Source of the DNA: an uncultured Lachnospiraceae bacterium
Lineage (GTDB): Bacteria; Bacillota; Clostridia; Lachnospirales; Lachnospiraceae
Assembly: GCA_946554445.1 (NCBI GenBank)
Contig: CAMNSD010000017.1
Span: 20,615 to 84,614, forward strand
Direction of reading: 5' to 3'
Length of the DNA stretch: 64,000 nt
Position 1 is the first letter of the stretch; every line of letters begins with the position of its first letter. Of this stretch, positions 1-64,000 are shown one piece after another. The notes beneath the pieces were generated by a model, which saw only the letters and a program-made list of their open reading frames with translations, had not been told where the DNA came from and made no database searches. A program made the translations under genes and the position numbers.

Positions 1-307
1 GCTGGATGAAAATAACGACCTGTATACCAAGACCAACAAGGAAATGGTTTCCTCTTATGAGATCACCTCGAAATATGATGTCCTGGAACTGAAAGAGATG
101 ATCAAGGAACATGTGGCCTATACCAATTCCGTCAAAGGTAAAGAGATTCTGGACAATTTCGGGGAATACCTGCCGAAGTTCAAGAAGATCATCCCTCATG
201 ACTATGAGATTATGTTAAAACTGATCGTGCAGATGGAAGAGAAGGGATTAAGCGCAGAACAGGCGCAGATAGAGGCATTTTATAAAAAAGACAAGGAGGG
301 GGCGTAA
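1..307 (+). CDS. gltB: Glutamate synthase large subunit, C-terminal end (partial at window edge)
   Basis: Frame open from window start (LDENNDLYTKTNKEMV...YLPKFKKIIPHDY), typical GltB C-terminus; directly upstream of gltD. Confidence 0.9.
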   Translation, partial: LDENNDLYTKTNKEMVSSYEITSKYDVLELKEMIKEHVAYTNSVKGKEILDNFGEYLPKFKKIIPHDYEIMLKLIVQMEEKGLSAEQAQIEAFYKKDKEGA

Positions 308-309
308 TC

Positions 310-1803
310 ATGGGAAAACCAACAGGATTTATGGAATATGAGCGCAGGGTGTCCAAAGATGTGAGCCCCAGACAGCGTATCAAAAATTTCAAGGAATTTC
401 ATGAACATCTGACCATGGAAGAACAGCAGGAGCAGGGTGCGCGCTGTATGGACTGCGGTGTACCGTTTTGCCAGTCTGGTATGACGCTTTGCGGGATGAC
501 TTCCGGCTGTCCCCTGCACAATCTGGTGCCGGAGTGGAACGACCTGGTCTATACCGGCAACTGGGAGCAGGCTTATAAGAGACTGCACAAGACCAATAAC
601 TTTCCGGAGTTTACATCCAGGGTATGTCCGGCGCTGTGCGAAGCGGCCTGTACTTGTGGATTGAATGGCGATCCGGTCTCCACCAAGGAGAACGAGTATG
701 CGATTATCGAAAATGCCTATGAGAAAGGTTACGCGGCGCCCAAGCCCCCTAAGGTGCGTACCGGCAAGAAAGTGGCGGTGGTGGGCAGCGGCCCTTCCGG
801 ACTTGCCGTGGCAGATCAACTCAACAGAAGAGGTCATCTGGTGACGGTGTTTGAGCGTTCTGATAGGATCGGCGGCCTGCTGATGTACGGTATTCCAAAT
901 ATGAAACTGGAGAAGCACATCATTGATCGTAAAATCAAAGTCATGGAGGATGAGGGTGTGACCTTTGTGACAAACAGTAATATCGGTAAAGAGATAAAGG
1001 CGGAAAAACTTTTGAAGGAGTTTGACCGGGTGGTACTCTGCTGCGGTTCTTCCCAGCCCAGGGATATAGGGGCGCCCGGCAGGGACGCCAAAGGAATCTA
1101 TTTCGCGGTGGATTTCCTCACAGCCAACACCAAGAGCCTGTTAGATTCTGATTTTCAGGATAAAATGTACGTGGACACCAGAGATAAAAATGTAGTTATC
1201 ATCGGCGGCGGCGATACCGGAAACGACTGTGTGGGTACGGCCATCCGCCACGGGGCTAAATCCGTGACACAAATTGAGATGATGCCTAAGGCGCCTGATA
1301 CTAGGGCCGACAACAATCCCTGGCCCGAGTGGCCTAAAGTCTGCAAGACAGATTATGGGCAGCAGGAGGCCATCGAAATCTACGGCCATGATCCCCGGAT
1401 TTATGAATCCACGGTGAAGGAGTTTGTGAAAGATAAAAACGGGAACCTAAAGGCAGTAAAGATTGTCTCTCTCACCTGGGAGAAGGATCCAGAGACGGGC
1501 CGCATGAATATGAAGGAAGTGGAAGGTTCAGAAAAAACACTGGAAGCGGAAATTGTGCTGATTGCGGCGGGATTCCTGGGCAGTCAGAAGTATGTGACGG
1601 ACGCTTTTAAGGTGGAACTGGATGGCAGGACCAATGTAAAGACAGAAATGGGAAGATTTATGACCAGCGTGGACAGAGTCTTTACGGCGGGCGATATGCA
1701 TACGGGGCAGTCTTTAGTGGTGAAGGCCATCCGCCAGGGCAGGGAGTGCGCCAGGGAAGTGGATGAGAGCCTGATGGGATATACGAATCTATATGTGCAG
1801 TGA
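310..1803 (+). CDS. gltD: Glutamate synthase small subunit
   Basis: MGKPTGFMEY start, RCMDCGVPFC and CPLHN Fe-S motifs, GSGPSG and GGGDTG nucleotide-binding motifs. Confidence 0.97.
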   Translation: MGKPTGFMEYERRVSKDVSPRQRIKNFKEFHEHLTMEEQQEQGARCMDCGVPFCQSGMTLCGMTSGCPLHNLVPEWNDLVYTGNWEQAYKRLHKTNNFPEFTSRVCPALCEAACTCGLNGDPVSTKENEYAIIENAYEKGYAAPKPPKVRTGKKVAVVGSGPSGLAVADQLNRRGHLVTVFERSDRIGGLLMYGIPNMKLEKHIIDRKIKVMEDEGVTFVTNSNIGKEIKAEKLLKEFDRVVLCCGSSQPRDIGAPGRDAKGIYFAVDFLTANTKSLLDSDFQDKMYVDTRDKNVVIIGGGDTGNDCVGTAIRHGAKSVTQIEMMPKAPDTRADNNPWPEWPKVCKTDYGQQEAIEIYGHDPRIYESTVKEFVKDKNGNLKAVKIVSLTWEKDPETGRMNMKEVEGSEKTLEAEIVLIAAGFLGSQKYVTDAFKVELDGRTNVKTEMGRFMTSVDRVFTAGDMHTGQSLVVKAIRQGRECAREVDESLMGYTNLYVQ

Positions 1804-1817
1804 TGAATCATGAAAGT

Positions 1818-1861
1818 AAAGTGTGTAAGGTATCGTTGACGAAACTTACACACTTTATTTT
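1818..1861 (+). terminator. Intrinsic terminator after gltD
   Basis: 12-bp inverted repeat aaagtgtgtaag / cttacacacttt followed by atttt. Confidence 0.75.
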
Positions 1862-1904
1862 GGTATAGGAAAATTCTCCACTTATCTGAGGATGCAAAGC
1901 GGAT
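1862..1904 (+). repeat. Dispersed intergenic motif, copy 1
   Basis: ggtataggaaaattctccacttatctgagg; similar sequences at 34785, 52714, 62308. Confidence 0.7.
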
Positions 1905-1940
1905 TGCGCAAGGTTAATTTCGAAAAAAGTGGTTTATATA

Positions 1941-1968
1941 TTGCATACAAAAGAAAAATACATATAAT
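1941..1968 (+). promoter_or_regulatory. Putative sigma-A promoter for the L,D-transpeptidase
   Basis: TTGCAT-16 nt-TATAAT. Confidence 0.5.
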
Positions 1969-2077
1969 GAGATTACGGAGGGATGTAATGTGTGTCTGCT
2001 TACTGGAGAATATAGTCCAAGAATCTCGTGGATTCATCCCCTGCTGTGGCAGACTAAGGGAAAGGAAAACAGGATAA

Positions 2078-3637
2078 ATGAGACGGCAGTTTGGGAAAAG
2101 GGATAAAACAGAAAAAAAGAATGTGATTTCGAATAGAAAACGGCCTCTAATAATCGTGTCAGCGTCTGCTGCGGCAGTGTTTCTTATCCTGCTTGTCGTT
2201 TATGTAGCCGGCCTTGGCCGTTATCAGAGCTGCTTTTTGAATGGTACGCTGATTGATGAGGTGGATGTGTCAGGCATGACGATTCCGGAACTGGAGGAAC
2301 GGATTGGGCAGTATTCGCTGCGGGTGATAGAGCGTCAGGCTGACGGAACGGTCCTGGAGGAGGAGATACTGGGAAGCGACATTGGGATCGCTTATATTTC
2401 CACGGAGCCCCTGGAAGCTGTGTTGCAGGAACAGAGTCCGTATCTGTGGTTTATGAAACGGGAATCGGTTTATGAGACAGATGCGGCGTTATTTTATGAA
2501 GAAGCAATATTAGAAGAGAAGATAGACGAGTTGCGCGGCTTCCAAGAGGAATTTGTGAAGGAGCCGGTGGACGCTTACATAGGAGATTATGTTCCGGGAA
2601 GCGGGTTTGCACTGATGGCTGAGAACCGAGGAAACCGCCTGAACCGTGCAAGAACCATAGAGGCGGTCAGAGAAGCAATCGATGGCTTGCAGGAGCAGGT
2701 GGACCTAGATGCAGCAGGCTGTTATGAGGAACCACGAATTACTTTAGAGGATGCCGGTCTGCAGGCTACCTATGCAAAGCTTCAGAATTATGTGAATACT
2801 GCCGTTACCTATACGTTTGGTTCAGAACGGGAGGTTCTGGATGCAGATACGGTAGCAGGCTGGGTTGTACGCAAGGGGAATCGGGCGGAACTTGACACGG
2901 AACTGGTCAAGGAGTATGTGAATTCCCTGCGGAGAAAGCATGACACTGTTTTTCACAAGAGAAAATTTATGACCAGCTATGGGGAAGAAGTGACGATCGA
3001 GCAGGGAGATTATGGCTGGTGGATGGATGTAGGGCAGGAGACGGAAGAGTTGATCGGACTCTTGGAACGGGGAGAAGGCGGAGAACGGATTCCCGTCTAC
3101 AGACAGACGGCGGCTTCCTATGAAATGCCGGATTATGGCGATACTTATGTGGAGATTAATCTGACGGCCCAACACTTATTTCTATATCAGGACGGGGAAT
3201 GTGTTCTGGAATCTGATTTTGTATCCGGCAATCCCGCCAGAGGAAATGAGACGCCGGATGGGATTTATGGAATTACTTATAAAGAACGGGATGCGACCTT
3301 AACGGGAGAGACATACAGGACGCCTGTTTCTTTTTGGATGCCTTTTAATAATAATGTAGGGATGCATGACGCCACGTGGCGAAGTGAGTTTGGCAGGGAT
3401 ATTTATATGACGAATGGTTCCCATGGATGTATCAATCTGCCTTATTCTGTTGCAGAGGAAATCTATAGTTATGTGGAGAAGAACACACCGGTCATCTGCT
3501 ATCATCTGCCGGGGACGGAGCCGGAGCCGCTTCCGGAGATACCGTTGGAACTAGAACCGGAATTGGAACCCGGGCTGGAATCCGAACCGGGACAGGAAGT
3601 TAGTATTCCCTTCGAAATCGCTCCATCAAATATGTAA
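2078..3637 (+). CDS. L,D-transpeptidase (YkuD family) with N-terminal membrane anchor and peptidoglycan-binding-type repeats
   Basis: Single TM near N-terminus; C-terminal domain VEINLTAQHL...GMHDA...SHGCINL catalytic His/Cys motif; EP-rich tail. Confidence 0.9.
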   Translation: MRRQFGKRDKTEKKNVISNRKRPLIIVSASAAAVFLILLVVYVAGLGRYQSCFLNGTLIDEVDVSGMTIPELEERIGQYSLRVIERQADGTVLEEEILGSDIGIAYISTEPLEAVLQEQSPYLWFMKRESVYETDAALFYEEAILEEKIDELRGFQEEFVKEPVDAYIGDYVPGSGFALMAENRGNRLNRARTIEAVREAIDGLQEQVDLDAAGCYEEPRITLEDAGLQATYAKLQNYVNTAVTYTFGSEREVLDADTVAGWVVRKGNRAELDTELVKEYVNSLRRKHDTVFHKRKFMTSYGEEVTIEQGDYGWWMDVGQETEELIGLLERGEGGERIPVYRQTAASYEMPDYGDTYVEINLTAQHLFLYQDGECVLESDFVSGNPARGNETPDGIYGITYKERDATLTGETYRTPVSFWMPFNNNVGMHDATWRSEFGRDIYMTNGSHGCINLPYSVAEEIYSYVEKNTPVICYHLPGTEPEPLPEIPLELEPELEPGLESEPGQEVSIPFEIAPSNM

Positions 3638-4529
3638 AATGATCACTGTCTTTTGCAATTTTAGCCAGTTTCTTTTTGGCAGAATAAAGTATGATATAGC
3701 TGCCTCGTTCTTCGATTCTGGTGATTTCATGCAGTGCATAGGTCCTGGTTATGCCAAGGAAATTCCTGACGGCTATATTTTGATAATCAACAGTGATCTT
3801 CCATAGCAGTACACGAAGCATATCGAACAGGAATAGCAGTGTCATGGCAATCAGGATGATGAGGTAAGGTAGTTCCAGTTCAACACGGTTCCATAGGACA
3901 ACCGCAGAGAGTATGGCAAATCCCAGAAAAGAAAAAACGCCGCGCAAGACGTCACTTCTCGGACAGGTTATCGTAAATTCTTCTATGACCGGAATCCGTT
4001 CCAGTTTTCCGTTTTCCTCTAAAAGATTATATAATAGATAAAAGCCCTTGGTATTTTCCTCAATAAAAAATATTCTTTTGTGTCTGCGATATCCGACCAA
4101 TGCCTTTTCATTGGGTGCATGTAAGAGGGTTTCGTTATCTATATATTTTACCAAGGTGATTTCATGCAATTTTATTTCCTTAGGAGGGAAAAGCGGGGTA
4201 TAAAAAGTTAGGGAATCTATCCTGATGACACATCTCCAGAATATCACGTAAATATAAAAATAGATTGCTCCGAGCATAGCAACATAGGACATGAGAAATA
4301 AAACGATCCAGAGGGCCATTTCTTCTATGAGCAAATGCACAGTAAATGCTGCCACCCCATAAAATATGATACAGAGGATTGCCCAAAATAAATATCTGTG
4401 TGCCAGGTCCATGGTATAGATTGCATCCTCCGAGACTGGCGGCAGATATTTCTGATGCCACAAGTGGGAGGCGAGCAGAAGAAGCAGTATCAATACAATT
4501 GCTATGCTGTAAAAGATGGCCTGTGTCAT
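3600..4529 (-). CDS. Hypothetical membrane protein with internally duplicated TM-hairpin plus small soluble domain
   Basis: 309-aa ORF with RBS (gagg); hydrophobic segments; repeated W-x-(V/I)...LHEIT motif twice. Confidence 0.75.
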   Translation of the reverse strand: MTQAIFYSIAIVLILLLLLASHLWHQKYLPPVSEDAIYTMDLAHRYLFWAILCIIFYGVAAFTVHLLIEEMALWIVLFLMSYVAMLGAIYFYIYVIFWRCVIRIDSLTFYTPLFPPKEIKLHEITLVKYIDNETLLHAPNEKALVGYRRHKRIFFIEENTKGFYLLYNLLEENGKLERIPVIEEFTITCPRSDVLRGVFSFLGFAILSAVVLWNRVELELPYLIILIAMTLLFLFDMLRVLLWKITVDYQNIAVRNFLGITRTYALHEITRIEERGSYIILYSAKKKLAKIAKDSDHFTYLMERFRREY

Positions 4530-4696
4530 TGTTGATTACCTCTTGGGAATTTCAGGGAATTTGCTTTATCTTGAGTATATCATTTCTGTTAATGCAAAAA
4601 AAGATGTTACTTTTTCTTTGTATTTTTCATCCTATCTTATATTTTTCCCATTTTTTTATGACATAGAACCCGTATAATAAAAGGGGAGGGACTGCC

Positions 4697-6478
4697 ATGC
4701 GGGAGATTAGTTTTGACAGAAAAAGTATTCGGACACGTTTGATCACGGCCTTTGTGGTAACATCGTTTTTGCCGATTGTCTTGGTGAATATCGTGTCTTA
4801 TTATAATACGTCCAGGTTAGTCAGACAAAATGTGGAGAGTATGACAAATGCCAATCTGGAACAGACCAGGGTGAGCCTGGATGTATGGCTGGATTCTTAT
4901 GAGGATATTCTGTTTCAGGTATACACGGACGATGATATTGTGGAACTGGTGGATAAGATCAATGCCGGGGAGGACGTGGCCAATAACAGGCAGATGCTTC
5001 GGAAAATGCTGAGAGGACTGTTCTACACCAAAGATTATGTGAAATCCATTTCCGTGATTACGGACAGCGGAGAACTGGCGTTTTATGATCAACTGACGGC
5101 TTCCACCACACGTACCTCATGGATGGATAGTATTTCTATGTCCCAAGAGGAACTTTATCATGATATCAGCAGTGATAATAAGACGCATCTGATTCCTACC
5201 GGGAATGAAGTGATATTTGGGAGCAATTCCTGTTATTTATTCCATATCGGACATCGGATCATTGATTATCGGGATGTGGACAAGCAGTGTGGGATTGTAC
5301 TGGTCAGTATTGACGAGGAGTTGTTAGAGGAAATCTGTTCTACCACAGAGAATGGATTGAATTTTATCGTGGACAGTGAAGGAAGTCTGGTTTCCTGTGC
5401 CGGTTCTGCAAAGATAGGGCAGGCTATTCATCGGAGAGAAGCAGGGGAGACGGAAAAAAGGGCAGCTTATCAGCAGATTGCCATGGAGACAGGTTTTTTG
5501 GGTGAAACGCAGCTTTCTATCTATTCCGTGCATGATGAGGAGACCGGATGGGAAATTATCCGGGCCACGAATCAGGAAGAACTGATTCAGGCGCTCAGAC
5601 AGCAGCAACAACTTCTGGTATTTATCATCGTCCTGTCCTTGTGTGCGGTGGTGATCATTATGCTTGGCCAGGTATCCAGAATGACTGGTTCTATTAAGAA
5701 GGTGGTGGAGACCATGCGCAAAGCCGGCAGGGGTGACCTGACAATCCGGGTGGCTGCGGATAAGACAAGGCCCACAGAGATTGAGGTGATTGCGGAAGAG
5801 TTTAATTCCATGATGGATAAAATGAAAAAGTCTGTGGAGACACAGAAGAACGCGGAGATTGCCGCACTGGAAGCACAGATCAACCCCCATTTTCTCTATA
5901 ATACACTGGATACCATCAACTGGATGGCGATAGATAAGGATGAATATGAGATCAGTAATATGATAGCCACCCTCGCCGGTATTCTGCGTTATGGTATCTC
6001 CGACAGTAACGGTATTGTGAAGATTAAGGATGAGGTGGAGTGGCTGAAACAGTATATTTTCCTACAACAGACCAAATTAAAAAATTCCTTCGACTGCCAT
6101 ATCAATGTGGAGCCGGAGATCATGGGACTTTCCATCCATAAACTGCTTTTGCAGCCTTTTATAGAGAATGCTATCCTGCATGGCTTTGAGGGCGTGGACA
6201 GGACTTATAAATTGCAGATGGATATGGGAAGAGAAGAGGAGCGGATTATCATACGGATTCAAGATAATGGCTGTGGTATACCAGGTGATATGGTGCAGGA
6301 AATGAATGCGGGGATTTTCCGAAAGACCGATAACAAAAATCATATTGGCATGGAAAACGCCATCACAAGGATACAGATGTACTATGGGGAAAGTGCGGAA
6401 GTTAAGATAGAAAGTCGGATGGGACAGGGAACAGTGGTGAGAATATCGATTCCTGTGGAAACGGAGGAGAAAGAGTGA
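4697..6478 (+). CDS. Sensor histidine kinase, YesM/LytS-like (Cache, HAMP, His_kinase)
   Basis: Two TMs, HAMP, ALEAQINPHFLYNTL H-box, LQPFIENAILHG, DNGCG. Confidence 0.95.
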   Translation: MREISFDRKSIRTRLITAFVVTSFLPIVLVNIVSYYNTSRLVRQNVESMTNANLEQTRVSLDVWLDSYEDILFQVYTDDDIVELVDKINAGEDVANNRQMLRKMLRGLFYTKDYVKSISVITDSGELAFYDQLTASTTRTSWMDSISMSQEELYHDISSDNKTHLIPTGNEVIFGSNSCYLFHIGHRIIDYRDVDKQCGIVLVSIDEELLEEICSTTENGLNFIVDSEGSLVSCAGSAKIGQAIHRREAGETEKRAAYQQIAMETGFLGETQLSIYSVHDEETGWEIIRATNQEELIQALRQQQQLLVFIIVLSLCAVVIIMLGQVSRMTGSIKKVVETMRKAGRGDLTIRVAADKTRPTEIEVIAEEFNSMMDKMKKSVETQKNAEIAALEAQINPHFLYNTLDTINWMAIDKDEYEISNMIATLAGILRYGISDSNGIVKIKDEVEWLKQYIFLQQTKLKNSFDCHINVEPEIMGLSIHKLLLQPFIENAILHGFEGVDRTYKLQMDMGREEERIIIRIQDNGCGIPGDMVQEMNAGIFRKTDNKNHIGMENAITRIQMYYGESAEVKIESRMGQGTVVRISIPVETEEKE

Positions 6479-8007
6479 GAGCAGTAGTGGTAGAAGACGA
6501 AATCCTGATCAGAGAAGGACTGTGCAAGCTGATGAACAAGATGTTTCCGGACATTGTCATTGAGGGCGTCGCGGGCAACGGGCAGGAAGGGTTCCGATAT
6601 ATAGAAGAGTATCAGCCGGATCTGGTCATTACCGATATCAAGATGCCAGTTATGGACGGGCTTGAGATGCTTACGAAAGTGCAGGAGGCCGGACTGTTTC
6701 CGAAGGTGATTGTTTTAACGGCCTACTCGGAGTTTGAGTATGCCAAGCAGGCCGTGAAGTTAGGAGTTTGCGATTACATCATCAAACCGGTGGTGGTGCC
6801 GGAGTTTGTCCAGACTATCCGCAAAATACAGAATCTGTATGAGCAGGAACTAAAAAGGACGCCGGAGACCATGGGCAGTCTGGAACATATCGTATCCGGT
6901 CTGTTATACGGGGTATCTGAACTGGATGAGAAGATGCAGGATTTTCTTTGCAAAAAGTATGGCATTGTGGAGCGGACGCCGTTGATTGAACTTTTGATTT
7001 ATATGGGGGCCGGTTTTGAGGAAGGACGGGAGAAAAAACGGCAGGAAATGAGAAAAATCCTGGAGCAGAAAGACGTCCGCTACTGTTTGGTAGACATGGA
7101 GTATGACAGGACAATTCTTGCCCTGTTTTACGACTATGCTTCCAGGCAGGAGATAGAGCGTTGGTATCAGAATCAGATTTTGTTCCAAAAACGGGATGAG
7201 CGAGAGCGGCATATCAGCTATGGGATGGTGGAGGTCACCGGGGCGCAGGCGGTCAGGGAAGGTTACCAGACACTGCTTCCTTATATGGACTGGAATATTG
7301 TTTTGGGGGACGATGTCCTCATATCTTACCCCAGGATTGCGGATGTACAGACAGAAATCTGTATCTATCCGGTGGAACTGGAAAATCAGATCAAGGCCGC
7401 AATCTGTACAGGGGAAGAAGAGAGGATCCATGAGATTGCGAAACGGTTCCAGAATTATTTTTTAAATGGAAGGATGTATTCTCCCAAGGAGATTAAGAAT
7501 TCTTATGTGCGTTTCCAGTGGGCGGTTTTAAATATTGCCAAAGAAGTGGGGTGTATTGATTATCAACAGATTGACCAGAAAAACCTTCTGGATCATATTA
7601 TGGGAGCGAAGATCAGGGAAGAACTGCAGAAAAGTCTGGAAGAACTGCTCTGTCATTTGCGTATTTCCAGAAAAGAGACGGAGGCTGTGAGCCTTGCGGT
7701 AAAAAAGACACAGAGTATGATTCACGAATTTTATGCGGATGGCATTACTTTAAATGAGATTGCGGACAGGCTGAATCTGACGCAGGAGTATCTGGGGAGT
7801 CAGTTCCATAAGGAAGTAGGAGAGAATTTCAGCACTTATATCCGCAATTACCGTCTGGCTAAGGCCAAGGAGTTGTTGATTGGAACGCAGTTGAAACAAT
7901 ACGAGATTGCCGAGAAGGTAGGGTATGCGGATGCTAAGTATTTTGCCAGGGTGTTTAAAGAATGTGAGGGAATGTCGATTGCCGAGTACAGGAAATCCAA
8001 CCGGTAG
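6475..8007 (+). CDS. Response regulator, REC plus AraC HTH (YesN-like)
   Basis: VVVEDE, TDIKMPVMDG, C-terminal AraC HTH; GTGA overlap with kinase. Confidence 0.95.
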   Translation: MRAVVVEDEILIREGLCKLMNKMFPDIVIEGVAGNGQEGFRYIEEYQPDLVITDIKMPVMDGLEMLTKVQEAGLFPKVIVLTAYSEFEYAKQAVKLGVCDYIIKPVVVPEFVQTIRKIQNLYEQELKRTPETMGSLEHIVSGLLYGVSELDEKMQDFLCKKYGIVERTPLIELLIYMGAGFEEGREKKRQEMRKILEQKDVRYCLVDMEYDRTILALFYDYASRQEIERWYQNQILFQKRDERERHISYGMVEVTGAQAVREGYQTLLPYMDWNIVLGDDVLISYPRIADVQTEICIYPVELENQIKAAICTGEEERIHEIAKRFQNYFLNGRMYSPKEIKNSYVRFQWAVLNIAKEVGCIDYQQIDQKNLLDHIMGAKIREELQKSLEELLCHLRISRKETEAVSLAVKKTQSMIHEFYADGITLNEIADRLNLTQEYLGSQFHKEVGENFSTYIRNYRLAKAKELLIGTQLKQYEIAEKVGYADAKYFARVFKECEGMSIAEYRKSNR

Positions 8008-8172
8008 AAAAATAAGATTAGATTTTTTATCCTTTTTCATTTTTCTCCCGTTTGATGCGGATATAAAAGGCGGTATGATAAATCCAACAAAAAGAAAAAT
8101 CGGAAACGTGAAAGCCGGACAGAGCAAGCGAGCAGAATTTCCCGGCAGAAACGCTTCGGAATGGAGGAAAAT

Positions 8173-9477
8173 ATGAAGAAGAGAAAGATAACAGCTTTAT
8201 TGACAGCACTTGCCATGACAGCCAGCATCCTGACAGGGTGCGGGGGCAGCACAGGGGATGGTGCGGCGGCGCCAGCACCGGAGGCATCGGCAGACAGTGC
8301 TCCTGCAGCGCAGGAGAGCGCCAAAGAGGAGAGCGGTGGAGAGGCTGCTTCCGGCGGTGAGGCACAGGCTATCACGATCTGGTATTACTGGGAGACAGAA
8401 GGCCATCAGGTAGCGCTTGATCAGGTCATCCAGGAATACAATGGTTCCCAGAGCCAATATGAAGTGACAGCGAAATATGTACCGTTTGCAGATTTTAAGA
8501 AACAGTTATCCATCGGCGCTTCCGCAGACGAGCTTCCCGATATCGCTATCCTGGATTCCCCGGATCATGCATCTTATGTGGAAATGGGAATCTTCGAAGA
8601 TTTGACAGGTAAGTTTGATGTGAGCAATTATTACGAAGGAACCGTAAATTCTTGTACGGTGGACGGGAAGTTATACGGTGTGCCGTTTGGCGCGAACTGT
8701 CTGGCGCTCTACTACAATGAAGATATGCTGACTGCGGCCGGATGCAGCGTTCCCACTACCTGGGATGAGTTGAAGGAGACGGCTAAGGCATTGACAACGG
8801 ATTCTGTTACCGGGCTGGCGCTTTGCAGTGTGCAGAATGAAGAAGGAACGTTCAATTTCGTTCCTTGGCTCTGGTCCACAGGTGCGACATCCTATGACAT
8901 CAATAATGAGAACGGCGTCCGTGCCCTTACCTTTATCCAGGATCTGATCAATGAGGGTGTGATGAGCAAAGAGTGCATCAACTGGACACAGGGAGATGTC
9001 ATGAATCAGTTTATCTCTGGCAACGTAGCGATGATGGAGAACGGTCCCTGGCAGATTCCCACCATGCAGTCTGAGGCACCCGACTTAAACTGGAAGGTGA
9101 CATTGATCCCCAAGGATGCGGAATATGCATCGGTGCTTGGCGGTGAGAATTATGCGGTCATCAACGGCGGTAATGTGGACGGCGCACTGGATTTCCTTAC
9201 CTATGCGACCAGTGAAGAGAAAGTGAAATTCCTGATGGATAAGTTTGGCTATATCTCTGCGGATAAGAACATTGCAGGAAGTCAGTTTGCAGCAGATTCA
9301 CCCTACCAGCCTTTTGTAGAGGAACTGAACTATGCAATGCCCAGAGGCCCTTTGGCCGAGTGGCCCAGCGTGTCCGATGCCATTTCCCTGGCATTCAATC
9401 AGGTCATCACAGGAACTGCCACACCTGAGAATGCGGCGGCAGAGGCGCAGGCAACGATTGACGGTATTGTAAAATAA
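8173..9477 (+). CDS. Sugar ABC transporter substrate-binding lipoprotein
   Basis: Lipobox ILTGC, SBP family 1 motifs; start moved to 8173 behind GGAGG. Confidence 0.92.
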   Translation: MKKRKITALLTALAMTASILTGCGGSTGDGAAAPAPEASADSAPAAQESAKEESGGEAASGGEAQAITIWYYWETEGHQVALDQVIQEYNGSQSQYEVTAKYVPFADFKKQLSIGASADELPDIAILDSPDHASYVEMGIFEDLTGKFDVSNYYEGTVNSCTVDGKLYGVPFGANCLALYYNEDMLTAAGCSVPTTWDELKETAKALTTDSVTGLALCSVQNEEGTFNFVPWLWSTGATSYDINNENGVRALTFIQDLINEGVMSKECINWTQGDVMNQFISGNVAMMENGPWQIPTMQSEAPDLNWKVTLIPKDAEYASVLGGENYAVINGGNVDGALDFLTYATSEEKVKFLMDKFGYISADKNIAGSQFAADSPYQPFVEELNYAMPRGPLAEWPSVSDAISLAFNQVITGTATPENAAAEAQATIDGIVK

Positions 9478-9490
9478 TAAATGTTGTTAG

Positions 9491-9544
9491 ATCGCTGCTG
9501 CACAGAGTGTTACATAAAAGAATCTGTGTAGCAGCGATTTTTAT
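9491..9544 (+). terminator. Hairpin after SBP gene (terminator or mRNA-stabilising stem)
   Basis: 16-bp stem atcgctgctgcacaga / tctgtgtagcagcgat followed by T run. Confidence 0.7.
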
Positions 9545-9643
9545 GTCCACTCAGAGCGATAAATAAGCAAAAGGAGAGCATCGAAGATGCGATGTTGCGA
9601 ATGGAATCTGAGTGATGATAAAATTTAGAAAGGAGGCTTTCTT

Positions 9644-10543
9644 GTGGCCAAATTAAAAAAGTTCTTCCGCTATGAAAATGTGGGAATGTTATTTGTCCTT
9701 CCGGCTTTTATATATATGCTGGTTTTCGTGGGTTATCCGATCATCCGCAATATTATTTTGAGTTTTCAGGATGTCAATGCGGGTAATCTGGTACGGGGAA
9801 CCAAGAATTTTATTCTGTTTGACAATTATCTGGAACTCTTCCAGGACAGCGTGTTTACCACTTCCCTGTGGAATACGCTGCGCTATACGGTATTGTGTCT
9901 GGTATTTCAGTTTGTGATCGGTTTTGCCCTGGCGCTTTTTTTCAGCCAGCGGTTTTCCTTCGCCAAACCGGTGCGCGGTATACTTTTGGTGCCGTGGATG
10001 ATACCGGTCACTGTGACGGCGTTGATGTTTAAGCTGTTGTTTGCCACAGATATCGGCGTCATCAATTTTATCTTGAGAAGTCTTCACTTGATAGATAAAA
10101 ATATTGAATGGCTGACGACGCCGGGAACGGCTATGTTTGCCCTGATCTGTGCCAATGTGTGGATTGGCATACCCTTTAACATGATCTTGATTTCCACCGG
10201 TCTGACCACCATCCCCAAAGAATTGTATGAGAGTGCGTCCATTGACGGGGCGGGTAAAGTACAGACTTTTTGGAAGATTACGCTGCCGCTGTTAAAGCCT
10301 ACGATTGAGTCTGTGCTGATCCTCGGCTTTATCTATACTTTTAAGGTGTACGATCTGGTCTATGTCATGACAAGCGGCGGTCCGGTGAATTCCACGCACA
10401 TGCTGTCCACCTATTCTTACAAGCTGTCCTTTGAAATGTTTAAGTACAGCAAAGGATCTGCGGTGGCCAATGTGCTCCTGATAATACTGCTGATCGTGGG
10501 TGTTTTCTATATTAGGGTAACAACAGAGGGGGAGGAAGAATGA
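9644..10543 (+). CDS. Carbohydrate ABC transporter permease
   Basis: EAA-type motif LYESASIDGA; six TMs. Confidence 0.95.
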   Translation: MAKLKKFFRYENVGMLFVLPAFIYMLVFVGYPIIRNIILSFQDVNAGNLVRGTKNFILFDNYLELFQDSVFTTSLWNTLRYTVLCLVFQFVIGFALALFFSQRFSFAKPVRGILLVPWMIPVTVTALMFKLLFATDIGVINFILRSLHLIDKNIEWLTTPGTAMFALICANVWIGIPFNMILISTGLTTIPKELYESASIDGAGKVQTFWKITLPLLKPTIESVLILGFIYTFKVYDLVYVMTSGGPVNSTHMLSTYSYKLSFEMFKYSKGSAVANVLLIILLIVGVFYIRVTTEGEEE

Positions 10544-11391
10544 TGGATGAGGAAAAGAGACTTTCAAATAAAAAGAATATCCTGTTTAGCATTGTTTCGG
10601 TAGTGCTTCTGTGCATTCTGTTGTTCCCATTGTATTGGGCATTGATCACCTCGCTTAAGACGGAGCAGGAAATCTTCCAGAATCCGCCCACCTTTTATCC
10701 CCATGTGGTGAACACGAAATCCTATGCGGCGCAGGTGGAGACCGGAGACTTTAATATGTTCCGTTCCTTTGGCAACAGCTTCTTGATTTCAGTGGGGGCT
10801 ACGATTATTGCGGTGCTATTGGCGGTGCCGGCTTCCTATGGGATTGCCAAATACCATTTTAAAGCGAGAAAGGTGATGCTGCTGTCCTTTCTGGTGACAC
10901 AGATGCTGCCGGTATCAGTGCTTTTGACGCCTATGTTTATTATGTTTAAAAACATGCATGTGTATAATACCTGGGTGGCGGCCGTGCTGGCGGATGCTAC
11001 CATCGGTATTCCCTTTTCCGTATTGATACTGAAAAATTACTTTGCATCCATCCCGAAAGATTTGGAGGAGGCGGCCTATCTGGACGGGTGTAATAAGTTC
11101 AGCGCTTTTGTGAGGATTTTGATTCCCATTGCCAAGCCGGGCGTCATGGTCTGTGCGATCTTCTCCTTCCTCTATGCCTGGGGAGACCTGGCGTATGGAA
11201 TGACCTTTATCCTGGATCAGGAGAAGCGGCCGATTACCGCGGGTATCTTTAACTTCATGGGACAGTATGGGACCAAGTGGAGTTATCTGACAGCTTTTGC
11301 GGTGGTGACGATTATTCCTGTTGCATTGATCTTTATCTTTATGCAAAAATATATTGTGAGCGGTATGACGAGCGGGGCGGTCAAAGGGTAA
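10540..11391 (+). CDS. Carbohydrate ABC transporter permease
   Basis: LEEAAYLDGC motif; ends SGMTSGAVKG. Confidence 0.95.
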   Translation: MMDEEKRLSNKKNILFSIVSVVLLCILLFPLYWALITSLKTEQEIFQNPPTFYPHVVNTKSYAAQVETGDFNMFRSFGNSFLISVGATIIAVLLAVPASYGIAKYHFKARKVMLLSFLVTQMLPVSVLLTPMFIMFKNMHVYNTWVAAVLADATIGIPFSVLILKNYFASIPKDLEEAAYLDGCNKFSAFVRILIPIAKPGVMVCAIFSFLYAWGDLAYGMTFILDQEKRPITAGIFNFMGQYGTKWSYLTAFAVVTIIPVALIFIFMQKYIVSGMTSGAVKG

Positions 11392-11392
11392 T

Positions 11393-11507
11393 AGTACGAG
11401 AAGTACTTCTAAAGACGTCCCGCCATGGGACGGGACGCCAAGAAGTACTAGAAGTTGCTTCGCGACTTCGTCTCGTACTGGAGAATGCCTGAGAAACGGC
11501 ATTCTCC
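11393..11507. repeat. Nested multi-hairpin intergenic element
   Basis: agtacgag/ctcgtact enclosing agtacttct/agaagtact, cgtccc/gggacg and gaagttgc/gcgacttc; then 10-bp ggagaatgcc/ggcattctcc. Confidence 0.7.
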
Positions 11508-11546
11508 GCGTGAACTGAGAGATGGAAGAAGAAAGGTGGAAAAAAG

Positions 11547-13526
11547 ATGCTGGATATCAGGGAGAATAAGTTGATTTATCATTACGACGCGGAAGAGGTG
11601 TGGATTGAGCCCTGGGGGCCCAATGCTTTGCGGGTGCGGGCCACGAAGGAAGCACGGATGCCGGAGGAGGACTGGGCCTTATGTCATAGGGGCGAGGCGG
11701 AGGCGGAGATTTCTTACACCGAAGAGGGCGCCAGGATTGTCAACGGTAAGATTCGCGCAGAGATTACGAAGCTTGGCAAGATTATGATATACAATGCGGG
11801 CGGGCGTCTGCTTCTGGAGGAGTATTGCAGGAACAGAAGAGATGTGCTGGATCGAAAGTGCAGTGCGATTGAAGTGGAAGCCAGGGAATTCAAGCCTATC
11901 CAGGGCGGGGATTATCATCTGACCATGCGGTTTGAGTCGGTGGACAAAGATGAGAAAATCTACGGAATGGGGCAGTATCAACAGCCGTATTTGAATCTAA
12001 AAGGGCTTGATTTGGAACTGGCCCACCGTAATTCCCAAGCTAGTGTGCCTTTTGCGGTCTCTTCTTTGGGATATGGTTTCCTGTGGAATAATCCTGGCGT
12101 GGGGCGCGCTGTGTTTGGCAGGAATATCATGAGTTTTGAGGCCTATTCTACCAAGGCGCTGGATTATTGGGTGACAGCGGGCGATACGCCGGCGGAGATT
12201 GAGGAAGCCTATGCGGCAGTGACCGGGACCGTGCCTATGATGCCGGAGTACGGGCTGGGGTTCTGGCAGTGTAAGCTGCGTTATCAGACGCAGGAGGAAT
12301 TGCTTGCTGTGGCCAGGGAGTACAAGCGCAGGAACCTGCCCATTGACCTGATCGTCATTGACTTCTTTCACTGGCCTAAGCAGGGAGAATGGAAGTTTGA
12401 TCCGGTGTATTGGCCGGATCCACAGGCTATGGTACAGGAATTGAAGGAGATGGGCATAGAATTAATGGTATCCATCTGGCCCACTGTGGATAAGACCTGT
12501 GAAAATTATGAGGAGATGCTGGAAAAAGGTTATCTGATCCGCACCGAGAGAGGTTTTCGCGTGGGACTGGATTTTCAGGGAGCCACCATCCACTATGACG
12601 CCACCAATCCAGGAGCCAGGGAATATGTGTGGAATAAGGCGAAGAAGAATTATTATGATATGGGTATCAAGGTGTTTTGGCTGGATGAGGCGGAGCCGGA
12701 ATACACCGTCTATGATTTTGACAACTATCGCTATCACCGGGGCACTAACCTGCAGATTGGCAATACTTATCCGGTGGATTATGCCAGAACTTTCTATGAA
12801 GGCATGGAGCGGGAAGGGCAGACCAATATTGTGAATCTCCTGCGCTGTGCCTGGGCGGGTAGCCAGAAATACGGCGCCCTGGTGTGGTCGGGAGACATCG
12901 CTTCCAGTTTCGAGAGTATGCGCAATCAGCTGGCAGCTGGTCTGAACATGGGACTTGCAGGGATTCCCTGGTGGACTACAGATATCGGCGGGTTCCACGG
13001 CGGCAATCCGGATGATCCGAAATTCAGGGAACTTTTTGCCCGGTGGTTTGCCTGGGGAACGTTCTGTCCGGTGATGCGCCTGCATGGCGACAGGGAGCCG
13101 AGACAGCCCCAGTACGGCACCACAGGCGGAGCGACCTGCTGTTCCGGGGCCGCCAACGAAGTGTGGAGTTATGGGGAAGAGGTATATGAAATCTGTAAGA
13201 AGTATATGGAATACAGGGAACAGATGCGTCCCTATACGAGAAAGCTGATGGAAGAAGCTCATGAGAAGGGTACGCCGGTGATGAGGACGCTCTTCTATAT
13301 GTATCCCCAGGATACCGCATGCTGGGATGTGGAAGATGAGTATATGTACGGACCTGAAATATTGGTGGCGCCGGTTCTTTATGCCGGACAGGAAAAGCGT
13401 AGTGTCTACCTTCCGAAAGGAGAGGACTGGGTGGAAAGTTTTACCGGAAAGGAATATGCAGGCGGACAATGGATTGAGGCGGATACGCCGCTTGATGTGA
13501 TTCCGGTATTTGTGCGGAAAAAGTAA
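11547..13526 (+). CDS. Glycoside hydrolase family 31 (alpha-xylosidase/alpha-glucosidase-like)
   Basis: IVIDFFHW, FWLDEAEPE nucleophile motif, WSGD, WTTDIGGF, MRLHG. Confidence 0.92.
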   Translation: MLDIRENKLIYHYDAEEVWIEPWGPNALRVRATKEARMPEEDWALCHRGEAEAEISYTEEGARIVNGKIRAEITKLGKIMIYNAGGRLLLEEYCRNRRDVLDRKCSAIEVEAREFKPIQGGDYHLTMRFESVDKDEKIYGMGQYQQPYLNLKGLDLELAHRNSQASVPFAVSSLGYGFLWNNPGVGRAVFGRNIMSFEAYSTKALDYWVTAGDTPAEIEEAYAAVTGTVPMMPEYGLGFWQCKLRYQTQEELLAVAREYKRRNLPIDLIVIDFFHWPKQGEWKFDPVYWPDPQAMVQELKEMGIELMVSIWPTVDKTCENYEEMLEKGYLIRTERGFRVGLDFQGATIHYDATNPGAREYVWNKAKKNYYDMGIKVFWLDEAEPEYTVYDFDNYRYHRGTNLQIGNTYPVDYARTFYEGMEREGQTNIVNLLRCAWAGSQKYGALVWSGDIASSFESMRNQLAAGLNMGLAGIPWWTTDIGGFHGGNPDDPKFRELFARWFAWGTFCPVMRLHGDREPRQPQYGTTGGATCCSGAANEVWSYGEEVYEICKKYMEYREQMRPYTRKLMEEAHEKGTPVMRTLFYMYPQDTACWDVEDEYMYGPEILVAPVLYAGQEKRSVYLPKGEDWVESFTGKEYAGGQWIEADTPLDVIPVFVRKK

Positions 13527-13686
13527 AAAATATAAAATGTTTTTTGGCATCAGGGAAAGGGATTGCGACAAGCAGTCCCTTTCTGTTATAATCGGCAGTG
13601 ACACAGAAATATGATAAGTAAATAGCTGTCAAGCAGGAATTTTAAGGAATGTTGGCGGCAGTGACAAGGCATAGGGGAAGATAAAT

Positions 13687-15582
13687 ATGGAAGAATATAG
13701 AACCGACAGCATTAAAAAATACGAATATGTTATGGAGCCATCGGAAATACGGGAATTTTGCCTGGCAGTCCTGTGGGAACAAGTTAAATGCCGCAAGGGA
13801 ACATGGCTGCGGCTTCTGCTCATCGTGGCGCTGGAATTTTTGATCATTCCGGAGGCGGCTTTGCTGGTCGTCGGCTTGATCTTGTTGATGTTTGTTGTGT
13901 CAGGGATTTATAATTATACGGTCACATACAAACTTTTATCAGGCCAGCCTTGGTGTGTCTGGGTGGAAGACGGCAAATTTAAGACGGTAAGGGGAGATTA
14001 CAGCGAAGTACCGTGCAGAAATATACAGTTTATCCGTATGAAGAAACATCTGGTGATGCTGGGATATATGCAGGCGGTAAAGCGTCCCGCATGGTTTGTG
14101 ATGCCGTTACGCGTCTTTGTAAATGCAATGGAGCGGGAGGATTTCCTAAACCAGATCCGTAATCCGCAGGCGGAAGCAAGGGCAGAGTATACGGGAGCGG
14201 CGTATGGTGGTATGGCCAATCCGCAGGAATATATGCGGTTTCATTTCATGCTGGATGGCGAGAGATGGGTACGGTTCCAGAAAGGCGCTGCAGATATTTT
14301 GAACAGCACGAGCCTGGGGACACCCATGCGGCTCTATGGCATGGTCATCGTAGGGCTTGTAATGGCGGTTGCCACGACAGCCTGCAGCTATTTCGTGGCG
14401 CGAACCTTCAACTGGATGCTGGTGGTTTTTTGTCTTTCCATTACCATCTGGATGATTTTGCGGCTGTATTGCCGCAATCCGGAAAAAGAAATCCGCAAGC
14501 AGCTGCGGTCACCGGAAATAGCGGCTAAAGTCTGCGGTCTCTGGCAGGTATCTCTGGCCGGGGAGGGGATAACAGCCATTATGCCGATGGACATGAAGAG
14601 TATATATACCTGGGACTCGCTGCAGTGGTTGGTGGAGACAGAGGAAGCTTTTTACCTTTTTCATCAGGATAAAAGACATTATATCATGGTTGCAAAGGAA
14701 AGTTTTGTCAGCTGGGAGCAGGTGGATGCGTTCCACCGAATCTGTGCGGATCATGGGATGCAAAAGGTCCCGTCGAAGAAGGCGTTTTATGTGCCGGGTT
14801 GGCTGACCTGGGTAATCTTTGCCCTGATCATAGGGGTGAGCCTGACGGTTCTTACGGGGAAGATTTTGGGGAATACCAGGGATATGACAGAAGATGTTAT
14901 GGAGGCGCAGAGGGAGCAAAACAGTGGATACATGGAATTAGACAGGGACGATTATCCTGGCTATGTACCGTTAGACAAACAAGTGGCTGTTCTGGCTTCC
15001 CTGGGGATTTCCGTGCCGGAGGAGACGGTTGCTTCCATGCAGGAATTTATGACAGAGTATGATATGTATGATCTGGTGGAAGGGAGTCCTTATACATGGC
15101 TTCTGATGGATGTGGGTGCGCCTGCGTACGATGAGGACTTTAATCTGGTGGGTTATTCCGACCAGGTATTCTGGTTTGATTTTGAAGGGCTTGATATTTA
15201 TACAGATTATATCACTGTATTAAACGGGATGCTGGCACTGGCTCAGGGAAGTCCGATTGAGAGTATCAGCGAAATCAGGGAAGACATAGATGATGAGGAA
15301 TGGGAAAGGGGCTGGGGGACTGTCACAGTCAGCCTGGACTGGCAGGGGCAGACGTATCTGTATGATATGAAAATGGATTATGACTGGATTGATGGAGATG
15401 TACTGGGCATACTGAATCCGCTTTTGGAACAGGAAGGATCACAGAAGTATTTCTATGCGACAGGAGATGACGGGCAGGGAGCTATTGTATTTTTCTGTAC
15501 ACCGCAGTGGGCGGAGGAATTTGAGAAAAAGACGGGCCTTTTATTAGGCATGAGCAGAACGAAGGCTAATGAAATACAATAG
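13687..15582 (+). CDS. Hypothetical membrane protein, two YcxB-like modules plus acidic C-terminal domain
   Basis: 631-aa ORF with RBS; paired TMs followed by YTWDSLQWLVETEEAFYLF-type segment; fifth TM then acidic domain. Confidence 0.7.
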   Translation: MEEYRTDSIKKYEYVMEPSEIREFCLAVLWEQVKCRKGTWLRLLLIVALEFLIIPEAALLVVGLILLMFVVSGIYNYTVTYKLLSGQPWCVWVEDGKFKTVRGDYSEVPCRNIQFIRMKKHLVMLGYMQAVKRPAWFVMPLRVFVNAMEREDFLNQIRNPQAEARAEYTGAAYGGMANPQEYMRFHFMLDGERWVRFQKGAADILNSTSLGTPMRLYGMVIVGLVMAVATTACSYFVARTFNWMLVVFCLSITIWMILRLYCRNPEKEIRKQLRSPEIAAKVCGLWQVSLAGEGITAIMPMDMKSIYTWDSLQWLVETEEAFYLFHQDKRHYIMVAKESFVSWEQVDAFHRICADHGMQKVPSKKAFYVPGWLTWVIFALIIGVSLTVLTGKILGNTRDMTEDVMEAQREQNSGYMELDRDDYPGYVPLDKQVAVLASLGISVPEETVASMQEFMTEYDMYDLVEGSPYTWLLMDVGAPAYDEDFNLVGYSDQVFWFDFEGLDIYTDYITVLNGMLALAQGSPIESISEIREDIDDEEWERGWGTVTVSLDWQGQTYLYDMKMDYDWIDGDVLGILNPLLEQEGSQKYFYATGDDGQGAIVFFCTPQWAEEFEKKTGLLLGMSRTKANEIQ

Positions 15583-15597
15583 GGCAGGAAGTTCCTG

Positions 15598-16353
15598 TCA
15601 TTTTCTCTTGTTCAAAAATTCCTTGCGGTATTGGCTGGGTGAAATGTTATAGTAGGTGCGGAAGGCTTTGCTGAAATAGTGGTTATCTGCATATCCCAGA
15701 CGCTCCGCAATGTCAATGATCTTATTATTTTCGTCTTCTAAAAGTTCTTTGGCGCGCTCCATGCGCAGTTTCAGAACATATTCATAGATGGTGTAGCCGT
15801 ATTTGTTGCGGAACAGCTTAGTCAGGTACTCGATGGAAAAATAATATTTTTCTGCAAACATGGTAATCTTGATGTTTTGGCAGTAGTTGCTATCGATGTA
15901 TTCCTTAATAATACGGATTGCTTCTTCGGGAGAGATTTCTTCTTTTCCGTTTTCCTCGGATTCTCCAAAGACAGCGTCCGGGTCGATGCGGAGGAGTGCC
16001 CTTTCGATGGCGGTGTTCAATTCTTCTTCTACAATCGGTTTTAGCAGATATTCGCAGGCACCGTAGCGAATGGCTTGTTGGGCGTAAGAGAACTGGTCAT
16101 AGCCGCTGACCACGATATACTGGCTGTCAGGAAATTCCTGTGAGGCTTGCATCAGAAAGGAAGCGCCGTTCATAACCGGCATGTTCATATCCACAAATAC
16201 CAGATCCGGACGGAATTCCCGCATGGCAGACAGGCCATCCTTGCCATTGACGGCCAGATGGGGGGATTCCACATGATAATATTTCCAGTGACCGAGTTTT
16301 TGGATGGCAATCTGCACTGGTTTTTCATCATCAATAATGAGCGCTTTATACAT
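15598..16353 (-). CDS. Response regulator, REC plus AraC HTH
   Basis: LIIDDE, VDMNMPVMNG, YLLKP, C-terminal HTH. Confidence 0.95.
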   Translation of the reverse strand: MYKALIIDDEKPVQIAIQKLGHWKYYHVESPHLAVNGKDGLSAMREFRPDLVFVDMNMPVMNGASFLMQASQEFPDSQYIVVSGYDQFSYAQQAIRYGACEYLLKPIVEEELNTAIERALLRIDPDAVFGESEENGKEEISPEEAIRIIKEYIDSNYCQNIKITMFAEKYYFSIEYLTKLFRNKYGYTIYEYVLKLRMERAKELLEDENNKIIDIAERLGYADNHYFSKAFRTYYNISPSQYRKEFLNKRK

Positions 16354-18145
16354 AAGGTACTCCTTTCGTGACCGGAAGAGTCAATACAATTTCTGTGTAC
16401 AGTTTTTCTTGGGTGTGGATATCCAGAGAGGCGGGCTTGTCATAGAGCAGGCGTATCCGGCTGTAGAGATTAGCGAGGCCAATTCCGCCGTATTTACCAG
16501 TGTTTTTCTGCAGATCAAAATCTGAATACAGCTTGTCAAGCTGCCCGGGGGCAATGCCGCATCCGTTATCCCGTACTTTAATTATGACAGATGTGTCATT
16601 GTATTCTGCCGAGACTTCTATATGGATTGTGTTTGTGTTGCCGGATTTTCCGTGTATTATGGAATTTTCCACCAGTGTCTGGATGCTGATTTTAGGAATC
16701 AGGCAGTTTTCCGCGTCCGAATCGATGCTGCTGGTAAATTCCAGGGCATCATCCATGCGGATTTTTTGTAGAAAGATATAGTCATTCACATAGTTCATTT
16801 CCTGTTTTAGAGGCACCAGCGTGTCGCCTTTGATCGTGTAGCGCAGGTTGGAAGCGAGGGCAGTGATCATCCGGTGGATTTGAGGTTGATCATTGACCAG
16901 GGCTTCTGTGGAGACAGCCTGCAGGGTGTTATATAAAAAGTGCGGATTCAACTGAGCCTCCAGGGCTGCCAGTTTGGCATCCTTTTCGCTTAGTTCCGCC
17001 ACATAAGTGCGCTTGATGAGCTGATCAATATGGGTGACCATGGAGTTAAAACTTTCTGAAAGCCTGCAGATTTCAGCGCTTCCAGCCACATTAATCCTGG
17101 CGTGGAAATCACCTTCGCCGGTTTTATGCATCTGGGTGGCAAGCATTCGCAGAGGAATCGTCAGAAGCCGCAAAAGCATGTAAATCAACAGGATGGTAAA
17201 GAGCCATACCCAGATACCGCTTACCATGATGGATTGTCTGAGCTTCCCAATCTGGGAATCTATGTAAGAGAGCGGCGTCAAGCTTACCAGATGAATACCG
17301 GTGGTTTCGCTGCCTGCTTCCACGAGCAGGAACGGCTGACCGGTAAATTCTACCGTTTCATAACCGTCAGACTGTTTTTTGCGATTAGAGAGGGCAGACG
17401 TAAATTCCCTGCTGTTTCCAAGCAGTTCTTCATGGTTGGAAAAAATAATTTCATCATTATCATTTAAGAAAACAATGATTTCCTCATGTTCCGAGTGATT
17501 TTCAATCAGCTGTTTGGCATAGGTGTCATCCAGTTGCAGACGGACAATGGCTTGACTGACTCTGCCTTTGATTTGAAAGAGAGAGTGGTAGTAAACGAGG
17601 CTTGCGGAAGAATCCGAAGCCTTGATGCTGTGATGCAGGCTGCTTGCTTCACAGTCCAAAAGCGATTCATGGACACCCTCCGGCGCTGTTTCCTGGGCGA
17701 TGATATGCTGTTGGCCATTGGTGCGGCCGATGGATAAGTCCTGGTGGAGCAGGTACAGCTCATAGTCCAGAATATCGTTTCTTGTATAGTAATAGTAGAA
17801 CATCTGCTGTTTAGCGTAAGAGAGCTGTTCGGAAGTCAGGGGAGTATCCTGTTCCACAATTCTGGTAAAGCGGGAGTCATAATAAGGCTGGATACAAAAA
17901 TTGGCAAGATCTAAAAGGTAATTATCCAGATTCTCCAGTTCCAGGCTGAGAATTTTACGGGTGGTATCGATCTGATTATTGATGGTCAGATTTCTGGTGG
18001 AAGTGTAGTCCTTATAGATCAGATAACCGGCCACCAGAGTAGTGATCAGCACCATAAATATGGTTAACTGCATCCAGAGGGCGGTACGGCTAAGGAGAGT
18101 TTTACAATATGTTTTTAGGTTCCGGATGAAGTTTCGCAGATTCAT
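16346..18145 (-). CDS. Sensor histidine kinase, YesM-like
   Basis: ALEAQLNPHFLYNTL, ENSIIHG, DNGCG; start reassigned to MNLRN behind GGAGG. Confidence 0.93.
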   Translation of the reverse strand: MNLRNFIRNLKTYCKTLLSRTALWMQLTIFMVLITTLVAGYLIYKDYTSTRNLTINNQIDTTRKILSLELENLDNYLLDLANFCIQPYYDSRFTRIVEQDTPLTSEQLSYAKQQMFYYYYTRNDILDYELYLLHQDLSIGRTNGQQHIIAQETAPEGVHESLLDCEASSLHHSIKASDSSASLVYYHSLFQIKGRVSQAIVRLQLDDTYAKQLIENHSEHEEIIVFLNDNDEIIFSNHEELLGNSREFTSALSNRKKQSDGYETVEFTGQPFLLVEAGSETTGIHLVSLTPLSYIDSQIGKLRQSIMVSGIWVWLFTILLIYMLLRLLTIPLRMLATQMHKTGEGDFHARINVAGSAEICRLSESFNSMVTHIDQLIKRTYVAELSEKDAKLAALEAQLNPHFLYNTLQAVSTEALVNDQPQIHRMITALASNLRYTIKGDTLVPLKQEMNYVNDYIFLQKIRMDDALEFTSSIDSDAENCLIPKISIQTLVENSIIHGKSGNTNTIHIEVSAEYNDTSVIIKVRDNGCGIAPGQLDKLYSDFDLQKNTGKYGGIGLANLYSRIRLLYDKPASLDIHTQEKLYTEIVLTLPVTKGVPYV

Positions 18146-18334
18146 AATCCTCCTGTGTGGAATTGTACAAACTGCCATTTCGTATAGGGCGATACCACAC
18201 ATTTCTTACAAAATATATCTTACTATATTCTCAAAAACAGGACAATAGTTATAAAAATTTGTTCAAAAATTTGCACCTATCTGTTTGGGAAATTCCATTT
18301 TTCTGACAAAATCCATAATTTATAATAAAAGTAT

Positions 18335-18418
18335 GTTCCTGCGGAACAAACTTTGCGAGATTCGCTTCGCGAACTCGGAATTGATTGAACAAAAATACGT
18401 TCCTTCGGAACAAACTTT
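18335..18418. repeat. Doublet of 20-bp palindromic direct repeats flanking a central hairpin
   Basis: gttcc-tgc-ggaacaaacttt (18335) and gttcc-ttc-ggaacaaacttt (18399), with ttcgc-ttc-gcgaa between them. Confidence 0.75.
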
Positions 18419-18445
18419 AAGTGTAGGAAAGGAATTGTACAGTCT

Positions 18446-19324
18446 ATGAGCAAAAAAGCAAAAGGACAGTTGGAAACAGTGTTGTTTTCCCTGCCGGCGA
18501 TCATTTTGGTATGCCTGATGATGTATCTGCCGTTTGTTCTTAGTGGATACTACTCGCTGACAGAGTGGAATGGTATTTCCAAAGAGGCCAAGTTTATCGG
18601 CTTGCAGAATTTTAAGACGATCTTTGTGGAGAGTAAGGACTTTCGGGAATCTCTCTGGTTTACCACCCGCTATACCTTCTTTTTTGTGATTTTTTCCAAT
18701 GTCTTTGCGCTGGCGCTGGCAGTGGTACTCACGAAGAAATTTAAGGCGGCGAATTTTTACAGGGGCATTTTCTTCATTCCCTATATCATGAGTATGACAA
18801 TTGTAGGTTTTATCTGGAAATTTATCTTCACCAGCGGGTTTGAGAAATTATATGAAGTGACTGAGTGGGGATTGTGGAATTTCAGCTGGCTGGGCGATCC
18901 GAAACTGGTATTTTATTCCGTGGCTTTTGTGGGGGTATGGCAGTCGCTGGGATTCTATATTGTACTTTACATAGCGGGCCTGCAGGCGGTGCCCAAAGAT
19001 GTGATGGAAGCCGCGGTGGTGGACGGCGCCACCAACAGGCAGAAATTCTTTAAGGTGACATTACCGCTTCTTGGTCCTTCCTTTACAACCTGTATCTTTA
19101 TGTCGCTGACCAATGGTTTAAAAGTGTTTGATATTATCCTGGCGCTCACCAAAGGCGGACCGGGAACGGCGACCAATAGTGTGACATTGCAGATTTATAA
19201 AGAAGCTTTTACCAACAATAATTATGGTCTGGGTTCGGCGCAGTCTATCATTTATTTCCTGTTTGTGCTGATCTTGACACAGCTTGTTTTGAAAGGTTTT
19301 AGCAGGAAGGAGGTTGATCTGTAA
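18446..19324 (+). CDS. Carbohydrate ABC transporter permease
   Basis: VMEAAVVDGA motif. Confidence 0.95.
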   Translation: MSKKAKGQLETVLFSLPAIILVCLMMYLPFVLSGYYSLTEWNGISKEAKFIGLQNFKTIFVESKDFRESLWFTTRYTFFFVIFSNVFALALAVVLTKKFKAANFYRGIFFIPYIMSMTIVGFIWKFIFTSGFEKLYEVTEWGLWNFSWLGDPKLVFYSVAFVGVWQSLGFYIVLYIAGLQAVPKDVMEAAVVDGATNRQKFFKVTLPLLGPSFTTCIFMSLTNGLKVFDIILALTKGGPGTATNSVTLQIYKEAFTNNNYGLGSAQSIIYFLFVLILTQLVLKGFSRKEVDL

Positions 19325-20163
19325 TGAGTCGGGATGCTAAGAGAAAAGTAAAAAAATGGATTATGATCATCTGCCTTACATTGGTGGCATGTTTCTATAT
19401 TTATCCGGTCTTTTTGATGGTTATGAACTCCTTCAAGCCTTTTGGCGAGATTATTGCCGATGTGCTGGCATTGCCGAAAAGTTTTGACATTTCCAATTAC
19501 ACTTATGTGGTGGATAAGATGAAATATCTGCTGCTGTTCCGCAACAATGTGATCATCACTGCGATTGGGATTGCGGGTATAGTGGTGTTTTCTTCCATGG
19601 CAGCCTATATCCTGGAAAGAAGGGAAGGAAGGTACTGTAAGATTGCACATACTATCATCATTACGCCCATGTTGATTCCTTTTCAGGCGATTATGATCAC
19701 CCTGTTAAAGTCCATGAACATCTTCCATCTTTCCGGAAGCAAGATTGGATTGGGAATCCAGTATTGGGGATTCGGTATCCCAATGGCCACGTTTATTATC
19801 TATAATTTTATGAAGACCATCCCAAGAGAGTTAGATGAGAGCGCTACCATTGATGGCGCTTCTACCTTCCGCACCTTTGTTTCCATCATATTCCCGCTGT
19901 TAAAGTCTGTAATCGTGACGGTGATCGTGCTGGATGTGATGTGGATTTGGAATGATTTTCTGCTTCCTCTGTTAATGGTCAACAGCAATAATGAGACCAA
20001 GACATTGGTGCTTGCGGCATATACCTTCGTGGGACAGATGAATACCAAGTGGAATTATGCATTGACTGCCATGGTATTGGCGATCGTGCCCTCTGTGATC
20101 GTGTTCATCTTGCTGCAGAAGTATATTGTGGAAGGCGTTGTGGCAGGAGCGGTAAAAGGCTGA
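19324..20163 (+). CDS. Carbohydrate ABC transporter permease
   Basis: LDESATIDGA motif; ends VAGAVKG. Confidence 0.95.
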   Translation: MSRDAKRKVKKWIMIICLTLVACFYIYPVFLMVMNSFKPFGEIIADVLALPKSFDISNYTYVVDKMKYLLLFRNNVIITAIGIAGIVVFSSMAAYILERREGRYCKIAHTIIITPMLIPFQAIMITLLKSMNIFHLSGSKIGLGIQYWGFGIPMATFIIYNFMKTIPRELDESATIDGASTFRTFVSIIFPLLKSVIVTVIVLDVMWIWNDFLLPLLMVNSNNETKTLVLAAYTFVGQMNTKWNYALTAMVLAIVPSVIVFILLQKYIVEGVVAGAVKG

Positions 20164-20246
20164 GATTATTCGGAAGCGGTAAGACCGCCTATCCAATAAT
20201 ATAAAATGGCGCCCATACCATAATTTATGGGAGAAGGAGGATATCT

Positions 20247-21626
20247 ATGAAAAAGAAGTTACTCAGCGTATTGTTATGTACGGCCATGTTGACGACTGTA
20301 CTGGCCGGCTGTGGTTCCGGCGGTGATGCTGGCAGTACACCTGCGGCAGAAACACCCGCAGCAGAGGCACCGGCAGCGGAGTCAGCTACGGCAGAGGAAC
20401 CTGAAGCAGAAGCGCCCGCAGCGGAGGCATCTTCTTCCGAGGAGGCAGAGATTTATATGTTCATTTCTTCTCCGGAGTATGCGGATGCGATCAACACATT
20501 GATTGACGAGTACAAAAATGTGGCGCCGAACGTAACGATTAACTATGAAACTACACAGAATGACTATCCGACACTCTTGAAAGCAAAACTGAATTCCGGA
20601 GAAGTGCCTGATATTTTCTCTTCCACATCTGGTAAAGAGATTGATGTGTACAAAGAGTATTCATTTGACTTAAGTGGTCAAGCATTAGAGACTACCATGC
20701 AACCTGCGGTGGCGGCTATGATGGCGTCTCCTGAAGACGGTGCAGGTCTCTATGGTATCGCGATCAAGGGTAACTACTTTGGTATGATTTACAACAAAGC
20801 TATTTTTGAAGAATGTGGCATTGCAGAGTTCCCGCAGACCGTAAGTGAGATGGAAGCAGCCTGCGAGAAGATTTCCGCAGCAGGTTACAAGCCCTTTACC
20901 ACCGGTTTCAACGAGTGGTGGGTGTTCAAACATGTATGGCAGCACTTCCTGGATGCAGCAGCAGCCAATGCAGGCATCTCTTCTGCAGAACTGGTAGCGA
21001 AGTTTGAAAAAGGTGAGGCAAAGGTTGCCGATTATCCGGAATTGTACAACAATTTCTTTAACTTTATTGATCTGGCAGTGAAATATGGCGATGACAAGCC
21101 GCTTGAGACTGCTCTGGACGGCGAACTTTCCGCATTTGGCACAGGCAAGGCTGCCATGGTATTAGGACAGGGCGCATGGGTAGAGGCAGACTTGCTGGCG
21201 ATCGATCCTAACCTGCAGATTGGATTTAACGGCTATCCGGTATCAGATGATGCCGCACAGTGTCAGGTAATCGCAGGATCCGACCAGGCCCTTCGTATTT
21301 CCGCAGACTCTGATGCTTTACAGGCAACACTTGATTTCGTGAACTGGTGGTATACTTCCGATTACGGCAAGGCATGGTTCACAGATGTGGCCGGTGTAGT
21401 ACCGCCTGTTGTATCTGATGTGGAGAGTACCTTTGAAGTTGTGAAACAGGGTGATGCGCTGAGTGCGTCCAAAGGCGCAGCAGATCTGTCCATCTGCTAT
21501 TCCACAGACAGCTGGCATCAGACCTTTGGTGAAATCATGCAGTCTTACATCTCCGGTGCGGCAGACAAAGATGCATCCTGCGCACAGATTGAGGAGCAGT
21601 GGGCAGCGATTGATGGGGCAAACTAG
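20247..21626 (+). CDS. Sugar ABC transporter substrate-binding lipoprotein
   Basis: Lipobox VLAGC, Ala/Glu/Pro linker, SBP family 1 fold motifs. Confidence 0.92.
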   Translation: MKKKLLSVLLCTAMLTTVLAGCGSGGDAGSTPAAETPAAEAPAAESATAEEPEAEAPAAEASSSEEAEIYMFISSPEYADAINTLIDEYKNVAPNVTINYETTQNDYPTLLKAKLNSGEVPDIFSSTSGKEIDVYKEYSFDLSGQALETTMQPAVAAMMASPEDGAGLYGIAIKGNYFGMIYNKAIFEECGIAEFPQTVSEMEAACEKISAAGYKPFTTGFNEWWVFKHVWQHFLDAAAANAGISSAELVAKFEKGEAKVADYPELYNNFFNFIDLAVKYGDDKPLETALDGELSAFGTGKAAMVLGQGAWVEADLLAIDPNLQIGFNGYPVSDDAAQCQVIAGSDQALRISADSDALQATLDFVNWWYTSDYGKAWFTDVAGVVPPVVSDVESTFEVVKQGDALSASKGAADLSICYSTDSWHQTFGEIMQSYISGAADKDASCAQIEEQWAAIDGAN

Positions 21627-22076
21627 GAGTGGATTAAGAGGTAATACACAAACTGGGTAATACATTAGTATAATGCATTACAATACACTAACGATAGGGA
21701 AAGGCTGCTGTCTTAAAGTGGGCGCCGGAGAGCGTGGCAACGGAGGATGGTGGGCCTTTTTCTATGCGGAACTGTTATGAAAATCTGGCTAAAATACTAG
21801 TTCAGGGATGTGATGGAGTGCCGCCCGGCCGGGCTGACGGAGAATTTTCCATCCGTTCTGGCGTCACTCATGCAAAAATATAATAATTTATACCCTGGCA
21901 TCCATGTCATATTTACAAAAATAGTGTGTACAGGCCATTTTATGTGTATAATGGAGGATAAGATAAGCAGGGCATTCTGTTTGAAATGACAGGAGTGTTA
22001 TGATGATTGACTTATATGGTCAAGTATGTTTGGGGATTTAATAATAAAAATATTATAGGAAAAAGGAGGAAAACAC

Positions 22077-24395
22077 ATGAAATTTACAGAAGGCTATTGG
22101 CTGCGCAGTGAGCGGGTTACGGCTTCTTATGCATCGCAGGGATTCTATGCATCGAAGACGGAGCAGGGGATGCGTATTGTGGCGCCGGAGCGGAAGATTT
22201 TAAGCCGTGCGGACGCGCAGAATATTTCTACGATCACCATTGATTTTATTGCTTTTGCCGAGAACAATATTCTGGTAAAAGCGAGGCATTATGAGGCTTA
22301 TGAGGATGGGGAAGCAAGGTTTGACTTAATTGGTCAAGAGGTGCCTTTTGAGGTGCAGATCACGGAAGACGAGGCTGTGATGGTCAGCGGCGCCGTGACG
22401 GTGCGTTTTGACAGAAAAGAAGGCACCTACTGTTTCGAAGCGGATGGTAAAGTGATCACAGGATGTGGGTTCCGCAATCTGGGATATATCCGCTATGACA
22501 AACAGCCGAGTACCATGTTCCCCCAGGAGAATTATCTTTCCGAGCGACACACTCCTTATATGGTCACGGAACTTTCTTTAAAGGCGGGCGAGCGGGTTTA
22601 CGGCCTGGGCGAGCAGTTTACCTCTTTTACTAAGAATGGACAAGTGGTGGAGATGTGGAATGAGGACGGCGGCACTTCCTCCCAGGTGGCTTATAAGACA
22701 GTGCCTTTCTATATGACCAATGAAGGCTACGGTATTTTTGTGGATCACAGTACGCCCGTATCCTTTGAGGTGGCCAGCGAGAAGGTGGAATATGTGGGCT
22801 TTTCCGTGCCGGGAGAAGAACTGCGATACCACTTCATCTATGGGCCGACGCCCAAGGATGTGCTGGTCAGATATACGGATATGGCGGGCAAACCGGCCCT
22901 GCCGCCGGCATGGTCTTTCGGACTATGGCTGACCACATCCTTTACCACCAAATATGATGAGCAGACGACTAGTTCCTTTATTGATGGGATGGCTGAGCGC
23001 AATATCCCCCTGCGGGTGTTCCATTTTGACTGTTACTGGATGAAGGCGCTTCACTGGTGTGACTTTGAGTGGGACGATGAGACGTTTTCTGATGTAAAGG
23101 CTATGTTAACGCGTTATAAGGAGGAGAAGGGGTTAAAGATCTGTGTCTGGATCAATCCTTATATTGCGCAGGGCACGCCTTTCTTTAGAGAAGGTATGGA
23201 AAAAGGATACTTTGTGATGCGTAAGGATGGCAGGGGTGCCAAACAGGTGGATTTTTGGAATCCCGGTATTGCCCTGGTAGATTTTACCAATCCGGAGGCG
23301 AAGGACTGGTATGTAGGGAAGCTGCGAACCTTGTTGGATATGGGAGCGGACTGTTTTAAGACCGATTTTGGCGAGCGGATTCCTATTGATGTATCTTATC
23401 ATAATGGGGCGGATCCATTAAGTATGCACAATTATTATGCATATCTCTATAACAAGGCCGTTTTTGACCTGTTAAAAGAGGAAAAAGGCGAGGGAGAGGC
23501 AGTACTTTTTGCCAGAAGCGCCACGGCTGGCTGTCAGCAGTTCCCAGTACACTGGGGCGGGGACTGTTCCGCATCCTATCCTTCCATGGCGGAGACACTG
23601 CGGGGCGGCTTGAGCTTTGCCATGAGCGGTTTCTCTTTCTGGAGTCATGATATTTCAGGATTTGAGAAGACAGCGTCCCCGGACATTTATAAAAGGTGGC
23701 TGCAGTTCGGCATCTTCTCTTCCCACAGCAGACTGCACGGTTCCCAGAGTTACCGGGTGCCCTGGTTGTTTGATGAGGAAGCCTGTGATGTGGTCAGATA
23801 TTTTGTCAGTCTGAAATGCCGGCTGATGCCTTACCTGTACGGACAGGCGGTGTATTCCCATAAGACCGGTATTCCCATGATGCGTCCCATGGTCCTGGAA
23901 TTTCCGGATCGGATGGGTATGAAAGACCTGGACATGCAGTATATGCTGGGAGACGCTATCCTAGTTGCGCCGATTTTCAGGGAGGACGGCGTAGGAGAAT
24001 ATTATCTGCCGGAAGGCGAGTGGACACATCTGATCAGCGGAGAGACAAGAGAGGGCGGCAGATGGTACCGCGAGACTTACGACTACTTCTCGTTACCGGT
24101 GTTTGTGCGGAATAACACCCTTTTACCCATGGGAAGCAATGAGAATCTTCCGGACTATGACTACACAGAAGGCCTGAAACTTCACCTATATGCACTGGAT
24201 GACGGCGCTGAGGCAGTTTGCCAGATCCCGGATCTCACAGGCAAAGTTGTGATGACAGCCAAAGTATCCCGCCATGGCAGCACCGTCACCTTCCAGACCG
24301 ACCGTCCGGAGAAAAAGCCCAAACTTATCATCCACAACATGGCCGAGGTCACTCAGATAGATGGGGATGTGCAGGTAGAGCGGAAGGAAATATAA
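22077..24395 (+). CDS. yicI: Alpha-xylosidase, GH31 YicI family
   Basis: MKFTEGYW start, FHFDCYWM, CFKTDFGERIP nucleophile motif, WSHDISGF, SHSRLHG. Confidence 0.92.
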   Translation: MKFTEGYWLRSERVTASYASQGFYASKTEQGMRIVAPERKILSRADAQNISTITIDFIAFAENNILVKARHYEAYEDGEARFDLIGQEVPFEVQITEDEAVMVSGAVTVRFDRKEGTYCFEADGKVITGCGFRNLGYIRYDKQPSTMFPQENYLSERHTPYMVTELSLKAGERVYGLGEQFTSFTKNGQVVEMWNEDGGTSSQVAYKTVPFYMTNEGYGIFVDHSTPVSFEVASEKVEYVGFSVPGEELRYHFIYGPTPKDVLVRYTDMAGKPALPPAWSFGLWLTTSFTTKYDEQTTSSFIDGMAERNIPLRVFHFDCYWMKALHWCDFEWDDETFSDVKAMLTRYKEEKGLKICVWINPYIAQGTPFFREGMEKGYFVMRKDGRGAKQVDFWNPGIALVDFTNPEAKDWYVGKLRTLLDMGADCFKTDFGERIPIDVSYHNGADPLSMHNYYAYLYNKAVFDLLKEEKGEGEAVLFARSATAGCQQFPVHWGGDCSASYPSMAETLRGGLSFAMSGFSFWSHDISGFEKTASPDIYKRWLQFGIFSSHSRLHGSQSYRVPWLFDEEACDVVRYFVSLKCRLMPYLYGQAVYSHKTGIPMMRPMVLEFPDRMGMKDLDMQYMLGDAILVAPIFREDGVGEYYLPEGEWTHLISGETREGGRWYRETYDYFSLPVFVRNNTLLPMGSNENLPDYDYTEGLKLHLYALDDGAEAVCQIPDLTGKVVMTAKVSRHGSTVTFQTDRPEKKPKLIIHNMAEVTQIDGDVQVERKEI

Positions 24396-24497
24396 AATTT
24401 TTAACAAATTTTACTTAAAAACAGTTTAAAAAAAGAAAAAAGTATGGTATTCTTTCTGTTAAAAGGAACTAATTTAATTCCATAGGAGAGGAAAACC

Positions 24498-26735
24498 ATG
24501 ATAACCTATCACGAGAAAGAACGTATTTTTAAACTGGATACACCGAACACCAGCTATCTGATCGGTATTGTAGATGAAGAGAATTTTCTTGGCCACATTT
24601 ATTACGGAAAGCGACTTGCGGATGCGGATGCGTCTTATTTGCTCAGGACACAGGAACCTCCCTATGTGCCCAGCCGAAATAACAGGGAACGAGGGGCATT
24701 TTATGACTGTTTCCCCTTTGAATATCCCACCGGGGGGACGGGCGACTACAGGGAATGCTGCCTGAATATACGTACAGCCGGCGGTCATACAGGTTCCATG
24801 CTTTCTTATGTATCCCATGAGATCATGGATGGGAAGCCTGCATTGCCGGGCTTGCCGGCGACTTTTAGCACGCCGGAAGAATGCAAGACGCTGAAACTTA
24901 CCTGCGAGGACAAATATGTGGGAATGCAGGTGGAACTTTTATACACGGCCTTTTCTGACATTGATGTCATAACCAGGAGTGTCAGAGTCGTGAACACTGG
25001 GAAAGAGCATTTTTATTTGGCGAAGGTCTATTCGGCCTGTCTCGACATGGATAACCGTGATTATGAGATGATCAGCCTGCATGGAAGTTGGTCCAGGGAG
25101 CGCCATATACAGAGAAAACCGTTGGGCTATGGCATTCAGAATGTGAGTTCTTTCCGGGGAGAGTCCAGTCATCAGGATCATCCCTTCCTGGCGCTGGTGG
25201 ATCGCCATACAACCCAGGAGCACGGGGAGGTGTACGCAATGAATTTTGTGTATTCCGGCAATTTCTGTGCTCAGGCGGAGGTGTCGCAGTTTAACTATGT
25301 GCGCATGAGCATGGGAATCCATCAGGAGAATTTCTGTTGGAAACTGGAACCGGGAGAGAGTTTCCAGGCGCCGGAGGCAGTGATGGTCTATACGGATCAG
25401 GGCCTGGATGCCATGACAAACACCTTCCACAGGCTTTACCGGAAACATCTGCTGCGCGGTAAGTATAAGGATATGAAACGTCCCGTCCTCATCAACAATT
25501 GGGAAGCCACTTATTTTGATTTCAATACGGAGAAAATCCTCGATATCGCGCGGGAGGCTTCCAAGCTGGGAATCGAGATGCTTGTCATGGACGATGGGTG
25601 GTTTGGAAATCGGCATTTTGACGGCTGTGCCCTGGGAGACTGGATTGTTAATGAGGAGAAAATAAGCGGCGGGCTGGCGCATTTGGTGGAGGAGATCAAT
25701 AAACTGGGCATGAAATTCGGCATTTGGTTCGAGCCGGAAATGGTATCGCCGGATTCAGACTTGTACAGGGAGCATCCGGACTGGGCTATTGCCATTCCGG
25801 GCAGACCAGGCACGGAGTCGAGGCAGCAGTATGTATTGGACTTATCCAGGGAAGAGGTACTGGATCACATTTATGGGATGATGGCCGCTGTGCTGAAAAG
25901 CGCCAATGTGGAATATGTGAAGTGGGATATGAACCGGCAGCTTTCGGATATCGGAAGTACTGCGCTGCCTGCAGACCGACAGGGAGAACTGTATCACAGA
26001 TATGTGTTGGCGGTGTATGAGATGCAGAACAGGCTGATCCGCGATTTCCCGGATCTGTTGTTGGAAAACTGCTCCAGCGGCGGAGGGCGTTTCGATCCCG
26101 GCATGCTGTATTACAGTCCTCAGATCTGGTGTTCCGATGATGCGGACGCCATAGAACGTCTGGCCATACAGGAGGGTACAGCCCTTCTCTATCCGCTCTC
26201 GACCATGGGAGCGCATGTGTCGGACTGCCCCAATCATGTGGTGGGCAGGACCACGCCTTTTGATACGAGGGCGGCCATAGCGCTGGCGGGAACTTTTGGT
26301 TATGAACTGGATGTCACAAAGATACCGGAAGCAGACAGGGAAAAAATACCGAAACAGGTGGCAATGTATCATCAGTACAATGACCTGATCCGGGAGGGAG
26401 ATTACTACCGTATTGCTTCCTATTCCCAGAATCATATGTATGACTGTTGGCAGGTGGTCAGCGAGGACCAAAAAGAGTCTCTGGTGACTTTTGTACAGGT
26501 ATTGACCAGGGCCAATTACAAGTCAAGACGCATTCTGCTGAAAGGACTGGCAGGAAATATACGTTATAAGGTATGCGTAGAGGATGAAAAGGAAGAAAGC
26601 GGGGAAGTGCCGGTATACAGCGGCGATACTTTAATGAAGGCGGGAATCCTGGTGGCGGAGATGCCGGGAGATTTCCAGGCCAAATTACTTCATTTGACTG
26701 CCGTGGAAAATGGAGAGAAAGGTATGGGCTGCTGA
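24498..26735 (+). CDS. Alpha-galactosidase, GH36
   Basis: INNWEATYF, VMDDGWFG, FGIWFEPEM, YVKWDMNR, CSSGGGRFD, WCSDDAD. Confidence 0.96.
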   Translation: MITYHEKERIFKLDTPNTSYLIGIVDEENFLGHIYYGKRLADADASYLLRTQEPPYVPSRNNRERGAFYDCFPFEYPTGGTGDYRECCLNIRTAGGHTGSMLSYVSHEIMDGKPALPGLPATFSTPEECKTLKLTCEDKYVGMQVELLYTAFSDIDVITRSVRVVNTGKEHFYLAKVYSACLDMDNRDYEMISLHGSWSRERHIQRKPLGYGIQNVSSFRGESSHQDHPFLALVDRHTTQEHGEVYAMNFVYSGNFCAQAEVSQFNYVRMSMGIHQENFCWKLEPGESFQAPEAVMVYTDQGLDAMTNTFHRLYRKHLLRGKYKDMKRPVLINNWEATYFDFNTEKILDIAREASKLGIEMLVMDDGWFGNRHFDGCALGDWIVNEEKISGGLAHLVEEINKLGMKFGIWFEPEMVSPDSDLYREHPDWAIAIPGRPGTESRQQYVLDLSREEVLDHIYGMMAAVLKSANVEYVKWDMNRQLSDIGSTALPADRQGELYHRYVLAVYEMQNRLIRDFPDLLLENCSSGGGRFDPGMLYYSPQIWCSDDADAIERLAIQEGTALLYPLSTMGAHVSDCPNHVVGRTTPFDTRAAIALAGTFGYELDVTKIPEADREKIPKQVAMYHQYNDLIREGDYYRIASYSQNHMYDCWQVVSEDQKESLVTFVQVLTRANYKSRRILLKGLAGNIRYKVCVEDEKEESGEVPVYSGDTLMKAGILVAEMPGDFQAKLLHLTAVENGEKGMGC

Positions 26736-26736
26736 T

Positions 26737-27759
26737 ATGATAAAGTCGGTGAGATTAGCAGATATTGCGGAAAAAACAGGTGTCAGTGTAGTGACGGTAT
26801 CGAAAGCGCTGGCAGGAAAAAAAGGCGTCAGTGAAGAATTGCGGGCACAGATTCGGATGACCGCGGATGAGATGGGTTACAGGCCGGTTCACACGGTACA
26901 GGGGAAAAAGTCTAAGTCGTATACGGTCGGTGTCGTAACGTTTGAACGTCTTTTTAATGAGACAGCCTCCTTTTACTGGAAGATGTATCAGGGATTGACC
27001 ATGCAGACGGTGAAACAAAACTGTTTTATGATGCTGGAGGTAATAGCTATCGCTGACGAGGAGCGCCTGATGCGTCCCAAACTGCTTGACGAGGAGCGGG
27101 TGGACGGTTTGATCGTCATCGGAAAGCCTGAGCGGGAATATTTAAAGATGCTGTATCAGAATAAAAATTTTCCCATGGTGTTCCTGGACTTTTATGATGA
27201 TGAACTGATTGTGGACTCCGTGATATCAGAAGGATATTACGGCATGTACCGAATGACGGAATACTTGATTCAAAGAGGCCATGAAAAAATCGCTTTTGTG
27301 GGAATGCTCATGTATACGGAAAGCATTACGGACCGCTATTTTGGATATAGCAAGGCGCTTTTGGAACATGGCATAGCACAGCGGCCTGAATGGATCATAG
27401 ATGACAGAAATGCTGAGGATGGCTGTATGGGGCTGCCTTATCGGATATCTTTGCCAAAGGACAATATGCCGACTGCATTTGTTTGTAATAATGATGTGAC
27501 TGCATATGCCTTGATCAGACAGTTAAAGGAAGAAGGATACCGGGTGCCGGAGGATATCTCTGTAGTTGGTTACGATGATTATCTTCATGTGGACCTGGGG
27601 GAGTCCAGGATCACCACTTATGCGGTCGATATTGAGAGAATGACGCAGACTGCTTTGGAAGTGCTGCTTGGGCGGATTGCTGATGGCATGACGGATGCCA
27701 GGGTGCATGTGGTGAGCGGCAGATTGGTGGAGCGTAAGTCGGTAAAAAGAATAAATTAA
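26737..27759 (+). CDS. LacI family transcriptional regulator
   Basis: N-terminal HTH LADIAEKTGVSVVTVSKAL; FVCNND, VPEDISVVGYDD. Confidence 0.95.
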   Translation: MIKSVRLADIAEKTGVSVVTVSKALAGKKGVSEELRAQIRMTADEMGYRPVHTVQGKKSKSYTVGVVTFERLFNETASFYWKMYQGLTMQTVKQNCFMMLEVIAIADEERLMRPKLLDEERVDGLIVIGKPEREYLKMLYQNKNFPMVFLDFYDDELIVDSVISEGYYGMYRMTEYLIQRGHEKIAFVGMLMYTESITDRYFGYSKALLEHGIAQRPEWIIDDRNAEDGCMGLPYRISLPKDNMPTAFVCNNDVTAYALIRQLKEEGYRVPEDISVVGYDDYLHVDLGESRITTYAVDIERMTQTALEVLLGRIADGMTDARVHVVSGRLVERKSVKRIN

Positions 27760-27784
27760 TAAAGGAAGAAAAGACGGACAGCAG

Positions 27785-28711
27785 TCATAGGACCGGTGTT
27801 TCCCTGCGATAGACAGAAGGGGAGACGCCGGTTTTTTCTTTGAAAAGCCGGATAAAGTGGTTGGTGTTGTCGATGCCTACAGCCTGACCGATGGCGCCTA
27901 TTTTTTCGTGGGTATAGAGAAGAAGTTCTTTTGCTTTGTTAATGCGGACCTTATTCAGATATTGCAGCGGGGTATCCAGGTAATAGCGGGAAAACTGCCT
28001 GATCAGGGTGAATTTGTTCACATGGTATCTGGAGGCAAGGTCATCCAGGGAATACTGTTCCTGATACGCCGTGTCGAAGCTTTTCTTGATTTCCGCGATG
28101 TAGGCGGGTACATGATAAGAGCCTGACTGCTGCAGGGAATTGGAAAGGCATAACTGTATATAAAATGCGATTAGTTCGTGGGAACGCATCAGGCTGTGTG
28201 CCTCATCGTCCTCTTTTATTTTCAAAAAGTGTTCCCACGCAGGGAATGCATCCGTATTTTTATCTAGGTGAAAAACGCAGTTTCCGGAAAATGTCAGTTT
28301 TTGATAAAAATAGGCACTTATGGGCGTGGTGACAAAACAAACAGTGTATTCCCAAATGTTGTGTAGACAGATTAGTTTATGTGCTGTTCGACAGTCGATG
28401 AAGGCCAGCGTGCCGGGTAAAAGTTCCTGAAAATTTTCCAGGGGGGGGGGTAAAATATTTTCTTGGAAAAAGAGTCTTCCGGCGCCTTTGTGGGTATAGA
28501 GCAGACAGAAAGCGTCAAGTCCGGCAGCTTCATAGGAAAAGGGAGAAGTGACGGAAACGGTGCCCTTACTTAGCAGGAGCGGCAGGGTATTGCAAAAATC
28601 GTGAGATCTGTCATATACATTCAAGAAATAGTCGGAGAAAGAAAAATGACTGTTGGTCTCGGAAGAGATGAGGCTGTTATAAAATTCGGAGGCAAAGTAG
28701 GAATCTGACAT
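27785..28711 (-). CDS. AraC family transcriptional regulator containing a C10 tract
   Basis: C-terminal AraC HTH (LDDLASRYHVNKF...YLNKVRINKAKELL...HFIRLFKEKTGVSP). Confidence 0.92.
   Translation of the reverse strand: MSDSYFASEFYNSLISSETNSHFSFSDYFLNVYDRSHDFCNTLPLLLSKGTVSVTSPFSYEAAGLDAFCLLYTHKGAGRLFFQENILPPPLENFQELLPGTLAFIDCRTAHKLICLHNIWEYTVCFVTTPISAYFYQKLTFSGNCVFHLDKNTDAFPAWEHFLKIKEDDEAHSLMRSHELIAFYIQLCLSNSLQQSGSYHVPAYIAEIKKSFDTAYQEQYSLDDLASRYHVNKFTLIRQFSRYYLDTPLQYLNKVRINKAKELLLYTHEKIGAIGQAVGIDNTNHFIRLFKEKTGVSPSVYRRETPVL
28441..28450. repeat. Homopolymer G10 (C10 on coding strand)
   Basis: Ten consecutive G, encoding L-PPP-L in the AraC gene. Confidence 0.9.
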
Positions 28712-29139
28712 GTGGGATATCCTTTCTTGCTGGTGTGAAAAATACTGGGGTTACATTCCGGTTCATGAAAGAAATTACCTTTATATGAAAGCATCTTTTG
28801 ATACCTCAATTTATTAGCTAAATGAAGAAAGCTAATATTGATTAAAAATAGTATATGTTAAAAAGAAACAAAAATCAATAAGAGAAAATAAAGTTAAAAT
28901 GTATATATGATATAAAATAAAGAAGATAGTAATATTAAGTAAATTTGGAAATAAAATTGGTCAATATGTACAAAAATAATATTAAAAATTAGTATAAATA
29001 GAGGAAATAACGGAAATAGTCAATAATTGATTATAAATGCAAATAAAAGATAGTGACTAAATAATTAACTTAAAATAAAATAAAAATAGTTTAACAAATA
29101 AAGCTGTTAAACAAAAAACAAATTACGGGAGGACTTAAT

Positions 29140-30585
29140 ATGAAATGTAAAAGACTTATGGCACTTGGATTGACAGCGGTGCTGGCGATGTCTACAGTGG
29201 CGTGCGGCGGTTCTGATAATGCCGGGACGAGCGCACCGGATGCAGCGGCAGATAATGAGGCGGAAGCGACGGCGCCTGATGCTGCAGGCGAGGAAGCGGC
29301 GGACGGGGAGAACGGGGCAGCAGGCGTTCCGACCATCGATGCGATCACAGTGGGAGAGGACTACAAAGATCTGCAGGCTTCTATCAAGGTGCTGACCAAC
29401 AGGACAGATATTGTGGATACGGTCTATAAAGGATATGCCGAGCAGTTCATGCAACTGTATCCGAATATCAAAGTGGAATATGAAGGCATTACCGACTATG
29501 AAGAGTCCGTAACCCTTCGTCTTACCGCAGGCGACTGGGGCGACATCATGTTTATTCCCACTTCTGTAGCAAAGAATGAATTATCCACTTATTTTATGCC
29601 GCTGGGAGATTTCGCAGCAATGGACGGCACTTACAACTTCCTGGAAGAAAAATCCTTTGAAAATGTGGTTTATGGTATTGCCAACGGTGGTACTGCAAGC
29701 GGTATTGCCTACAACAAGAAAGTATGGGCAGATGCCGGCATCACCACAATGCCCAAGACGCCCGAAGAGTTTCTGGCGGATTTACAGCTCATCAAAGATA
29801 ATACCGATGCAGTTCCGCTCTATACGAATTTTGCGGCAGGCTGGACGATGGGCGCATGGGATGCTTATACGGATTGCGCGGCGACCGGCGATCCGGACTT
29901 CAAGAACAATATGGTACATATGAGCAATCCTTTCTCCAAGAGAGACGATATGACAGGCCCTTATGCAGTTTATTATATCCTTTATGAGGCAGTGGCACGG
30001 GGCCTGGTGGAAGAAGATCCGGCAAGTACGGACTGGGAGTCCTCCAAGGGTGCTATCAACAGGGGTGAAATTGCTACCATGGTACTCGGTTCCTGGTGTG
30101 TGGAGCAGTTTAAGGAAGCGGGCGAGAACCCGGACGACATCGGTTACATGCCTTTCCCGATCAGTGTGAATGGCAAGCAGTATGCAGGTTCTGGCGGTAA
30201 CTACTCCTTCGGTATCAATGTACAGGCATCTGATGAAAATAAGATTGCTTCTCTACTGTACATGAAGTGGCTGATCGAGGAGTCCACCATCTACTTGGAT
30301 GAGGGAAGTATCCCGGCCCGCAAGGATGGTGAATATCCTTCCGTTCTGGAGGCATTTGACGGCGTGGAACTCCTTTCCAACAGCCCGGCGCCCGAAGGTG
30401 AGGAAGATCTGTTTGATAACGTAAACAACGAAAGTGAAGTCGGCATCAACAATAACGATTATCCTGACTGTGAGATTCTGGAAGCGGCACTCTATGGCAC
30501 AAGAACATTAGATGACATCATGGATGAGTGGAACCAGAAATGGACTTCCGCACAGGAAGCACTGGGCGTAGAAGTGAATCAGTAA
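29140..30585 (+). CDS. Sugar ABC transporter substrate-binding lipoprotein
   Basis: Lipobox TVAC, acidic linker, SBP family 1 motifs. Confidence 0.92.
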   Translation: MKCKRLMALGLTAVLAMSTVACGGSDNAGTSAPDAAADNEAEATAPDAAGEEAADGENGAAGVPTIDAITVGEDYKDLQASIKVLTNRTDIVDTVYKGYAEQFMQLYPNIKVEYEGITDYEESVTLRLTAGDWGDIMFIPTSVAKNELSTYFMPLGDFAAMDGTYNFLEEKSFENVVYGIANGGTASGIAYNKKVWADAGITTMPKTPEEFLADLQLIKDNTDAVPLYTNFAAGWTMGAWDAYTDCAATGDPDFKNNMVHMSNPFSKRDDMTGPYAVYYILYEAVARGLVEEDPASTDWESSKGAINRGEIATMVLGSWCVEQFKEAGENPDDIGYMPFPISVNGKQYAGSGGNYSFGINVQASDENKIASLLYMKWLIEESTIYLDEGSIPARKDGEYPSVLEAFDGVELLSNSPAPEGEEDLFDNVNNESEVGINNNDYPDCEILEAALYGTRTLDDIMDEWNQKWTSAQEALGVEVNQ

Positions 30586-30659
30586 AGCAGTACTTACATC
30601 GCAAGGCGGATGGGAATCATCTGCCTTGTGATGATAAAAAGGGTGAAAAGGAGAGAACT

Positions 30660-31637
30660 ATGGGTAAAACAAAAAAGTCCTTTGGGGAATGGTTTAGAAG
30701 TAGAAAAGTCCAGAAATTTTTAGTCATTTTCACATTTATGTTTGTACCGCTTTTGCTGCTGTTGATGTATACCTATATTCCTTTTGGGAAGATGGTGCAG
30801 TTCAGTTTCTATAATATGAAATACATCGGCAAACGCAACTTTGTGGGACTTAAGAATTATATTGAAGTATTTAAGCGGCCGGAGATTTTCAAGTCGCTGT
30901 TTGTCAGTGTCTACTATATGGGCGGTGCAATCCTGCAGCTGGCGCTGGCGTTGTTTTTTGCGACGTTGATGGTCTTTAAGGTAAAGGGAGAATCGGTCTT
31001 TAAGGCAACGATGTTCTTTCCGTATCTGATTTCCGGTATTGCAATTGGTTTTATCTTTAAGTTTTTCTATGCAAGAGGTTATGTATTGGATTCCATTTTG
31101 ATGCTCTTTGGGGTGGCGCCGGAGAACATTCCCTATTGGCTGCAGGATACCAGCATCAATAATATATCCCTTGCGGCTACATCAGTCTGGAGATATACAG
31201 GACAGAATATGATCCTGTTTCTGGGTGCCATGATGTCTGTGGATGCAGATCTTTACGAGGCGGCGTCTTTGGATGGTGCGAACAAATGGCATCAGTTTAA
31301 ATATATTATCTTACCGAGTATTAAGTCCATTGTGGTCCTGAACCTGATCTTATCCATCAGCGGTTCCTTAAGTGCATTCGAGCCGCCTTACGTTATCACT
31401 AACGGTACCATGGGTACGGGTACATACTTCGTTATCATGAACAGACTGGCCCATGAGAACCAGAAGGTAGGACTTGCCAGTGCCATGGCCATTGTACTGC
31501 TGGCAATCATTATTCTGTGTACTGTAGCGCAGAAACTGTTCTTCGCCTATGTATTTGATGACGGGACGGATGATGAATCCAAAGCAGCGGTAAGGCGCAG
31601 GAAGAAACAGAACAAGATGAATCAGGGATCGAAATAG
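30660..31637 (+). CDS. Carbohydrate ABC transporter permease
   Basis: LYEAASLDGA motif; start reassigned to MGKTKK. Confidence 0.93.
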   Translation: MGKTKKSFGEWFRSRKVQKFLVIFTFMFVPLLLLLMYTYIPFGKMVQFSFYNMKYIGKRNFVGLKNYIEVFKRPEIFKSLFVSVYYMGGAILQLALALFFATLMVFKVKGESVFKATMFFPYLISGIAIGFIFKFFYARGYVLDSILMLFGVAPENIPYWLQDTSINNISLAATSVWRYTGQNMILFLGAMMSVDADLYEAASLDGANKWHQFKYIILPSIKSIVVLNLILSISGSLSAFEPPYVITNGTMGTGTYFVIMNRLAHENQKVGLASAMAIVLLAIIILCTVAQKLFFAYVFDDGTDDESKAAVRRRKKQNKMNQGSK

Positions 31638-31643
31638 GAAGGG

Positions 31644-32495
31644 GTGAAGGATATGAACAAAGCAAAAGTGGAAATGGGAATTTTTACAGTCTTTAAATAT
31701 TTTATGCTGATCATGGCCGCCCTGGTTGCCATTATCCCTGTGGTGGTATGTGTACTTACGGCTTTTAAGACGGAGGAAGAATATCAGAACACCTCGGCAT
31801 TGTCACTTCCAAAGAGTTTCCTGTATTTTGAAAACTTTAAAGTGGCCTTTACCCAGGCGAACATGCTTCGCGGATTCATCAATACGGCGCTTGTACTTGT
31901 GGTGGTACTCACGGCATCCGTGCTTGTCAGTTCCATGATTGCCTATGTGTTAAACCGCTTTAAATTTATCGGCAACGGGCTGATCAGGAATTTGTTCATG
32001 TTTGCGTCCCTGCTTCCGGGAATAGCCATGCAGGTTACCATTTATGAGATTATGAACTCCCTGCACCTGATCAATCACCTCTATGGTTACATGATCTGTC
32101 TGATGGGAACGGATATTATCTCCATCTATATTTTCCTGCAGTTCTTTGAGAATCTGCCCACATCCCTGGACGAATCAGCTATCATTGACGGCTGTACCTA
32201 TTTCGGGGTGTTTTTCAAGATTTTACTGCCGCTCTTAAAGCCGGCAATCATGACGACACTGGTCTTAAAAGGCGTGGGTGTATATAATGAGTATTATGCG
32301 TCCAACCTGTATCTGCAGTCCAAGGAATTAAAGACCATATCCACGGCACTGTACACCTTTACAGGCCCTTATGGAAGCCAGTACAATTATATCTGTGCGG
32401 GCGTGCTGATCACGATCATACCAATTCTGATCATTTTCCTCGTATTCCAGAAACAAGTATACGGCGGACTCGCAGCCGGCGCGGTAAAAGGGTGA
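31644..32495 (+). CDS. Carbohydrate ABC transporter permease
   Basis: LDESAIIDGC motif; ends LAAGAVKG. Confidence 0.95.
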   Translation: MKDMNKAKVEMGIFTVFKYFMLIMAALVAIIPVVVCVLTAFKTEEEYQNTSALSLPKSFLYFENFKVAFTQANMLRGFINTALVLVVVLTASVLVSSMIAYVLNRFKFIGNGLIRNLFMFASLLPGIAMQVTIYEIMNSLHLINHLYGYMICLMGTDIISIYIFLQFFENLPTSLDESAIIDGCTYFGVFFKILLPLLKPAIMTTLVLKGVGVYNEYYASNLYLQSKELKTISTALYTFTGPYGSQYNYICAGVLITIIPILIIFLVFQKQVYGGLAAGAVKG

Positions 32496-32499
32496 TGAT

Positions 32500-32535
32500 A
32501 AAGCCTCGCAGGTATTTGTATCCTGCGAGGCTTTT
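32500..32535. terminator. Bidirectional terminator between convergent ABC operon and asnA
   Basis: 13-bp stem aaagcctcgcagg / cctgcgaggcttt. Confidence 0.8.
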
Positions 32536-32547
32536 GAAATTGTATCC

Positions 32548-33558
32548 CTATAAAAGTTGTATCCCGTTCTTCTTAGCTTCCGCCACAATTTCTGCCGGCC
32601 AAAGGGAACACTGCACTTCACCGATATGGGCTTTGCGCAGGAAGAACATACAGATTCTGGACTGGCCGATACCACCGCCGATGGTGAAGGGAAGCGTCTC
32701 TTCGATGATGGCTTTCTGGAAAGGAAGGTTTGCCCGTTCCGGACAGCCCGCTTTGTCAAGCTGAGTGAGCAGAGCCTCTTTATCCACCCGGATTCCCATG
32801 GAAGATAATTCCAAAGCGATGTCAAGCACCGGATAGTAGACCAGAATATCCGCGTTGAGCGCCCAGTCGTCATAGTCTGGAGCCCTTCCGTCGTGTTTGG
32901 CACCGGAAGCCAGCAGATCGCCGATCTGCATCAGACAGACCGCGCCTTTTTCTTTGGTTATGTAGTATTCCCGTTCCTTCGGTGTTTTGTCAGGATAAAG
33001 GTCTTCCAGTTCCTGAGTGGTGATAAAGTAAATATCATGGGGCAGGATTTCATTGATATAGTCGTACTGGATCGCCATGTATTTTTCAGTTTTCCGAAGA
33101 ACTTTGTAGACACTTTTTACAGTGTCCTGCAGATAATCGAGACAGCGTTCTTCGCGGGAAATAATCTTCTCCCAGTCCCACTGGTCCACATAAATGGAGT
33201 GGATATTGTCCGTGACCTCGTCCCTGCGGACCGCGCTCATATCGGTATAGAGACCTTCCCCGTGGGTAAAGCCATATTCATCTAACGCCATACGTTTCCA
33301 TTTGGCCAGGGAATGTACGATTTCCGCCAAGGCATCATCCTGCTCCTTGATGCCGAAGGAGACCGGACGCTCCACACCGTTTAAGTTGTCGTTTAAGCCC
33401 GATGCTGGATCTACAAACAGCGGCGCCGATACCCTTAAAAGATGTAGCTTTTCCGCCAGCAAGTTCTGGAAGAAGTCCTTTACCGTCTTGATGGCCACCT
33501 GTGTGTCGTAGAGATTCAGGGCGGATTTGTAGTCTTTGGGAATAAGTAAATGTTCCAT
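32548..33558 (-). CDS. asnA: Aspartate-ammonia ligase
   Basis: GLNDNLNG, VHSLAKWKR, YVDQWDWE, HDGRAPDYDDW, TIGGGIGQSR. Confidence 0.97.
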   Translation of the reverse strand: MEHLLIPKDYKSALNLYDTQVAIKTVKDFFQNLLAEKLHLLRVSAPLFVDPASGLNDNLNGVERPVSFGIKEQDDALAEIVHSLAKWKRMALDEYGFTHGEGLYTDMSAVRRDEVTDNIHSIYVDQWDWEKIISREERCLDYLQDTVKSVYKVLRKTEKYMAIQYDYINEILPHDIYFITTQELEDLYPDKTPKEREYYITKEKGAVCLMQIGDLLASGAKHDGRAPDYDDWALNADILVYYPVLDIALELSSMGIRVDKEALLTQLDKAGCPERANLPFQKAIIEETLPFTIGGGIGQSRICMFFLRKAHIGEVQCSLWPAEIVAEAKKNGIQLL

Positions 33559-33656
33559 AGATAACCTCGCTTTGTATGCAGGCTGTGTGCCTGCTTTTTA
33601 AATACTATTTAACCGCTTTTTGGGGAAGAAATCAAGGAAAAATTTTGTAAAAGTCC

Positions 33657-33686
33657 TTGCATATTATCTTATGTTTGTCTTATAAT
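33657..33686 (+). promoter_or_regulatory. Putative promoter for the Rpn leader
   Basis: TTGCAT-18 nt-TATAAT. Confidence 0.45.
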
Positions 33687-33954
33687 AAATAGCACGTTGA
33701 CAGATTTCCGTTCTGTCCAAGGAGAAGTTTATTGAAAACAGCTCCATCTTTAAGATTCTTTCCGATTGTCGGAAATAATCCCGCAACTATTGTTACCTGG
33801 CTGAATCCTGCGTTTCTTTGATGTATTCTGTTGTGTCTATGGTCTTGTTCTTTCGTAATCTGATTCTTTCTGGACGGTTGGCTGGACTTTTACCTGATAC
33901 CTTCAAGATTTCCTTGTATTCAGTCACAAAAAACTGTATAATGGAGGAAAATCT

Positions 33955-34739
33955 ATGACAAAACGAAACTTGAGAAGATGAAGAATGACTTGTCCTTTAT
34001 TATTGGGAGTCAGCTTAATCTCTATGAGCATCAGAGTACCTGGAATCCGAATATGCCCCTGCGGGGCCTGTTGTACTTTGCCCAGCAGTTTGAGGGGCTG
34101 CTTGCTGCCCGCGGAGATAATATTTATGGAAAAGGGCGGATTGCATTGCCGACACCAATATACATTGTATTTTACAATGGAAGCGGTATGAACACGGACA
34201 ATCTGATGCTTTACCTGTCGGATTCCTTTTCGGCGGGGCGCGGGAAAGGATGTCTGGAATGTACCTGTGAAGTGATTAATATTAACCGAGGTTACAATCA
34301 GGCTTTGATGGACAAATGCCACCGGTTGTGGGAGTATTCGGAATTGTCATCGGAGGTTGAGGAGAACATCAGGAAAGGGATGCGCCGGGAGGAAGCGGTA
34401 CATACAGCGATTGACAACTGTATTGAGAGAGGGATTCTCACGGATATCCTGCTGGCGGAGAAAGGAGTGGTACTGCATATGCTCTTAACGGAATATGACG
34501 AGAAGAAACATCTGAGGAATACCTTTCGGGAGGGCCGGGAAGAAGGTCTGGAAGCAGGAGAAAAAATTGGACGGGAGAAAGGCCGGCAGGAGAAGCTGAA
34601 GGAAATGGTGGAAAAGAAGCTGGCCAAAGGGAAAACTGTTTTGGAGATTGCAGAAGAGCTTGAGGAAGAGATACCGATTATTGAAGAGATGGTTTCCGGC
34701 TTGACGGTGGATTACCATACCTGTCATCGTAATCTGTGA
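33955..34739 (+). pseudogene. Rpn/YhgA-like PD-(D/E)XK family gene with apparent 5' internal deletion
   Basis: GGAGG-led ATG at 33955 stops after MTKRNLRR; conserved body MKNDLSFII...LYEHQSTWNPNMPLR resumes in another frame at 33978; EGREEGLE-type C-terminal repeats. Confidence 0.7.
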
Positions 34740-34752
34740 TTAGGTAGTGGGG

Positions 34753-34784
34753 GAGCGTGTAGCAATGGGCTATGCGCTCTTTTT
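34753..34784 (+). terminator. Terminator after Rpn gene
   Basis: gagcgtgtagc / gctatgcgctc stem plus TTTTT. Confidence 0.75.
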
Positions 34785-34830
34785 GGTATAGGAAAGTTCA
34801 CTGTTTATCCGAGTCCGTAAAGCAGAGAAG
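34785..34830 (+). repeat. Dispersed intergenic motif, copy 2
   Basis: ggtataggaaagttcactgtttatccgagtccgtaaagc. Confidence 0.7.
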
Positions 34831-34858
34831 CAAATTTATTTTTTAATTGAGCAAAATC

Positions 34859-34929
34859 AGAACAAATGTTCTAAAATATGTTGCAATCGAGAAAAGAAGA
34901 TGGTATGATAATAAAACAAACATATGTTC
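34859..34929 (+). promoter_or_regulatory. Promoter flanked by two LexA (Cheo-type) boxes
   Basis: GAACAAATGTTC (34860-34871), TTGCAA-17 nt-TATGAT with extended TG (34881-34909), AAACATATGTTC (34918-34929). Confidence 0.8.
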
Positions 34930-35047
34930 TTGCTTACTGGGAAAAGATATAGTAGAGAATGGAAAAGTTAAATGCTTGCAAATATTTATCAGATTCGTCG
35001 TTTTCGGGATTAAAAAATTTACGGATACAGGGGGCACAGACATAGGG

Positions 35048-36361
35048 ATGGAAGTCAGGATTTCACCGCAGATGTCGGTCATGGATAAACTTAAAATATT
35101 GGGTGCGGCGGCGAAGTATGATGTATCCTGCAGTTCCAGCGGTTCTTCCAGGAAGAATGACGGACAGGGAATCGGCAATACGGTGGCGGCAGGGCTGTGC
35201 CATAGTTTTGCGGCGGACGGCAGATGTGTATCTCTCTTAAAGATTCTGTTTACAAATGAGTGTATATACGATTGCCGGTACTGTATCAACCGGTGTTCTA
35301 ATGATGTGCCGCGGGCATCTTTCACGCCGGATGAGGTTTGTGAACTGACGATGGAATTTTATAGGCGCAATTATATAGAAGGTTTGTTTTTGAGTTCTGG
35401 TATCCTTTACAGTCCAAACTATACCATGGAACTGATCTGTGAGACGGTGCATAAACTGAGGACGGTACATCGCTTTCAGGGATATATTCATGTCAAGGCG
35501 ATACCGGGAGCTGATCCGCTCTTGATACAGCGGGCGGGATATATGGTGGATCGCATGAGCGTGAATCTGGAGATGGCCACCGCTGAGGGGCTTAAGGCGA
35601 TGGCGCCGAATAAGCACCGCAGGAATATATTAAAACCCATGCGGCAGATTCAGAATGGGATTGTGGAGAATAAGAATGAACTTACCTTATACAGACATGC
35701 GCCACGCTTCTGTGAGGCAGGCCAATCCACACAGATGGTGATCGGCGCCCTGCCGGAGAGTGATTATCAGATCATGTCGGTGGCAGAGACTCTTTATGAT
35801 AAGTTTTCTTTGAAAAGAGTATATTATTCAGCTTTTGTGAATGTGAATGAGGATAAGGATCTGCCGGCGCCTGTGGGCGGCCCGCCGCTTCTGCGGGAAC
35901 ACAGACTGTATCAGGCGGACTGGCTTCTGCGGTTTTATGATTTTAAGGTAGATGAACTGTTGACGGCGGAGAGACCGAATTTCAACACAGCCATCGATCC
36001 CAAGGCGGATTGGGCGGTACGGCATTTGGAACTGTTTCCGGTGGAGATCAATCGCGCGGATTACAGACTCCTTCTGCGGATTCCGGGCGTGGGAGTCAAG
36101 AGCGCCAAAAGAATTGTGAGCGCCAGAAGATTTGGCAGTCTGACTTTTGAGGATTTGAAGAAAATAGGGGTGGTTTTAAAGCGCGCGTTGTATTTCATTA
36201 CCTGTAATGGCAGGATGATGTATCCAACGAAGATAGAGGAAAATTATATTGTGCGGAACTTAACGTATCAGAACCAGATGGGGCGAGGAGAGAAGCTGCC
36301 GTTTATGACAGATGGTACAATCTATCAGCAGATGTCGCTGTTCCCGCAGATTGTGAGTTGA
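35048..36361 (+). CDS. Putative DNA modification/repair radical SAM protein (TIGR03916-like)
   Basis: AKYDVSCSSSG, GLCHSFAADGRC, CIYDCRYC (CxxxCxxC), RLYQADWLLRFY, HhH LLRIPGVG. Confidence 0.92.
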   Translation: MEVRISPQMSVMDKLKILGAAAKYDVSCSSSGSSRKNDGQGIGNTVAAGLCHSFAADGRCVSLLKILFTNECIYDCRYCINRCSNDVPRASFTPDEVCELTMEFYRRNYIEGLFLSSGILYSPNYTMELICETVHKLRTVHRFQGYIHVKAIPGADPLLIQRAGYMVDRMSVNLEMATAEGLKAMAPNKHRRNILKPMRQIQNGIVENKNELTLYRHAPRFCEAGQSTQMVIGALPESDYQIMSVAETLYDKFSLKRVYYSAFVNVNEDKDLPAPVGGPPLLREHRLYQADWLLRFYDFKVDELLTAERPNFNTAIDPKADWAVRHLELFPVEINRADYRLLLRIPGVGVKSAKRIVSARRFGSLTFEDLKKIGVVLKRALYFITCNGRMMYPTKIEENYIVRNLTYQNQMGRGEKLPFMTDGTIYQQMSLFPQIVS

Positions 36362-36472
36362 TTTTCTGATTACTTGGTTGCAGAGTGTATTGAGAGTGTA
36401 TGCGGGTAGTTTTATGAATGAAAGACAGGGCAAAGCAGCGCAGCACTTTATGGAGAGGATAATATATTATAT

Positions 36473-37246
36473 ATGGAAGAAAAATATTTAGTCTGCGAGG
36501 ATTCTCTGGAAGGAATCTTTACCGGGATATATGAGGCTTATGCCTTAAGGGAGGGGCATGAGCATGTGCATATTCAGATCGGTGAGGAGGACAATTACAG
36601 GTTATTTGCCAGTTACCTGCATATTTTACCGGATTCAGTCAAGACTGGTAAAGTGGCACAGACATTGCTTGGGCGTCTAGGGGAGAGCGTTTATCACGGA
36701 CTCTGCCGGGCGGCTGCTTCTTGTTATCTGGATAAGGGAGAGGCTGTCTATAAGACCGTGGTGGATGCAATCACAGGTGGCAGCGGCAGACGCGTGTTGG
36801 AGAACCTGCGCAATCCTTACGTACAGAGGACTTTTGAATTGGCTCGTTATACGGCGAACGAAGCACATTATGAGACGGAGTTTCTTCGGTTTCAGGAATT
36901 GGAGCAGGGGATTCTTTTTTCACGGATTGGGCCTAACAATAATGTGATTCCTTTTATCATGCCACATTTTGCGGATCGGTTATGTCCGGAAAATTTTATG
37001 ATTTATGATGAGAAACGGGATCTTTTCGGGGTGCATCCGGCGAAGAAGGAGTGGTATCTGGTATCGGCGCAGGGGGATGTTAAGCCGGAGCAGTTTCAGT
37101 GGTCTGACAAGGAGGAAGCATATCAGGAATTGTTTAAGGCGTTTCATGAGACGATAGGGATTAAGGAGCGGGAAAATAAGCGGCTGCAGAGACAAATGTG
37201 CGCTTATCGTTACCAAGATTATATGGTGGAATTCAATAAAAAATGA
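36473..37246 (+). CDS. DUF4130 / TIGR03915-like putative DNA metabolism protein
   Basis: SLEGIFTGIYEAY, EAHYETEFLRFQEL, HFADRL, IYDEKR; usual partner of the preceding gene. Confidence 0.88.
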   Translation: MEEKYLVCEDSLEGIFTGIYEAYALREGHEHVHIQIGEEDNYRLFASYLHILPDSVKTGKVAQTLLGRLGESVYHGLCRAAASCYLDKGEAVYKTVVDAITGGSGRRVLENLRNPYVQRTFELARYTANEAHYETEFLRFQELEQGILFSRIGPNNNVIPFIMPHFADRLCPENFMIYDEKRDLFGVHPAKKEWYLVSAQGDVKPEQFQWSDKEEAYQELFKAFHETIGIKERENKRLQRQMCAYRYQDYMVEFNKK

Positions 37247-37384
37247 ATAAATTGCGCCCTTTCATTTGGGTGGGTAAAGCAATTTATAGGCACATGTCAT
37301 CAAATTTATTTTGGATTTCAAAATATATTGGTGAGATTGCAAAAAAATGCCAGAATTGTATTTTATAGGGTACAAAAATCCTGC

Positions 37385-37444
37385 TTTACAAAAGGAAATA
37401 ATGGTGTATAATTTACTCCAATGAGGAGACTGAAAACGTTTTTT
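37385..37444 (+). promoter_or_regulatory. Promoter and cre-like site upstream of HPr-like gene
   Basis: TTTACA-16 nt-TATAAT with TG; TGAAAACGTTTTTT at 37431. Confidence 0.5.
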
Positions 37445-37490
37445 CTATGTGTGCCTTTTGCATACATAAATGGAAAAGGAAGGTGAAATT

Positions 37491-37715
37491 ATGCAACACA
37501 AGATCAAATTGAGACCAAACGAAGTGAGTAACTTCGTATCTGCAGCCAGCAAATGCGCATTTGATGTGGATATCTCCTACAACCGCTACATCGTGGATGC
37601 CAAGTCCATTATTGGCGTGTTGGGACTGAATTTCAATCAGATTTTAACCGTTGCGTATAACGGCTACGATGCAGACTTTGAGAATTATCTCAAGCAGTTT
37701 GCGGTGGCAGTATAG
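37491..37715 (+). CDS. HPr-family small protein lacking the N-terminal phospho-His
   Basis: FVSAASKC...DVDI...VDAKSIIGVLGL motif; RBS aaggtga. Confidence 0.85.
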   Translation: MQHKIKLRPNEVSNFVSAASKCAFDVDISYNRYIVDAKSIIGVLGLNFNQILTVAYNGYDADFENYLKQFAVAV

Positions 37716-37740
37716 ATTGGTGTAGGAACGTGTCACATTG

Positions 37741-37783
37741 ACTCCCTATGTAAGATAGCGTAATATCTTACGTAGGGAGTTTC
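37741..37783 (+). terminator. Terminator after HPr-like gene
   Basis: 16-bp stem actccctatgtaagat / atcttacgtagggagt. Confidence 0.8.
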
Positions 37784-37821
37784 TGTTTCTGAGACTTCGG
37801 GTAAAAGGGAAGGAAGATTAG

Positions 37822-40221
37822 ATGGAAGTGCGTATCTCTGTGCGGAGTTTGGTGGAATTCATTCTGCGTTCCGGCAATATAGACAATCGTAGAACGGTGT
37901 CTTCCGATAATGCCATGCAGGAAGGCGGACGCATTCATCGTATGATACAGCGGCGTATGGGGCCGGAGTATCAGGCGGAGGTGTCTCTTCGCTATGTGTA
38001 TGATGCGGGGGAGTACGAGATTGTGGTGGAGGGGCGCGCTGATGGAATCATTACGGAGAAATCACAGACGGTCAAGGTCACAATAGATGAGATTAAGGGT
38101 ACTTTTCAAGATTTAAAGAAGATGAAAGGACCGGTACCGGTGCATTTGGCACAGGCCAAATGTTATGCGTATATCCATGCTAGACAGCAGAAGCTTACGA
38201 ATATACGGGTACGCATGACCTATTGCCATATGGAAACGGAGGAAATCAGGTATTTTCATTATGATTATACCTATGACGAACTGGAGGCTTGGTTTCAGGA
38301 CCTTATGAAACAGTATCGCAGGTGGGCGGATTACAGTTTCATGTGGCAGAAGGCCAGGCAGGAATCCATCAGGCAGATGGCTTTTCCCTTTTCTTACAGG
38401 GAGGGCCAGAAGGAATTGGCTACCTATGTCTATCAGACGATTTATCACAAGAGGAAGCTATTCATAGAAGCACCCACGGGCGTGGGCAAGACGATTTCCA
38501 CAGTGTTTCCGGCATTGAAGGCCATGGGGGAAGAACTGTGTGAAAAGATATTTTATCTCACCGCCAAGACCATTACCCGGACGGTGGCGGACGATACGTT
38601 TGCCCTGTTAAGGGAACGGGGACTTAAATTAAAGACTGTGATCCTGACAGCCAGGGATAAGATTTGCTTCATGGAAGAGGCTGAGTGTAATCCGGTGTAT
38701 TGCCCTTTTGCCAAAGGCCATTATGACAGGATCAATGAGGCCATGTTTGACCTATTGACGCATGAGGACAGTTATACCAGGGAAACGATAGAGACGTATG
38801 CCGCAAAGCATCAGGTCTGTCCCTTTGAAATGTGTCTGGATATGAGTCTGTTTTCGGATGCCGTGATCTGCGATTATAACTATGTGTTTGATCCCCATGT
38901 CTATTTGCGGCGGTTCTTTTCCGAAGGAATCCAGGGCGAATATATTTTCCTGATCGATGAGGCCCACAACCTGGTGGAGCGGGGGAGGGATATGTACAGC
39001 GCTGTGCTTCGCAAGGAAGATTTCCTGGAACTGAAAAGGACGGTCAAGGCGTATGATGAGCGGATTGCCAGTAACTTGGATAAATGTAACAGGGAATTGC
39101 TTTCCCTGAAAAGAGAGTGTGATACCTACAGGGTTGAGGAAAATATAGAAGGATTTGTGCGGACACTGATCCGTTTGAGTTCTGCCATCGAAGATTATCT
39201 GGAAGATCATGAAGATAGTCCGGTGCGCAGGGAGATTTTGGCCTTTTATTTTGAGGTGTCCCATTTTTTGGAAATGTATGAACTGTTGGATGAAAGCTAT
39301 GTGATTTATACACAGATGCAGGAGGATGGGAGTTTTGTTGTAAAGCTTTTCTGTGTCAATCCAGCGAAAAATCTTAAGAATTGTATGATGCGGGGGAGGA
39401 GTACGATTCTGTTTTCCGCTACCCTTCTGCCGATTCAATATTATAAGAAATTATTGGGTGCAGAAGAGGGGGATTATGAAGTATATGCCAAATCTGTCTT
39501 CCGGCCGGAAAAATTGGGTTTATATATCGGCAGCGATGTAACCAGCCGTTATACGCGCCGCAGCGATGAGGAATATTACCGGATCGCATCCTATATCCAT
39601 AATGTGATTCAGAAGCGGCACGGTAACTATATGTTGTTCTTTCCCTCTCACGCTTTCCTGCGACAAGTTTATGATATTTTCCAACACTATTTTAATGCGG
39701 AGGAAACAGTGGAATGCATCTTGCAGGAGGATTATATGAACGAGGAGGCCAGGGAGGCTTTCTTAAACCGTTTTACGGGCAATGAGGCGTGTGATTTGTC
39801 GCTGATTCAGATGGAGATTGAGATAGAAGAGGAGAGAAGTCTTCTGGGGTTCTGTGTGATGGGCGGCATTTTTGGCGAGGGGATAGACTTAAAGAACGAC
39901 AGCCTGATTGGCGCCCTCATTGTAGGGACGGGACTTCCACAGGTCTGCGATGAGCGGGAAATCTTAAAGAAATATTTTGAAGGCTGGGGAGAGAACGGCT
40001 TCGACTATGCTTACCGCTATCCGGGAATGAACAAGGTCCTGCAGGCCGCTGGGCGTGTGATCAGGACGGCGGAGGATTTCGGAATTGTGGCGCTGCTTGA
40101 CGAAAGGTTCCTGTCGCCTGCTTATCAGAGATTATTTCCACGGGAATGGCGGGAATATGAGGTTGTTACTGTTGACCAAATAGGTCGTAAAGTGGAAAGG
40201 TTTTGGGATGAGTGGCTGTAG
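37822..40221 (+). CDS. DinG/XPD-family Fe-S helicase with N-terminal PD-(D/E)XK nuclease-like domain
   Basis: EGRADGI...DEIKG...QAKCY; Walker A EAPTGVGKT; Cys cluster; IDEAHN; QAAGRVIR. Confidence 0.9.
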   Translation: MEVRISVRSLVEFILRSGNIDNRRTVSSDNAMQEGGRIHRMIQRRMGPEYQAEVSLRYVYDAGEYEIVVEGRADGIITEKSQTVKVTIDEIKGTFQDLKKMKGPVPVHLAQAKCYAYIHARQQKLTNIRVRMTYCHMETEEIRYFHYDYTYDELEAWFQDLMKQYRRWADYSFMWQKARQESIRQMAFPFSYREGQKELATYVYQTIYHKRKLFIEAPTGVGKTISTVFPALKAMGEELCEKIFYLTAKTITRTVADDTFALLRERGLKLKTVILTARDKICFMEEAECNPVYCPFAKGHYDRINEAMFDLLTHEDSYTRETIETYAAKHQVCPFEMCLDMSLFSDAVICDYNYVFDPHVYLRRFFSEGIQGEYIFLIDEAHNLVERGRDMYSAVLRKEDFLELKRTVKAYDERIASNLDKCNRELLSLKRECDTYRVEENIEGFVRTLIRLSSAIEDYLEDHEDSPVRREILAFYFEVSHFLEMYELLDESYVIYTQMQEDGSFVVKLFCVNPAKNLKNCMMRGRSTILFSATLLPIQYYKKLLGAEEGDYEVYAKSVFRPEKLGLYIGSDVTSRYTRRSDEEYYRIASYIHNVIQKRHGNYMLFFPSHAFLRQVYDIFQHYFNAEETVECILQEDYMNEEAREAFLNRFTGNEACDLSLIQMEIEIEEERSLLGFCVMGGIFGEGIDLKNDSLIGALIVGTGLPQVCDEREILKKYFEGWGENGFDYAYRYPGMNKVLQAAGRVIRTAEDFGIVALLDERFLSPAYQRLFPREWREYEVVTVDQIGRKVERFWDEWL

Positions 40222-40298
40222 ATTGCAGGAATTACGGTATTATCCTAATTAGTCAATCGAGAAAAACCCCGTTTTATTTCTTAAACTGTTAGATTTAC

Positions 40299-40615
40299 GG
40301 TGGAAAAGTCAGCGGAAGTGATTGACTTTTTCTGTCAAGAGGGTTTAGGCAGTTGACCAGTTTGGAACAGGATACGACAGGAAACGTAAACGTTTTCGCT
40401 CAAAAAATAAAAAGTTCGACATTTGTCTGTTAGAAAATACCGCAAATGACATCCAGATTTTGACAAAAAGATAGGGGAGTCATCAGGTTATGACAACGTT
40501 GTCAATGTGGATAACTTTGTGGAAATTGGGGATTTCTTTGCCATATTGAATCTTTTTTTCAAAAATTATGGATGAAAACCTGTGGAAAAGTCGACACACG
40601 GATTTCAGTGTATAA
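40299..40615 (+). promoter_or_regulatory. Cluster of co-oriented DnaA-box-like 9-mers
   Basis: TGTGGATAA (40506, perfect), TGTGGAAAA (40581), AGTGTATAA (40607), and 2-mismatch boxes at 40299, 40518, 40567. Confidence 0.6.
40491..40504. promoter_or_regulatory. Perfect palindrome matching the cre/LacI-type operator consensus
   Basis: TGACAACGTTGTCA fits TGWNANCGNTNWCA. Confidence 0.55.
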
Positions 40616-40754
40616 AAAAGAAACCGAATTGGTCAATATTCTGACATACGATGTCAGAAAGGGAAGGTTTGACGTGAGATAGAAGATGGTGGTATACTGA
40701 TTGAGGCAAACTACAAGATATTGTGTTTTTTGTTATGCGAAAGGAGACAAGATT

Positions 40755-42065
40755 ATGTGGGCATTTGAAAGTGTATTCTATCAGATATATCCTTTGGGAT
40801 TTTGCGGAGCGCCTTTTGAGAACGATGGACAGTTGGAGCATCGGATCTTAAAGGTAAACGACTGGATTCCTCATATGAAGAAACTGGGCGTCAATGCAGT
40901 CTATTTTTCCCCGGTGTTTGAGTCGGATACTCATGGGTATAATACGAGGGACTACCATACCATCGACTGCAGACTGGGTACGAATGAAGATTTCAAGGAA
41001 GTGTGTAAGAATCTTCATGACAATGGTATTAAAGTGGTGTTGGACGGTGTGTTCAATCATGTGGGCAGAGGATTCTGGGCATTTCAGGATGTCCTGAAGA
41101 ACAGGGAGAACTCCCCTTACCTGAGTTGGTTCCATATTAACCTGGGTGGCAATTCCAACTATAATGATGGCCTGTGGTATGAGGGCTGGGAAGGTAATTA
41201 TGATCTGGTGAAGTTAAACCTGCGCCATGGGGATGTGATCAATCATATCCTGGACAGTGTCAAAGGCTGGGTGGATGAGTTTGATATTGATGGTCTGAGG
41301 CTGGATGTGGCCTACTGTCTGGACCATGATTTTGTGAGACAGTTAAGGAGTTTTACAGAAGGGTTGAAGCCGGAATTTTATTTGCTGGGAGAGATGCTTC
41401 ATGGCGATTACAATCAGATGGTCAATGACCAGATGTTGCATTCAGCTACCAATTATGAGTGTTATAAGGGGTTGTATTCCAGTTTTAACAGTATGAATAT
41501 GTTCGAGATCAACCACTCCCTCTTAAGACAGTTTGGCCCGGAAAATTGGTGTTTGTATCGTGGCAAGCATATGCTCTCCTTTGTGGATAACCATGATGTG
41601 AGCCGGATTGCCAGCAATCTTACCAATGAGAAACATTTGCCGCTGATTTATGCGCTGTGTTTCGGTATGCCGGGAATCCCCTGTGTGTATTATGGCAGTG
41701 AGTGGGGGGCCAAAGCCAATAAGAGCGAGGGGGATCCTGCGCTCCGGGCTTGCTTTGAAGAGCCCCAGTGGAATGAACTGAGCGAGTGGATCAGCAGGCT
41801 CGCAGAGGCGAAGAAAGAATCGAAAGCCCTCAATTACGGCGCTTTTAAGTCTGTGGTACTGACGAACAAGCAGTGTATTTTCGAGCGCAAGTGTGAGGAG
41901 GAGAGAGTGCTGGTGGCGATCAATGCGGACGGAGAGGACTATACGGCGCATTTTGATGCAGGATGCGGCCTGGCGGTGGATCTGATCAGTGGCGAGGAAC
42001 ATGACTTCGGCGGCGGCAGTCTTCTGCCTGCTTACAGTGCATATTTCTGGAAGATGGAAAAATAA
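40755..42065 (+). CDS. GH13 alpha-amylase family protein (cyclomaltodextrinase/neopullulanase-like)
   Basis: LDGVFNH, GLRLDVA, LLGEM, FVDNHD conserved regions; no signal peptide. Confidence 0.93.
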   Translation: MWAFESVFYQIYPLGFCGAPFENDGQLEHRILKVNDWIPHMKKLGVNAVYFSPVFESDTHGYNTRDYHTIDCRLGTNEDFKEVCKNLHDNGIKVVLDGVFNHVGRGFWAFQDVLKNRENSPYLSWFHINLGGNSNYNDGLWYEGWEGNYDLVKLNLRHGDVINHILDSVKGWVDEFDIDGLRLDVAYCLDHDFVRQLRSFTEGLKPEFYLLGEMLHGDYNQMVNDQMLHSATNYECYKGLYSSFNSMNMFEINHSLLRQFGPENWCLYRGKHMLSFVDNHDVSRIASNLTNEKHLPLIYALCFGMPGIPCVYYGSEWGAKANKSEGDPALRACFEEPQWNELSEWISRLAEAKKESKALNYGAFKSVVLTNKQCIFERKCEEERVLVAINADGEDYTAHFDAGCGLAVDLISGEEHDFGGGSLLPAYSAYFWKMEK

Positions 42066-42078
42066 GAGGTGAGGGGTT

Positions 42079-43341
42079 GTGAACTGGAATTGTTGTTGTT
42101 CCGGAAAGCGAAATTCAGCATTGGCAGTATTGACAGCAGCTTTATTTGTGGCAGGGCTTCTGACAGCGTGCGGACAGGAGAAAGAGCCGGAACAGGAAAG
42201 AAAAGATGTGGTTGACCAGATTGATCAACAAGGGCAGAGCATTGAGGATAGTGACTATCGAGAGGAGCAGTCCGATGCAGGAAGGCAGGATACAGACCTT
42301 GAGTCGGACAGTGGAGAGTCTTCCCAGGAAGATTTGGATCGGATCAGGGAGCAGTTTGGTGAGAACTGTATTGTAGAACAGACTTTTGAGGTGGAACTGA
42401 GTGAATATCCGGAACCGGTGTGGTTTGTTCCTAAGTCACCGTCACAGACCGGACAGGGGCTGGAAATTGAAATTATGAAAAACGGTGAAGTTCTGACAGA
42501 ATTTGATGCCTATGTGCCGGATACGCTGGCAGGTGAGAACTTTACCAGTCTGGATGCTGTATCTTTTTATGATGTGAATTTTGACAACCGTACGGATATT
42601 GTACTGATTGAGACCTATGGAAACAGCAGTTTTGCGGCAGTCTATTGTGGCGTTGGAGAGGCCGGGACGGATGGACCCAGATATTTTGTACTGTATAAGG
42701 CCTTATCAGAGGCGTTGTCTGAACAAGTCAATCCTTTGACAGTCACAGAAATCCGTAACTTCATAAGCGGCGGTAAGAGGAATGGTGAATTTGACAGCTA
42801 TCAGGAGGCTTATGAGGCTGTGGCAAGGCTCCGTGATATGGAGACAGAAGAAGAGATTTATGACATGGCCTATGACCTGATCTATGTGGATGAGGATGAT
42901 ATCCCGGAACTGGTGGTCTGTCATCAGGGGTATTCGGTCAGCCTGTATACCTATTGGGAGGGCGTTGTTTATGCGCTGATGGATGACTGGGGATACGGGG
43001 CGATGGGGAACGCAGGTTATGCTTATGTGCCCCGCCGGAATAATATAGTCAATGATAATAGTGACTATGCCGGTGCGATTTTGTACACGACCTATATGGC
43101 GGTCAGTAATCATCAGTCAGTGGATGTGGTGGCATGCATAGAGACTTATAATTTTGACGATGTGAACCAGAACGGTTATCCGGATGAGGAGGAACTGGAT
43201 TCTCTGGGAATGTATGGAGTCAGTTATATTGACGGGGTGGAGATTACCGCAGAGGAGGCAGCTTCCTACAAGGTGGGAGATTATGAGTGGATTGAAGGCA
43301 GCATGACGTTTGCAGAACTTTTGGAAGTCCTTGGCAGATAA
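42079..43341 (+). CDS. Acidic hypothetical lipoprotein
   Basis: Lipobox LLTAC; DVNFDNRTD, VDEDDIPE and DVNQNGYPD motifs resembling Ca-binding loops. Confidence 0.75.
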   Translation: MNWNCCCSGKRNSALAVLTAALFVAGLLTACGQEKEPEQERKDVVDQIDQQGQSIEDSDYREEQSDAGRQDTDLESDSGESSQEDLDRIREQFGENCIVEQTFEVELSEYPEPVWFVPKSPSQTGQGLEIEIMKNGEVLTEFDAYVPDTLAGENFTSLDAVSFYDVNFDNRTDIVLIETYGNSSFAAVYCGVGEAGTDGPRYFVLYKALSEALSEQVNPLTVTEIRNFISGGKRNGEFDSYQEAYEAVARLRDMETEEEIYDMAYDLIYVDEDDIPELVVCHQGYSVSLYTYWEGVVYALMDDWGYGAMGNAGYAYVPRRNNIVNDNSDYAGAILYTTYMAVSNHQSVDVVACIETYNFDDVNQNGYPDEEELDSLGMYGVSYIDGVEITAEEAASYKVGDYEWIEGSMTFAELLEVLGR

Positions 43342-43359
43342 AGGCCAGAAAAAATTCCG

Positions 43360-43388
43360 TTGACAACCGGAAGCGCATGTATTAAGAT
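43360..43388 (+). promoter_or_regulatory. Sigma-A promoter for leader ORF and ABC exporter
   Basis: TTGACA-17 nt-TAAGAT. Confidence 0.75.
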
Positions 43389-43428
43389 AGCAACAGTATC
43401 ATGAAAATCACGAAAGGAGGTAAGTTTT

Positions 43429-43542
43429 ATGTTTAAGATGAATTTAGATCGGAATGGCAGTACCATAACAAAATCAAACAGGAACATATTACGTGAAATT
43501 ACCTCCGTGGACAGAAGATCTGGTCGGGATATGACAAGATGA
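43429..43542 (+). CDS. Putative 37-aa leader peptide (absent from the supplied ORF track)
   Basis: AAAGGAGGT RBS then MFKMNLDRNGSTITKSNRNILREITSVDRRSGRDMTR*. Confidence 0.65.
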   Translation: MFKMNLDRNGSTITKSNRNILREITSVDRRSGRDMTR

Positions 43543-43574
43543 CTTGACAGGTCAATATATGTGCAGGATTTACA

Positions 43575-43606
43575 GGGCTATGGTAATTTTACCATAGCCC
43601 ATTTTT
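43575..43606 (+). terminator. Intrinsic terminator/attenuator between leader ORF and ABC genes
   Basis: Perfect 11-bp stem gggctatggta / taccatagccc plus attttt. Confidence 0.8.
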
Positions 43607-43681
43607 GCGCGCATCGGCAGACGAAGTCTTACGAGTCTGCTGATGTTAGGGAAAAGAAGAGACGGAGGGGAGCAAAATATT

Positions 43682-45568
43682 ATGAAAAAAATATCAAGTT
43701 ACATATGGGATTATAAATTTACCTATTTAGGGGCAATCGCATCGCTCCTGATTGCGGTAACCCTCGATATGCTGGCGCCGCGGCTGACGGCCAAAGTGGT
43801 GGACGACGTGATCGTGGGCGGCAATATGGGAGAACTGAAATTCCTGCTTCTGGGATTTCTGGGGATTGGGCTTGGACGGTGTATCTTTCAGTATTTGAAG
43901 GAATACACTTTCGACAAGAACGGTGCCCGGATTTCGGGCGATATGCGGCGGGATCTCTTCCGACATATTCAGTCCTTAAGTGCGGACTTTTTTGACCGGA
44001 CGAATACTGGAGAACTGATGGCCAGAGTGAAAGAGGACATCGACCATATCTGGGATGCAGTGGGATATGTGGGGATGCTTCTGATCGAGGTGTTTTATCA
44101 TACGGGAATCATTCTGGTCTGTATGTATATGCTTAATTGGAAGCTGGCATTGATTCCTACGGCGGCCATGCTGTTGTGTGGTTCCATCGCTGTTATCATG
44201 GAGCGGAAGCTTGGGGGCGTTTATGAGGAAATCAGCGAGGAGAATGCGGCCCTGAATACAGTGGCGGAGGAAAATCTGGCGGGTGTGCGCACGGTGAAGG
44301 CTTTTGCCAGGGAAGGGTTTGAGATTGATAAGTTCCTCTCCCACAACAAGCGATACTACGATTTAAATATGGCGCAGTCGAAGGTGTTTGTCCGCTATTA
44401 TCCGTTTTTTACTGTGGTATCGAAAGTGCTGCCGTTATTGACTATATTGGTCGGCGGAAAGTTTGTGATAAATGGAGAGATGTCTCTGGGGCAGATGACT
44501 GCGTTTGTGGAGTATTCCATGAACATTGTCTGGCCTATGGAGATGTTGGGGTGGCTGACTAACAGCTTTTCTTCGGCGGTAGCTTCCAATAAGAAGATTA
44601 AGAAAATATATGAGGAAAAACCGACCGTCAAAGAAGTGACTGATCCGGTCAGAATAGAAAAGGTACAGGGTAAGATCTGCTTTGACCATGTTTCCTTTCA
44701 CAAGGCGGACCAACATGAGATTCTGCATGATATCTCCTTTACGGTGGAAGCCGGTAAGACGCTCGGTATTATGGGTACTACAGGCGCGGGTAAGACTTCC
44801 ATCATCCAGCTGCTTCAACGTATGTATGATGCCACGGACGGCACAATTTACCTGGATGATGTGGATATCAGGCAACTGTCCCTGGAGCAGCTTCGTACCA
44901 GCGTGAGTTATGTGATGCAGGATGTGTTCCTGTTTTCGGATACCATCAATGAGAATATTAAGTTAGGAAAGAGATACTATCTGGATTTTCGGACCGTGCG
45001 AAAGGCGTCCACAGATGCCCAGGCAAGCGAGTTCATTGAGCGTATGGAAGAACAGTATGACACCGTCATCGGTGAGCGGGGCGTAGGGCTCTCCGGCGGA
45101 CAGAAACAGCGGATCAGCATTGCCAGGGCTTTGGCCAAGCGCGATCCGATTCTGGTGTTGGATGATTCCACATCCGCCCTGGATATGGAAACAGAACAGA
45201 TGATTCAGCAGACATTGCGGACGCTGGACAATACTACCAAGATTATCATTGCCCACAGGATTAGTGCGGTACGGCATGCGGATGAAATCCTGGTGCTGGA
45301 AGGCGGCAGCATCGCCGAGAGAGGCACCCACGAGGAACTGCTGGCAAAGAAGGGATTGTATTATGAGACTTATGAATCACAGTATGGGGCAGTTTCCGGG
45401 AAGGAGCCGGTGATAAATGAGCCGGAAAATCGAGCCGGACAATCTATGATTTCCGTGGAAGAACGCGTTGACTATATTAGTCAAAAAGAAAGAACAAGAA
45501 AAGAGAGAGAAGAGGCAGACAATCGACTGTCTCAGGAAGGAGGATGTAATGGCCTTCAATTCGTATAA
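43682..45568 (+). CDS. ABC exporter subunit (TMD-NBD), degenerate Walker B
   Basis: Six TMs, GTTGAGKT, LSGGQKQR, LVLDDS (Asp for catalytic Glu), IAHR; start reassigned to MKKISS. Confidence 0.93.
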   Translation: MKKISSYIWDYKFTYLGAIASLLIAVTLDMLAPRLTAKVVDDVIVGGNMGELKFLLLGFLGIGLGRCIFQYLKEYTFDKNGARISGDMRRDLFRHIQSLSADFFDRTNTGELMARVKEDIDHIWDAVGYVGMLLIEVFYHTGIILVCMYMLNWKLALIPTAAMLLCGSIAVIMERKLGGVYEEISEENAALNTVAEENLAGVRTVKAFAREGFEIDKFLSHNKRYYDLNMAQSKVFVRYYPFFTVVSKVLPLLTILVGGKFVINGEMSLGQMTAFVEYSMNIVWPMEMLGWLTNSFSSAVASNKKIKKIYEEKPTVKEVTDPVRIEKVQGKICFDHVSFHKADQHEILHDISFTVEAGKTLGIMGTTGAGKTSIIQLLQRMYDATDGTIYLDDVDIRQLSLEQLRTSVSYVMQDVFLFSDTINENIKLGKRYYLDFRTVRKASTDAQASEFIERMEEQYDTVIGERGVGLSGGQKQRISIARALAKRDPILVLDDSTSALDMETEQMIQQTLRTLDNTTKIIIAHRISAVRHADEILVLEGGSIAERGTHEELLAKKGLYYETYESQYGAVSGKEPVINEPENRAGQSMISVEERVDYISQKERTRKEREEADNRLSQEGGCNGLQFV

Positions 45569-47324
45569 AGATGATGAACGCAGCGTAGAGAGAAGTAAAA
45601 TACAGACTTTGAAGCGGCTCTTCAGTTATCTGTTTGCCTATAAGTGGCAGATTGTTTTGGTACTCATAATCATGGGATATGGGGTGGCTGTGAGCTTGAT
45701 CAATCCTCTGATTATGGAATCGGCAATAGATGACCATATTGGTCAACATGACCTGAAAGGGCTTTATCGGCTGTTGGTGATTGCACTTGTAATCAATCTG
45801 GTGTTGGTGGCCACGGTAAAGCTGCGCATGTATATTATGGCAAAGGTCTGCAACCAGATTCTTTTGACCATTCGGCAGGAATTGTACACCCATATCCAGA
45901 AACTGGATTTTCATTTTTTTGACAGCCGGCCAACGGGCAAGATTCTTTCTCGGATTATCGGGGATATCAATTCCTTGAAGGATGTGTTGTCCAATTGTGT
46001 GACCACCTTAATTCCGGATGGACTTACCGTGATTGCTGTGATTGTGATTATGATTTGCAAAAATCCCAAACTGGCTTTGGCTTCGCTGCTGACTTTACCG
46101 TTTATGGCTGTGGCGACGTGCTATATTGAAATCAAGGCTCATCCGCGCTGGCAGACCTTTCGCAAGAAGTCGGCTAATTTGAATGCCTTTATCCATGAGG
46201 ATATGGCAGGAATGCGGATTATCCAGAGCTTCCATGCACAAGGGGAGACGGAGGATACTTTTGACGAACTGCTCACAGAACATAGGCAGTCTTTCTTTGA
46301 GGCGGTGCGGCTGAGTGATGCCTTTGGCTCCGTAATCGATTTTTCCTGGGGAATCGGTTGTATTCTCCTGTATTTTACCGGGATTGTGATTCTGGGTGTG
46401 GATCAGGTATCGGTAGGCGTTTTTATTGCCTTTGCCAGTTATCTGAATATGTTCTGGCAGCCGATCCATAACATCAGTAACTTTTATAATCAGCTGGTGA
46501 CGAACATTGCGGGGGCAGAACGTATTTTTGAGATTCTGGATACGCCGTCGGCCATTGCAGATGCGGAGGAAGTTACACAGATGCCGGAGATTGTGGGGGA
46601 AGTGACCTTTTCCCATGTGGATTTTTCTTACGATGATAAGGTCAAAGTGTTGGATGACGTGAGTTTTGCAATCAAACCGGGAGAGACCATCGCTTTGGTG
46701 GGGCCCACGGGTGCCGGCAAATCCACGATCGTTAATCTCATCAGCCGTTTCTATGATGTGCAGGGAGGCACCGTGAAGATTGACGGGCATGATGTGAAAC
46801 AGGTTTCCATCGAGAGTCTGCGCCGGCAGATGGGTATTATGACGCAGGATAACTTTTTATTCTCTGGGACTATCCGGGACAATATCCGCTATGGCAGACT
46901 GGATGCCGCGGATGAGGAGATTGTGGCGGCGGCCAAAGCGGTCAATGCCCATGAATTTATCATGAAATTGGAGAAAGGGTATGATACGGAGCTATCAGAA
47001 CGCGGCGGCGGTCTGTCCGTAGGACAGAAGCAGCTTCTGGCGTTTGCCCGGACGATGGTTTCCAACCCGAAGATTCTGATTCTGGATGAAGCGACATCCA
47101 GCATCGATACGAAGACGGAACTGCTGGTACAGGACGGTATCGAAAATCTTCTGGCAGGCAGAACCTCCTTCGTCATCGCCCACAGACTGTCTACCATCCA
47201 AAAGGCCGACCGCATCTTCGTGGTAGACGACGGCAGGATCGTCGAAGAAGGCAACGCCGCCCAGCTAATGGAACAAAAAGGCGCATACTATCAACTCTAT
47301 ATGGCACAATTTAGCGCTTTCTAA
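45549..47324 (+). CDS. ABC exporter subunit (TMD-NBD), consensus Walker B
   Basis: GPTGAGKS, LSVGQKQL, ILDEA, IAHRLST; start reassigned to MAFNSY. Confidence 0.95.
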   Translation: MAFNSYKDDERSVERSKIQTLKRLFSYLFAYKWQIVLVLIIMGYGVAVSLINPLIMESAIDDHIGQHDLKGLYRLLVIALVINLVLVATVKLRMYIMAKVCNQILLTIRQELYTHIQKLDFHFFDSRPTGKILSRIIGDINSLKDVLSNCVTTLIPDGLTVIAVIVIMICKNPKLALASLLTLPFMAVATCYIEIKAHPRWQTFRKKSANLNAFIHEDMAGMRIIQSFHAQGETEDTFDELLTEHRQSFFEAVRLSDAFGSVIDFSWGIGCILLYFTGIVILGVDQVSVGVFIAFASYLNMFWQPIHNISNFYNQLVTNIAGAERIFEILDTPSAIADAEEVTQMPEIVGEVTFSHVDFSYDDKVKVLDDVSFAIKPGETIALVGPTGAGKSTIVNLISRFYDVQGGTVKIDGHDVKQVSIESLRRQMGIMTQDNFLFSGTIRDNIRYGRLDAADEEIVAAAKAVNAHEFIMKLEKGYDTELSERGGGLSVGQKQLLAFARTMVSNPKILILDEATSSIDTKTELLVQDGIENLLAGRTSFVIAHRLSTIQKADRIFVVDDGRIVEEGNAAQLMEQKGAYYQLYMAQFSAF

Positions 47325-47373
47325 AGAAAAACAAGCGCCGCAAAGCGGCATTTGTTTTTCTGAAAGCGCTAAC

Positions 47374-47564
47374 GAGCAAACGTCCGATGGAATCGGACAG
47401 AAAGCGCCGCAGGCGCGGGTTTGCGAGTTGATCCGTCCAAGACGGAGGAGCAAACGTCCGATGGAATCGGACAGAAAGCGCCGCAGGCGCGAGTTTGCGA
47501 GTTGATCCGTCAAGGACGGAAGAGCAAACGTCCGATGAAATCGGACAGAAAGCGCCGCAGGCGC
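47374..47564. repeat. Tandem array of 74-bp palindrome-rich units (about 2.6 copies)
   Basis: Units start at 47374, 47448, 47522; each has gtccgat/atcggac, gcgcc/ggcgc and tccgtc/gacgga stems. Confidence 0.95.
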
Positions 47565-47637
47565 AAACTATTTTTGGATAAGTTGTACAAATAAAACAGA
47601 CAATTTATAACAATATGCCGGTTTTATATAAAATATA

Positions 47638-47665
47638 TTGACAATTATACATACTACCTTATAAT
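47638..47665 (+). promoter_or_regulatory. Promoter of second LacI gene
   Basis: TTGACA-16 nt-TATAAT. Confidence 0.7.
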
Positions 47666-47707
47666 TTAGGTGGAGTTACTTAAAAATTAATGAGGTTGTG
47701 AATTAAA

Positions 47708-48751
47708 ATGGCTAAAGCGGTAAAAATGGCGGATATTGCCAAGGTGATGGGAGTCAGCACGGTGACAGTGTCCAAGGCATTGTCAGATCAGAAGGGTGTC
47801 AGCGAGGAACTTCGAGCCAAGATCAAGGAGAAGGCGGAGGAGATGGGCTATAAGACTGTCACCGCACTTTATAGAGAACGTACCGGAGCGAGTGTCAGCT
47901 ATACGTTCGGTGTGATTGTATCGGACCGCTTTCTGGCAAAATATGAGTCTTTTTATTGGAATCTGTATCAGGAAGTAGCGACTGCAGCCCTGCAGAAAGG
48001 GTGTTTTACCATGCTGGAAGTGCTGAAAGCGGAAGATGAGGACAATCTGGTCATGCCCAAACTGCTTCATGAGAAGAAGGCGGAGGGGCTGATTATTATC
48101 GGAAGGCTTAGCAAAGGGTATCTGGATAAGCTGCTGGAGCAGACAAATATTCCCTATGTCCTGTTGGATTTTACAGATGCCAACGGTGTATATGATGCGG
48201 TGATTTCCAACAGTTATTTCGGGATGTACAGGATGACCAATTATCTTTTTGAGATGGGACATCGGGACATTGCTTTTGTGGGAAATGTATTTTTTACGGA
48301 TTCCATAACGGATCGATATTTCGGATACGTGAAGTCTCTAAATGAGCATGGACTGGAAGTGAGAAAAGATTGGATTCTTGATGACAGGAATCAGGAGACG
48401 GGCAGGTCGGATTCGGGATTTGACTGGAAGATGCCAAAGCAAATGCCTACGGCATTTGTCTGCAACAATGATGTGGCGGCGGCCATGTTGGTAAAAGAGT
48501 TGGAACAGAGAGGCTATCAAGTGCCGAAGGATATTTCCGTGGTAGGCTATGACAACTATCAGCCCCCGGGGCTCTGCGATGTCAGGATTACCACCTATGA
48601 AGTGGACATGAAGGAAATGGCTAGGCAGACAATCAAAATCCTGATTCATAAAATTTCGGGGGAGTCCTATAAACAGGGCGTGACGATCATTGACGGCAGG
48701 ATCATCTATAAGGACAGTGTCAGAAAGATGAACCATCGTCAGGAACAATAA
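47708..48751 (+). CDS. LacI family transcriptional regulator
   Basis: HTH MADIAKVMGVSTVTVSKAL; FVCNND, VPKDISVVGYD. Confidence 0.95.
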   Translation: MAKAVKMADIAKVMGVSTVTVSKALSDQKGVSEELRAKIKEKAEEMGYKTVTALYRERTGASVSYTFGVIVSDRFLAKYESFYWNLYQEVATAALQKGCFTMLEVLKAEDEDNLVMPKLLHEKKAEGLIIIGRLSKGYLDKLLEQTNIPYVLLDFTDANGVYDAVISNSYFGMYRMTNYLFEMGHRDIAFVGNVFFTDSITDRYFGYVKSLNEHGLEVRKDWILDDRNQETGRSDSGFDWKMPKQMPTAFVCNNDVAAAMLVKELEQRGYQVPKDISVVGYDNYQPPGLCDVRITTYEVDMKEMARQTIKILIHKISGESYKQGVTIIDGRIIYKDSVRKMNHRQEQ

Positions 48752-48800
48752 CTTTTTTGGTATTTTAATTTACTTGACATATCTTATTAGCCAAGGATTT

Positions 48801-48824
48801 CGGACTCTTCGGAGTCCGTTTTTT
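48801..48824 (+). terminator. Terminator after LacI
   Basis: cggactc-TTCG-gagtccg plus T6. Confidence 0.85.
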
Positions 48825-48902
48825 GGTTATAGTAAAATTGAACAAAAATCAGGCCTGGTTTGGGTAAAGATGCTGTTTTTGTATTTAATCTAATTTAATC
48901 TG

Positions 48903-48930
48903 TTGACATTATAAAAATATACTTTATAAT
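48903..48930 (+). promoter_or_regulatory. Promoter of epimerase-GH130 operon
   Basis: TTGACA-16 nt-TATAAT. Confidence 0.7.
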
Positions 48931-49126
48931 TTAAGTATAAAAGAGTTAATTTTATTCAAATATAAGGCTAATATAAATTAAAAAATGAGAAAAACTTGAT
49001 TGCGAGATTTGCTTCGCAGCTTCGAACCAGCGGAGAACTTTCCTAATACGAAAGCCTGCTTCACGCGTAAGCGGTATGTTAATAATAGAAATTAAACTGA
49101 TGAAAAGGAAGGGGAGTAAACAGATT

Positions 49127-50296
49127 ATGATGACAGAAGAAATCAAAAAGCATCTGACAGAGTGTATCATTCCTTTTTGGAAAAAGCTGCGGGATGATGT
49201 AAACGGCGGATATTACGGGTATATGGATCATGACTTGAAAGTCGATGAGAAGGCTGTGAAGGGATGTATTTTAAACAGCCGCATCACATGGTTTTTTGCA
49301 AACGCCTATCTGGAACTGCAGGATGAGTCTTTGTTAAAAGAGGCAAGACATGGATACGAGTTCATGCAGAAATACTGTGTGGATCAGGAAAAAGGCGGTG
49401 TCTACTGGTCAGTTCGGTATGACGGCACACCGGAAGATACCACCAAACATACCTATAATCAGGCGTTTTCCATCTATGCCCTTTCTTCCTATTATGATGC
49501 ATCGAAGGACGAGAGTGCACTTGCAACAGCCATGGAACTTTTCCATATCATCGAGGACCGCTGTATGGATGAGATTGGTTATAAAGAGGCTTTTGACAGG
49601 GAATTCCACGAGATAGAGAATGATAAGCTTTCCGAAAACGGCGTAATCGCGGATAAGACCATGAATACATTACTCCATGTGTTTGAGGCTTATACAGAAT
49701 TGTATCGGGTGAGCGGTAATGTTGAGGTAAAGAAGAGACTGGAATGGATTCTTGACACCATTGCAGATAAGATTTATAATCCGACGCTGCACAGACAGGA
49801 AGTGTTCTTTGACAGGGAGATGCATTCCATTCTGGACTTACACTCCTATGGCCATGATATCGAGACGGCATGGTTAATCCGCAGGGGTACGGATGTGCTA
49901 GGGGAAAAGCTATATGAAGATAAAATGCTTCCAATCATACTTGACTTAACCGGTCAAGTGTATCGGACGGCCTTTGACGGGAAATCACTTGCCAATGAGT
50001 GCGAGAAAGGCGTGGTGGATGAAAACCGTATCTGGTGGGTACAGGCGGAGGCTTTGGTAGGTTTCCTGAACGGGTATCAACTGGCGCCGGAACATACGGA
50101 ATATCTGGACGCCGCCAAGGCGGAGTGGGAGTTTATTAAGGCACATGTGATCGATAAAAGACCTGGTTCCGAATGGTTCTGGGATGTGAATAAGGAGGGG
50201 GAGGCCGTGAGCGGTAAGCCGATTGTGGAGCCCTGGAAATGTCCTTATCATAATGGGAGGATGTGTCTTGAGGTGTGCAAGAGAGGGCTTTCGTAA
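49127..50296 (+). CDS. AGE-family epimerase, probable cellobiose/mannobiose 2-epimerase
   Basis: GGYYG, LNSRITWFF, KTMNTLLHVFEA, SYGHDIE, WWVQAEA, WKCPYHNGR. Confidence 0.92.
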   Translation: MMTEEIKKHLTECIIPFWKKLRDDVNGGYYGYMDHDLKVDEKAVKGCILNSRITWFFANAYLELQDESLLKEARHGYEFMQKYCVDQEKGGVYWSVRYDGTPEDTTKHTYNQAFSIYALSSYYDASKDESALATAMELFHIIEDRCMDEIGYKEAFDREFHEIENDKLSENGVIADKTMNTLLHVFEAYTELYRVSGNVEVKKRLEWILDTIADKIYNPTLHRQEVFFDREMHSILDLHSYGHDIETAWLIRRGTDVLGEKLYEDKMLPIILDLTGQVYRTAFDGKSLANECEKGVVDENRIWWVQAEALVGFLNGYQLAPEHTEYLDAAKAEWEFIKAHVIDKRPGSEWFWDVNKEGEAVSGKPIVEPWKCPYHNGRMCLEVCKRGLS

Positions 50297-50386
50297 GATG
50301 CTGTCATACGGGCTGGTTTACGGGAAAGCCATGACTGACAGGTAGTAATAGACGGAGAGTAAGCAAAAAGAGAATGGGAGGAGATT

Positions 50387-51559
50387 ATGTTGCATCAACA
50401 GTATTATGTGGAGTTGGAGAAGTACAATAAGCTGATCGAGAGAAAGAATGTGAAAGCCGACAGCTACAACGGGATTTATGACAGGTATCAGTATCCGGTG
50501 CTTACGAGGGAGCATATTCCGCTGCATTGGCGGTATGATTTAAATCCAGAGACCAATCCTTATTTTATGGAGCGGCTGGGTGTCAATGCGGTGATGAATT
50601 CCGGGGCGATTGAGTTGAACGGAAAATACTATTTGGTGGCCCGTATCGAGGGAAATGACAGGAAATCTTTCTTCGGCGTGGCGGAGAGTGACAACGGGAT
50701 TGACGGTTTTAAGTTCTGGGATTATCCGATTCTACTGCCGGATACCTGTCCGGAGGAGACCAATGTTTACGATATGCGTCTGACCAAACATGAGGACGGT
50801 TATATTTATGGGGTGTTCTGCTCTGAGAGCAAGGATACTTCCGTCAACGATCTGTCGGCGGCTGTGGCAGCGGCAGGTATTGTGCGGACCAAAGATTTAA
50901 AGGAGTGGGAGAGACTGCCTAATCTGGTTACCCTTCGTTCCCCGCAGCAGAGGAATGTGGTGCTGCATCCTGAGTTTGTGGATGGTAAATATGCTTTTTA
51001 TACAAGACCTATGGATGACTTTATTGAGACAGGATCGGGCGGCGGTATCGGTTTCGGTCTGTGCGAAGATATCACCCATGCGGTGGTAGATGAGGAGAAG
51101 ATGACTTCCATCCGCAGATATCACACCATTACGGAGGCCAAAAACGGCGCGGGCGCTCCTCCTATTAAGACAGAGAAAGGCTGGATTCATATTGCCCATG
51201 GCGTGAGAAATACGGCGGCCGGTCTGCGCTATGTGATCTATGCTTTTGCCACAGATTTACACGATCCTTCTAAGGTGATTGCGGAACCTTCCGGCATGTT
51301 GATCGGTCCCAGGGACTGGGAGCGTGTGGGCGACGTGTCCAATGTCGTGTTTACGAATGGCGCGATTGCTAAGGATAACGGGGAAGTGTATATTTACTAT
51401 GCAGCCAGCGATACCAGAATGCATGTGGCGGTGACGACTATTGACAAGTTGTTGGACTATGTGTTTAACACCCCGAAGGATCCGCTTCGTTCTGTGGAGT
51501 GCGTGGCACAGAGATGTGATTTGATTCAGAAAAATTTGGAGTTTTTAAAGAAACAGTGA
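50387..51559 (+). CDS. GH130, probable 4-O-beta-D-mannosyl-D-glucose phosphorylase
   Basis: [54 protein letters not shown]. Confidence 0.9.
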
Positions 51560-51594
51560 AGAAGTGCCAGACGCTTCGATGAAGGAGGAGAAAA

Positions 51595-52617
51595 ATGAGC
51601 GAAGTAAAGATGATCAGCCCGGTGGTGAAAAATGTACCTTGGCAGGAAAAACCAGAAGGACTTAAGGGAGCTCCAATCTGGAGATACAGCGAGAACCCGA
51701 TTATCGACAGGAATCCGGTGGAGGGTGTTGCCAGAATCTTTAACAGTGCGGTGATGCCTTATGGAGACGAGTTTATTGGTGTGTTCCGTGGAGAACAAGT
51801 AAATGGTATACCGTACATTTATCTAGGACACAGTAAGGATGCTATCCATTGGGAGTTTGAGGCGGAGAAGATTCCTTTTAAGGATGAAGACGGCAATGAC
51901 TTCATGCCCATTTATGCCTATGATCCCCGGTTGGTGAAGGTGGAAGATACCTATTATATCATTTGGTGCCAGGATTTTTACGGGGCGTCCATCGGTATGG
52001 CAAAGACCACGGATTTCAAGACTTTTACCAGAATTGAGAATCCGTTTATCCCCTTCAATAGAAACGCGGTACTGTTTCCAAGAAAGATTAACGGGAAGTA
52101 TATGCTCTTAAGCCGTCCGTCCGATTCCGGTCATACACCTTTTGGCGATATTTTCCTGAGTGAAAGTCCGGATATGGTGTACTGGGGCAGGCACAGACAT
52201 GTGATGGGCAGAAGCAGCGAGTGGTGGGAATCCGTCAAGATCGGCGGCGGTGCGGCGCCCATTGAGACTACAGAAGGATGGCTCTTATTCTACCATGGTG
52301 TGACCGGGACCTGTAATGGTCTGGTGTATTCCATCGGTGGTGCAATCCTGGATATTGACAATCCGTCCAAGGTGTTGTACCGGTGTGAGAATTTCCTGCT
52401 GACGCCGGAAGAGTGGTATGAGGAGAGGGGATTTGTGCCCAATGTATGTTTCCCCTGCGCGACCATTCATGATTCCGAGAGCGGTAAGATCGCGCTTTAT
52501 TATGGGTGCGCAGACAGCTATGTGGGACTCGCGTTCACGAAGTTGGATGAGATTGTGGATTATATCAAGACACATAGTCATACGACCGAGTCTGATACGG
52601 AACTGGGAATTAGATAA
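51595..52617 (+). CDS. GH130, probable beta-1,4-mannooligosaccharide phosphorylase
   Basis: IWRYSENPII, RIFNSAV, YAYDPR, FNRNAVLFP, KIGGGAAPI, VPNVCFP, YYGCAD. Confidence 0.9.
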   Translation: MSEVKMISPVVKNVPWQEKPEGLKGAPIWRYSENPIIDRNPVEGVARIFNSAVMPYGDEFIGVFRGEQVNGIPYIYLGHSKDAIHWEFEAEKIPFKDEDGNDFMPIYAYDPRLVKVEDTYYIIWCQDFYGASIGMAKTTDFKTFTRIENPFIPFNRNAVLFPRKINGKYMLLSRPSDSGHTPFGDIFLSESPDMVYWGRHRHVMGRSSEWWESVKIGGGAAPIETTEGWLLFYHGVTGTCNGLVYSIGGAILDIDNPSKVLYRCENFLLTPEEWYEERGFVPNVCFPCATIHDSESGKIALYYGCADSYVGLAFTKLDEIVDYIKTHSHTTESDTELGIR

Positions 52618-52630
52618 TAGATTTAAGATT

Positions 52631-52656
52631 AAAAAGGCTGTTTTGGCAGCCTTTTT
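52631..52656. terminator. Bidirectional terminator between convergent genes
   Basis: aaaaaggctg / cagccttttt. Confidence 0.75.
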
Positions 52657-52713
52657 ATGATGCAGAAAACTTTTCGGTTACATCCGGGGCTTCGAAATAG
52701 AGTTACTATTATG

Positions 52714-52755
52714 ACATAGGAAAATCCTTTCGCTTATCTGAGGCCGCGAATCGCA
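52714..52755 (+). repeat. Dispersed intergenic motif, copy 3
   Basis: cataggaaaatcctttcgcttatctgaggccgcgaatcgc. Confidence 0.65.
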
Positions 52756-52765
52756 TCTCACAAAT

Positions 52766-54079
52766 TTACTTTCCACCCCGCAATATGACATTAGCCGTAA
52801 ACATACCGTCCTCAAAATGAAATCGGCTGTAACCGCCGGTTTTTTCCGCGGTATGGCGCACGGCCTGCAGGCCTACGCCCTCCCCGGGACGCTTGGAGGA
52901 GAGGAACACACCGTTTTTCTCACGGATCTTTCCATCGTAAGCGTTTTCCACGGACAATAATACCATATGATCGGCATGTAAATGTGCCTGTACTTTAGTC
53001 TGTTGTCTTTCAGGAGCGGTCTTTAAACCGGCTTCCATCGCATTTTCAAGGAGGTTGGACAGCACGCAGCACAGGTCAGTCTCCGGTACCGGGAGCTGCG
53101 GAGGCAGGTCAAGTTCGAAGGTGAGCGGGATGTGGTGTTCCCGGTACAGCGCTGAGAAGTAGCCTGCCACACCATCCACCGCTGTATTTTTGCACAGTTC
53201 CAGTTCCACCGCCGGGATGCGGCCCTGCGCTTCGTCAAGGTATTTTGCCAGGTGATCCCAGTTTTCTTGGGCGGCGAGGCCCTGCAGGATATGGAAATGG
53301 TGGCGCATATCATGCCGTGCCTGTCTGGTCTGTTCGATGGCGGCCTGGAGACTGTCATACCGTGCCTGCTGCATGGACAGGAGTTGGTTTTCCCGTCGAA
53401 GACGGTCATTGTGGTTTAAACTGGACGCCATAAGGTAAAAAAGCGCATAGAACAGCAGGAGCAGGGCCAGGAGTGTAAAGGCTAACAGGATATAAAGCTG
53501 GCGGAGCCGTCCCTGTTCCAGAATGTCTGGCTCTTTGGGTATTAGAGAAAGGTTCAGGCCGATAAACAGGAGCGGCAGGATCCAGAATACATACCAGGTC
53601 TGGGCAAAACTTTCATCTTCCAGAAGTTTTCTTGCAGCATGGGTGGAAGGATGCCAGACGGCCAGGACGGTCAGGCAGCATATCGCCAACCAGAATAGAG
53701 TACCGCGCAGGGAGAGATGTGTTGCAGGCGCCCCTGGACTTAAGATACCGTTTATAGCAACGGCGGCGCTGCCTAGGCAGGAAAACGCGCCGCATATGGC
53801 AAGGAACACACTGACAGATTTCCACCGGGTAATCTTAAGCGTATGTACATAGAAAATTCCCATGATGGCGGCGACAGGGAAAAACAGCCAGATCGTATCC
53901 ACATGGAAAAGGAAGCCTATGGTACCGCCCAAGGCGCAGAGGAATAGCACCAGTGCTAAGACCATCACGACAAGTTTGGCCGAGGATATCCGCAGGTATC
54001 CTTTCATGGGCAGATAGGCGAGCAGCATACCTGGCAGAAGTACCATAAGTTCCAGAGCGGGACATAAGAATCTCGTCAT
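52766..54079 (-). CDS. AgrC-like GHKL sensor kinase
   Basis: Multi-TM N-terminus, RQARHDMRHH H-box, LSNLLENAMEA, GVGLQAV. Confidence 0.92.
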   Translation of the reverse strand: MTRFLCPALELMVLLPGMLLAYLPMKGYLRISSAKLVVMVLALVLFLCALGGTIGFLFHVDTIWLFFPVAAIMGIFYVHTLKITRWKSVSVFLAICGAFSCLGSAAVAINGILSPGAPATHLSLRGTLFWLAICCLTVLAVWHPSTHAARKLLEDESFAQTWYVFWILPLLFIGLNLSLIPKEPDILEQGRLRQLYILLAFTLLALLLLFYALFYLMASSLNHNDRLRRENQLLSMQQARYDSLQAAIEQTRQARHDMRHHFHILQGLAAQENWDHLAKYLDEAQGRIPAVELELCKNTAVDGVAGYFSALYREHHIPLTFELDLPPQLPVPETDLCCVLSNLLENAMEAGLKTAPERQQTKVQAHLHADHMVLLSVENAYDGKIREKNGVFLSSKRPGEGVGLQAVRHTAEKTGGYSRFHFEDGMFTANVILRGGK

Positions 54080-54795
54080 GATATATCCCTCCTTCCAAAG
54101 AGAAAGTCACCGAAAGCTAATCTTGCAGACTTGGCTAGGTCGCGGCTGACGGGAATCCTTTTTCCATTTTTAAGGATGAAATCTGTGCCGTCAAAATCTT
54201 CGGCGTGTTCCAAATTGACAATGATGCCCCGGCTGCATGGGAAGAAACGTCCATCCGTAAGGCTGGCGCTGAATTCGCGGAAAGTCTGGCGGATTACGGT
54301 TTCCTGTCCGTCTGTCCGGTAGATATGTATCTGGTGCTGGTAATGCTCTGCATAGAGAATTTCCCGGAGGAGCAGGCGGATGGCGCCGCTTGTGCTGCCT
54401 ACCTCGATATATCTTTCCAGGGCAGGGAAACGCTTAACAATCTCGTCAAATAAGTCAGCCAGGTCTGCGGCCGTGTAGGGTTTTACCAGATAGTGGAATG
54501 CCCGGACGCGGAAGCCTTCCAGGGCATGGTCAGTGGAAATGGTGGTGAACACCAGCAGGCAGTCCGTATCGAAGCGGCGCAGTGCCGCCGCCGTATTCAC
54601 CCCGTTTTCATTTCCCATATAAATATCAAGGAATACAAGGTCAAACCGTTCTGCTTCGGCGGCATTGAGAAAATCTGCACCGGAGTCAAAATCAAATATC
54701 ACAGCGTCAAGGGAAAGGCGGGCGATCTGTGCATCCAGCCCTGCTCTTAAATTATCCCGCTCTGACGCAATATCATCCACAATGGCGATTCGCAT
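54076..54795 (-). CDS. LytTR family response regulator (AgrA-like)
   Basis: MRIAIVDD, FLDIYM, YLVKP, ILYAEH, CSRGIIVNL; start reassigned behind ggggg. Confidence 0.93.
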   Translation of the reverse strand: MRIAIVDDIASERDNLRAGLDAQIARLSLDAVIFDFDSGADFLNAAEAERFDLVFLDIYMGNENGVNTAAALRRFDTDCLLVFTTISTDHALEGFRVRAFHYLVKPYTAADLADLFDEIVKRFPALERYIEVGSTSGAIRLLLREILYAEHYQHQIHIYRTDGQETVIRQTFREFSASLTDGRFFPCSRGIIVNLEHAEDFDGTDFILKNGKRIPVSRDLAKSARLAFGDFLFGRRDIS

Positions 54796-55128
54796 GTAAG
54801 CCCCCTTTTTCTGTTTAATGATCATAGGAATCTGCGTCTACTATATTATATCCACAAAAGCAGTAATCCATGGCGATTTCAACAAGAATTGCGCAGCAAT
54901 TCTTGGGACGCAGATTGCTGAATCTGCGTCCATTGTAGCACAAAAATACTAGGAAAAGCGTGAAGATCTATTACAATTCAGGACGGATTTTAACAATTCG
55001 TGCCACGCCTATGGGAAAATTCCGATAAATCCATATACTGAAAATATATGCCCATATGTTGGCAGATGTCAGACAAGGGCAGGGGTAAAAGGAATCATAT
55101 GATCGTAAAAAACAGGGGGAGGGCAAAA

Positions 55129-56139
55129 ATGGCGGATTGGATTATAGTGGTGGATGACGATATCAGCAATCTCAAAATAGCGGGACATATCTTAAGTAAG
55201 GAAAATATGCGTGTAACAGCTCTGAAATCGGGTCAGGCACTTCTGGATTATATTGCAGAAAAGGGAGTGCCTGATCTTGTTTTGCTGGATATCAGGATGC
55301 CGGAAATGGACGGCTTTGAGACTTTGGCTAAACTCAGGGAACAGGAAGCGGAGGGGGAGGAGGTGCCGGTCATTTTTCTGACGGCGGATGAAAATGAAGA
55401 GACAGAGACGAAGGGCTTGTCGCTTGGGGCCATGGATTTTATCAAGAAGCCTTTTGTGCCGGATGTGCTCACGCTCCGCGCCCGCCATATTATAGAGTTA
55501 AATCACCTGCAGAAGAACCTGGAACTGGAAGTGGATAAAAAAACGCAGGAAAATGAGCGCTTGTTCATCCATGTTGTTCAGGCGCTTGCTGAGGCGATTG
55601 ATGCAAAGGATACCTATACGAACGGGCATTCCGGGCGGGTTGCACAGTATGCCAGAGAGATTGCGAGAAGATATGGTTATAAAGGAAAACGGCTGGATGA
55701 TATTTATATGATGGGGCTATTACATGATGTGGGAAAGATAGGGATACCGGATGCAATCATCAATAAACCGGCCAAGCTGACAGATGAGGAATTTGAGGCC
55801 ATCAAAAATCATCCGGTCATGGGGGCCAGGATTCTAAAGAGCATTAAAGAGATGCCATCGCTTGCCACTGGAGCAAGGTGGCATCATGAAAGGTATGATG
55901 GCAGCGGATATCCGGATAGACTTTCCGGTACGGATATTCCGGAAGAAGCGAGGATTACTGCGGTGGCGGATGCCTATGATGCCATGAGCAGCAAAAGAAG
56001 CTACCGTGACGCGCTGCCTCAGGGAATCGTCAGGGAAGAGATTGAGAAAGGCAGCGGTATACAGTTTGATCCTGTCTTTGCAGATATCATGCTTGCGATG
56101 ATTGATGAAGATACGGAATATCATATGAAGGAGAATTAA
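55129..56139 (+). CDS. Response regulator with HD-GYP phosphodiesterase domain
   Basis: IVVDDD, LDIRMP; GHSGRV, LLHDVGKIG, HHERYDGSGYP, DAYDAM. Confidence 0.95.
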   Translation: MADWIIVVDDDISNLKIAGHILSKENMRVTALKSGQALLDYIAEKGVPDLVLLDIRMPEMDGFETLAKLREQEAEGEEVPVIFLTADENEETETKGLSLGAMDFIKKPFVPDVLTLRARHIIELNHLQKNLELEVDKKTQENERLFIHVVQALAEAIDAKDTYTNGHSGRVAQYAREIARRYGYKGKRLDDIYMMGLLHDVGKIGIPDAIINKPAKLTDEEFEAIKNHPVMGARILKSIKEMPSLATGARWHHERYDGSGYPDRLSGTDIPEEARITAVADAYDAMSSKRSYRDALPQGIVREEIEKGSGIQFDPVFADIMLAMIDEDTEYHMKEN

Positions 56140-56176
56140 GGCGCTGGAAGAACACAGCGAAAGGAATGAGATAATA

Positions 56177-58765
56177 ATGAAAGAAAACAGACAGGGAAAT
56201 GAACTGCGATTGATATCACATCTGATTTTGTTGATCACGATGGGGATTTTTGCGGCAATGCTGATCGTGCTGAACAGGATTTTGGAATGGGAGCTGTGGA
56301 TGATTCCCGTGATCATTATGGGTACGATCATCTGCTGGGCAATGCATATATCCCATCGGATGCCGGAACGGGTACAAACCTATATCTGTGGTATTTTTCT
56401 AATATTTCTTACATTTTATTATACTGTGAACAGCGATACGCTTTATGACAACACGGCGCTCATCATTATCCTGATTTTTTTGTTTGCGTTTCAGGGGGAA
56501 ACGATTCTGGCCGTTCTTGAGGTGATAGCGGGATATCTGGGAATTGTCCTGCAGATGTTCCTGATGCAGGGACTGGAATTGGACAGAATGGATACGGTCC
56601 ATGTGATCCGTTCCGGCTGGCAGCTTGCGTTGATTCCACTGGCAGCAGTTTTGGCGGACCGGATAGCGGAAGCCTGGAAGAATGCGGAAAAGGAGTACCA
56701 GCATAGGATTGACGAAGTGATGGTGGAAAATAACAGAGTAAATGATTTCCTGGCCAATGTATCACATGAGATTAGGACGCCTGTCAATGCGGTTATGGGA
56801 CTTTCTTCTGTGTTGGAAAAAATGGATCTTCCAGAAGCAATCCGGGGCAATGTGGCGGCTATATCGGAGGCTGGTCATAGGGTGGCCGAACAGATTGGCG
56901 ATCTGCTTGATTTTACAGAAATTGATATGGGAAAGCTGTCCGTGAGCCGGGAAAATTATATGATTAATTCCCTGATCAATGATCTTCTGGTGCAGCTTTC
57001 CTTTACGGGAAATTACGGGCTTGACCTGGTGATTGATATGGAAGCCGATATACCAGCTGGGCTGGTGGGAGACGGGAGCAAGATCAGGAAAATCCTCTGG
57101 CATCTGATTGGGAACGGGTTTAAGTTTACCCGGGAAGGCGGAGTGTATGTGCATATTTATCCCGTCAAAAGAGAGTATGGCATCAATCTGGTCATGGAGA
57201 TAAAGGATACCGGAACGGGGATGACGGAAGAGCAGATAGAACATATTTATGAGAAGTTTTACCAGTCCGATTCCGGGCGTTCCAGGACTGCGGGAGGGCT
57301 AGGGCTTGGCATATCAATTGTGAACGGTTTTACGAAGGCCATGGGCGGGGTCCTTTCGATAGAGAGCGTGCCTAAGGAGGGCACCACCGTCCGCGTCAGT
57401 ATTCCCCAGGAGGTGGAGGATGAGTCTTCCTGCATTTCCGTAGGAGATAAAGAGAACTGTGTGGCGGCAGGATTTTTGGGCTTCATGACAACGGGGCATC
57501 CCAAGATTCGGGGATATTATATGGAGATGATTGCCCATCTTGTTTCAGGATTGTCTATTTCTTTTCATAGGGTACAGTCCAGGAAAGAACTGGAAAACCT
57601 CATAGCCTCAGTCAAGGTAAGTCATCTGTTTGTGGGAACCGGAGAATATCTGGAGAACCGGGAATATATCGACCGTCTTGCGGATGAAATGAATGTGGCA
57701 GTGGTGGCGGATCAGGGATTTGCGGGACCGGTGGGAAGCCGTATCGCCATGCTCCCGAAGCCTTTTTATGGGGCACAGGTTGCCAATGTCCTGAATCATT
57801 CTTTTGATGAAATGGAGAGCTCCCGCAAAGAAAGAATGGTCTGTCCGGGATTAAGAACCCTGGTGGTGGATGATGAGCCTATGAATCTTCTGGTAGCAAA
57901 AGGAATCTTTGAGGATTACGGTATGGTTGTGACAACGGCCCTCGGTGGTCAGGAGGCTGTCGATCTATGTGGACGGGAAGATTTTGACATTATCTTTATG
58001 GATCATATGATGCCAGAGATGGACGGCGTGGAGGCCATGAAACGGCTCAGGATTAACGCTTCCAAAGACAAAAAGGAGCTTTGTATCGTGGCCCTCACGG
58101 CCAATGCCATAAGTTCGGCAAAGGAAATGTTCCTCTCCGAAGGGTTTGACGGATTTGTACCAAAGCCCATTGAAATCACGGAACTGGAGCGTGTGTTAAA
58201 GCATGTCCTGCCCAAGTCTGCCATTGTCTATCATCGGGAAGGATTTCAGAAAGAGATACCGCCAGAAAGGGAGATGCCTGCGGGGAAGGCACGGGATAAG
58301 TATGAAACACTGGGAGACTGCGGCGTGGATGTGGGGCAGGGACTGAAATATTGTCAGGATGACAGGGATTTTTATGACCAGCTATTGTTGGAGTACGCCA
58401 AGGATGGCGGAAAGAAGGTGAAAGAACTTCAAGCATTTTATGAGGATGGAAAATGGAAGGATTATGCGATACGGATCCATGCAGTCAAAAGCACATCCAA
58501 ACTGATCGGGGCGGTGAAACTGTCTGATACCGCAAGGCTTTTAGAGGAGGCATCCAAGCAGGAAAATGTGGATGAACTCCGTAAGACACATCCTGTTTTT
58601 CTGCCGCTTTATCAGCAGTTGATGGAAAAGATTGTGGGATTGTTGGGGCATGATGAGGAGAGTTTGGGACAAGACGGTGATGCGGGAGATATTCTGGAGT
58701 TCGAGCCGGTGGGCGGGGCAGATGAAGATGTCTTGGAATTTGGGCCGGAAGGGAGCGATATATGA
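56177..58765 (+). CDS. Hybrid histidine kinase (TM-HisKA-HATPase-REC-Hpt)
   Basis: SHEIRTP, NGFKFT, DTGTG, GGLGLG, VVDDE...MDHMMP, Hpt IHAVKSTSKLIGA. Confidence 0.93.
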   Translation: MKENRQGNELRLISHLILLITMGIFAAMLIVLNRILEWELWMIPVIIMGTIICWAMHISHRMPERVQTYICGIFLIFLTFYYTVNSDTLYDNTALIIILIFLFAFQGETILAVLEVIAGYLGIVLQMFLMQGLELDRMDTVHVIRSGWQLALIPLAAVLADRIAEAWKNAEKEYQHRIDEVMVENNRVNDFLANVSHEIRTPVNAVMGLSSVLEKMDLPEAIRGNVAAISEAGHRVAEQIGDLLDFTEIDMGKLSVSRENYMINSLINDLLVQLSFTGNYGLDLVIDMEADIPAGLVGDGSKIRKILWHLIGNGFKFTREGGVYVHIYPVKREYGINLVMEIKDTGTGMTEEQIEHIYEKFYQSDSGRSRTAGGLGLGISIVNGFTKAMGGVLSIESVPKEGTTVRVSIPQEVEDESSCISVGDKENCVAAGFLGFMTTGHPKIRGYYMEMIAHLVSGLSISFHRVQSRKELENLIASVKVSHLFVGTGEYLENREYIDRLADEMNVAVVADQGFAGPVGSRIAMLPKPFYGAQVANVLNHSFDEMESSRKERMVCPGLRTLVVDDEPMNLLVAKGIFEDYGMVVTTALGGQEAVDLCGREDFDIIFMDHMMPEMDGVEAMKRLRINASKDKKELCIVALTANAISSAKEMFLSEGFDGFVPKPIEITELERVLKHVLPKSAIVYHREGFQKEIPPEREMPAGKARDKYETLGDCGVDVGQGLKYCQDDRDFYDQLLLEYAKDGGKKVKELQAFYEDGKWKDYAIRIHAVKSTSKLIGAVKLSDTARLLEEASKQENVDELRKTHPVFLPLYQQLMEKIVGLLGHDEESLGQDGDAGDILEFEPVGGADEDVLEFGPEGSDI

Positions 58766-61437
58766 GGGGAAGATTAAGAGATTTATTTGGCAGGTTTATG
58801 GATGCTGAAGTGGATTTTCAGGAACGAATCTTTCTGCTCCTGACGACCATAGCGGAAAGCGCCATTTTTATTGCGTTTTTTGGGGATGTATTTACGGGGG
58901 AGAACGTGGCGGAGATTGCGGTTCTGGCAGGGCTTCTCATTGCAGCTCCCGTTTTTACGGTTTTTTCCATCCGCAAGGGCAAAGTGAATCTGGGAGCGGC
59001 GCTGAATGCTGTTACGATTATATTCATAGTCCTGCCGGCCACTTTTTATTTCGGCGGCGGTCTTACGGGCGGCTCCAATATCTGGTTTGCGTTTGCCTAT
59101 TTATATATTGGGCTGACCCTGGTGGGAAAGCTGCGTACGGTAATGCTCGTGCTGTTGAATGTGCTCATCGTTGTGGAGTATGTGACGACTTATTTTCACC
59201 CATCGCTTATCATCGAACATAACCGTTTCATGTGGTTTGCGGATTCCGGGATTTCCGTTTTGCTGGTAGGATTTCTTATCTATATCACGGTCCGGTTCCA
59301 GAATAAGATATTTCTCGAAGAAAACAGACGCGCCATGGAGCAGGCCAGGAAAATAGAAAAATTGAACCAGGCCCAGAATCATTTCTTTTCCAGTATGAGC
59401 CATGAGATCCGCACACCGATTAATACGATTATTGGACTAAATGAGATGATCTTAAGGGAGGATGTCTCGGATGAAGTGGCGGAAGATGCCAGGAATATTC
59501 AGGCCGCGTCCAAAATCCTGCTCTCCCTGATCAATGATATCCTGGATATGTCTAAGATAGAGTCCGGCAAAATGGATATTGTCCTCATGCCCTATGATGT
59601 GGGTAAAATGATTTCAGAGATTGTAAATATGATATGGGTGAGGGCCAATGAAAAAGGGCTGCAGTTTACGGTGGACGTAGATCCCGCCATGCCGTCCCAG
59701 TTGTTTTCCGATGAAGTGCGTATCAAGCAGATTTTGATAAATCTTTTGAATAATGCGATCAAATATACGCAGGAGGGCGGGGTATCACTTTCCATCCATA
59801 GCAGAAGGACAGAGCAGGGAAAGGCATATGTGACGTATACCGTAAAGGATACCGGTATGGGAATCCGCAAGGAAAGCATACCGCATTTATTTGATGCATT
59901 CCGGCGCGAGGATGAGGAAAAGAACAGATATATAGAGGGAACCGGACTGGGACTGTCCATTGTAAAACAGCTTGTAGATCTTCTGGGCGGGGAGATTTTT
60001 GTTGACAGCGTGTATACGAAGGGCTCGACCTTTACGGTAACGATACAACAGGAAATTGTAGATGGAAAAACGATAGGAAAATATGATCCCAGAAAATTTC
60101 ACGCATCGGATGTCAGGGAGCGTTACCATCAAAGCTTTGAGGCGCCCAAGGCAAGGATTCTTATCGTTGACGATAACACGGCGAACCTGCTTGTGGCAAC
60201 AAAGCTTCTCAGGGAGACGAAGGTACAGATTGATACGGCCCGCAGCGGGGAGGAGTGTCTGAACTTTACTTCCCAGGTAAAGTACCAGGTCATTTTTATG
60301 GATCATATGATGCCCGGCATGGATGGGATAGAATGCCTGCATGCCATCAGGGAACAATCCGGCGGGCTGTGCAGGGACACGCCGGTAGTCGTGTTGACTG
60401 CCAATGCGGGAAGTGAGAATCAGATGCTGTATCACAGGGAGGGCTTTGACGGATATCTTTTAAAACCGGTGGAAGGTGCTGTTTTGGAAGGAACATTGCT
60501 CAAATTACTGCCGGGTGATCTTGTGTCCATCAGCAAGGAGGAGAGAGATGAATTGGAAGCGGATCAGCTTGTACGCGAAACAAGACATAAGATTCCTTTG
60601 CTGATCACGACAGACAGTGTTTCCGACTTGCCGGGGAATCTGCTTACAAGGATGAAAATACCTGTGCTTCCCTATAAAGTACATACGGAGGAAGGAATTT
60701 TTTTTGACGGGTTGGAGGCAGAGAGTGACGCGATCCTCCGATATCTGGAGGATAGAGATTCCAGGGCCAGAAGTGAGGCTCCCGATGTAGCGGAGTACGA
60801 AAGCTTTTTTGCGGGGCTTTTGTCCGGTACTCAGCACGTCCTGCACATAGCCATGGCCGAGCATTCCAGCAATGGTTATGCGAACGCCAGCGAAGCTGCA
60901 CTTTCCTTTTATAATGTAAAAGTGATCGAATCGGGGCATCTGTCCAGCGGCATGGGCCTCATGGTGCTTGCAGCCAAGGAATTGGCAGATGCGGGGCAGT
61001 TTGATATGGATATCCTGCGCAGGGAATTGGAACAGAAAAGGGAAAAGATACGAACCAGTTTCATTGTAGACAGCACGGAATACCTGTATCGGGGCGGGAG
61101 ACTTCCCGAACGGATCCATAAGTTTTGTAAGGCTTTTATGCTACATCCTGTAATCAAAATGAAAAAAAGTTCCATGCAGGTTGGTGGGATCATTATCGGG
61201 AGCAGTAAGAAAGCCAGAAGTGCTTATATCCGTAAAGTACTGCGGCGGTCTTCCGAGATTGATACGTCTGTACTCTTCATCACCTATGCGGGAATGCGCA
61301 GGCAGGAAGTGGAAGAAATCAGGCAGGAAGTGCTGACAATCCTGAAATTTGAGAAGATATATCTTCAGAAGGCATCTCCCGCCATATCCATTAACTGCGG
61401 GCCGGGAAGCTTTGGGTTGATATTTGCCAGGAAATAG
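58762..61437 (+). CDS. Hybrid histidine kinase with C-terminal DegV domain
   Basis: SHEIRTP, NNAIKYT, GTGLGL, IVDDN...MDHMMP, then ITTDSVSDLP...YLYRGGRL...NCGPG DegV-like region. Confidence 0.9.
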   Translation: MRGRLRDLFGRFMDAEVDFQERIFLLLTTIAESAIFIAFFGDVFTGENVAEIAVLAGLLIAAPVFTVFSIRKGKVNLGAALNAVTIIFIVLPATFYFGGGLTGGSNIWFAFAYLYIGLTLVGKLRTVMLVLLNVLIVVEYVTTYFHPSLIIEHNRFMWFADSGISVLLVGFLIYITVRFQNKIFLEENRRAMEQARKIEKLNQAQNHFFSSMSHEIRTPINTIIGLNEMILREDVSDEVAEDARNIQAASKILLSLINDILDMSKIESGKMDIVLMPYDVGKMISEIVNMIWVRANEKGLQFTVDVDPAMPSQLFSDEVRIKQILINLLNNAIKYTQEGGVSLSIHSRRTEQGKAYVTYTVKDTGMGIRKESIPHLFDAFRREDEEKNRYIEGTGLGLSIVKQLVDLLGGEIFVDSVYTKGSTFTVTIQQEIVDGKTIGKYDPRKFHASDVRERYHQSFEAPKARILIVDDNTANLLVATKLLRETKVQIDTARSGEECLNFTSQVKYQVIFMDHMMPGMDGIECLHAIREQSGGLCRDTPVVVLTANAGSENQMLYHREGFDGYLLKPVEGAVLEGTLLKLLPGDLVSISKEERDELEADQLVRETRHKIPLLITTDSVSDLPGNLLTRMKIPVLPYKVHTEEGIFFDGLEAESDAILRYLEDRDSRARSEAPDVAEYESFFAGLLSGTQHVLHIAMAEHSSNGYANASEAALSFYNVKVIESGHLSSGMGLMVLAAKELADAGQFDMDILRRELEQKREKIRTSFIVDSTEYLYRGGRLPERIHKFCKAFMLHPVIKMKKSSMQVGGIIIGSSKKARSAYIRKVLRRSSEIDTSVLFITYAGMRRQEVEEIRQEVLTILKFEKIYLQKASPAISINCGPGSFGLIFARK

Positions 61438-61455
61438 TGCAAGGAGGGATAATTG

Positions 61456-62289
61456 ATGCGGACATACATACAAAAAAGGTTGTCAATGTTGGCGGGTATG
61501 CTGTTTTTGATACTATTGTTTTCAGGCTGTGGAAAGAATGCGGCCCAGAATGGAGAAGCCGCATTGATACCGAATCCATCGGAGGATTTGTCCTATATTA
61601 AGCAGAAAGGGACGCTGGTGGTGGGCGTTACGGATTTTGCTCCGCTGGATTACAAAGCCGGCGATTCCTGGACGGGATTTGACGCAGAGACTGCCATAGC
61701 TTTTGCAGGACGGCTTGGAGTAGAGATAGAATTTATGGAAATAGATTGGGACCAAAAGACAAAACTGTTGGAAAATGGGGAGATTGACCTGATCTGGAAT
61801 GGGATGACGAGAACGGATGACCTGGAAAACAGCATTAGCTGCTCCAATCCATATCTCTCAAATGCGCAGGTCTACGTGATGAGACAGGAGGATATTTCCA
61901 GGTTCACTTCGGCTGAAAAATGTGCCAATCTCCTTTTTTCCTGTGAAAAAGGTTCCACTGCGGAAGCAATCCTGAATGAAAGAAAATATCGTTATAATGG
62001 ATTTGAGTCGCAGCGGGAAGCGCTTGAGGCATTGGAAAAGGGCAAAACCGATGTTGCCGTTGTGGATATGGTCATGGCAGCCAGTATGACCGGAGAAGGT
62101 GCAGAATTTTCGGACCTGGCTTTTGATTTTCCGTTAAATGAGGAGGTTATCTGTGTGGGATTTCGCAAAGGTTCAGATCTGAAAGGGGAACTAGATACAT
62201 TTTTCACAGATATCTTTGCGGATGGGACAATTTATCAGATTGCCGATAAATATGGGCTGGGGGATGCGTTAATTCAATATACGGACTGA
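61456..62289 (+). CDS. Amino-acid-type ABC substrate-binding lipoprotein (SBP family 3)
   Basis: Lipobox LFSGC, LVVGVTDFAPLDY, GFDAE, IDWD, DLIWNGMT. Confidence 0.9.
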   Translation: MRTYIQKRLSMLAGMLFLILLFSGCGKNAAQNGEAALIPNPSEDLSYIKQKGTLVVGVTDFAPLDYKAGDSWTGFDAETAIAFAGRLGVEIEFMEIDWDQKTKLLENGEIDLIWNGMTRTDDLENSISCSNPYLSNAQVYVMRQEDISRFTSAEKCANLLFSCEKGSTAEAILNERKYRYNGFESQREALEALEKGKTDVAVVDMVMAASMTGEGAEFSDLAFDFPLNEEVICVGFRKGSDLKGELDTFFTDIFADGTIYQIADKYGLGDALIQYTD

Positions 62290-62307
62290 TAAAATGACAC
62301 CCGAATC

Positions 62308-62333
62308 GGTATAGGAAAGTTCTTTGTTTATCC
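62308..62333 (+). repeat. Dispersed intergenic motif, copy 4 (shorter)
   Basis: ggtataggaaagttctttgtttatcc. Confidence 0.65.
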
Positions 62334-62336
62334 AAT

Positions 62337-62378
62337 GGCAGCTGTCTGAAAGGGAGATTTTCAGGCAGTTGCCTTTTT
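62337..62378 (+). terminator. Terminator after the signalling operon
   Basis: ggcagctgtctgaaa / tttcaggcagttgcc plus T5. Confidence 0.8.
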
Positions 62379-62485
62379 ATAGGAGCGTGCTATAATAAGA
62401 CAATAGAGATATCCGTGTGATTCAGGTAAGCGGACGGGATGTTCTTTTATGTTTTTATTATCTTACATAACGGAGGAAACTTTCA

Positions 62486-63847
62486 GTGAGAATCATAATA
62501 GCGGGAGACGGTAAAGTCGGTTCCACGCTGACGAGACAGTTGGTTGCAGAGGGACACGATATTACACTGATTGATGCCAGGGCGGAAGTTCTTGAAGTCA
62601 GCGAGGAGCGCTATGATGTGATGGCAGTGCAGGGGAACTGCGCTTCCATGGATACTTTGTCCAGGGCCGGTGTGGAGGAAGCGGAGGTTCTGCTCGTCAT
62701 GACGGGAGCAGATGAGGTGAACTTGCTGTGTTGTGCAATTGCGCATGTCATGAATCCCGGATTGCATACAATAGCGAGGATTAGGAATCCGGAATACAGG
62801 GGGCAGATTTATCAGATGAGAAATCTATTTGGTCTGTCCATGGTGATTAATCCGGAGAGCCAGGCGGCCATAGAGATGGCACGTCTGATTAAGTATCCCG
62901 GATTTTTGAAACGTGACACTTTTGCCAAGGGTAAAGTGGAGATTGTGGAACTGCGTATTCAAGAAGATTCCAAGTTGCGGGATGTGAGCCTGTACGGACT
63001 GGGCAACGTGGTCAAATGCAAAATTTTGGTCTGTGCTGTCTTGCGGAACGGCAAGGCGATTATTCCGGATGGTAATTTTGTATTGCAGGCAGGGGATCGT
63101 ATTTTTGTTACGGCGTCCACCAGGGAATTGACGATTTTCCTCAAAAATATGGGTATTATTACGCACAAAGCCAAGCGGGTAATCTTGTGCGGCGGCGGCC
63201 GTCTCAGCTTTTATCTGGCGCAGCTTCTCGTGCGTGATGGGATCATGGTAGAGATCATAGAGCAGGATTATGACAGGTGCATGTCTTTAGCGAACCAGCT
63301 GCCGGATGTAACAGTAGTACACGGCGATGCCAGTAGCGAGTTTCTGTTGGATAGAGAGGGCATTTCAGAATGTGACGCACTTGTCACTTTGACCGGTGTG
63401 GATGAGATGAATATCATTATCTCCCTCTTTGGCAACAGCCGTAAAGTACCGCAGATTATTACGAAACTGGGACGTCTTAGCAACAACAGTATTCTGGATA
63501 CTCTTTCGGTGGGCAGTACCATCAGTCCCAAAGAGTTGTGTTGTAATGATATTCTCCGGTATGTGCGGGGCATCAGGAACCAGGCGGGCGCGGCCCAGGC
63601 GGTCAATGCGATTGCGGATGGCCAGGCGGAAGCCATAGAGTTTATTGTGGATGAGAACACGAAGCACTGTGAGGAACCGCTCAAGAAAGTAAAACTGAAG
63701 AAGAATATCCGTATTGCGGGTATCAATAAACTCAACAGCTTTGAGATAGCCAACGGTGATTCGTTCTATTCCAAAGGAGATAGAGTGATTATTGTGACAG
63801 GAAGAGATGAAGTCATTTATCAGTTAAATGATATTTTTGAATCATAA
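62486..63847 (+). CDS. trkA: Trk potassium uptake protein TrkA
   Basis: Two RCK N/C pairs; MRIIIAGDGKVG and ILCGGGRL. Confidence 0.95.
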   Translation: MRIIIAGDGKVGSTLTRQLVAEGHDITLIDARAEVLEVSEERYDVMAVQGNCASMDTLSRAGVEEAEVLLVMTGADEVNLLCCAIAHVMNPGLHTIARIRNPEYRGQIYQMRNLFGLSMVINPESQAAIEMARLIKYPGFLKRDTFAKGKVEIVELRIQEDSKLRDVSLYGLGNVVKCKILVCAVLRNGKAIIPDGNFVLQAGDRIFVTASTRELTIFLKNMGIITHKAKRVILCGGGRLSFYLAQLLVRDGIMVEIIEQDYDRCMSLANQLPDVTVVHGDASSEFLLDREGISECDALVTLTGVDEMNIIISLFGNSRKVPQIITKLGRLSNNSILDTLSVGSTISPKELCCNDILRYVRGIRNQAGAAQAVNAIADGQAEAIEFIVDENTKHCEEPLKKVKLKKNIRIAGINKLNSFEIANGDSFYSKGDRVIIVTGRDEVIYQLNDIFES

Positions 63848-63906
63848 AAAGGGGTAACGCAAGAAGCGTTGCCTTGTCGCGTAAACGCTTCGGAACGAGG
63901 AATACT

Positions 63907-64000
63907 ATGAATTATCGGATGATGGGAAAATTTATCGGCAGGATTTTGTATGTGGAGGCAGTCTTTATGCTTCCGGCGCTGCTGATTAGTATATATGGTA
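63907..64000 (+). CDS. trkH: Probable TrkH membrane subunit, N-terminus (partial at window edge)
   Basis: MNYRMMGKFIGRILYVEAVFMLPALLISIY, typical TrkH start, directly after trkA. Confidence 0.7.
   Translation, partial: MNYRMMGKFIGRILYVEAVFMLPALLISIYG

Follow-up and report, generated by a model that had tools for sequence, protein, structure and literature searches.

Positions 43360-43606, in the 64,000-nt window of Lachnospiraceae DNA analysed here, are likely to form a ribosome-dependent transcription attenuator of the anti-antiterminator/antiterminator/terminator (AAT/AT/T) type, which would gate an operon encoding a heterodimeric ABC exporter similar to BmrCD and TM287-288. Comparison with orthologous leaders indicates that it evidently reads ribosome position by RNA pairing and not by the encoded peptide. 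The initial annotation had proposed a leader-ORF transcription attenuator controlling an ABC exporter pair; every feature that it listed was recovered at its position, and both the elements and the orthologous leaders lend support to the proposal. The features of the region are as follows.

43360-43388, + strand: sigma-70-type promoter, with TTGACA (43360-43365), a 17-nt spacer and TAAGAT (43383-43388)
43413-43432, + strand: segment 1, comprising the SD of the leader ORF (uORF; AAAGGAGGT, 43413-43421) and the ATG at 43429; 5' strand of the anti-antiterminator helix
43429-43542, + strand: the uORF, 37 codons, ending ...DRRSGRDMTR and running through segment 2
43491-43506, + strand: segment 2, at uORF codons 22-26: anti-SD element ACGUGAAAUUACCUCC, the strand that pairs with segment 1 in the anti-antiterminator and with segment 3 in the antiterminator
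43540-43554, + strand: weak hairpin holding the uORF stop codon TGA (43540-43542); apex of the antiterminator domain
43575-43606, + strand: intrinsic terminator, comprising segments 3 and 4; stem of 11 bp with an ATTT loop, then A and TTTTT
43612-43645, + strand: second hairpin, CATCGGCAGAC (43612-43622) pairing with GTCTGCTGATG (43635-43645)
43682-45568, + strand: ABC half-transporter 1, 628 aa, BmrC/TM287-like, with PF00664 (ABC_membrane) and PF00005 (ABC_tran)
45549-47324, + strand: ABC half-transporter 2, 591 aa, TM288/BmrD-like, with ABC_membrane and ABC_tran domains

The promoter matches the consensus at 10 of 12 positions, which makes it the second-best promoter-like site in 42800-48000, and transcription would start near 43395. 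Its motif TTGACA...GTATTAAGATAGCAA is kept in orthologous leaders. No further promoter-like site was found on the + strand between the leader promoter and 44420, a stretch that includes 43607-43681, and the exporter operon evidently has no promoter of its own. The intrinsic terminator thus follows the promoter within the leader and precedes the structural genes with no promoter between; its stem, GGGCTATGGTA/TACCATAGCCC at 43575-43600, is perfectly paired (-18.3 kcal/mol). Folding of 43395-43690 is far better than that of shuffled versions (z = -5.4; none of 200 shuffles equals it).

About 77 distinct orthologous leaders from Lachnospiraceae were compared. Kept across them are the promoter, a near-perfect SD, an open uORF, the intrinsic terminator and, directly downstream, a BmrCD/TM287-288-like exporter. 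A leader-only search pattern retrieved 35 Lachnospiraceae loci, 33 of which have the ABC gene start MKKISSYIW... downstream, with an intron-like sequence lying directly 3' of the terminator in L019 and L040; in the reverse direction, the leader is present at 72 of the 77 assessable ABC orthologs. The attenuator is evidently kept in some gut Lachnospiraceae. Searches of Rfam gave no meaningful matches in 43000-44000, even at E values up to 10, and no leader match at the gathering score in four orthologous loci. This result and the 72 occupied loci bear out the suggestion, made from the first reading of the DNA, that the leader belongs to a new family: it appears to be a genuinely uncatalogued attenuator with no Rfam family, of a control type (AAT/AT/T) that is already known.

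Segment 3 is the terminator apex GGUAAUUUUAC (43582-43592, 5' arm plus loop), which pairs with 43493-43503; the resulting antiterminator and the terminator exclude each other. The antiterminator helix, 2:3, is 93.1% paired and has double changes at 5 of its 10 pairs, in 28 cells, the independent compensatory changes being few and coming from roughly 3-5 clades. None of 500 shuffles reaches its pairing, and slid versions reach 25-56%. The apex GGTAATTT is kept even where the stem sequences differ, and the terminator stem shows base covariation of its own among orthologs, with GC replaced by AU in 7 sequences. Segment 2 is also the partner of segment 1, with GGAGGUAA (43416-43423) pairing with 43499-43506 and 43425-43432 pairing with 43491-43498; this anti-antiterminator overlaps the antiterminator and can be reached by a ribosome on the uORF. 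Helix 1:2 is 90.7% paired over 67 distinct rows, where a single double change (AU to CG) occurs. No leader departs from GGAGG, and the core AAATTACCTCC of segment 2 is kept at the nucleotide level.

The three segments covary by clade, as GGAGGTAAT / AAATTACC / GGTAATTT versus GGAGGTCAT / AAATGGCC / GGCTATTT versus .../GAATTGCC/GGTAATTC. The initial annotation had recommended aligning orthologous leaders in search of RNA covariation, and the alignment revealed it in both switch helices. The registers of this alignment (A2) were set by anchor patterns of our own choosing, and a separate anchor-free scan served as a check; that scan picked out the anti-SD segment as the top-ranking pairing partner for the SD block in 74 of 77 leaders and for the 5' half of the terminator in 64 of 77. 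The fit is poor in a few leaders, among them L107, which has two mismatches in both helices. An antiterminator role for TACCATA (43461-43467), a uORF motif complementary to the terminator 5' arm, was not upheld by the comparison: such a complement occurs in only 2 of 77 leaders, and the conserved competitor is the anti-SD element at 43493-43503.

From the elements, alternative pairings and open frame described here, we infer how translation of the uORF, its timing and an inducer would set the switch. With no ribosome on the SD, segments 1 and 2 would pair, the terminator would form and transcription would stop. An unhindered ribosome covering segment 2 when RNA polymerase reaches the T tract would likewise allow the terminator to form. 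A ribosome or queue held on the SD, the start codon or the first few codons would leave segment 2 bare, so that 2:3 could pair, no terminator would form and the exporter would be transcribed. The inducer would probably be ribosomes arrested at or near the start codon, and translation arrest at or just after initiation would be the likeliest natural signal. Drugs of the lincosamide, pleuromutilin and streptogramin A types arrest translation at this stage. General slowing of translation could act through ribosome queueing.

Folding of the nascent RNA with the ribosome footprint masked gave helix 1:2 at 0.87 when no ribosome was present, and a P site on codons 1-3 removed this helix and gave 2:3 at 0.99. 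Neither helix forms with the ribosome at codons 21-29. With a lone ribosome stalled at codons 7-19, helix 1:2 is predicted to form again, so that queueing would be the only route to induction by general elongation inhibitors. The energies lie in the classical ranking (about -19 kcal/mol for the anti-antiterminator, -14.5 kcal/mol for the antiterminator duplex and -18.3 kcal/mol for the terminator). At equilibrium the terminator always wins (-43.2 kcal/mol with the terminator enforced versus -32.9 kcal/mol with the antiterminator enforced), and the switch model therefore depends on kinetics.

The same RNA switch could operate with reversed physiology, where a uORF loaded in normal growth keeps the exporter on and the terminator acts when ribosomes are scarce or initiation fails, so that free-ribosome or translation capacity is read and not drug stress. 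This would suit the finding that a ribosome on the SD/start codon alone gives the antiterminator (P = 0.99), and that most positions of a leading ribosome also give it when a second one sits at the start; the near-perfect, invariant SD implies that loading should be fast. We nevertheless regard this reading as unlikely, since all 77 leaders keep the ORF open across the anti-SD segment, which is best explained by a moving ribosome that masks segment 2 for a tight off state, and since the experimentally studied systems with related logic are off without drug (PMC4191407, PMC9226507, PMC10201436).

The preferred attenuator, with arrest at initiation as its probable signal, includes a translatable uORF with an SD and a start codon that appears to be under selection. 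The open frame spans 27-48 codons (median 37) and ends 32 nt before the terminator in this sequence and 8-118 nt before it in relatives. The uORF frame contains no in-frame stop in any of the 77 leaders, whereas the two alternative frames average 2.4 and 3.6 stops; an ORF of this kind would arise by chance with a probability of about 0.12 per leader. Frameshifts in two leaders (L064 and L066) are compensated. The weak hairpin around the stop codon has an energy of -3.8 kcal/mol, and RNAalifold reports it as a TGAC...GTCR helix with variation on one side only. Constraint on the core at the RNA level and helix covariation would also be expected of an RNA-only element, such as a riboswitch or a protein- or tRNA-bound leader, in which the ORF is incidental. 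Such an element is very unlikely given the invariant strong SD, correctly spaced from the ATG, and the universally open frame with its compensated frameshifts; moreover, the 60-nt loop of helix 1:2, the would-be aptamer site, is poorly conserved, and Rfam offers no match even at the most permissive E value.

Searches of Pfam and NCBIfam found no family matched by the uORF peptide. The initial annotation looked to conserved C-terminal residues of this peptide as a pointer to the inducer, an expectation that the orthologs do not bear out, as the peptide varies and the anti-SD core is read in two frames, the EITS type (...EITSA...) in 60 leaders and the KLPP type (...KLPP...) in 17. Reading of the core in two frames indicates that selection acts on the RNA and on the openness of the frame, and not on the peptide. 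The uORF would thus be a track for the ribosome, its peptide sequence being irrelevant. A sequence-specific arrest peptide, as in ErmCL and MsrDL, would sense one drug or metabolite in the exit tunnel, and the recurrence of ...L(R/H)EITSA... and of an N-terminal MF in many leaders could be taken to favour one. We consider this highly improbable: the 17 leaders in which the same nucleotides read ...KLPP... come from several clades, the flanking peptide varies and no conserved nascent-peptide arrest motif was found. In the main-clade leaders examined, the codon differences seen in the core change the amino acid (CGT/CAT/TAT; GAA/AAA/GGA), and no synonymous ones were seen. The ATGTT(T) start, which encodes Met-Phe, pairs by eye with AACAT upstream of the anti-SD element in two leaders (our own sequence and L061); the minimum-free-energy fold of our own sequence has the start codon paired with ACGUG rather than AACAT. 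It is hardly credible that the uORF encodes a small protein as a gene in its own right, closed by a terminator of its own, with the exporter transcribed from a separate promoter: gene callers do call the ORF and its exact peptide is on record, without a name, on 81 contigs, but 43607-43681 holds no promoter-like site, many orthologs have about 40-60 nt between the terminator and the ABC start, and the peptide varies with its core read in two frames.

The regulated genes have the domains, matches and motifs of a putative BmrC/BmrD-type heterodimeric exporter. Half-transporter 1 has Asp after Walker B in place of the catalytic Glu (LVLDDS) and a canonical signature (LSGGQ); among solved structures, the bacterial one that it matches best is YheI/BmrC (E = 7.5e-93), and it reached no NCBIfam cut-off. 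Half-transporter 2 retains the catalytic Glu (LILDEA), has the non-canonical signature LSVGQ, and matches TM_0288 (E = 3e-117) and YheH/BmrD (E = 3e-105). The start of its gene overlaps the end of the first by 20 nt. As established for exporters of the TM287/288, BmrCD and TmrAB types, chain 1 LDDS lies opposite chain 2 LSVGQ in the dimer, and the two build one degenerate ATP site; the consensus site combines chain 2 LDEA with chain 1 LSGGQ. The motifs named in the initial annotation thus stand, whereas its reciprocal degenerate sites reduce to one degenerate and one consensus site. A terminator-like hairpin lies 3' of the stop codon of gene 2 (47337-47349).

In Escherichia coli trpL-type attenuation, a running ribosome covers segment 2 and termination follows, and without translation 1:2 pairing leads to super-attenuation. 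The present leader has the same four-segment logic (1:2, 2:3, 3:4) but differs in segment 1, which here is the SD and start codon and in trpL consists of control codons inside the ORF. By eye, no stretch of repeated codons for one amino acid is evident in the aligned peptides here, and the likely signal would be general arrest and not tRNA charging. The ermC leader governs access to the SD that lies downstream of it and needs a specific arrest peptide. By analogy, our leader ORF may likewise sense a drug-bound ribosome through alternative RNA pairing, whereas it would control transcription termination and its peptide is not conserved.

The AAT/AT/T logic has been demonstrated experimentally for vmlR (PMC9226507), cplR (PMC10201436) and bmrB-bmrCD (PMC4191407). 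The attenuator may work in a manner analogous to these leaders, and its proposed signal would parallel theirs. With bmrB-bmrCD it appears to share a translated leader ORF and an intrinsic terminator gating an ABC exporter that is heterodimeric and has a single degenerate ATP site (here by architecture), as well as the gene order, with the BmrC-like gene first, and alternative terminator, antiterminator and anti-antiterminator structures. In the 53-codon bmrB of Bacillus subtilis, for which drug induction was shown, all three structures lie inside the ORF (Reilman et al. 2014, PMC4191407). In contrast, the terminator here lies past the stop codon, and the anti-antiterminator is the SD:anti-SD helix of the uORF, with its 5' strand upstream of the ORF.

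The ARE-ABCF uORF leaders vmlR, cplR and lmo0919 are alike in that an initiation-arrested ribosome frees the 3' strand, which forms an antiterminator that competes with a downstream intrinsic terminator. A 5' hairpin was shown to act as the anti-antiterminator in vmlR (PMC9226507); in cplR a 5' hairpin sequesters the uORF, and an anti-SD element has been named for cplR and lmo0919 (PMC10201436). With 3-4 codons, their uORFs stop short of the anti-antiterminator's 3' strand, whereas the longer uORFs described here run through it. Furthermore, these leaders regulate a ribosome-protecting ABCF and ours a membrane exporter, and no second hairpin hides the SD of the structural gene here.

The hairpin that does follow the terminator, at 43612-43645, had been listed as part of the device and appears to lie outside the conserved switch. 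Many orthologous leaders lack it, with only 41-60 nt from the terminator apex to the ABC start. It is evidently a remnant of a dispersed palindromic repeat, consisting of its two ends. Orthologs carry 0-2 copies of the repeat after the terminator; contig C55 has a 97%-identical copy of the hairpin, and C5, C55 and C27 have related units about 115 nt long.

Inspection of 43200-43900 together with the ORF list recovered every feature on which the initial annotation had built its case for a leader-peptide attenuator in front of a heterodimeric ABC exporter, each at the position it had been assigned:

43360-43365 and 43383-43388, + strand: promoter, TTGACA and TAAGAT with a 17-nt spacer, 10 of 12 consensus positions
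43413-43421, + strand: Shine-Dalgarno sequence (SD) of the leader ORF (uORF), AAAGGAGGT, with the ATG start codon at 43429
43429-43542, + strand: uORF of 37 codons, peptide MFKMNLDRNGSTITKSNRNILREITSVDRRSGRDMTR
43575-43600, + strand: terminator, a perfect 11-bp stem followed by A and TTTTT, -18.3 kcal/mol
43612-43622 and 43635-43645: paired arms of a second hairpin
43682-45568 and 45549-47324, + strand: genes for two ABC half-transporters (chain 1 and chain 2), each with ABC_membrane and ABC_tran domains

The leader (43395-43690) folds far more strongly than shuffled sequence (z = -5.4). It is indeed uncatalogued, as had been proposed: a search of 43000-44000 against Rfam at permissive E values up to 10 returned no family and only chance-level hits.

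Analysis of the possible pairings revealed that a conserved core within the uORF, AAATTACCTCC, is complementary to the uORF's own SD, GGAGGTAAT. We therefore describe the leader in three segments: the SD and AUG (segment 1), the anti-SD at uORF codons 22-26 (segment 2, 43491-43506), and the terminator 5' arm and loop (segment 3). Helix 1:2, the putative anti-antiterminator, pairs 43416-43423 with 43499-43506 and, across the AUG, 43425-43432 with 43491-43498; RNAalifold recovered it over 36 leaders. Helix 2:3, the putative antiterminator, pairs the terminator apex (43582-43592) with the same core (43493-43503), and the duplex as extended by RNAduplex has a predicted energy of -14.5 kcal/mol. 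The apex, GGTAATTT(T), is kept despite differing stem sequences, and the three segments covary clade by clade:

Covarying segments in orthologous leaders (L-numbers denote loci)
Main clade: SD flank GGAGGTAAT; anti-SD AAATTACC; terminator apex GGTAATTT
L105, L106, L109 and L111: SD flank GGAGGTCAT; anti-SD AAATGGCC; terminator apex GGCTATTT
L125 and L134: anti-SD GAATTGCC; terminator apex GGTAATTC
L124: anti-SD AGAATTACC; terminator apex GGTGATTCT

In a gapless alignment of the three blocks with 67 distinct rows (A2), pairing is kept at 90.7% in helix 1:2, where one AU-to-CG double change occurs, and at 93.1% in helix 2:3, where 5 of 10 pairs show double changes (28 cells). The covariation score of helix 2:3 was reached by 0 of 500 shuffles, and slid controls were only 25-56% paired. 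Because the block registers of A2 had been set by patterns of our choosing, an anchor-free scan was added, in which the SD block paired best with the anti-SD segment in 74 of 77 leaders, as did the terminator 5' half in 64 of 77. Cognate and non-cognate pairing barely differ (8.5 versus 8.2 of 9), since most leaders carry the same motif, and the compensatory events derive from a handful of clades only; L107 is among the leaders that fit imperfectly.

Across the 77 distinct leaders, a near-perfect SD properly spaced from an ATG is always present, and the uORF runs for 27-48 codons (median 37; 29 leaders have precisely this length), while the other two frames hold a mean of 2.4 and 3.6 stops over the same span. 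Such an ORF arises in shuffled sequence at p ~0.12 per leader. The peptide is variable except near ...L(R/H)EITSA..., a stretch encoded by the conserved nucleotides TTAC(G/A)TGAAATTACCTCCGCA. In 17 leaders of several clades these nucleotides are shifted by one frame and read ...KLPP..., and the loci L064 and L066 have similar N- and C-terminal peptides with a different frame across the core, which represents compensated frameshifts. Core codon differences among the main-clade leaders examined are amino-acid-changing, with no synonymous ones seen. The two reading frames, the compensated frameshifts and the variable peptide thus show selection on an open frame that crosses conserved RNA, and not on the peptide; one RNA core read in two frames provides a natural experiment that separates the two.

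The alignment of orthologous leaders that had been suggested as a check therefore bore out RNA covariation but not a conserved peptide. With the peptide not conserved and its core read in two frames, we have dropped the idea that it is a clue to the inducer, and the leader is unlikely to point to a specific exporter substrate. The peptide matched no family in Pfam or NCBIfam; the exact 37-residue sequence (43429-43542) is called, without a name, on 81 contigs in a public protein collection (NCBI, ENA, Logan). In this genome the TACCATA at 43461 does complement the terminator, as noted earlier, but only 2 of 77 leaders have any such complement early in the uORF, and this element was discarded as the antiterminator.

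Median energies across leaders are -17.6 (helix 1:2), -12.6 (helix 2:3) and -19.0 kcal/mol (terminator), a predicted ranking that is the same as in classical attenuators. When the full leader was folded at equilibrium with ribosome footprints masked, the terminator won in every case; this was uninformative, and any antitermination must therefore be kinetic. Nascent RNA was accordingly folded up to 43592, before the terminator 3' arm is made, with a 30-nt ribosome footprint masked:

Predicted folding of the nascent leader by ribosome position
No ribosome: helix 1:2 forms (0.87); termination
P site at codons 1-3: helix 2:3 forms (0.99); read-through
Codons 4-6: mixed
Codons 7-19, lone ribosome: helix 1:2 mostly re-forms, codon 17 mixed; the exception is a second ribosome at the start
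Codons 21-29: segment 2 covered; termination
Codon 31: helix 2:3 forms (0.98)
Codon 33 to stop: helix 1:2 re-forms, except when the SD is occupied

This footprint-masked folding implies that the switch senses occupancy of the SD and the start codon at a time when segment 2 is uncovered. In the proposed mechanism the switch would be turned on by ribosomes arrested at initiation or right after it, and likewise by queueing under general slowing. The length of the ORF would best be explained if it lets an unimpeded ribosome mask segment 2 just as the choice is made, giving a tight off state. Lincosamides, pleuromutilins and streptogramin A arrest ribosomes at or just after initiation (PMC9226507, PMC10201436). 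Here we infer uORF translation, termination at the T-tract, the inducer and the exporter substrate.

Since the uORF senses through its own SD and start codon and then runs on across the anti-SD, the leader could conceivably discriminate between kinds of translational trouble, as a sensor of start-site occupancy that is independent of peptide and frame; we put this forward tentatively. Such a sensor would be on only when the SD is kept occupied, or when ribosomes are arrested at initiation or in codons 1 to ~6; it would be off with no ribosome, for stalls at codons 21-29, and for stalls at codons 7-19 unless a second ribosome sits at the start. If true, it could report a class of initiation and early-elongation inhibitors in gut commensals. 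That the leader is coupled to translational capacity, and is not stress-induced, appears improbable.

The leader joins features of vmlR, cplR, bmrB and trpL in a geometry of its own. For vmlR, the anti-antiterminator/antiterminator/terminator logic has been shown experimentally, with the uORF inside the anti-antiterminator hairpin (PMC9226507); in cplR the uORF is sequestered by a 5' hairpin, and an anti-SD element has been named for cplR and lmo0919 (PMC10201436). In these three leaders the uORF has 3-4 codons and the regulated gene encodes an ABCF protein (PMC9226507, PMC10201436). The bmrB-bmrCD system also uses a leader ORF to control an exporter of this type, but there all three structures lie inside the 53-codon ORF (PMC4191407), unlike here. 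The running-on ribosome that covers segment 2 recalls Escherichia coli trpL. The leader thus lacks the defining features of the bmrB and ABCF-uORF families, yet works like both. As a comparatively well-supported uncatalogued family, it joins the few ribosome-sensing attenuators of efflux and resistance genes, with hosts among mouse- and animal-gut Lachnospiraceae and not among model Bacilli. It predicts that these commensals turn on a BmrCD-like exporter under translation inhibition, which is relevant to microbiome antibiotic responses, and it could potentially be used as a compact reporter of ribosome arrest.

Leader DNA was matched in 9 of the 61 genomes searched (counting the window's own), all of the same genus. 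A leader-only pattern (SD ... TTACCTCC ... GGTRATTTTA) run over 185,579 species genomes gave 39 loci, of which 4 were chance hits from other phyla and 35 came from Lachnospiraceae, chiefly mouse-gut MAGs and isolates; in 33 of these 35 the leader precedes an ABC gene start (MKKISSYIW...). Sampling in reverse, we picked 80 loci solely for a chain 1 ortholog (68-94% identity), and the leader was found at 72 of the 77 with sufficient upstream DNA. Among the carriers are Eisenbergiella tayi (strain DSM 26961, L134), a Roseburia hominis-labelled isolate, Lachnospiraceae bacterium 10-1 (L130) and a Suilimivivens MAG; the mouse isolates 0.1xD8-71 and 1xD42-87 (L049, L055) also have the leader. A main-clade covariance model (36 leaders) matched in at least 5 of 400 Lachnospiraceae genera, a lower bound given the strict filters; the distribution is narrow within the family. 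The leader is single-copy in the window's genome, where a loose pattern yielded only unrelated matches.

The second hairpin, listed earlier among the features of the leader, can be set aside as a regulatory part. Many orthologs lack it, with the ABC start lying ~41-60 nt past the terminator apex, and its arms correspond to the two ends of a dispersed, ~115-nt palindromic element (GCGCGCATAAGCAGAGTC ... GAGTCTGCTTATG). This element is inserted right after the leader terminator (TTTTTGCGCGC) in 0-2 copies in different species (L061, L022, L032, L037, L042, L054), and it occurs elsewhere in the window's own genome, on other contigs (C5:45669-45914, C55:14069-14195, C27:28765-28828). Window positions 43607-43646 are just its two ends, fused into a short hairpin. 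The palindromic element has no similarity to the 74-bp tandem units that lie past the exporter operon at 47374-47564.

Intron-like sequence lies immediately 3' of the terminator at L019 and L040. At L040 (2081-2367, - strand) it is a group II intron (Rfam RF02001, 136 bits; RF01998) between terminator and ABC gene, and the start of L019 probably holds one as well. Class C introns are known for homing to intrinsic terminators, and the position fits this habit. L087 lacks the promoter and uORF upstream of the ABC gene and retains a terminator with a GGTGATTT apex before the exporter, directly 3' of an amylase-like gene.

Neither chain of the exporter met a curated NCBIfam cut-off, with only generic MsbA-, SmdAB- and Tet(46)-like matches. 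The nearest solved bacterial structures are B. subtilis YheI/BmrC (E 7.5e-93) and TM287 for chain 1, and TM288 (E 3e-117) for chain 2, which also matched YheH/BmrD (E 3e-105). In exporters of this class one ATP site is degenerate and the other consensus. In the Walker B motif of chain 1 (LVLDDS) Asp replaces the catalytic Glu, and the chain 2 signature is LSVGQ; these are opposed in a head-to-tail dimer and therefore form one shared degenerate site, the other site being consensus, which corrects the earlier description of two reciprocal degenerate sites. The gene upstream of the leader (42079-43341) encodes a 420-residue protein with a lipoprotein-like signal (…LLTAC…) that matched no family in Pfam or NCBIfam. 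Chain 1 has a charged C-terminal tail (window 45400-45568) extending ~55 residues past the nucleotide-binding domain; it is variable, with ortholog matches ending at residue 569-628, and the start of gene 2 overlaps the end of gene 1 by 20 nt.

Follow-up and report, generated by a model that had tools for sequence, protein, structure and literature searches.

Hybrid kinases that lack an Hpt domain can use one that is shared, as in LadS/GacS of Pseudomonas aeruginosa or in LuxQ and CqsS of Vibrio, which signal to LuxU; in this way, two inputs reach one output. In Xanthomonas campestris, the kinase RpfC (DHp-CA-REC-HPt, with five or six transmembrane (TM) helices but lacking a large periplasmic domain) signals to the REC-HD-GYP regulator RpfG, which is a c-di-GMP hydrolase; the signal is the fatty acid DSF, which RpfC binds via a 22-residue N-terminal periplasmic segment (PMC5391125). 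In S. suis FakB2, the fatty-acid carboxylate is bound by the triad T61, S93, and H264 (Thr/Ser, Ser, and His) (PMC10848957, PMC9136124), and an arginine at the FakB tunnel entrance (R170/R173) is required for phosphorylation by FakA but not for binding (PMC9136124). The locus described here, in which a DegV domain of the FakB type is fused to one of two hybrid kinases encoded next to a REC-HD-GYP regulator, had been proposed to be an uncharacterised architecture. This proposal fits the literature search, which returned no paper describing it.

The window, i.e., the whole stretch of DNA analysed (64,000 nucleotides), belongs to a gut or rumen Lachnospiraceae-type bacterium. A predicted four-gene operon spans positions 55129-62289, and its features, with the evidence for each in brackets, are as follows.

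55129..56139, + strand: REC-HD-GYP response regulator, 336 aa, predicted c-di-GMP phosphodiesterase (Pfam, RBS)
~55141-55479 and ~55582-56073, + strand: REC and HD-GYP domains of the response regulator (Pfam)
56177..58765, + strand: HK2, membrane hybrid kinase, 862 aa (Pfam, hydropathy, family Hpt HMM)
56213-56656, + strand: about six TM helices of HK2 (hydropathy)
56741-56929 and 57068-57412, + strand: HisKA and HATPase domains of HK2 (Pfam)
57419-57871, + strand: conserved insert of about 145 aa in HK2 (without Pfam match)
57860-58195 and 58301-58636, + strand: REC and Hpt domains of HK2 (Pfam; Hpt also family HMM)
58762..61437, + strand: HK3, membrane hybrid kinase, 891 aa, with C-terminal DegV domain (Pfam, TIGRFAM)
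58828-59292, 59374-59568, and 59710-60051, + strand: about six TM helices, HisKA, and HATPase of HK3 (Pfam, hydropathy)
60157-60486 and, after a flexible linker, 60601-61431, + strand: REC and DegV domains of HK3 (Pfam, TIGRFAM)
61393-61395, + strand: codon of Asn878 in HK3
61456..62289, + strand: orphan SBP_bac_3 lipoprotein, 277 aa, lipobox LFSGC (Pfam 5.2e-26, RBS AGGAGGG)
62337-62382, + strand: intrinsic terminator closing the operon (16-pair stem, then T-run)

The open reading frames and Pfam matches agree with the gene set given for 55129-61437 in the preliminary description (REC-HD-GYP, TM-HK-REC-Hpt, and TM-HK-REC-DegV), and the ATGA coupling claimed there can be read directly in the overlap of HK2 and HK3 at 58762-58765. 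That description missed the fourth gene, the size and conservation of the family, and the functional analogy with RpfC/RpfG. The SBP_bac_3 gene is counted in the operon, and the single strong terminator-like site on the + strand between 54700 and 62600 lies 3' of it; the next gene is trkA. A sigma-70 promoter scan 5' of 55129 yielded no convincing site, and an Rfam search of the window returned no riboswitch or other RNA family.

The response regulator matches Response_reg (2.7e-28), HD_5 (1.2e-33), and HD (1.9e-24). Its ATG at 55129 is preceded by the RBS GGGGGAGGG; this RBS and the length of homologues favour 55129 over an alternative start at 55048 (363 aa), which was rejected. Both the HD and the HHE..GYP motif are intact in the window, and their residues, like the phospho-Asp, are kept in 34 of 34 relatives.

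HK2 matches HisKA, HATPase_c, and Response_reg in Pfam; its Pfam Hpt match is weak (18.2 bits, below the cut-off of 24.6), but the Hpt assignment is upheld by the family HMM (135 bits) and by His768, which is invariant in 70 of 70 relatives, as are H197, D609, and K771. HK3 matches HisKA, HATPase_c, Response_reg, and DegV (3.6e-39), and its H214, HATPase motifs, D514, T546, and K568 are kept in all 79 family members. According to hydropathy, each kinase has approximately six hydrophobic helices within its first ~180 residues, none of the extracellular loops exceeds ~15 residues, and a Pfam search at permissive E-values returned no match for either 6-TM domain or for the HK2 insert. It had been noted earlier that neither kinase has a large extracellular sensor, and the short loops and lack of Pfam matches lead to the same view. 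The kinase cores share 33% identity, and their TM domains are not related to each other. Within its own genome, each TM sensor module has two matches, and all fall within two modules. Typing the receivers as intermediary or terminal (PMC9981736) was not discriminating; the T and Y/F switch residues are kept in both kinases.

The C-terminal domain of HK3 exceeds the curated cut-offs of both PF02645 (135.2 bits vs. 27, spanning positions 3-279 of the 280-position profile) and TIGR00762 (149.4 bits vs. 99.7), and the motifs described for it (DS-x-x-D, GGR, and NCGPG) are found in the sequence as TTDSVSD, GGR, and NCGPG. In its AF2 model (pLDDT 94.1, pTM 0.91), the two-domain EDD-type fold of DegV/FakB is complete. 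The top 45 PDB chains retrieved with Foldseek are all DegV/FakB proteins (TM 0.8-0.88, rmsd 2.5-3.9 A), most of which were crystallised with a fatty acid. The linker preceding the domain (aa 592-609) has a pLDDT below 50, and the REC-DegV two-domain model (pTM 0.66) contains no confident interface and thus gives no structural coupling mechanism. Mean column identity of the DegV domain across genera is ~60-64%, and the surface motifs YExFF and LFITYxG are conserved.

The functional residues of FakB (PMC10848957, PMC9136124) were placed on HK3 via an alignment with 4x9x, and their occurrence was counted among 79 members. T61 and S93 correspond to S671 (kept in 75/79) and S703 (72/79), respectively, and R170 corresponds to R780 (Arg in 71, Lys in 5, and Gln in 3). 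H264, however, is replaced by N878, and this position is Asn in 79/79, so the canonical carboxylate triad is incomplete. In addition, Lys/Arg is replaced by His at position 795 in 76/79. Binding of a lipid or fatty acid by this domain is plausible, given a modelled fold resembling that of fatty acid-loaded FakB and the retention of S671, S703, and R780. Nonetheless, the invariant His-to-Asn replacement and the change at 795 alter the head-group site, and the ligand may therefore differ from an ordinary free fatty acid. Among the positions that contact FakA, the equivalent of Leu181 is Ala791 in the window (Ala in 57/79, never Leu), whereas that of Arg202 is Ser815 in the window and Arg in 48/79, which would still permit contact with FakA, although the alignment around 815 is less certain.

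This gene module occurs broadly across Clostridia, with matches in at least 583 species genomes and in 28 of 200 genera of the same family. The count of species genomes comes from a locus scan with a DegV-only alignment; a scan with the full-length alignment was driven by HisKA motifs and retrieved mostly unrelated hybrid kinases. The Hpt kinase lies immediately upstream of the DegV kinase in 60 of 66 loci, stop and start codons overlap in 54 of 71 kinase pairs, and genes for HD-GYP, GGDEF, or EAL proteins occur in the same block in 42 of the 56 complete relative loci (no c-di-GMP gene lies within three genes in the other 14). The coupling of the DegV kinase to c-di-GMP turnover that had been proposed earlier from the window thus also holds, as a gene linkage, in relatives. 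A permissive Pfam search gave no match for the N-terminal ~395 aa of a recurrent EAL neighbour. All 71 kinase pairs have exactly one Hpt each, carried by the partner in 70 and by the DegV kinase in one; locus L168 is additional. In L168 and L003, the partner kinase has no Hpt and the DegV kinase is organised as HK-REC-DegV-Hpt, and L166 and L167 each have a single HK-REC-Hpt kinase, followed by a stand-alone Asn-type DegV, beside HD-GYP regulators. Both arrangements speak for DegV as an input module. In a tree, the Asn-type sequences are separated from canonical DegV by one split (100/99), with a small outgroup of 7 sequences on long branches. The host genome also encodes one FakA and five ordinary DegV proteins, one of them from a gene adjoining fakA, so lipid uptake would be independent of HK3. 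The genes neighbouring the module encode c-di-GMP enzymes, never lipid-synthesis proteins.

The SBP_bac_3 lipoprotein, which has no ABC transporter genes beside its own, is a candidate accessory extracellular sensor. Among solved structures, those closest to it are polar amino-acid binding proteins and the VFT domains of BvgS, and a homologous SBP is encoded at the equivalent position in 12 of 56 relative loci.

On balance, we consider it somewhat more probable than not that the operon encodes a branched, lipid-gated relay with one shared Hpt, which sets c-di-GMP and works in the manner of Xanthomonas RpfC/RpfG. HK2 (His197) and HK3 (His214), two different membrane-embedded hybrid kinases, would each autophosphorylate and pass the phosphoryl group to their own receivers (Asp609 and Asp514, respectively). 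Because an Hpt is present only on HK2, its His768 would serve both receivers and then phosphorylate the REC-HD-GYP protein, altering its c-di-GMP phosphodiesterase activity; we infer this route, as well as the sign of the response and its output in the cell. Within the FakB/DegV family, the DegV domain of HK3 would represent a separate branch devoted to signalling, in which Asn replaces the carboxylate-binding His. Held near the membrane by its flexible linker, it could take a fatty acid or related amphiphile from the inner leaflet, and its occupancy might gate phosphoryl flow through the kinase/phosphatase balance or through REC-to-Hpt transfer. The orphan lipoprotein might provide an optional second input from outside the cell.

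The loss of the carboxylate-binding His in 79/79 members, together with the Lys/Arg-to-His change at 795, would also be expected if DegV no longer bound lipids and had become a docking or regulatory domain for REC, Hpt, or the kinase core, with signals entering through the 6-TM domains and, where present, the SBP lipoprotein. The unusually high conservation, including YExFF and LFITYxG, suggests a protein partner, and the conserved TM sensor modules of both kinases are confined to this module in their own genome. Nevertheless, we regard such a role as unlikely, as the two-domain fold is complete, the Ser/Ser/Arg head-group residues are retained, Asn can still hydrogen-bond a carboxylate, and solved family members mostly carry a fatty acid. 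It is also unlikely that HK3 is an antagonist or phosphate sink, whose REC drains the HK2 Hpt or which forms a RetS/GacS-like heterodimer with HK2, so that the DegV ligand lowers the relay. HK3 lacks its own Hpt, and the translational coupling of the kinase genes in 54/71 loci is consistent with a complex; the low identity of the kinase cores (33%) and the lack of relationship between the TM domains also speak for this reading. However, none of the catalytic residues that an active kinase needs is missing from HK3 (H214 and D514 as well as the HATPase motifs; 79/79), and the Hpt at the end of HK-REC-DegV-Hpt variants suits a donor at least as well.

DegV could instead serve as an output domain, not as a sensor: it would be a working, membrane-tethered FakB that gives its fatty acid to FakA, and phosphorylation of REC would control the uptake of exogenous fatty acids. 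The position of DegV C-terminal to REC, where output domains usually lie, the retention of R780 in 71/79 members, the Arg at the Arg202 position in 48/79, and the presence of one FakA in the genome are in line with this idea. Still, it appears improbable, since the existence of stand-alone and Hpt-terminated DegV forms shows that the domain need not follow a REC, Leu is absent from the Leu181 position throughout the family, Ser occupies that of Arg202 in the window, the neighbours are c-di-GMP enzyme genes and never lipid-synthesis genes, and five ordinary DegV genes already serve FakA. Finally, the HK3 receiver might phosphorylate the carboxylate of the bound fatty acid directly, producing acyl-phosphate without FakA, as a fatty-acid kinase driven by a histidine kinase. 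Such an activity is highly improbable: the juxtaposition of a phospho-Asp domain with a carboxylate-presenting domain and the retained charge-neutralising Arg780 are all that speak for it, whereas no precedent for it is known, a long, disordered linker separates the two domains, no REC-DegV interface is predicted, and the conserved partners (Hpt and c-di-GMP enzymes) point to signalling.

Fatty acids abound in the gut and rumen, where they are frequently toxic, yet, to our knowledge, little has been described of how commensal Clostridia sense them. It is possible, if somewhat doubtful, that Asn-type DegV domains constitute an unrecognised class of cytoplasmic, membrane-sampling lipid receptors for bacterial phosphorelays, through which many gut and rumen Clostridia sense fatty acids or acyl-phosphate and adjust c-di-GMP-dependent behaviour. 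If so, the fatty acids read would be dietary, host, or microbial, the behaviours would include motility and attachment, and a Gram-positive counterpart of DSF signalling would have arisen from a lipid-metabolism protein. A FakB-like domain in a c-di-GMP phosphorelay would offer a lipid receptor that is both direct and testable. It would also give the DegV fold its first known signalling role and open a way to study how Lachnospiraceae and Ruminococcus control c-di-GMP. The large size of the family and its natural split, fused, and rearranged forms make domain-level experiments straightforward.

Within the context of known systems, HK2 and the response regulator reproduce the domain architecture of RpfC/RpfG, the comparison being one of architecture and proposed function. 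There are two kinases here instead of one, the element presumed to bind lipid is cytoplasmic and consists of the DegV domain of the second kinase, the four operon genes include no RpfF-type (crotonase family) synthase, and the hosts are Gram-positive Clostridia. The DegV domain belongs to the same Pfam/TIGRFAM family as S. aureus FakB1/FakB2, S. suis FakB2, and T. thermophilus DegV (5UTO, 4X9X, 7W7H, 2DT8), and shares with them the two-domain fold and the Thr/Ser, Ser, and Arg head-group residues. However, those are free proteins of ~290 aa, whereas the HK3 domain forms part of a membrane hybrid kinase, and HK3-type domains have Asn for His in all members, lack the FakA-contact Leu, form a separate clade, and are linked to phosphorelay and c-di-GMP genes rather than to fakA or plsX. 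Kinases that depend on a solute-binding protein (LuxP/LuxQ, TorT/TorS, and BvgS-like systems) are marked by an orphan binding protein co-transcribed with the kinase and by a periplasmic kinase domain that docks it. In the present operon, there is an orphan SBP without ABC genes, the extracellular loops of the kinases do not exceed ~15 residues, and the SBP occurs in 12/56 relative loci. Two hybrid kinases with intact phospho-sites and one Hpt resemble LadS/GacS and LuxQ/CqsS-LuxU. Those relays act on regulators that bind DNA or control sRNAs, the kinases in them carry periplasmic sensor domains, and we know of no overlapping gene pair or DegV domain among them. In S. aureus, the free fatty-acid pool handled by FakA/FakB modulates the intramembrane-sensing kinase of SaeRS (PMC5539427); there, the link runs indirectly through separate Fak proteins to a transcriptional output, whereas here DegV lies within the kinase itself and the proposed output is c-di-GMP turnover.

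Three genes in one orientation occupy positions 55129-61437 of the window. ORF calling and Pfam bear out the order given in the preliminary description: a REC-HD-GYP regulator (RR; Response_reg and HD_5/HD), a TM-HK-REC-Hpt hybrid kinase (HK2; HisKA-HATPase_c-Response_reg and a weak Hpt match), and a TM-HK-REC-DegV hybrid kinase (HK3; HisKA-HATPase_c-Response_reg-DegV). The ATGA coupling proposed there is the overlap of the HK2 stop with the HK3 start at 58762-58765. RR most likely starts at 55129, with GGGGGAGGG in front; an upstream ATG at 55048 was rejected in favour of this position. Hydropathy places about six hydrophobic helices, with short loops between them, at the N-terminus of each kinase, in agreement with the claim that neither has a large extracellular sensor, and neither membrane region matches a Pfam family. 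The same description was correct for these three genes but overlooked a fourth (ATG 61456, ribosome-binding site AGGAGGG), which lies approx. 15-18 bases 3' of HK3 and encodes an SBP_bac_3 solute-binding lipoprotein (SBP; lipobox LFSGC). Because this gene follows HK3 so closely and the only strong intrinsic terminator across 54700-62600 stands after it, the predicted transcription unit is a four-gene operon, 55129-62289. The next gene beyond SBP is trkA, and no ABC transporter genes adjoin the SBP gene; the nearest solved structures to SBP are polar amino-acid binding proteins and BvgS VFT domains. A separate, divergent two-component pair (52766-54825, minus strand) lies directly upstream, with no evident link to the four-gene operon.

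52766-54079, minus strand: GHKL/HATPase_c_5 membrane kinase (Pfam)
54076-54825, minus strand: LytTR response regulator (Pfam)
62337-62382, plus strand: intrinsic terminator after the SBP gene, stem of 16 pairs and then a T-run

In HK2, the ATPase domain is separated from the receiver by a conserved stretch of approx. 145 aa (aa 415-565; 57419-57871) that has no Pfam match; the receiver-like PKP(F/L)Y motif of this stretch is kept in relatives, and the stretch may be a degenerate pseudo-receiver.

A protein search returned 1142 relatives with the same approx. 890-aa architecture, known to databases only as 'DegV family EDD domain-containing protein'. When one genome per species was scanned for the DegV domain specifically, at least 583 species matched, mostly rumen and gut Lachnospiraceae, Ruminococcus, Oscillospiraceae, Eubacterium, and Acetatifactor, and the module occurs in 28 of 200 sampled genera of the window's own family. 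At 76 loci, ORFs were called and labelled by HMMs made from the window's domains. A TM-HK-REC-Hpt kinase with an HK2-type membrane domain lies directly upstream in 60 of the 66 loci with enough DNA, and one or more genes for c-di-GMP enzymes stand in the same block in 42 of the 56 loci having both flanks. Across these 56 loci, the c-di-GMP genes are of the REC-HD-GYP (27), REC-GGDEF-REC-HD-GYP (9), GGDEF (9), and EAL (11) types, and a solute-binding protein gene is found downstream in 12. Three independent contigs with precomputed Pfam annotation show a matching gene pattern. Of 71 kinase-gene pairs, 54 overlap, 38 of these by exactly four bases, and every pair (71/71) has exactly one Hpt. All relatives examined share, without exception, the catalytic His, the receiver Asp/Thr/Lys, the HD and HHE..GYP motifs, and the Hpt His. 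A protein of approx. 630 aa with a C-terminal EAL domain is a recurrent downstream neighbour of the DegV kinase (L085:6925-8829 and 10 other loci); its conserved N-terminal part of approx. 395 aa matches no Pfam family. A complete REC-HD-GYP/HK-REC-Hpt/HK-REC-DegV/SBP module was also seen on a contig binned as Treponema (L123, a rumen Treponema sp. MAG); the alternatives here are horizontal acquisition by a spirochaete and misbinning of the contig.

The DegV assignment was confirmed by Pfam (135 bits, cut-off 27) and TIGR00762 (149 bits, cut-off 99.7), and the DS..D, GGR, and NCGPG motifs named in the preliminary description were all found. A model of HK3 aa 606-891, built from an alignment of 48 relatives, reached pLDDT 94.1 and pTM 0.91. 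Its best 45 PDB matches are all DegV/FakB proteins (TM 0.81-0.88), most with a fatty acid in the crystal; DhaK comes next and is far weaker. In FakB, Thr61, Ser93, and His264 form hydrogen bonds to the carboxylate, phosphorylation, unlike binding, requires Arg170/173 at the mouth of the tunnel, and Leu181 and Arg202 contact FakA (PMC10848957, PMC9136124). These positions were mapped by HMMER alignment to S. aureus FakB2 (4x9x).

HK3 equivalents of FakB residues and their conservation in 79 family members
S671: Thr61 equivalent, kept in 75/79
S703: Ser93 equivalent, kept in 72/79
R780: Arg170 equivalent, kept in 71/79
N878: His264 equivalent, Asn in 79/79
A791: Leu181 equivalent, Leu in 0/79
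S815: Arg202 equivalent, Arg in 48/79

The carboxylate-binding His, one defining feature of FakB, is thus absent from HK3 DegV, and His795 is a second family-specific change (Lys/Arg-Pro in canonical DegV). The domain is, on this evidence, a DegV that is complete and under strong constraint, and its head-group site is remodelled.

Outside the window, the same genome (4.39 Mb) carries a diverged second REC-HD-GYP/HK-REC-Hpt/HK-REC-DegV trio (C4:121403-128108). Between the two copies, identity is 45% for the DegV kinases and 31% for the Hpt kinases; the C4 DegV kinase has an NCGIG motif and Lys at the R780 position, and the SBP gene is absent from this copy. HK2-type and HK3-type membrane domains are confined to the two trios. 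The genome also encodes one FakA and five ordinary DegV proteins, one of them adjoining fakA. A DegV of ordinary length (291 aa; C4:110092-110967, minus strand) has a very divergent C-terminus, with YANDGG vs. HxGPG, and forms the longest branch of the tree described below.

Rearranged forms of the module are informative with regard to its wiring. At two loci (L003:2260-5724 and L168:7926-11384), the DegV kinase is TM-HK-REC-DegV-Hpt (1152-1154 aa) and its partner ends after the receiver, without Hpt. The Hpt thus appears to have moved between the two kinase genes, as expected if one Hpt serves both kinases. The family survey also found open frames of similar length in three more genomes. At two other loci (L166:8022-8882, minus strand; L167:7991-8842, plus strand), the DegV kinase is absent; the gene for a stand-alone Asn-motif DegV (283-286 aa) directly follows a single HK-REC-Hpt gene, and in L167 the two genes overlap. 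In L166, HD-GYP regulators adjoin, and a GGDEF protein is the sole c-di-GMP gene seen in L167; both loci are read as the module in split form. Maximum-likelihood phylogeny places all the Asn-type domains (fused, stand-alone, and DegV-Hpt) together, separated from canonical His-type DegV by a 100/99 split, with a small, long-branched outgroup of seven canonical proteins. Because of these forms, the tree split, and the genome's own FakA and ordinary DegV genes, we argue that the Asn-type branch is a dedicated phosphorelay accessory module and not a lipid-uptake carrier. Nor, we argue, is it an output bound to follow a receiver. That the DegV is a true FakB with an output role is rated as quite improbable (the retained Arg170 equivalent speaks for it, the lost FakA-contact Leu against it), and direct acyl-phosphate synthesis as scarcely credible.

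The best-supported reading, favoured at somewhat better than even chances, is a branched relay with a shared Hpt, a lipid ligand as gate, and c-di-GMP as output. HK2 and HK3, with different TM sensor modules, would each phosphorylate their own receiver and use the single Hpt, which would control the REC-HD-GYP phosphodiesterase and, in relatives, cyclases and dual enzymes. That HK3 is instead a phosphate sink, a kinase with no Hpt of its own in the window, is considered unlikely. In a two-domain REC-DegV model (pTM 0.66), both domains are confident and the linker (aa 592-609) is disordered (pLDDT <50), so the DegV is probably mobile, tethered near the membrane. Since FakB proteins are reported to dock on the membrane for fatty-acid exchange (PMC8892158), we propose that the DegV would pick up its ligand, a fatty acid or related amphiphile, from the inner leaflet, and that phosphoryl flow would be gated by whether the domain is occupied. 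A lipid-free docking domain, to be weighed beside both the missing His and the retained Ser residues, ranks first among the alternatives and is still rather unlikely. Ligand binding, transfer route, response sign, and physiological output are all four what we infer.

A similar shared-Hpt logic operates in the LadS/GacS and Vibrio LuxU relays. A full-text literature search found no description of a histidine kinase or phosphorelay that contains a DegV domain, as the preliminary description had supposed, and NCBIfam has no model specific for the DegV-kinase architecture. A phosphorelay to c-di-GMP is rated as known, and DegV as a type of input domain appears to be new. The family is of interest because it is large, belongs to gut and rumen commensals, and is open to direct testing. 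In S. aureus, SaeRS provides a precedent for a DegV-handled free fatty-acid pool that affects a kinase (PMC5539427). Functionally, the closest known system is Xanthomonas RpfC/RpfG: its multi-TM hybrid kinase, which carries REC and HPt, senses DSF, a fatty acid, and activates a REC-HD-GYP c-di-GMP phosphodiesterase (PMC5391125). HK2 and RR repeat this domain architecture, a likeness at the level of architecture. Unlike RpfC/RpfG, however, the operon has no synthase gene, its hosts are Gram-positive, and it adds a second kinase, HK3, with a cytoplasmic DegV module.
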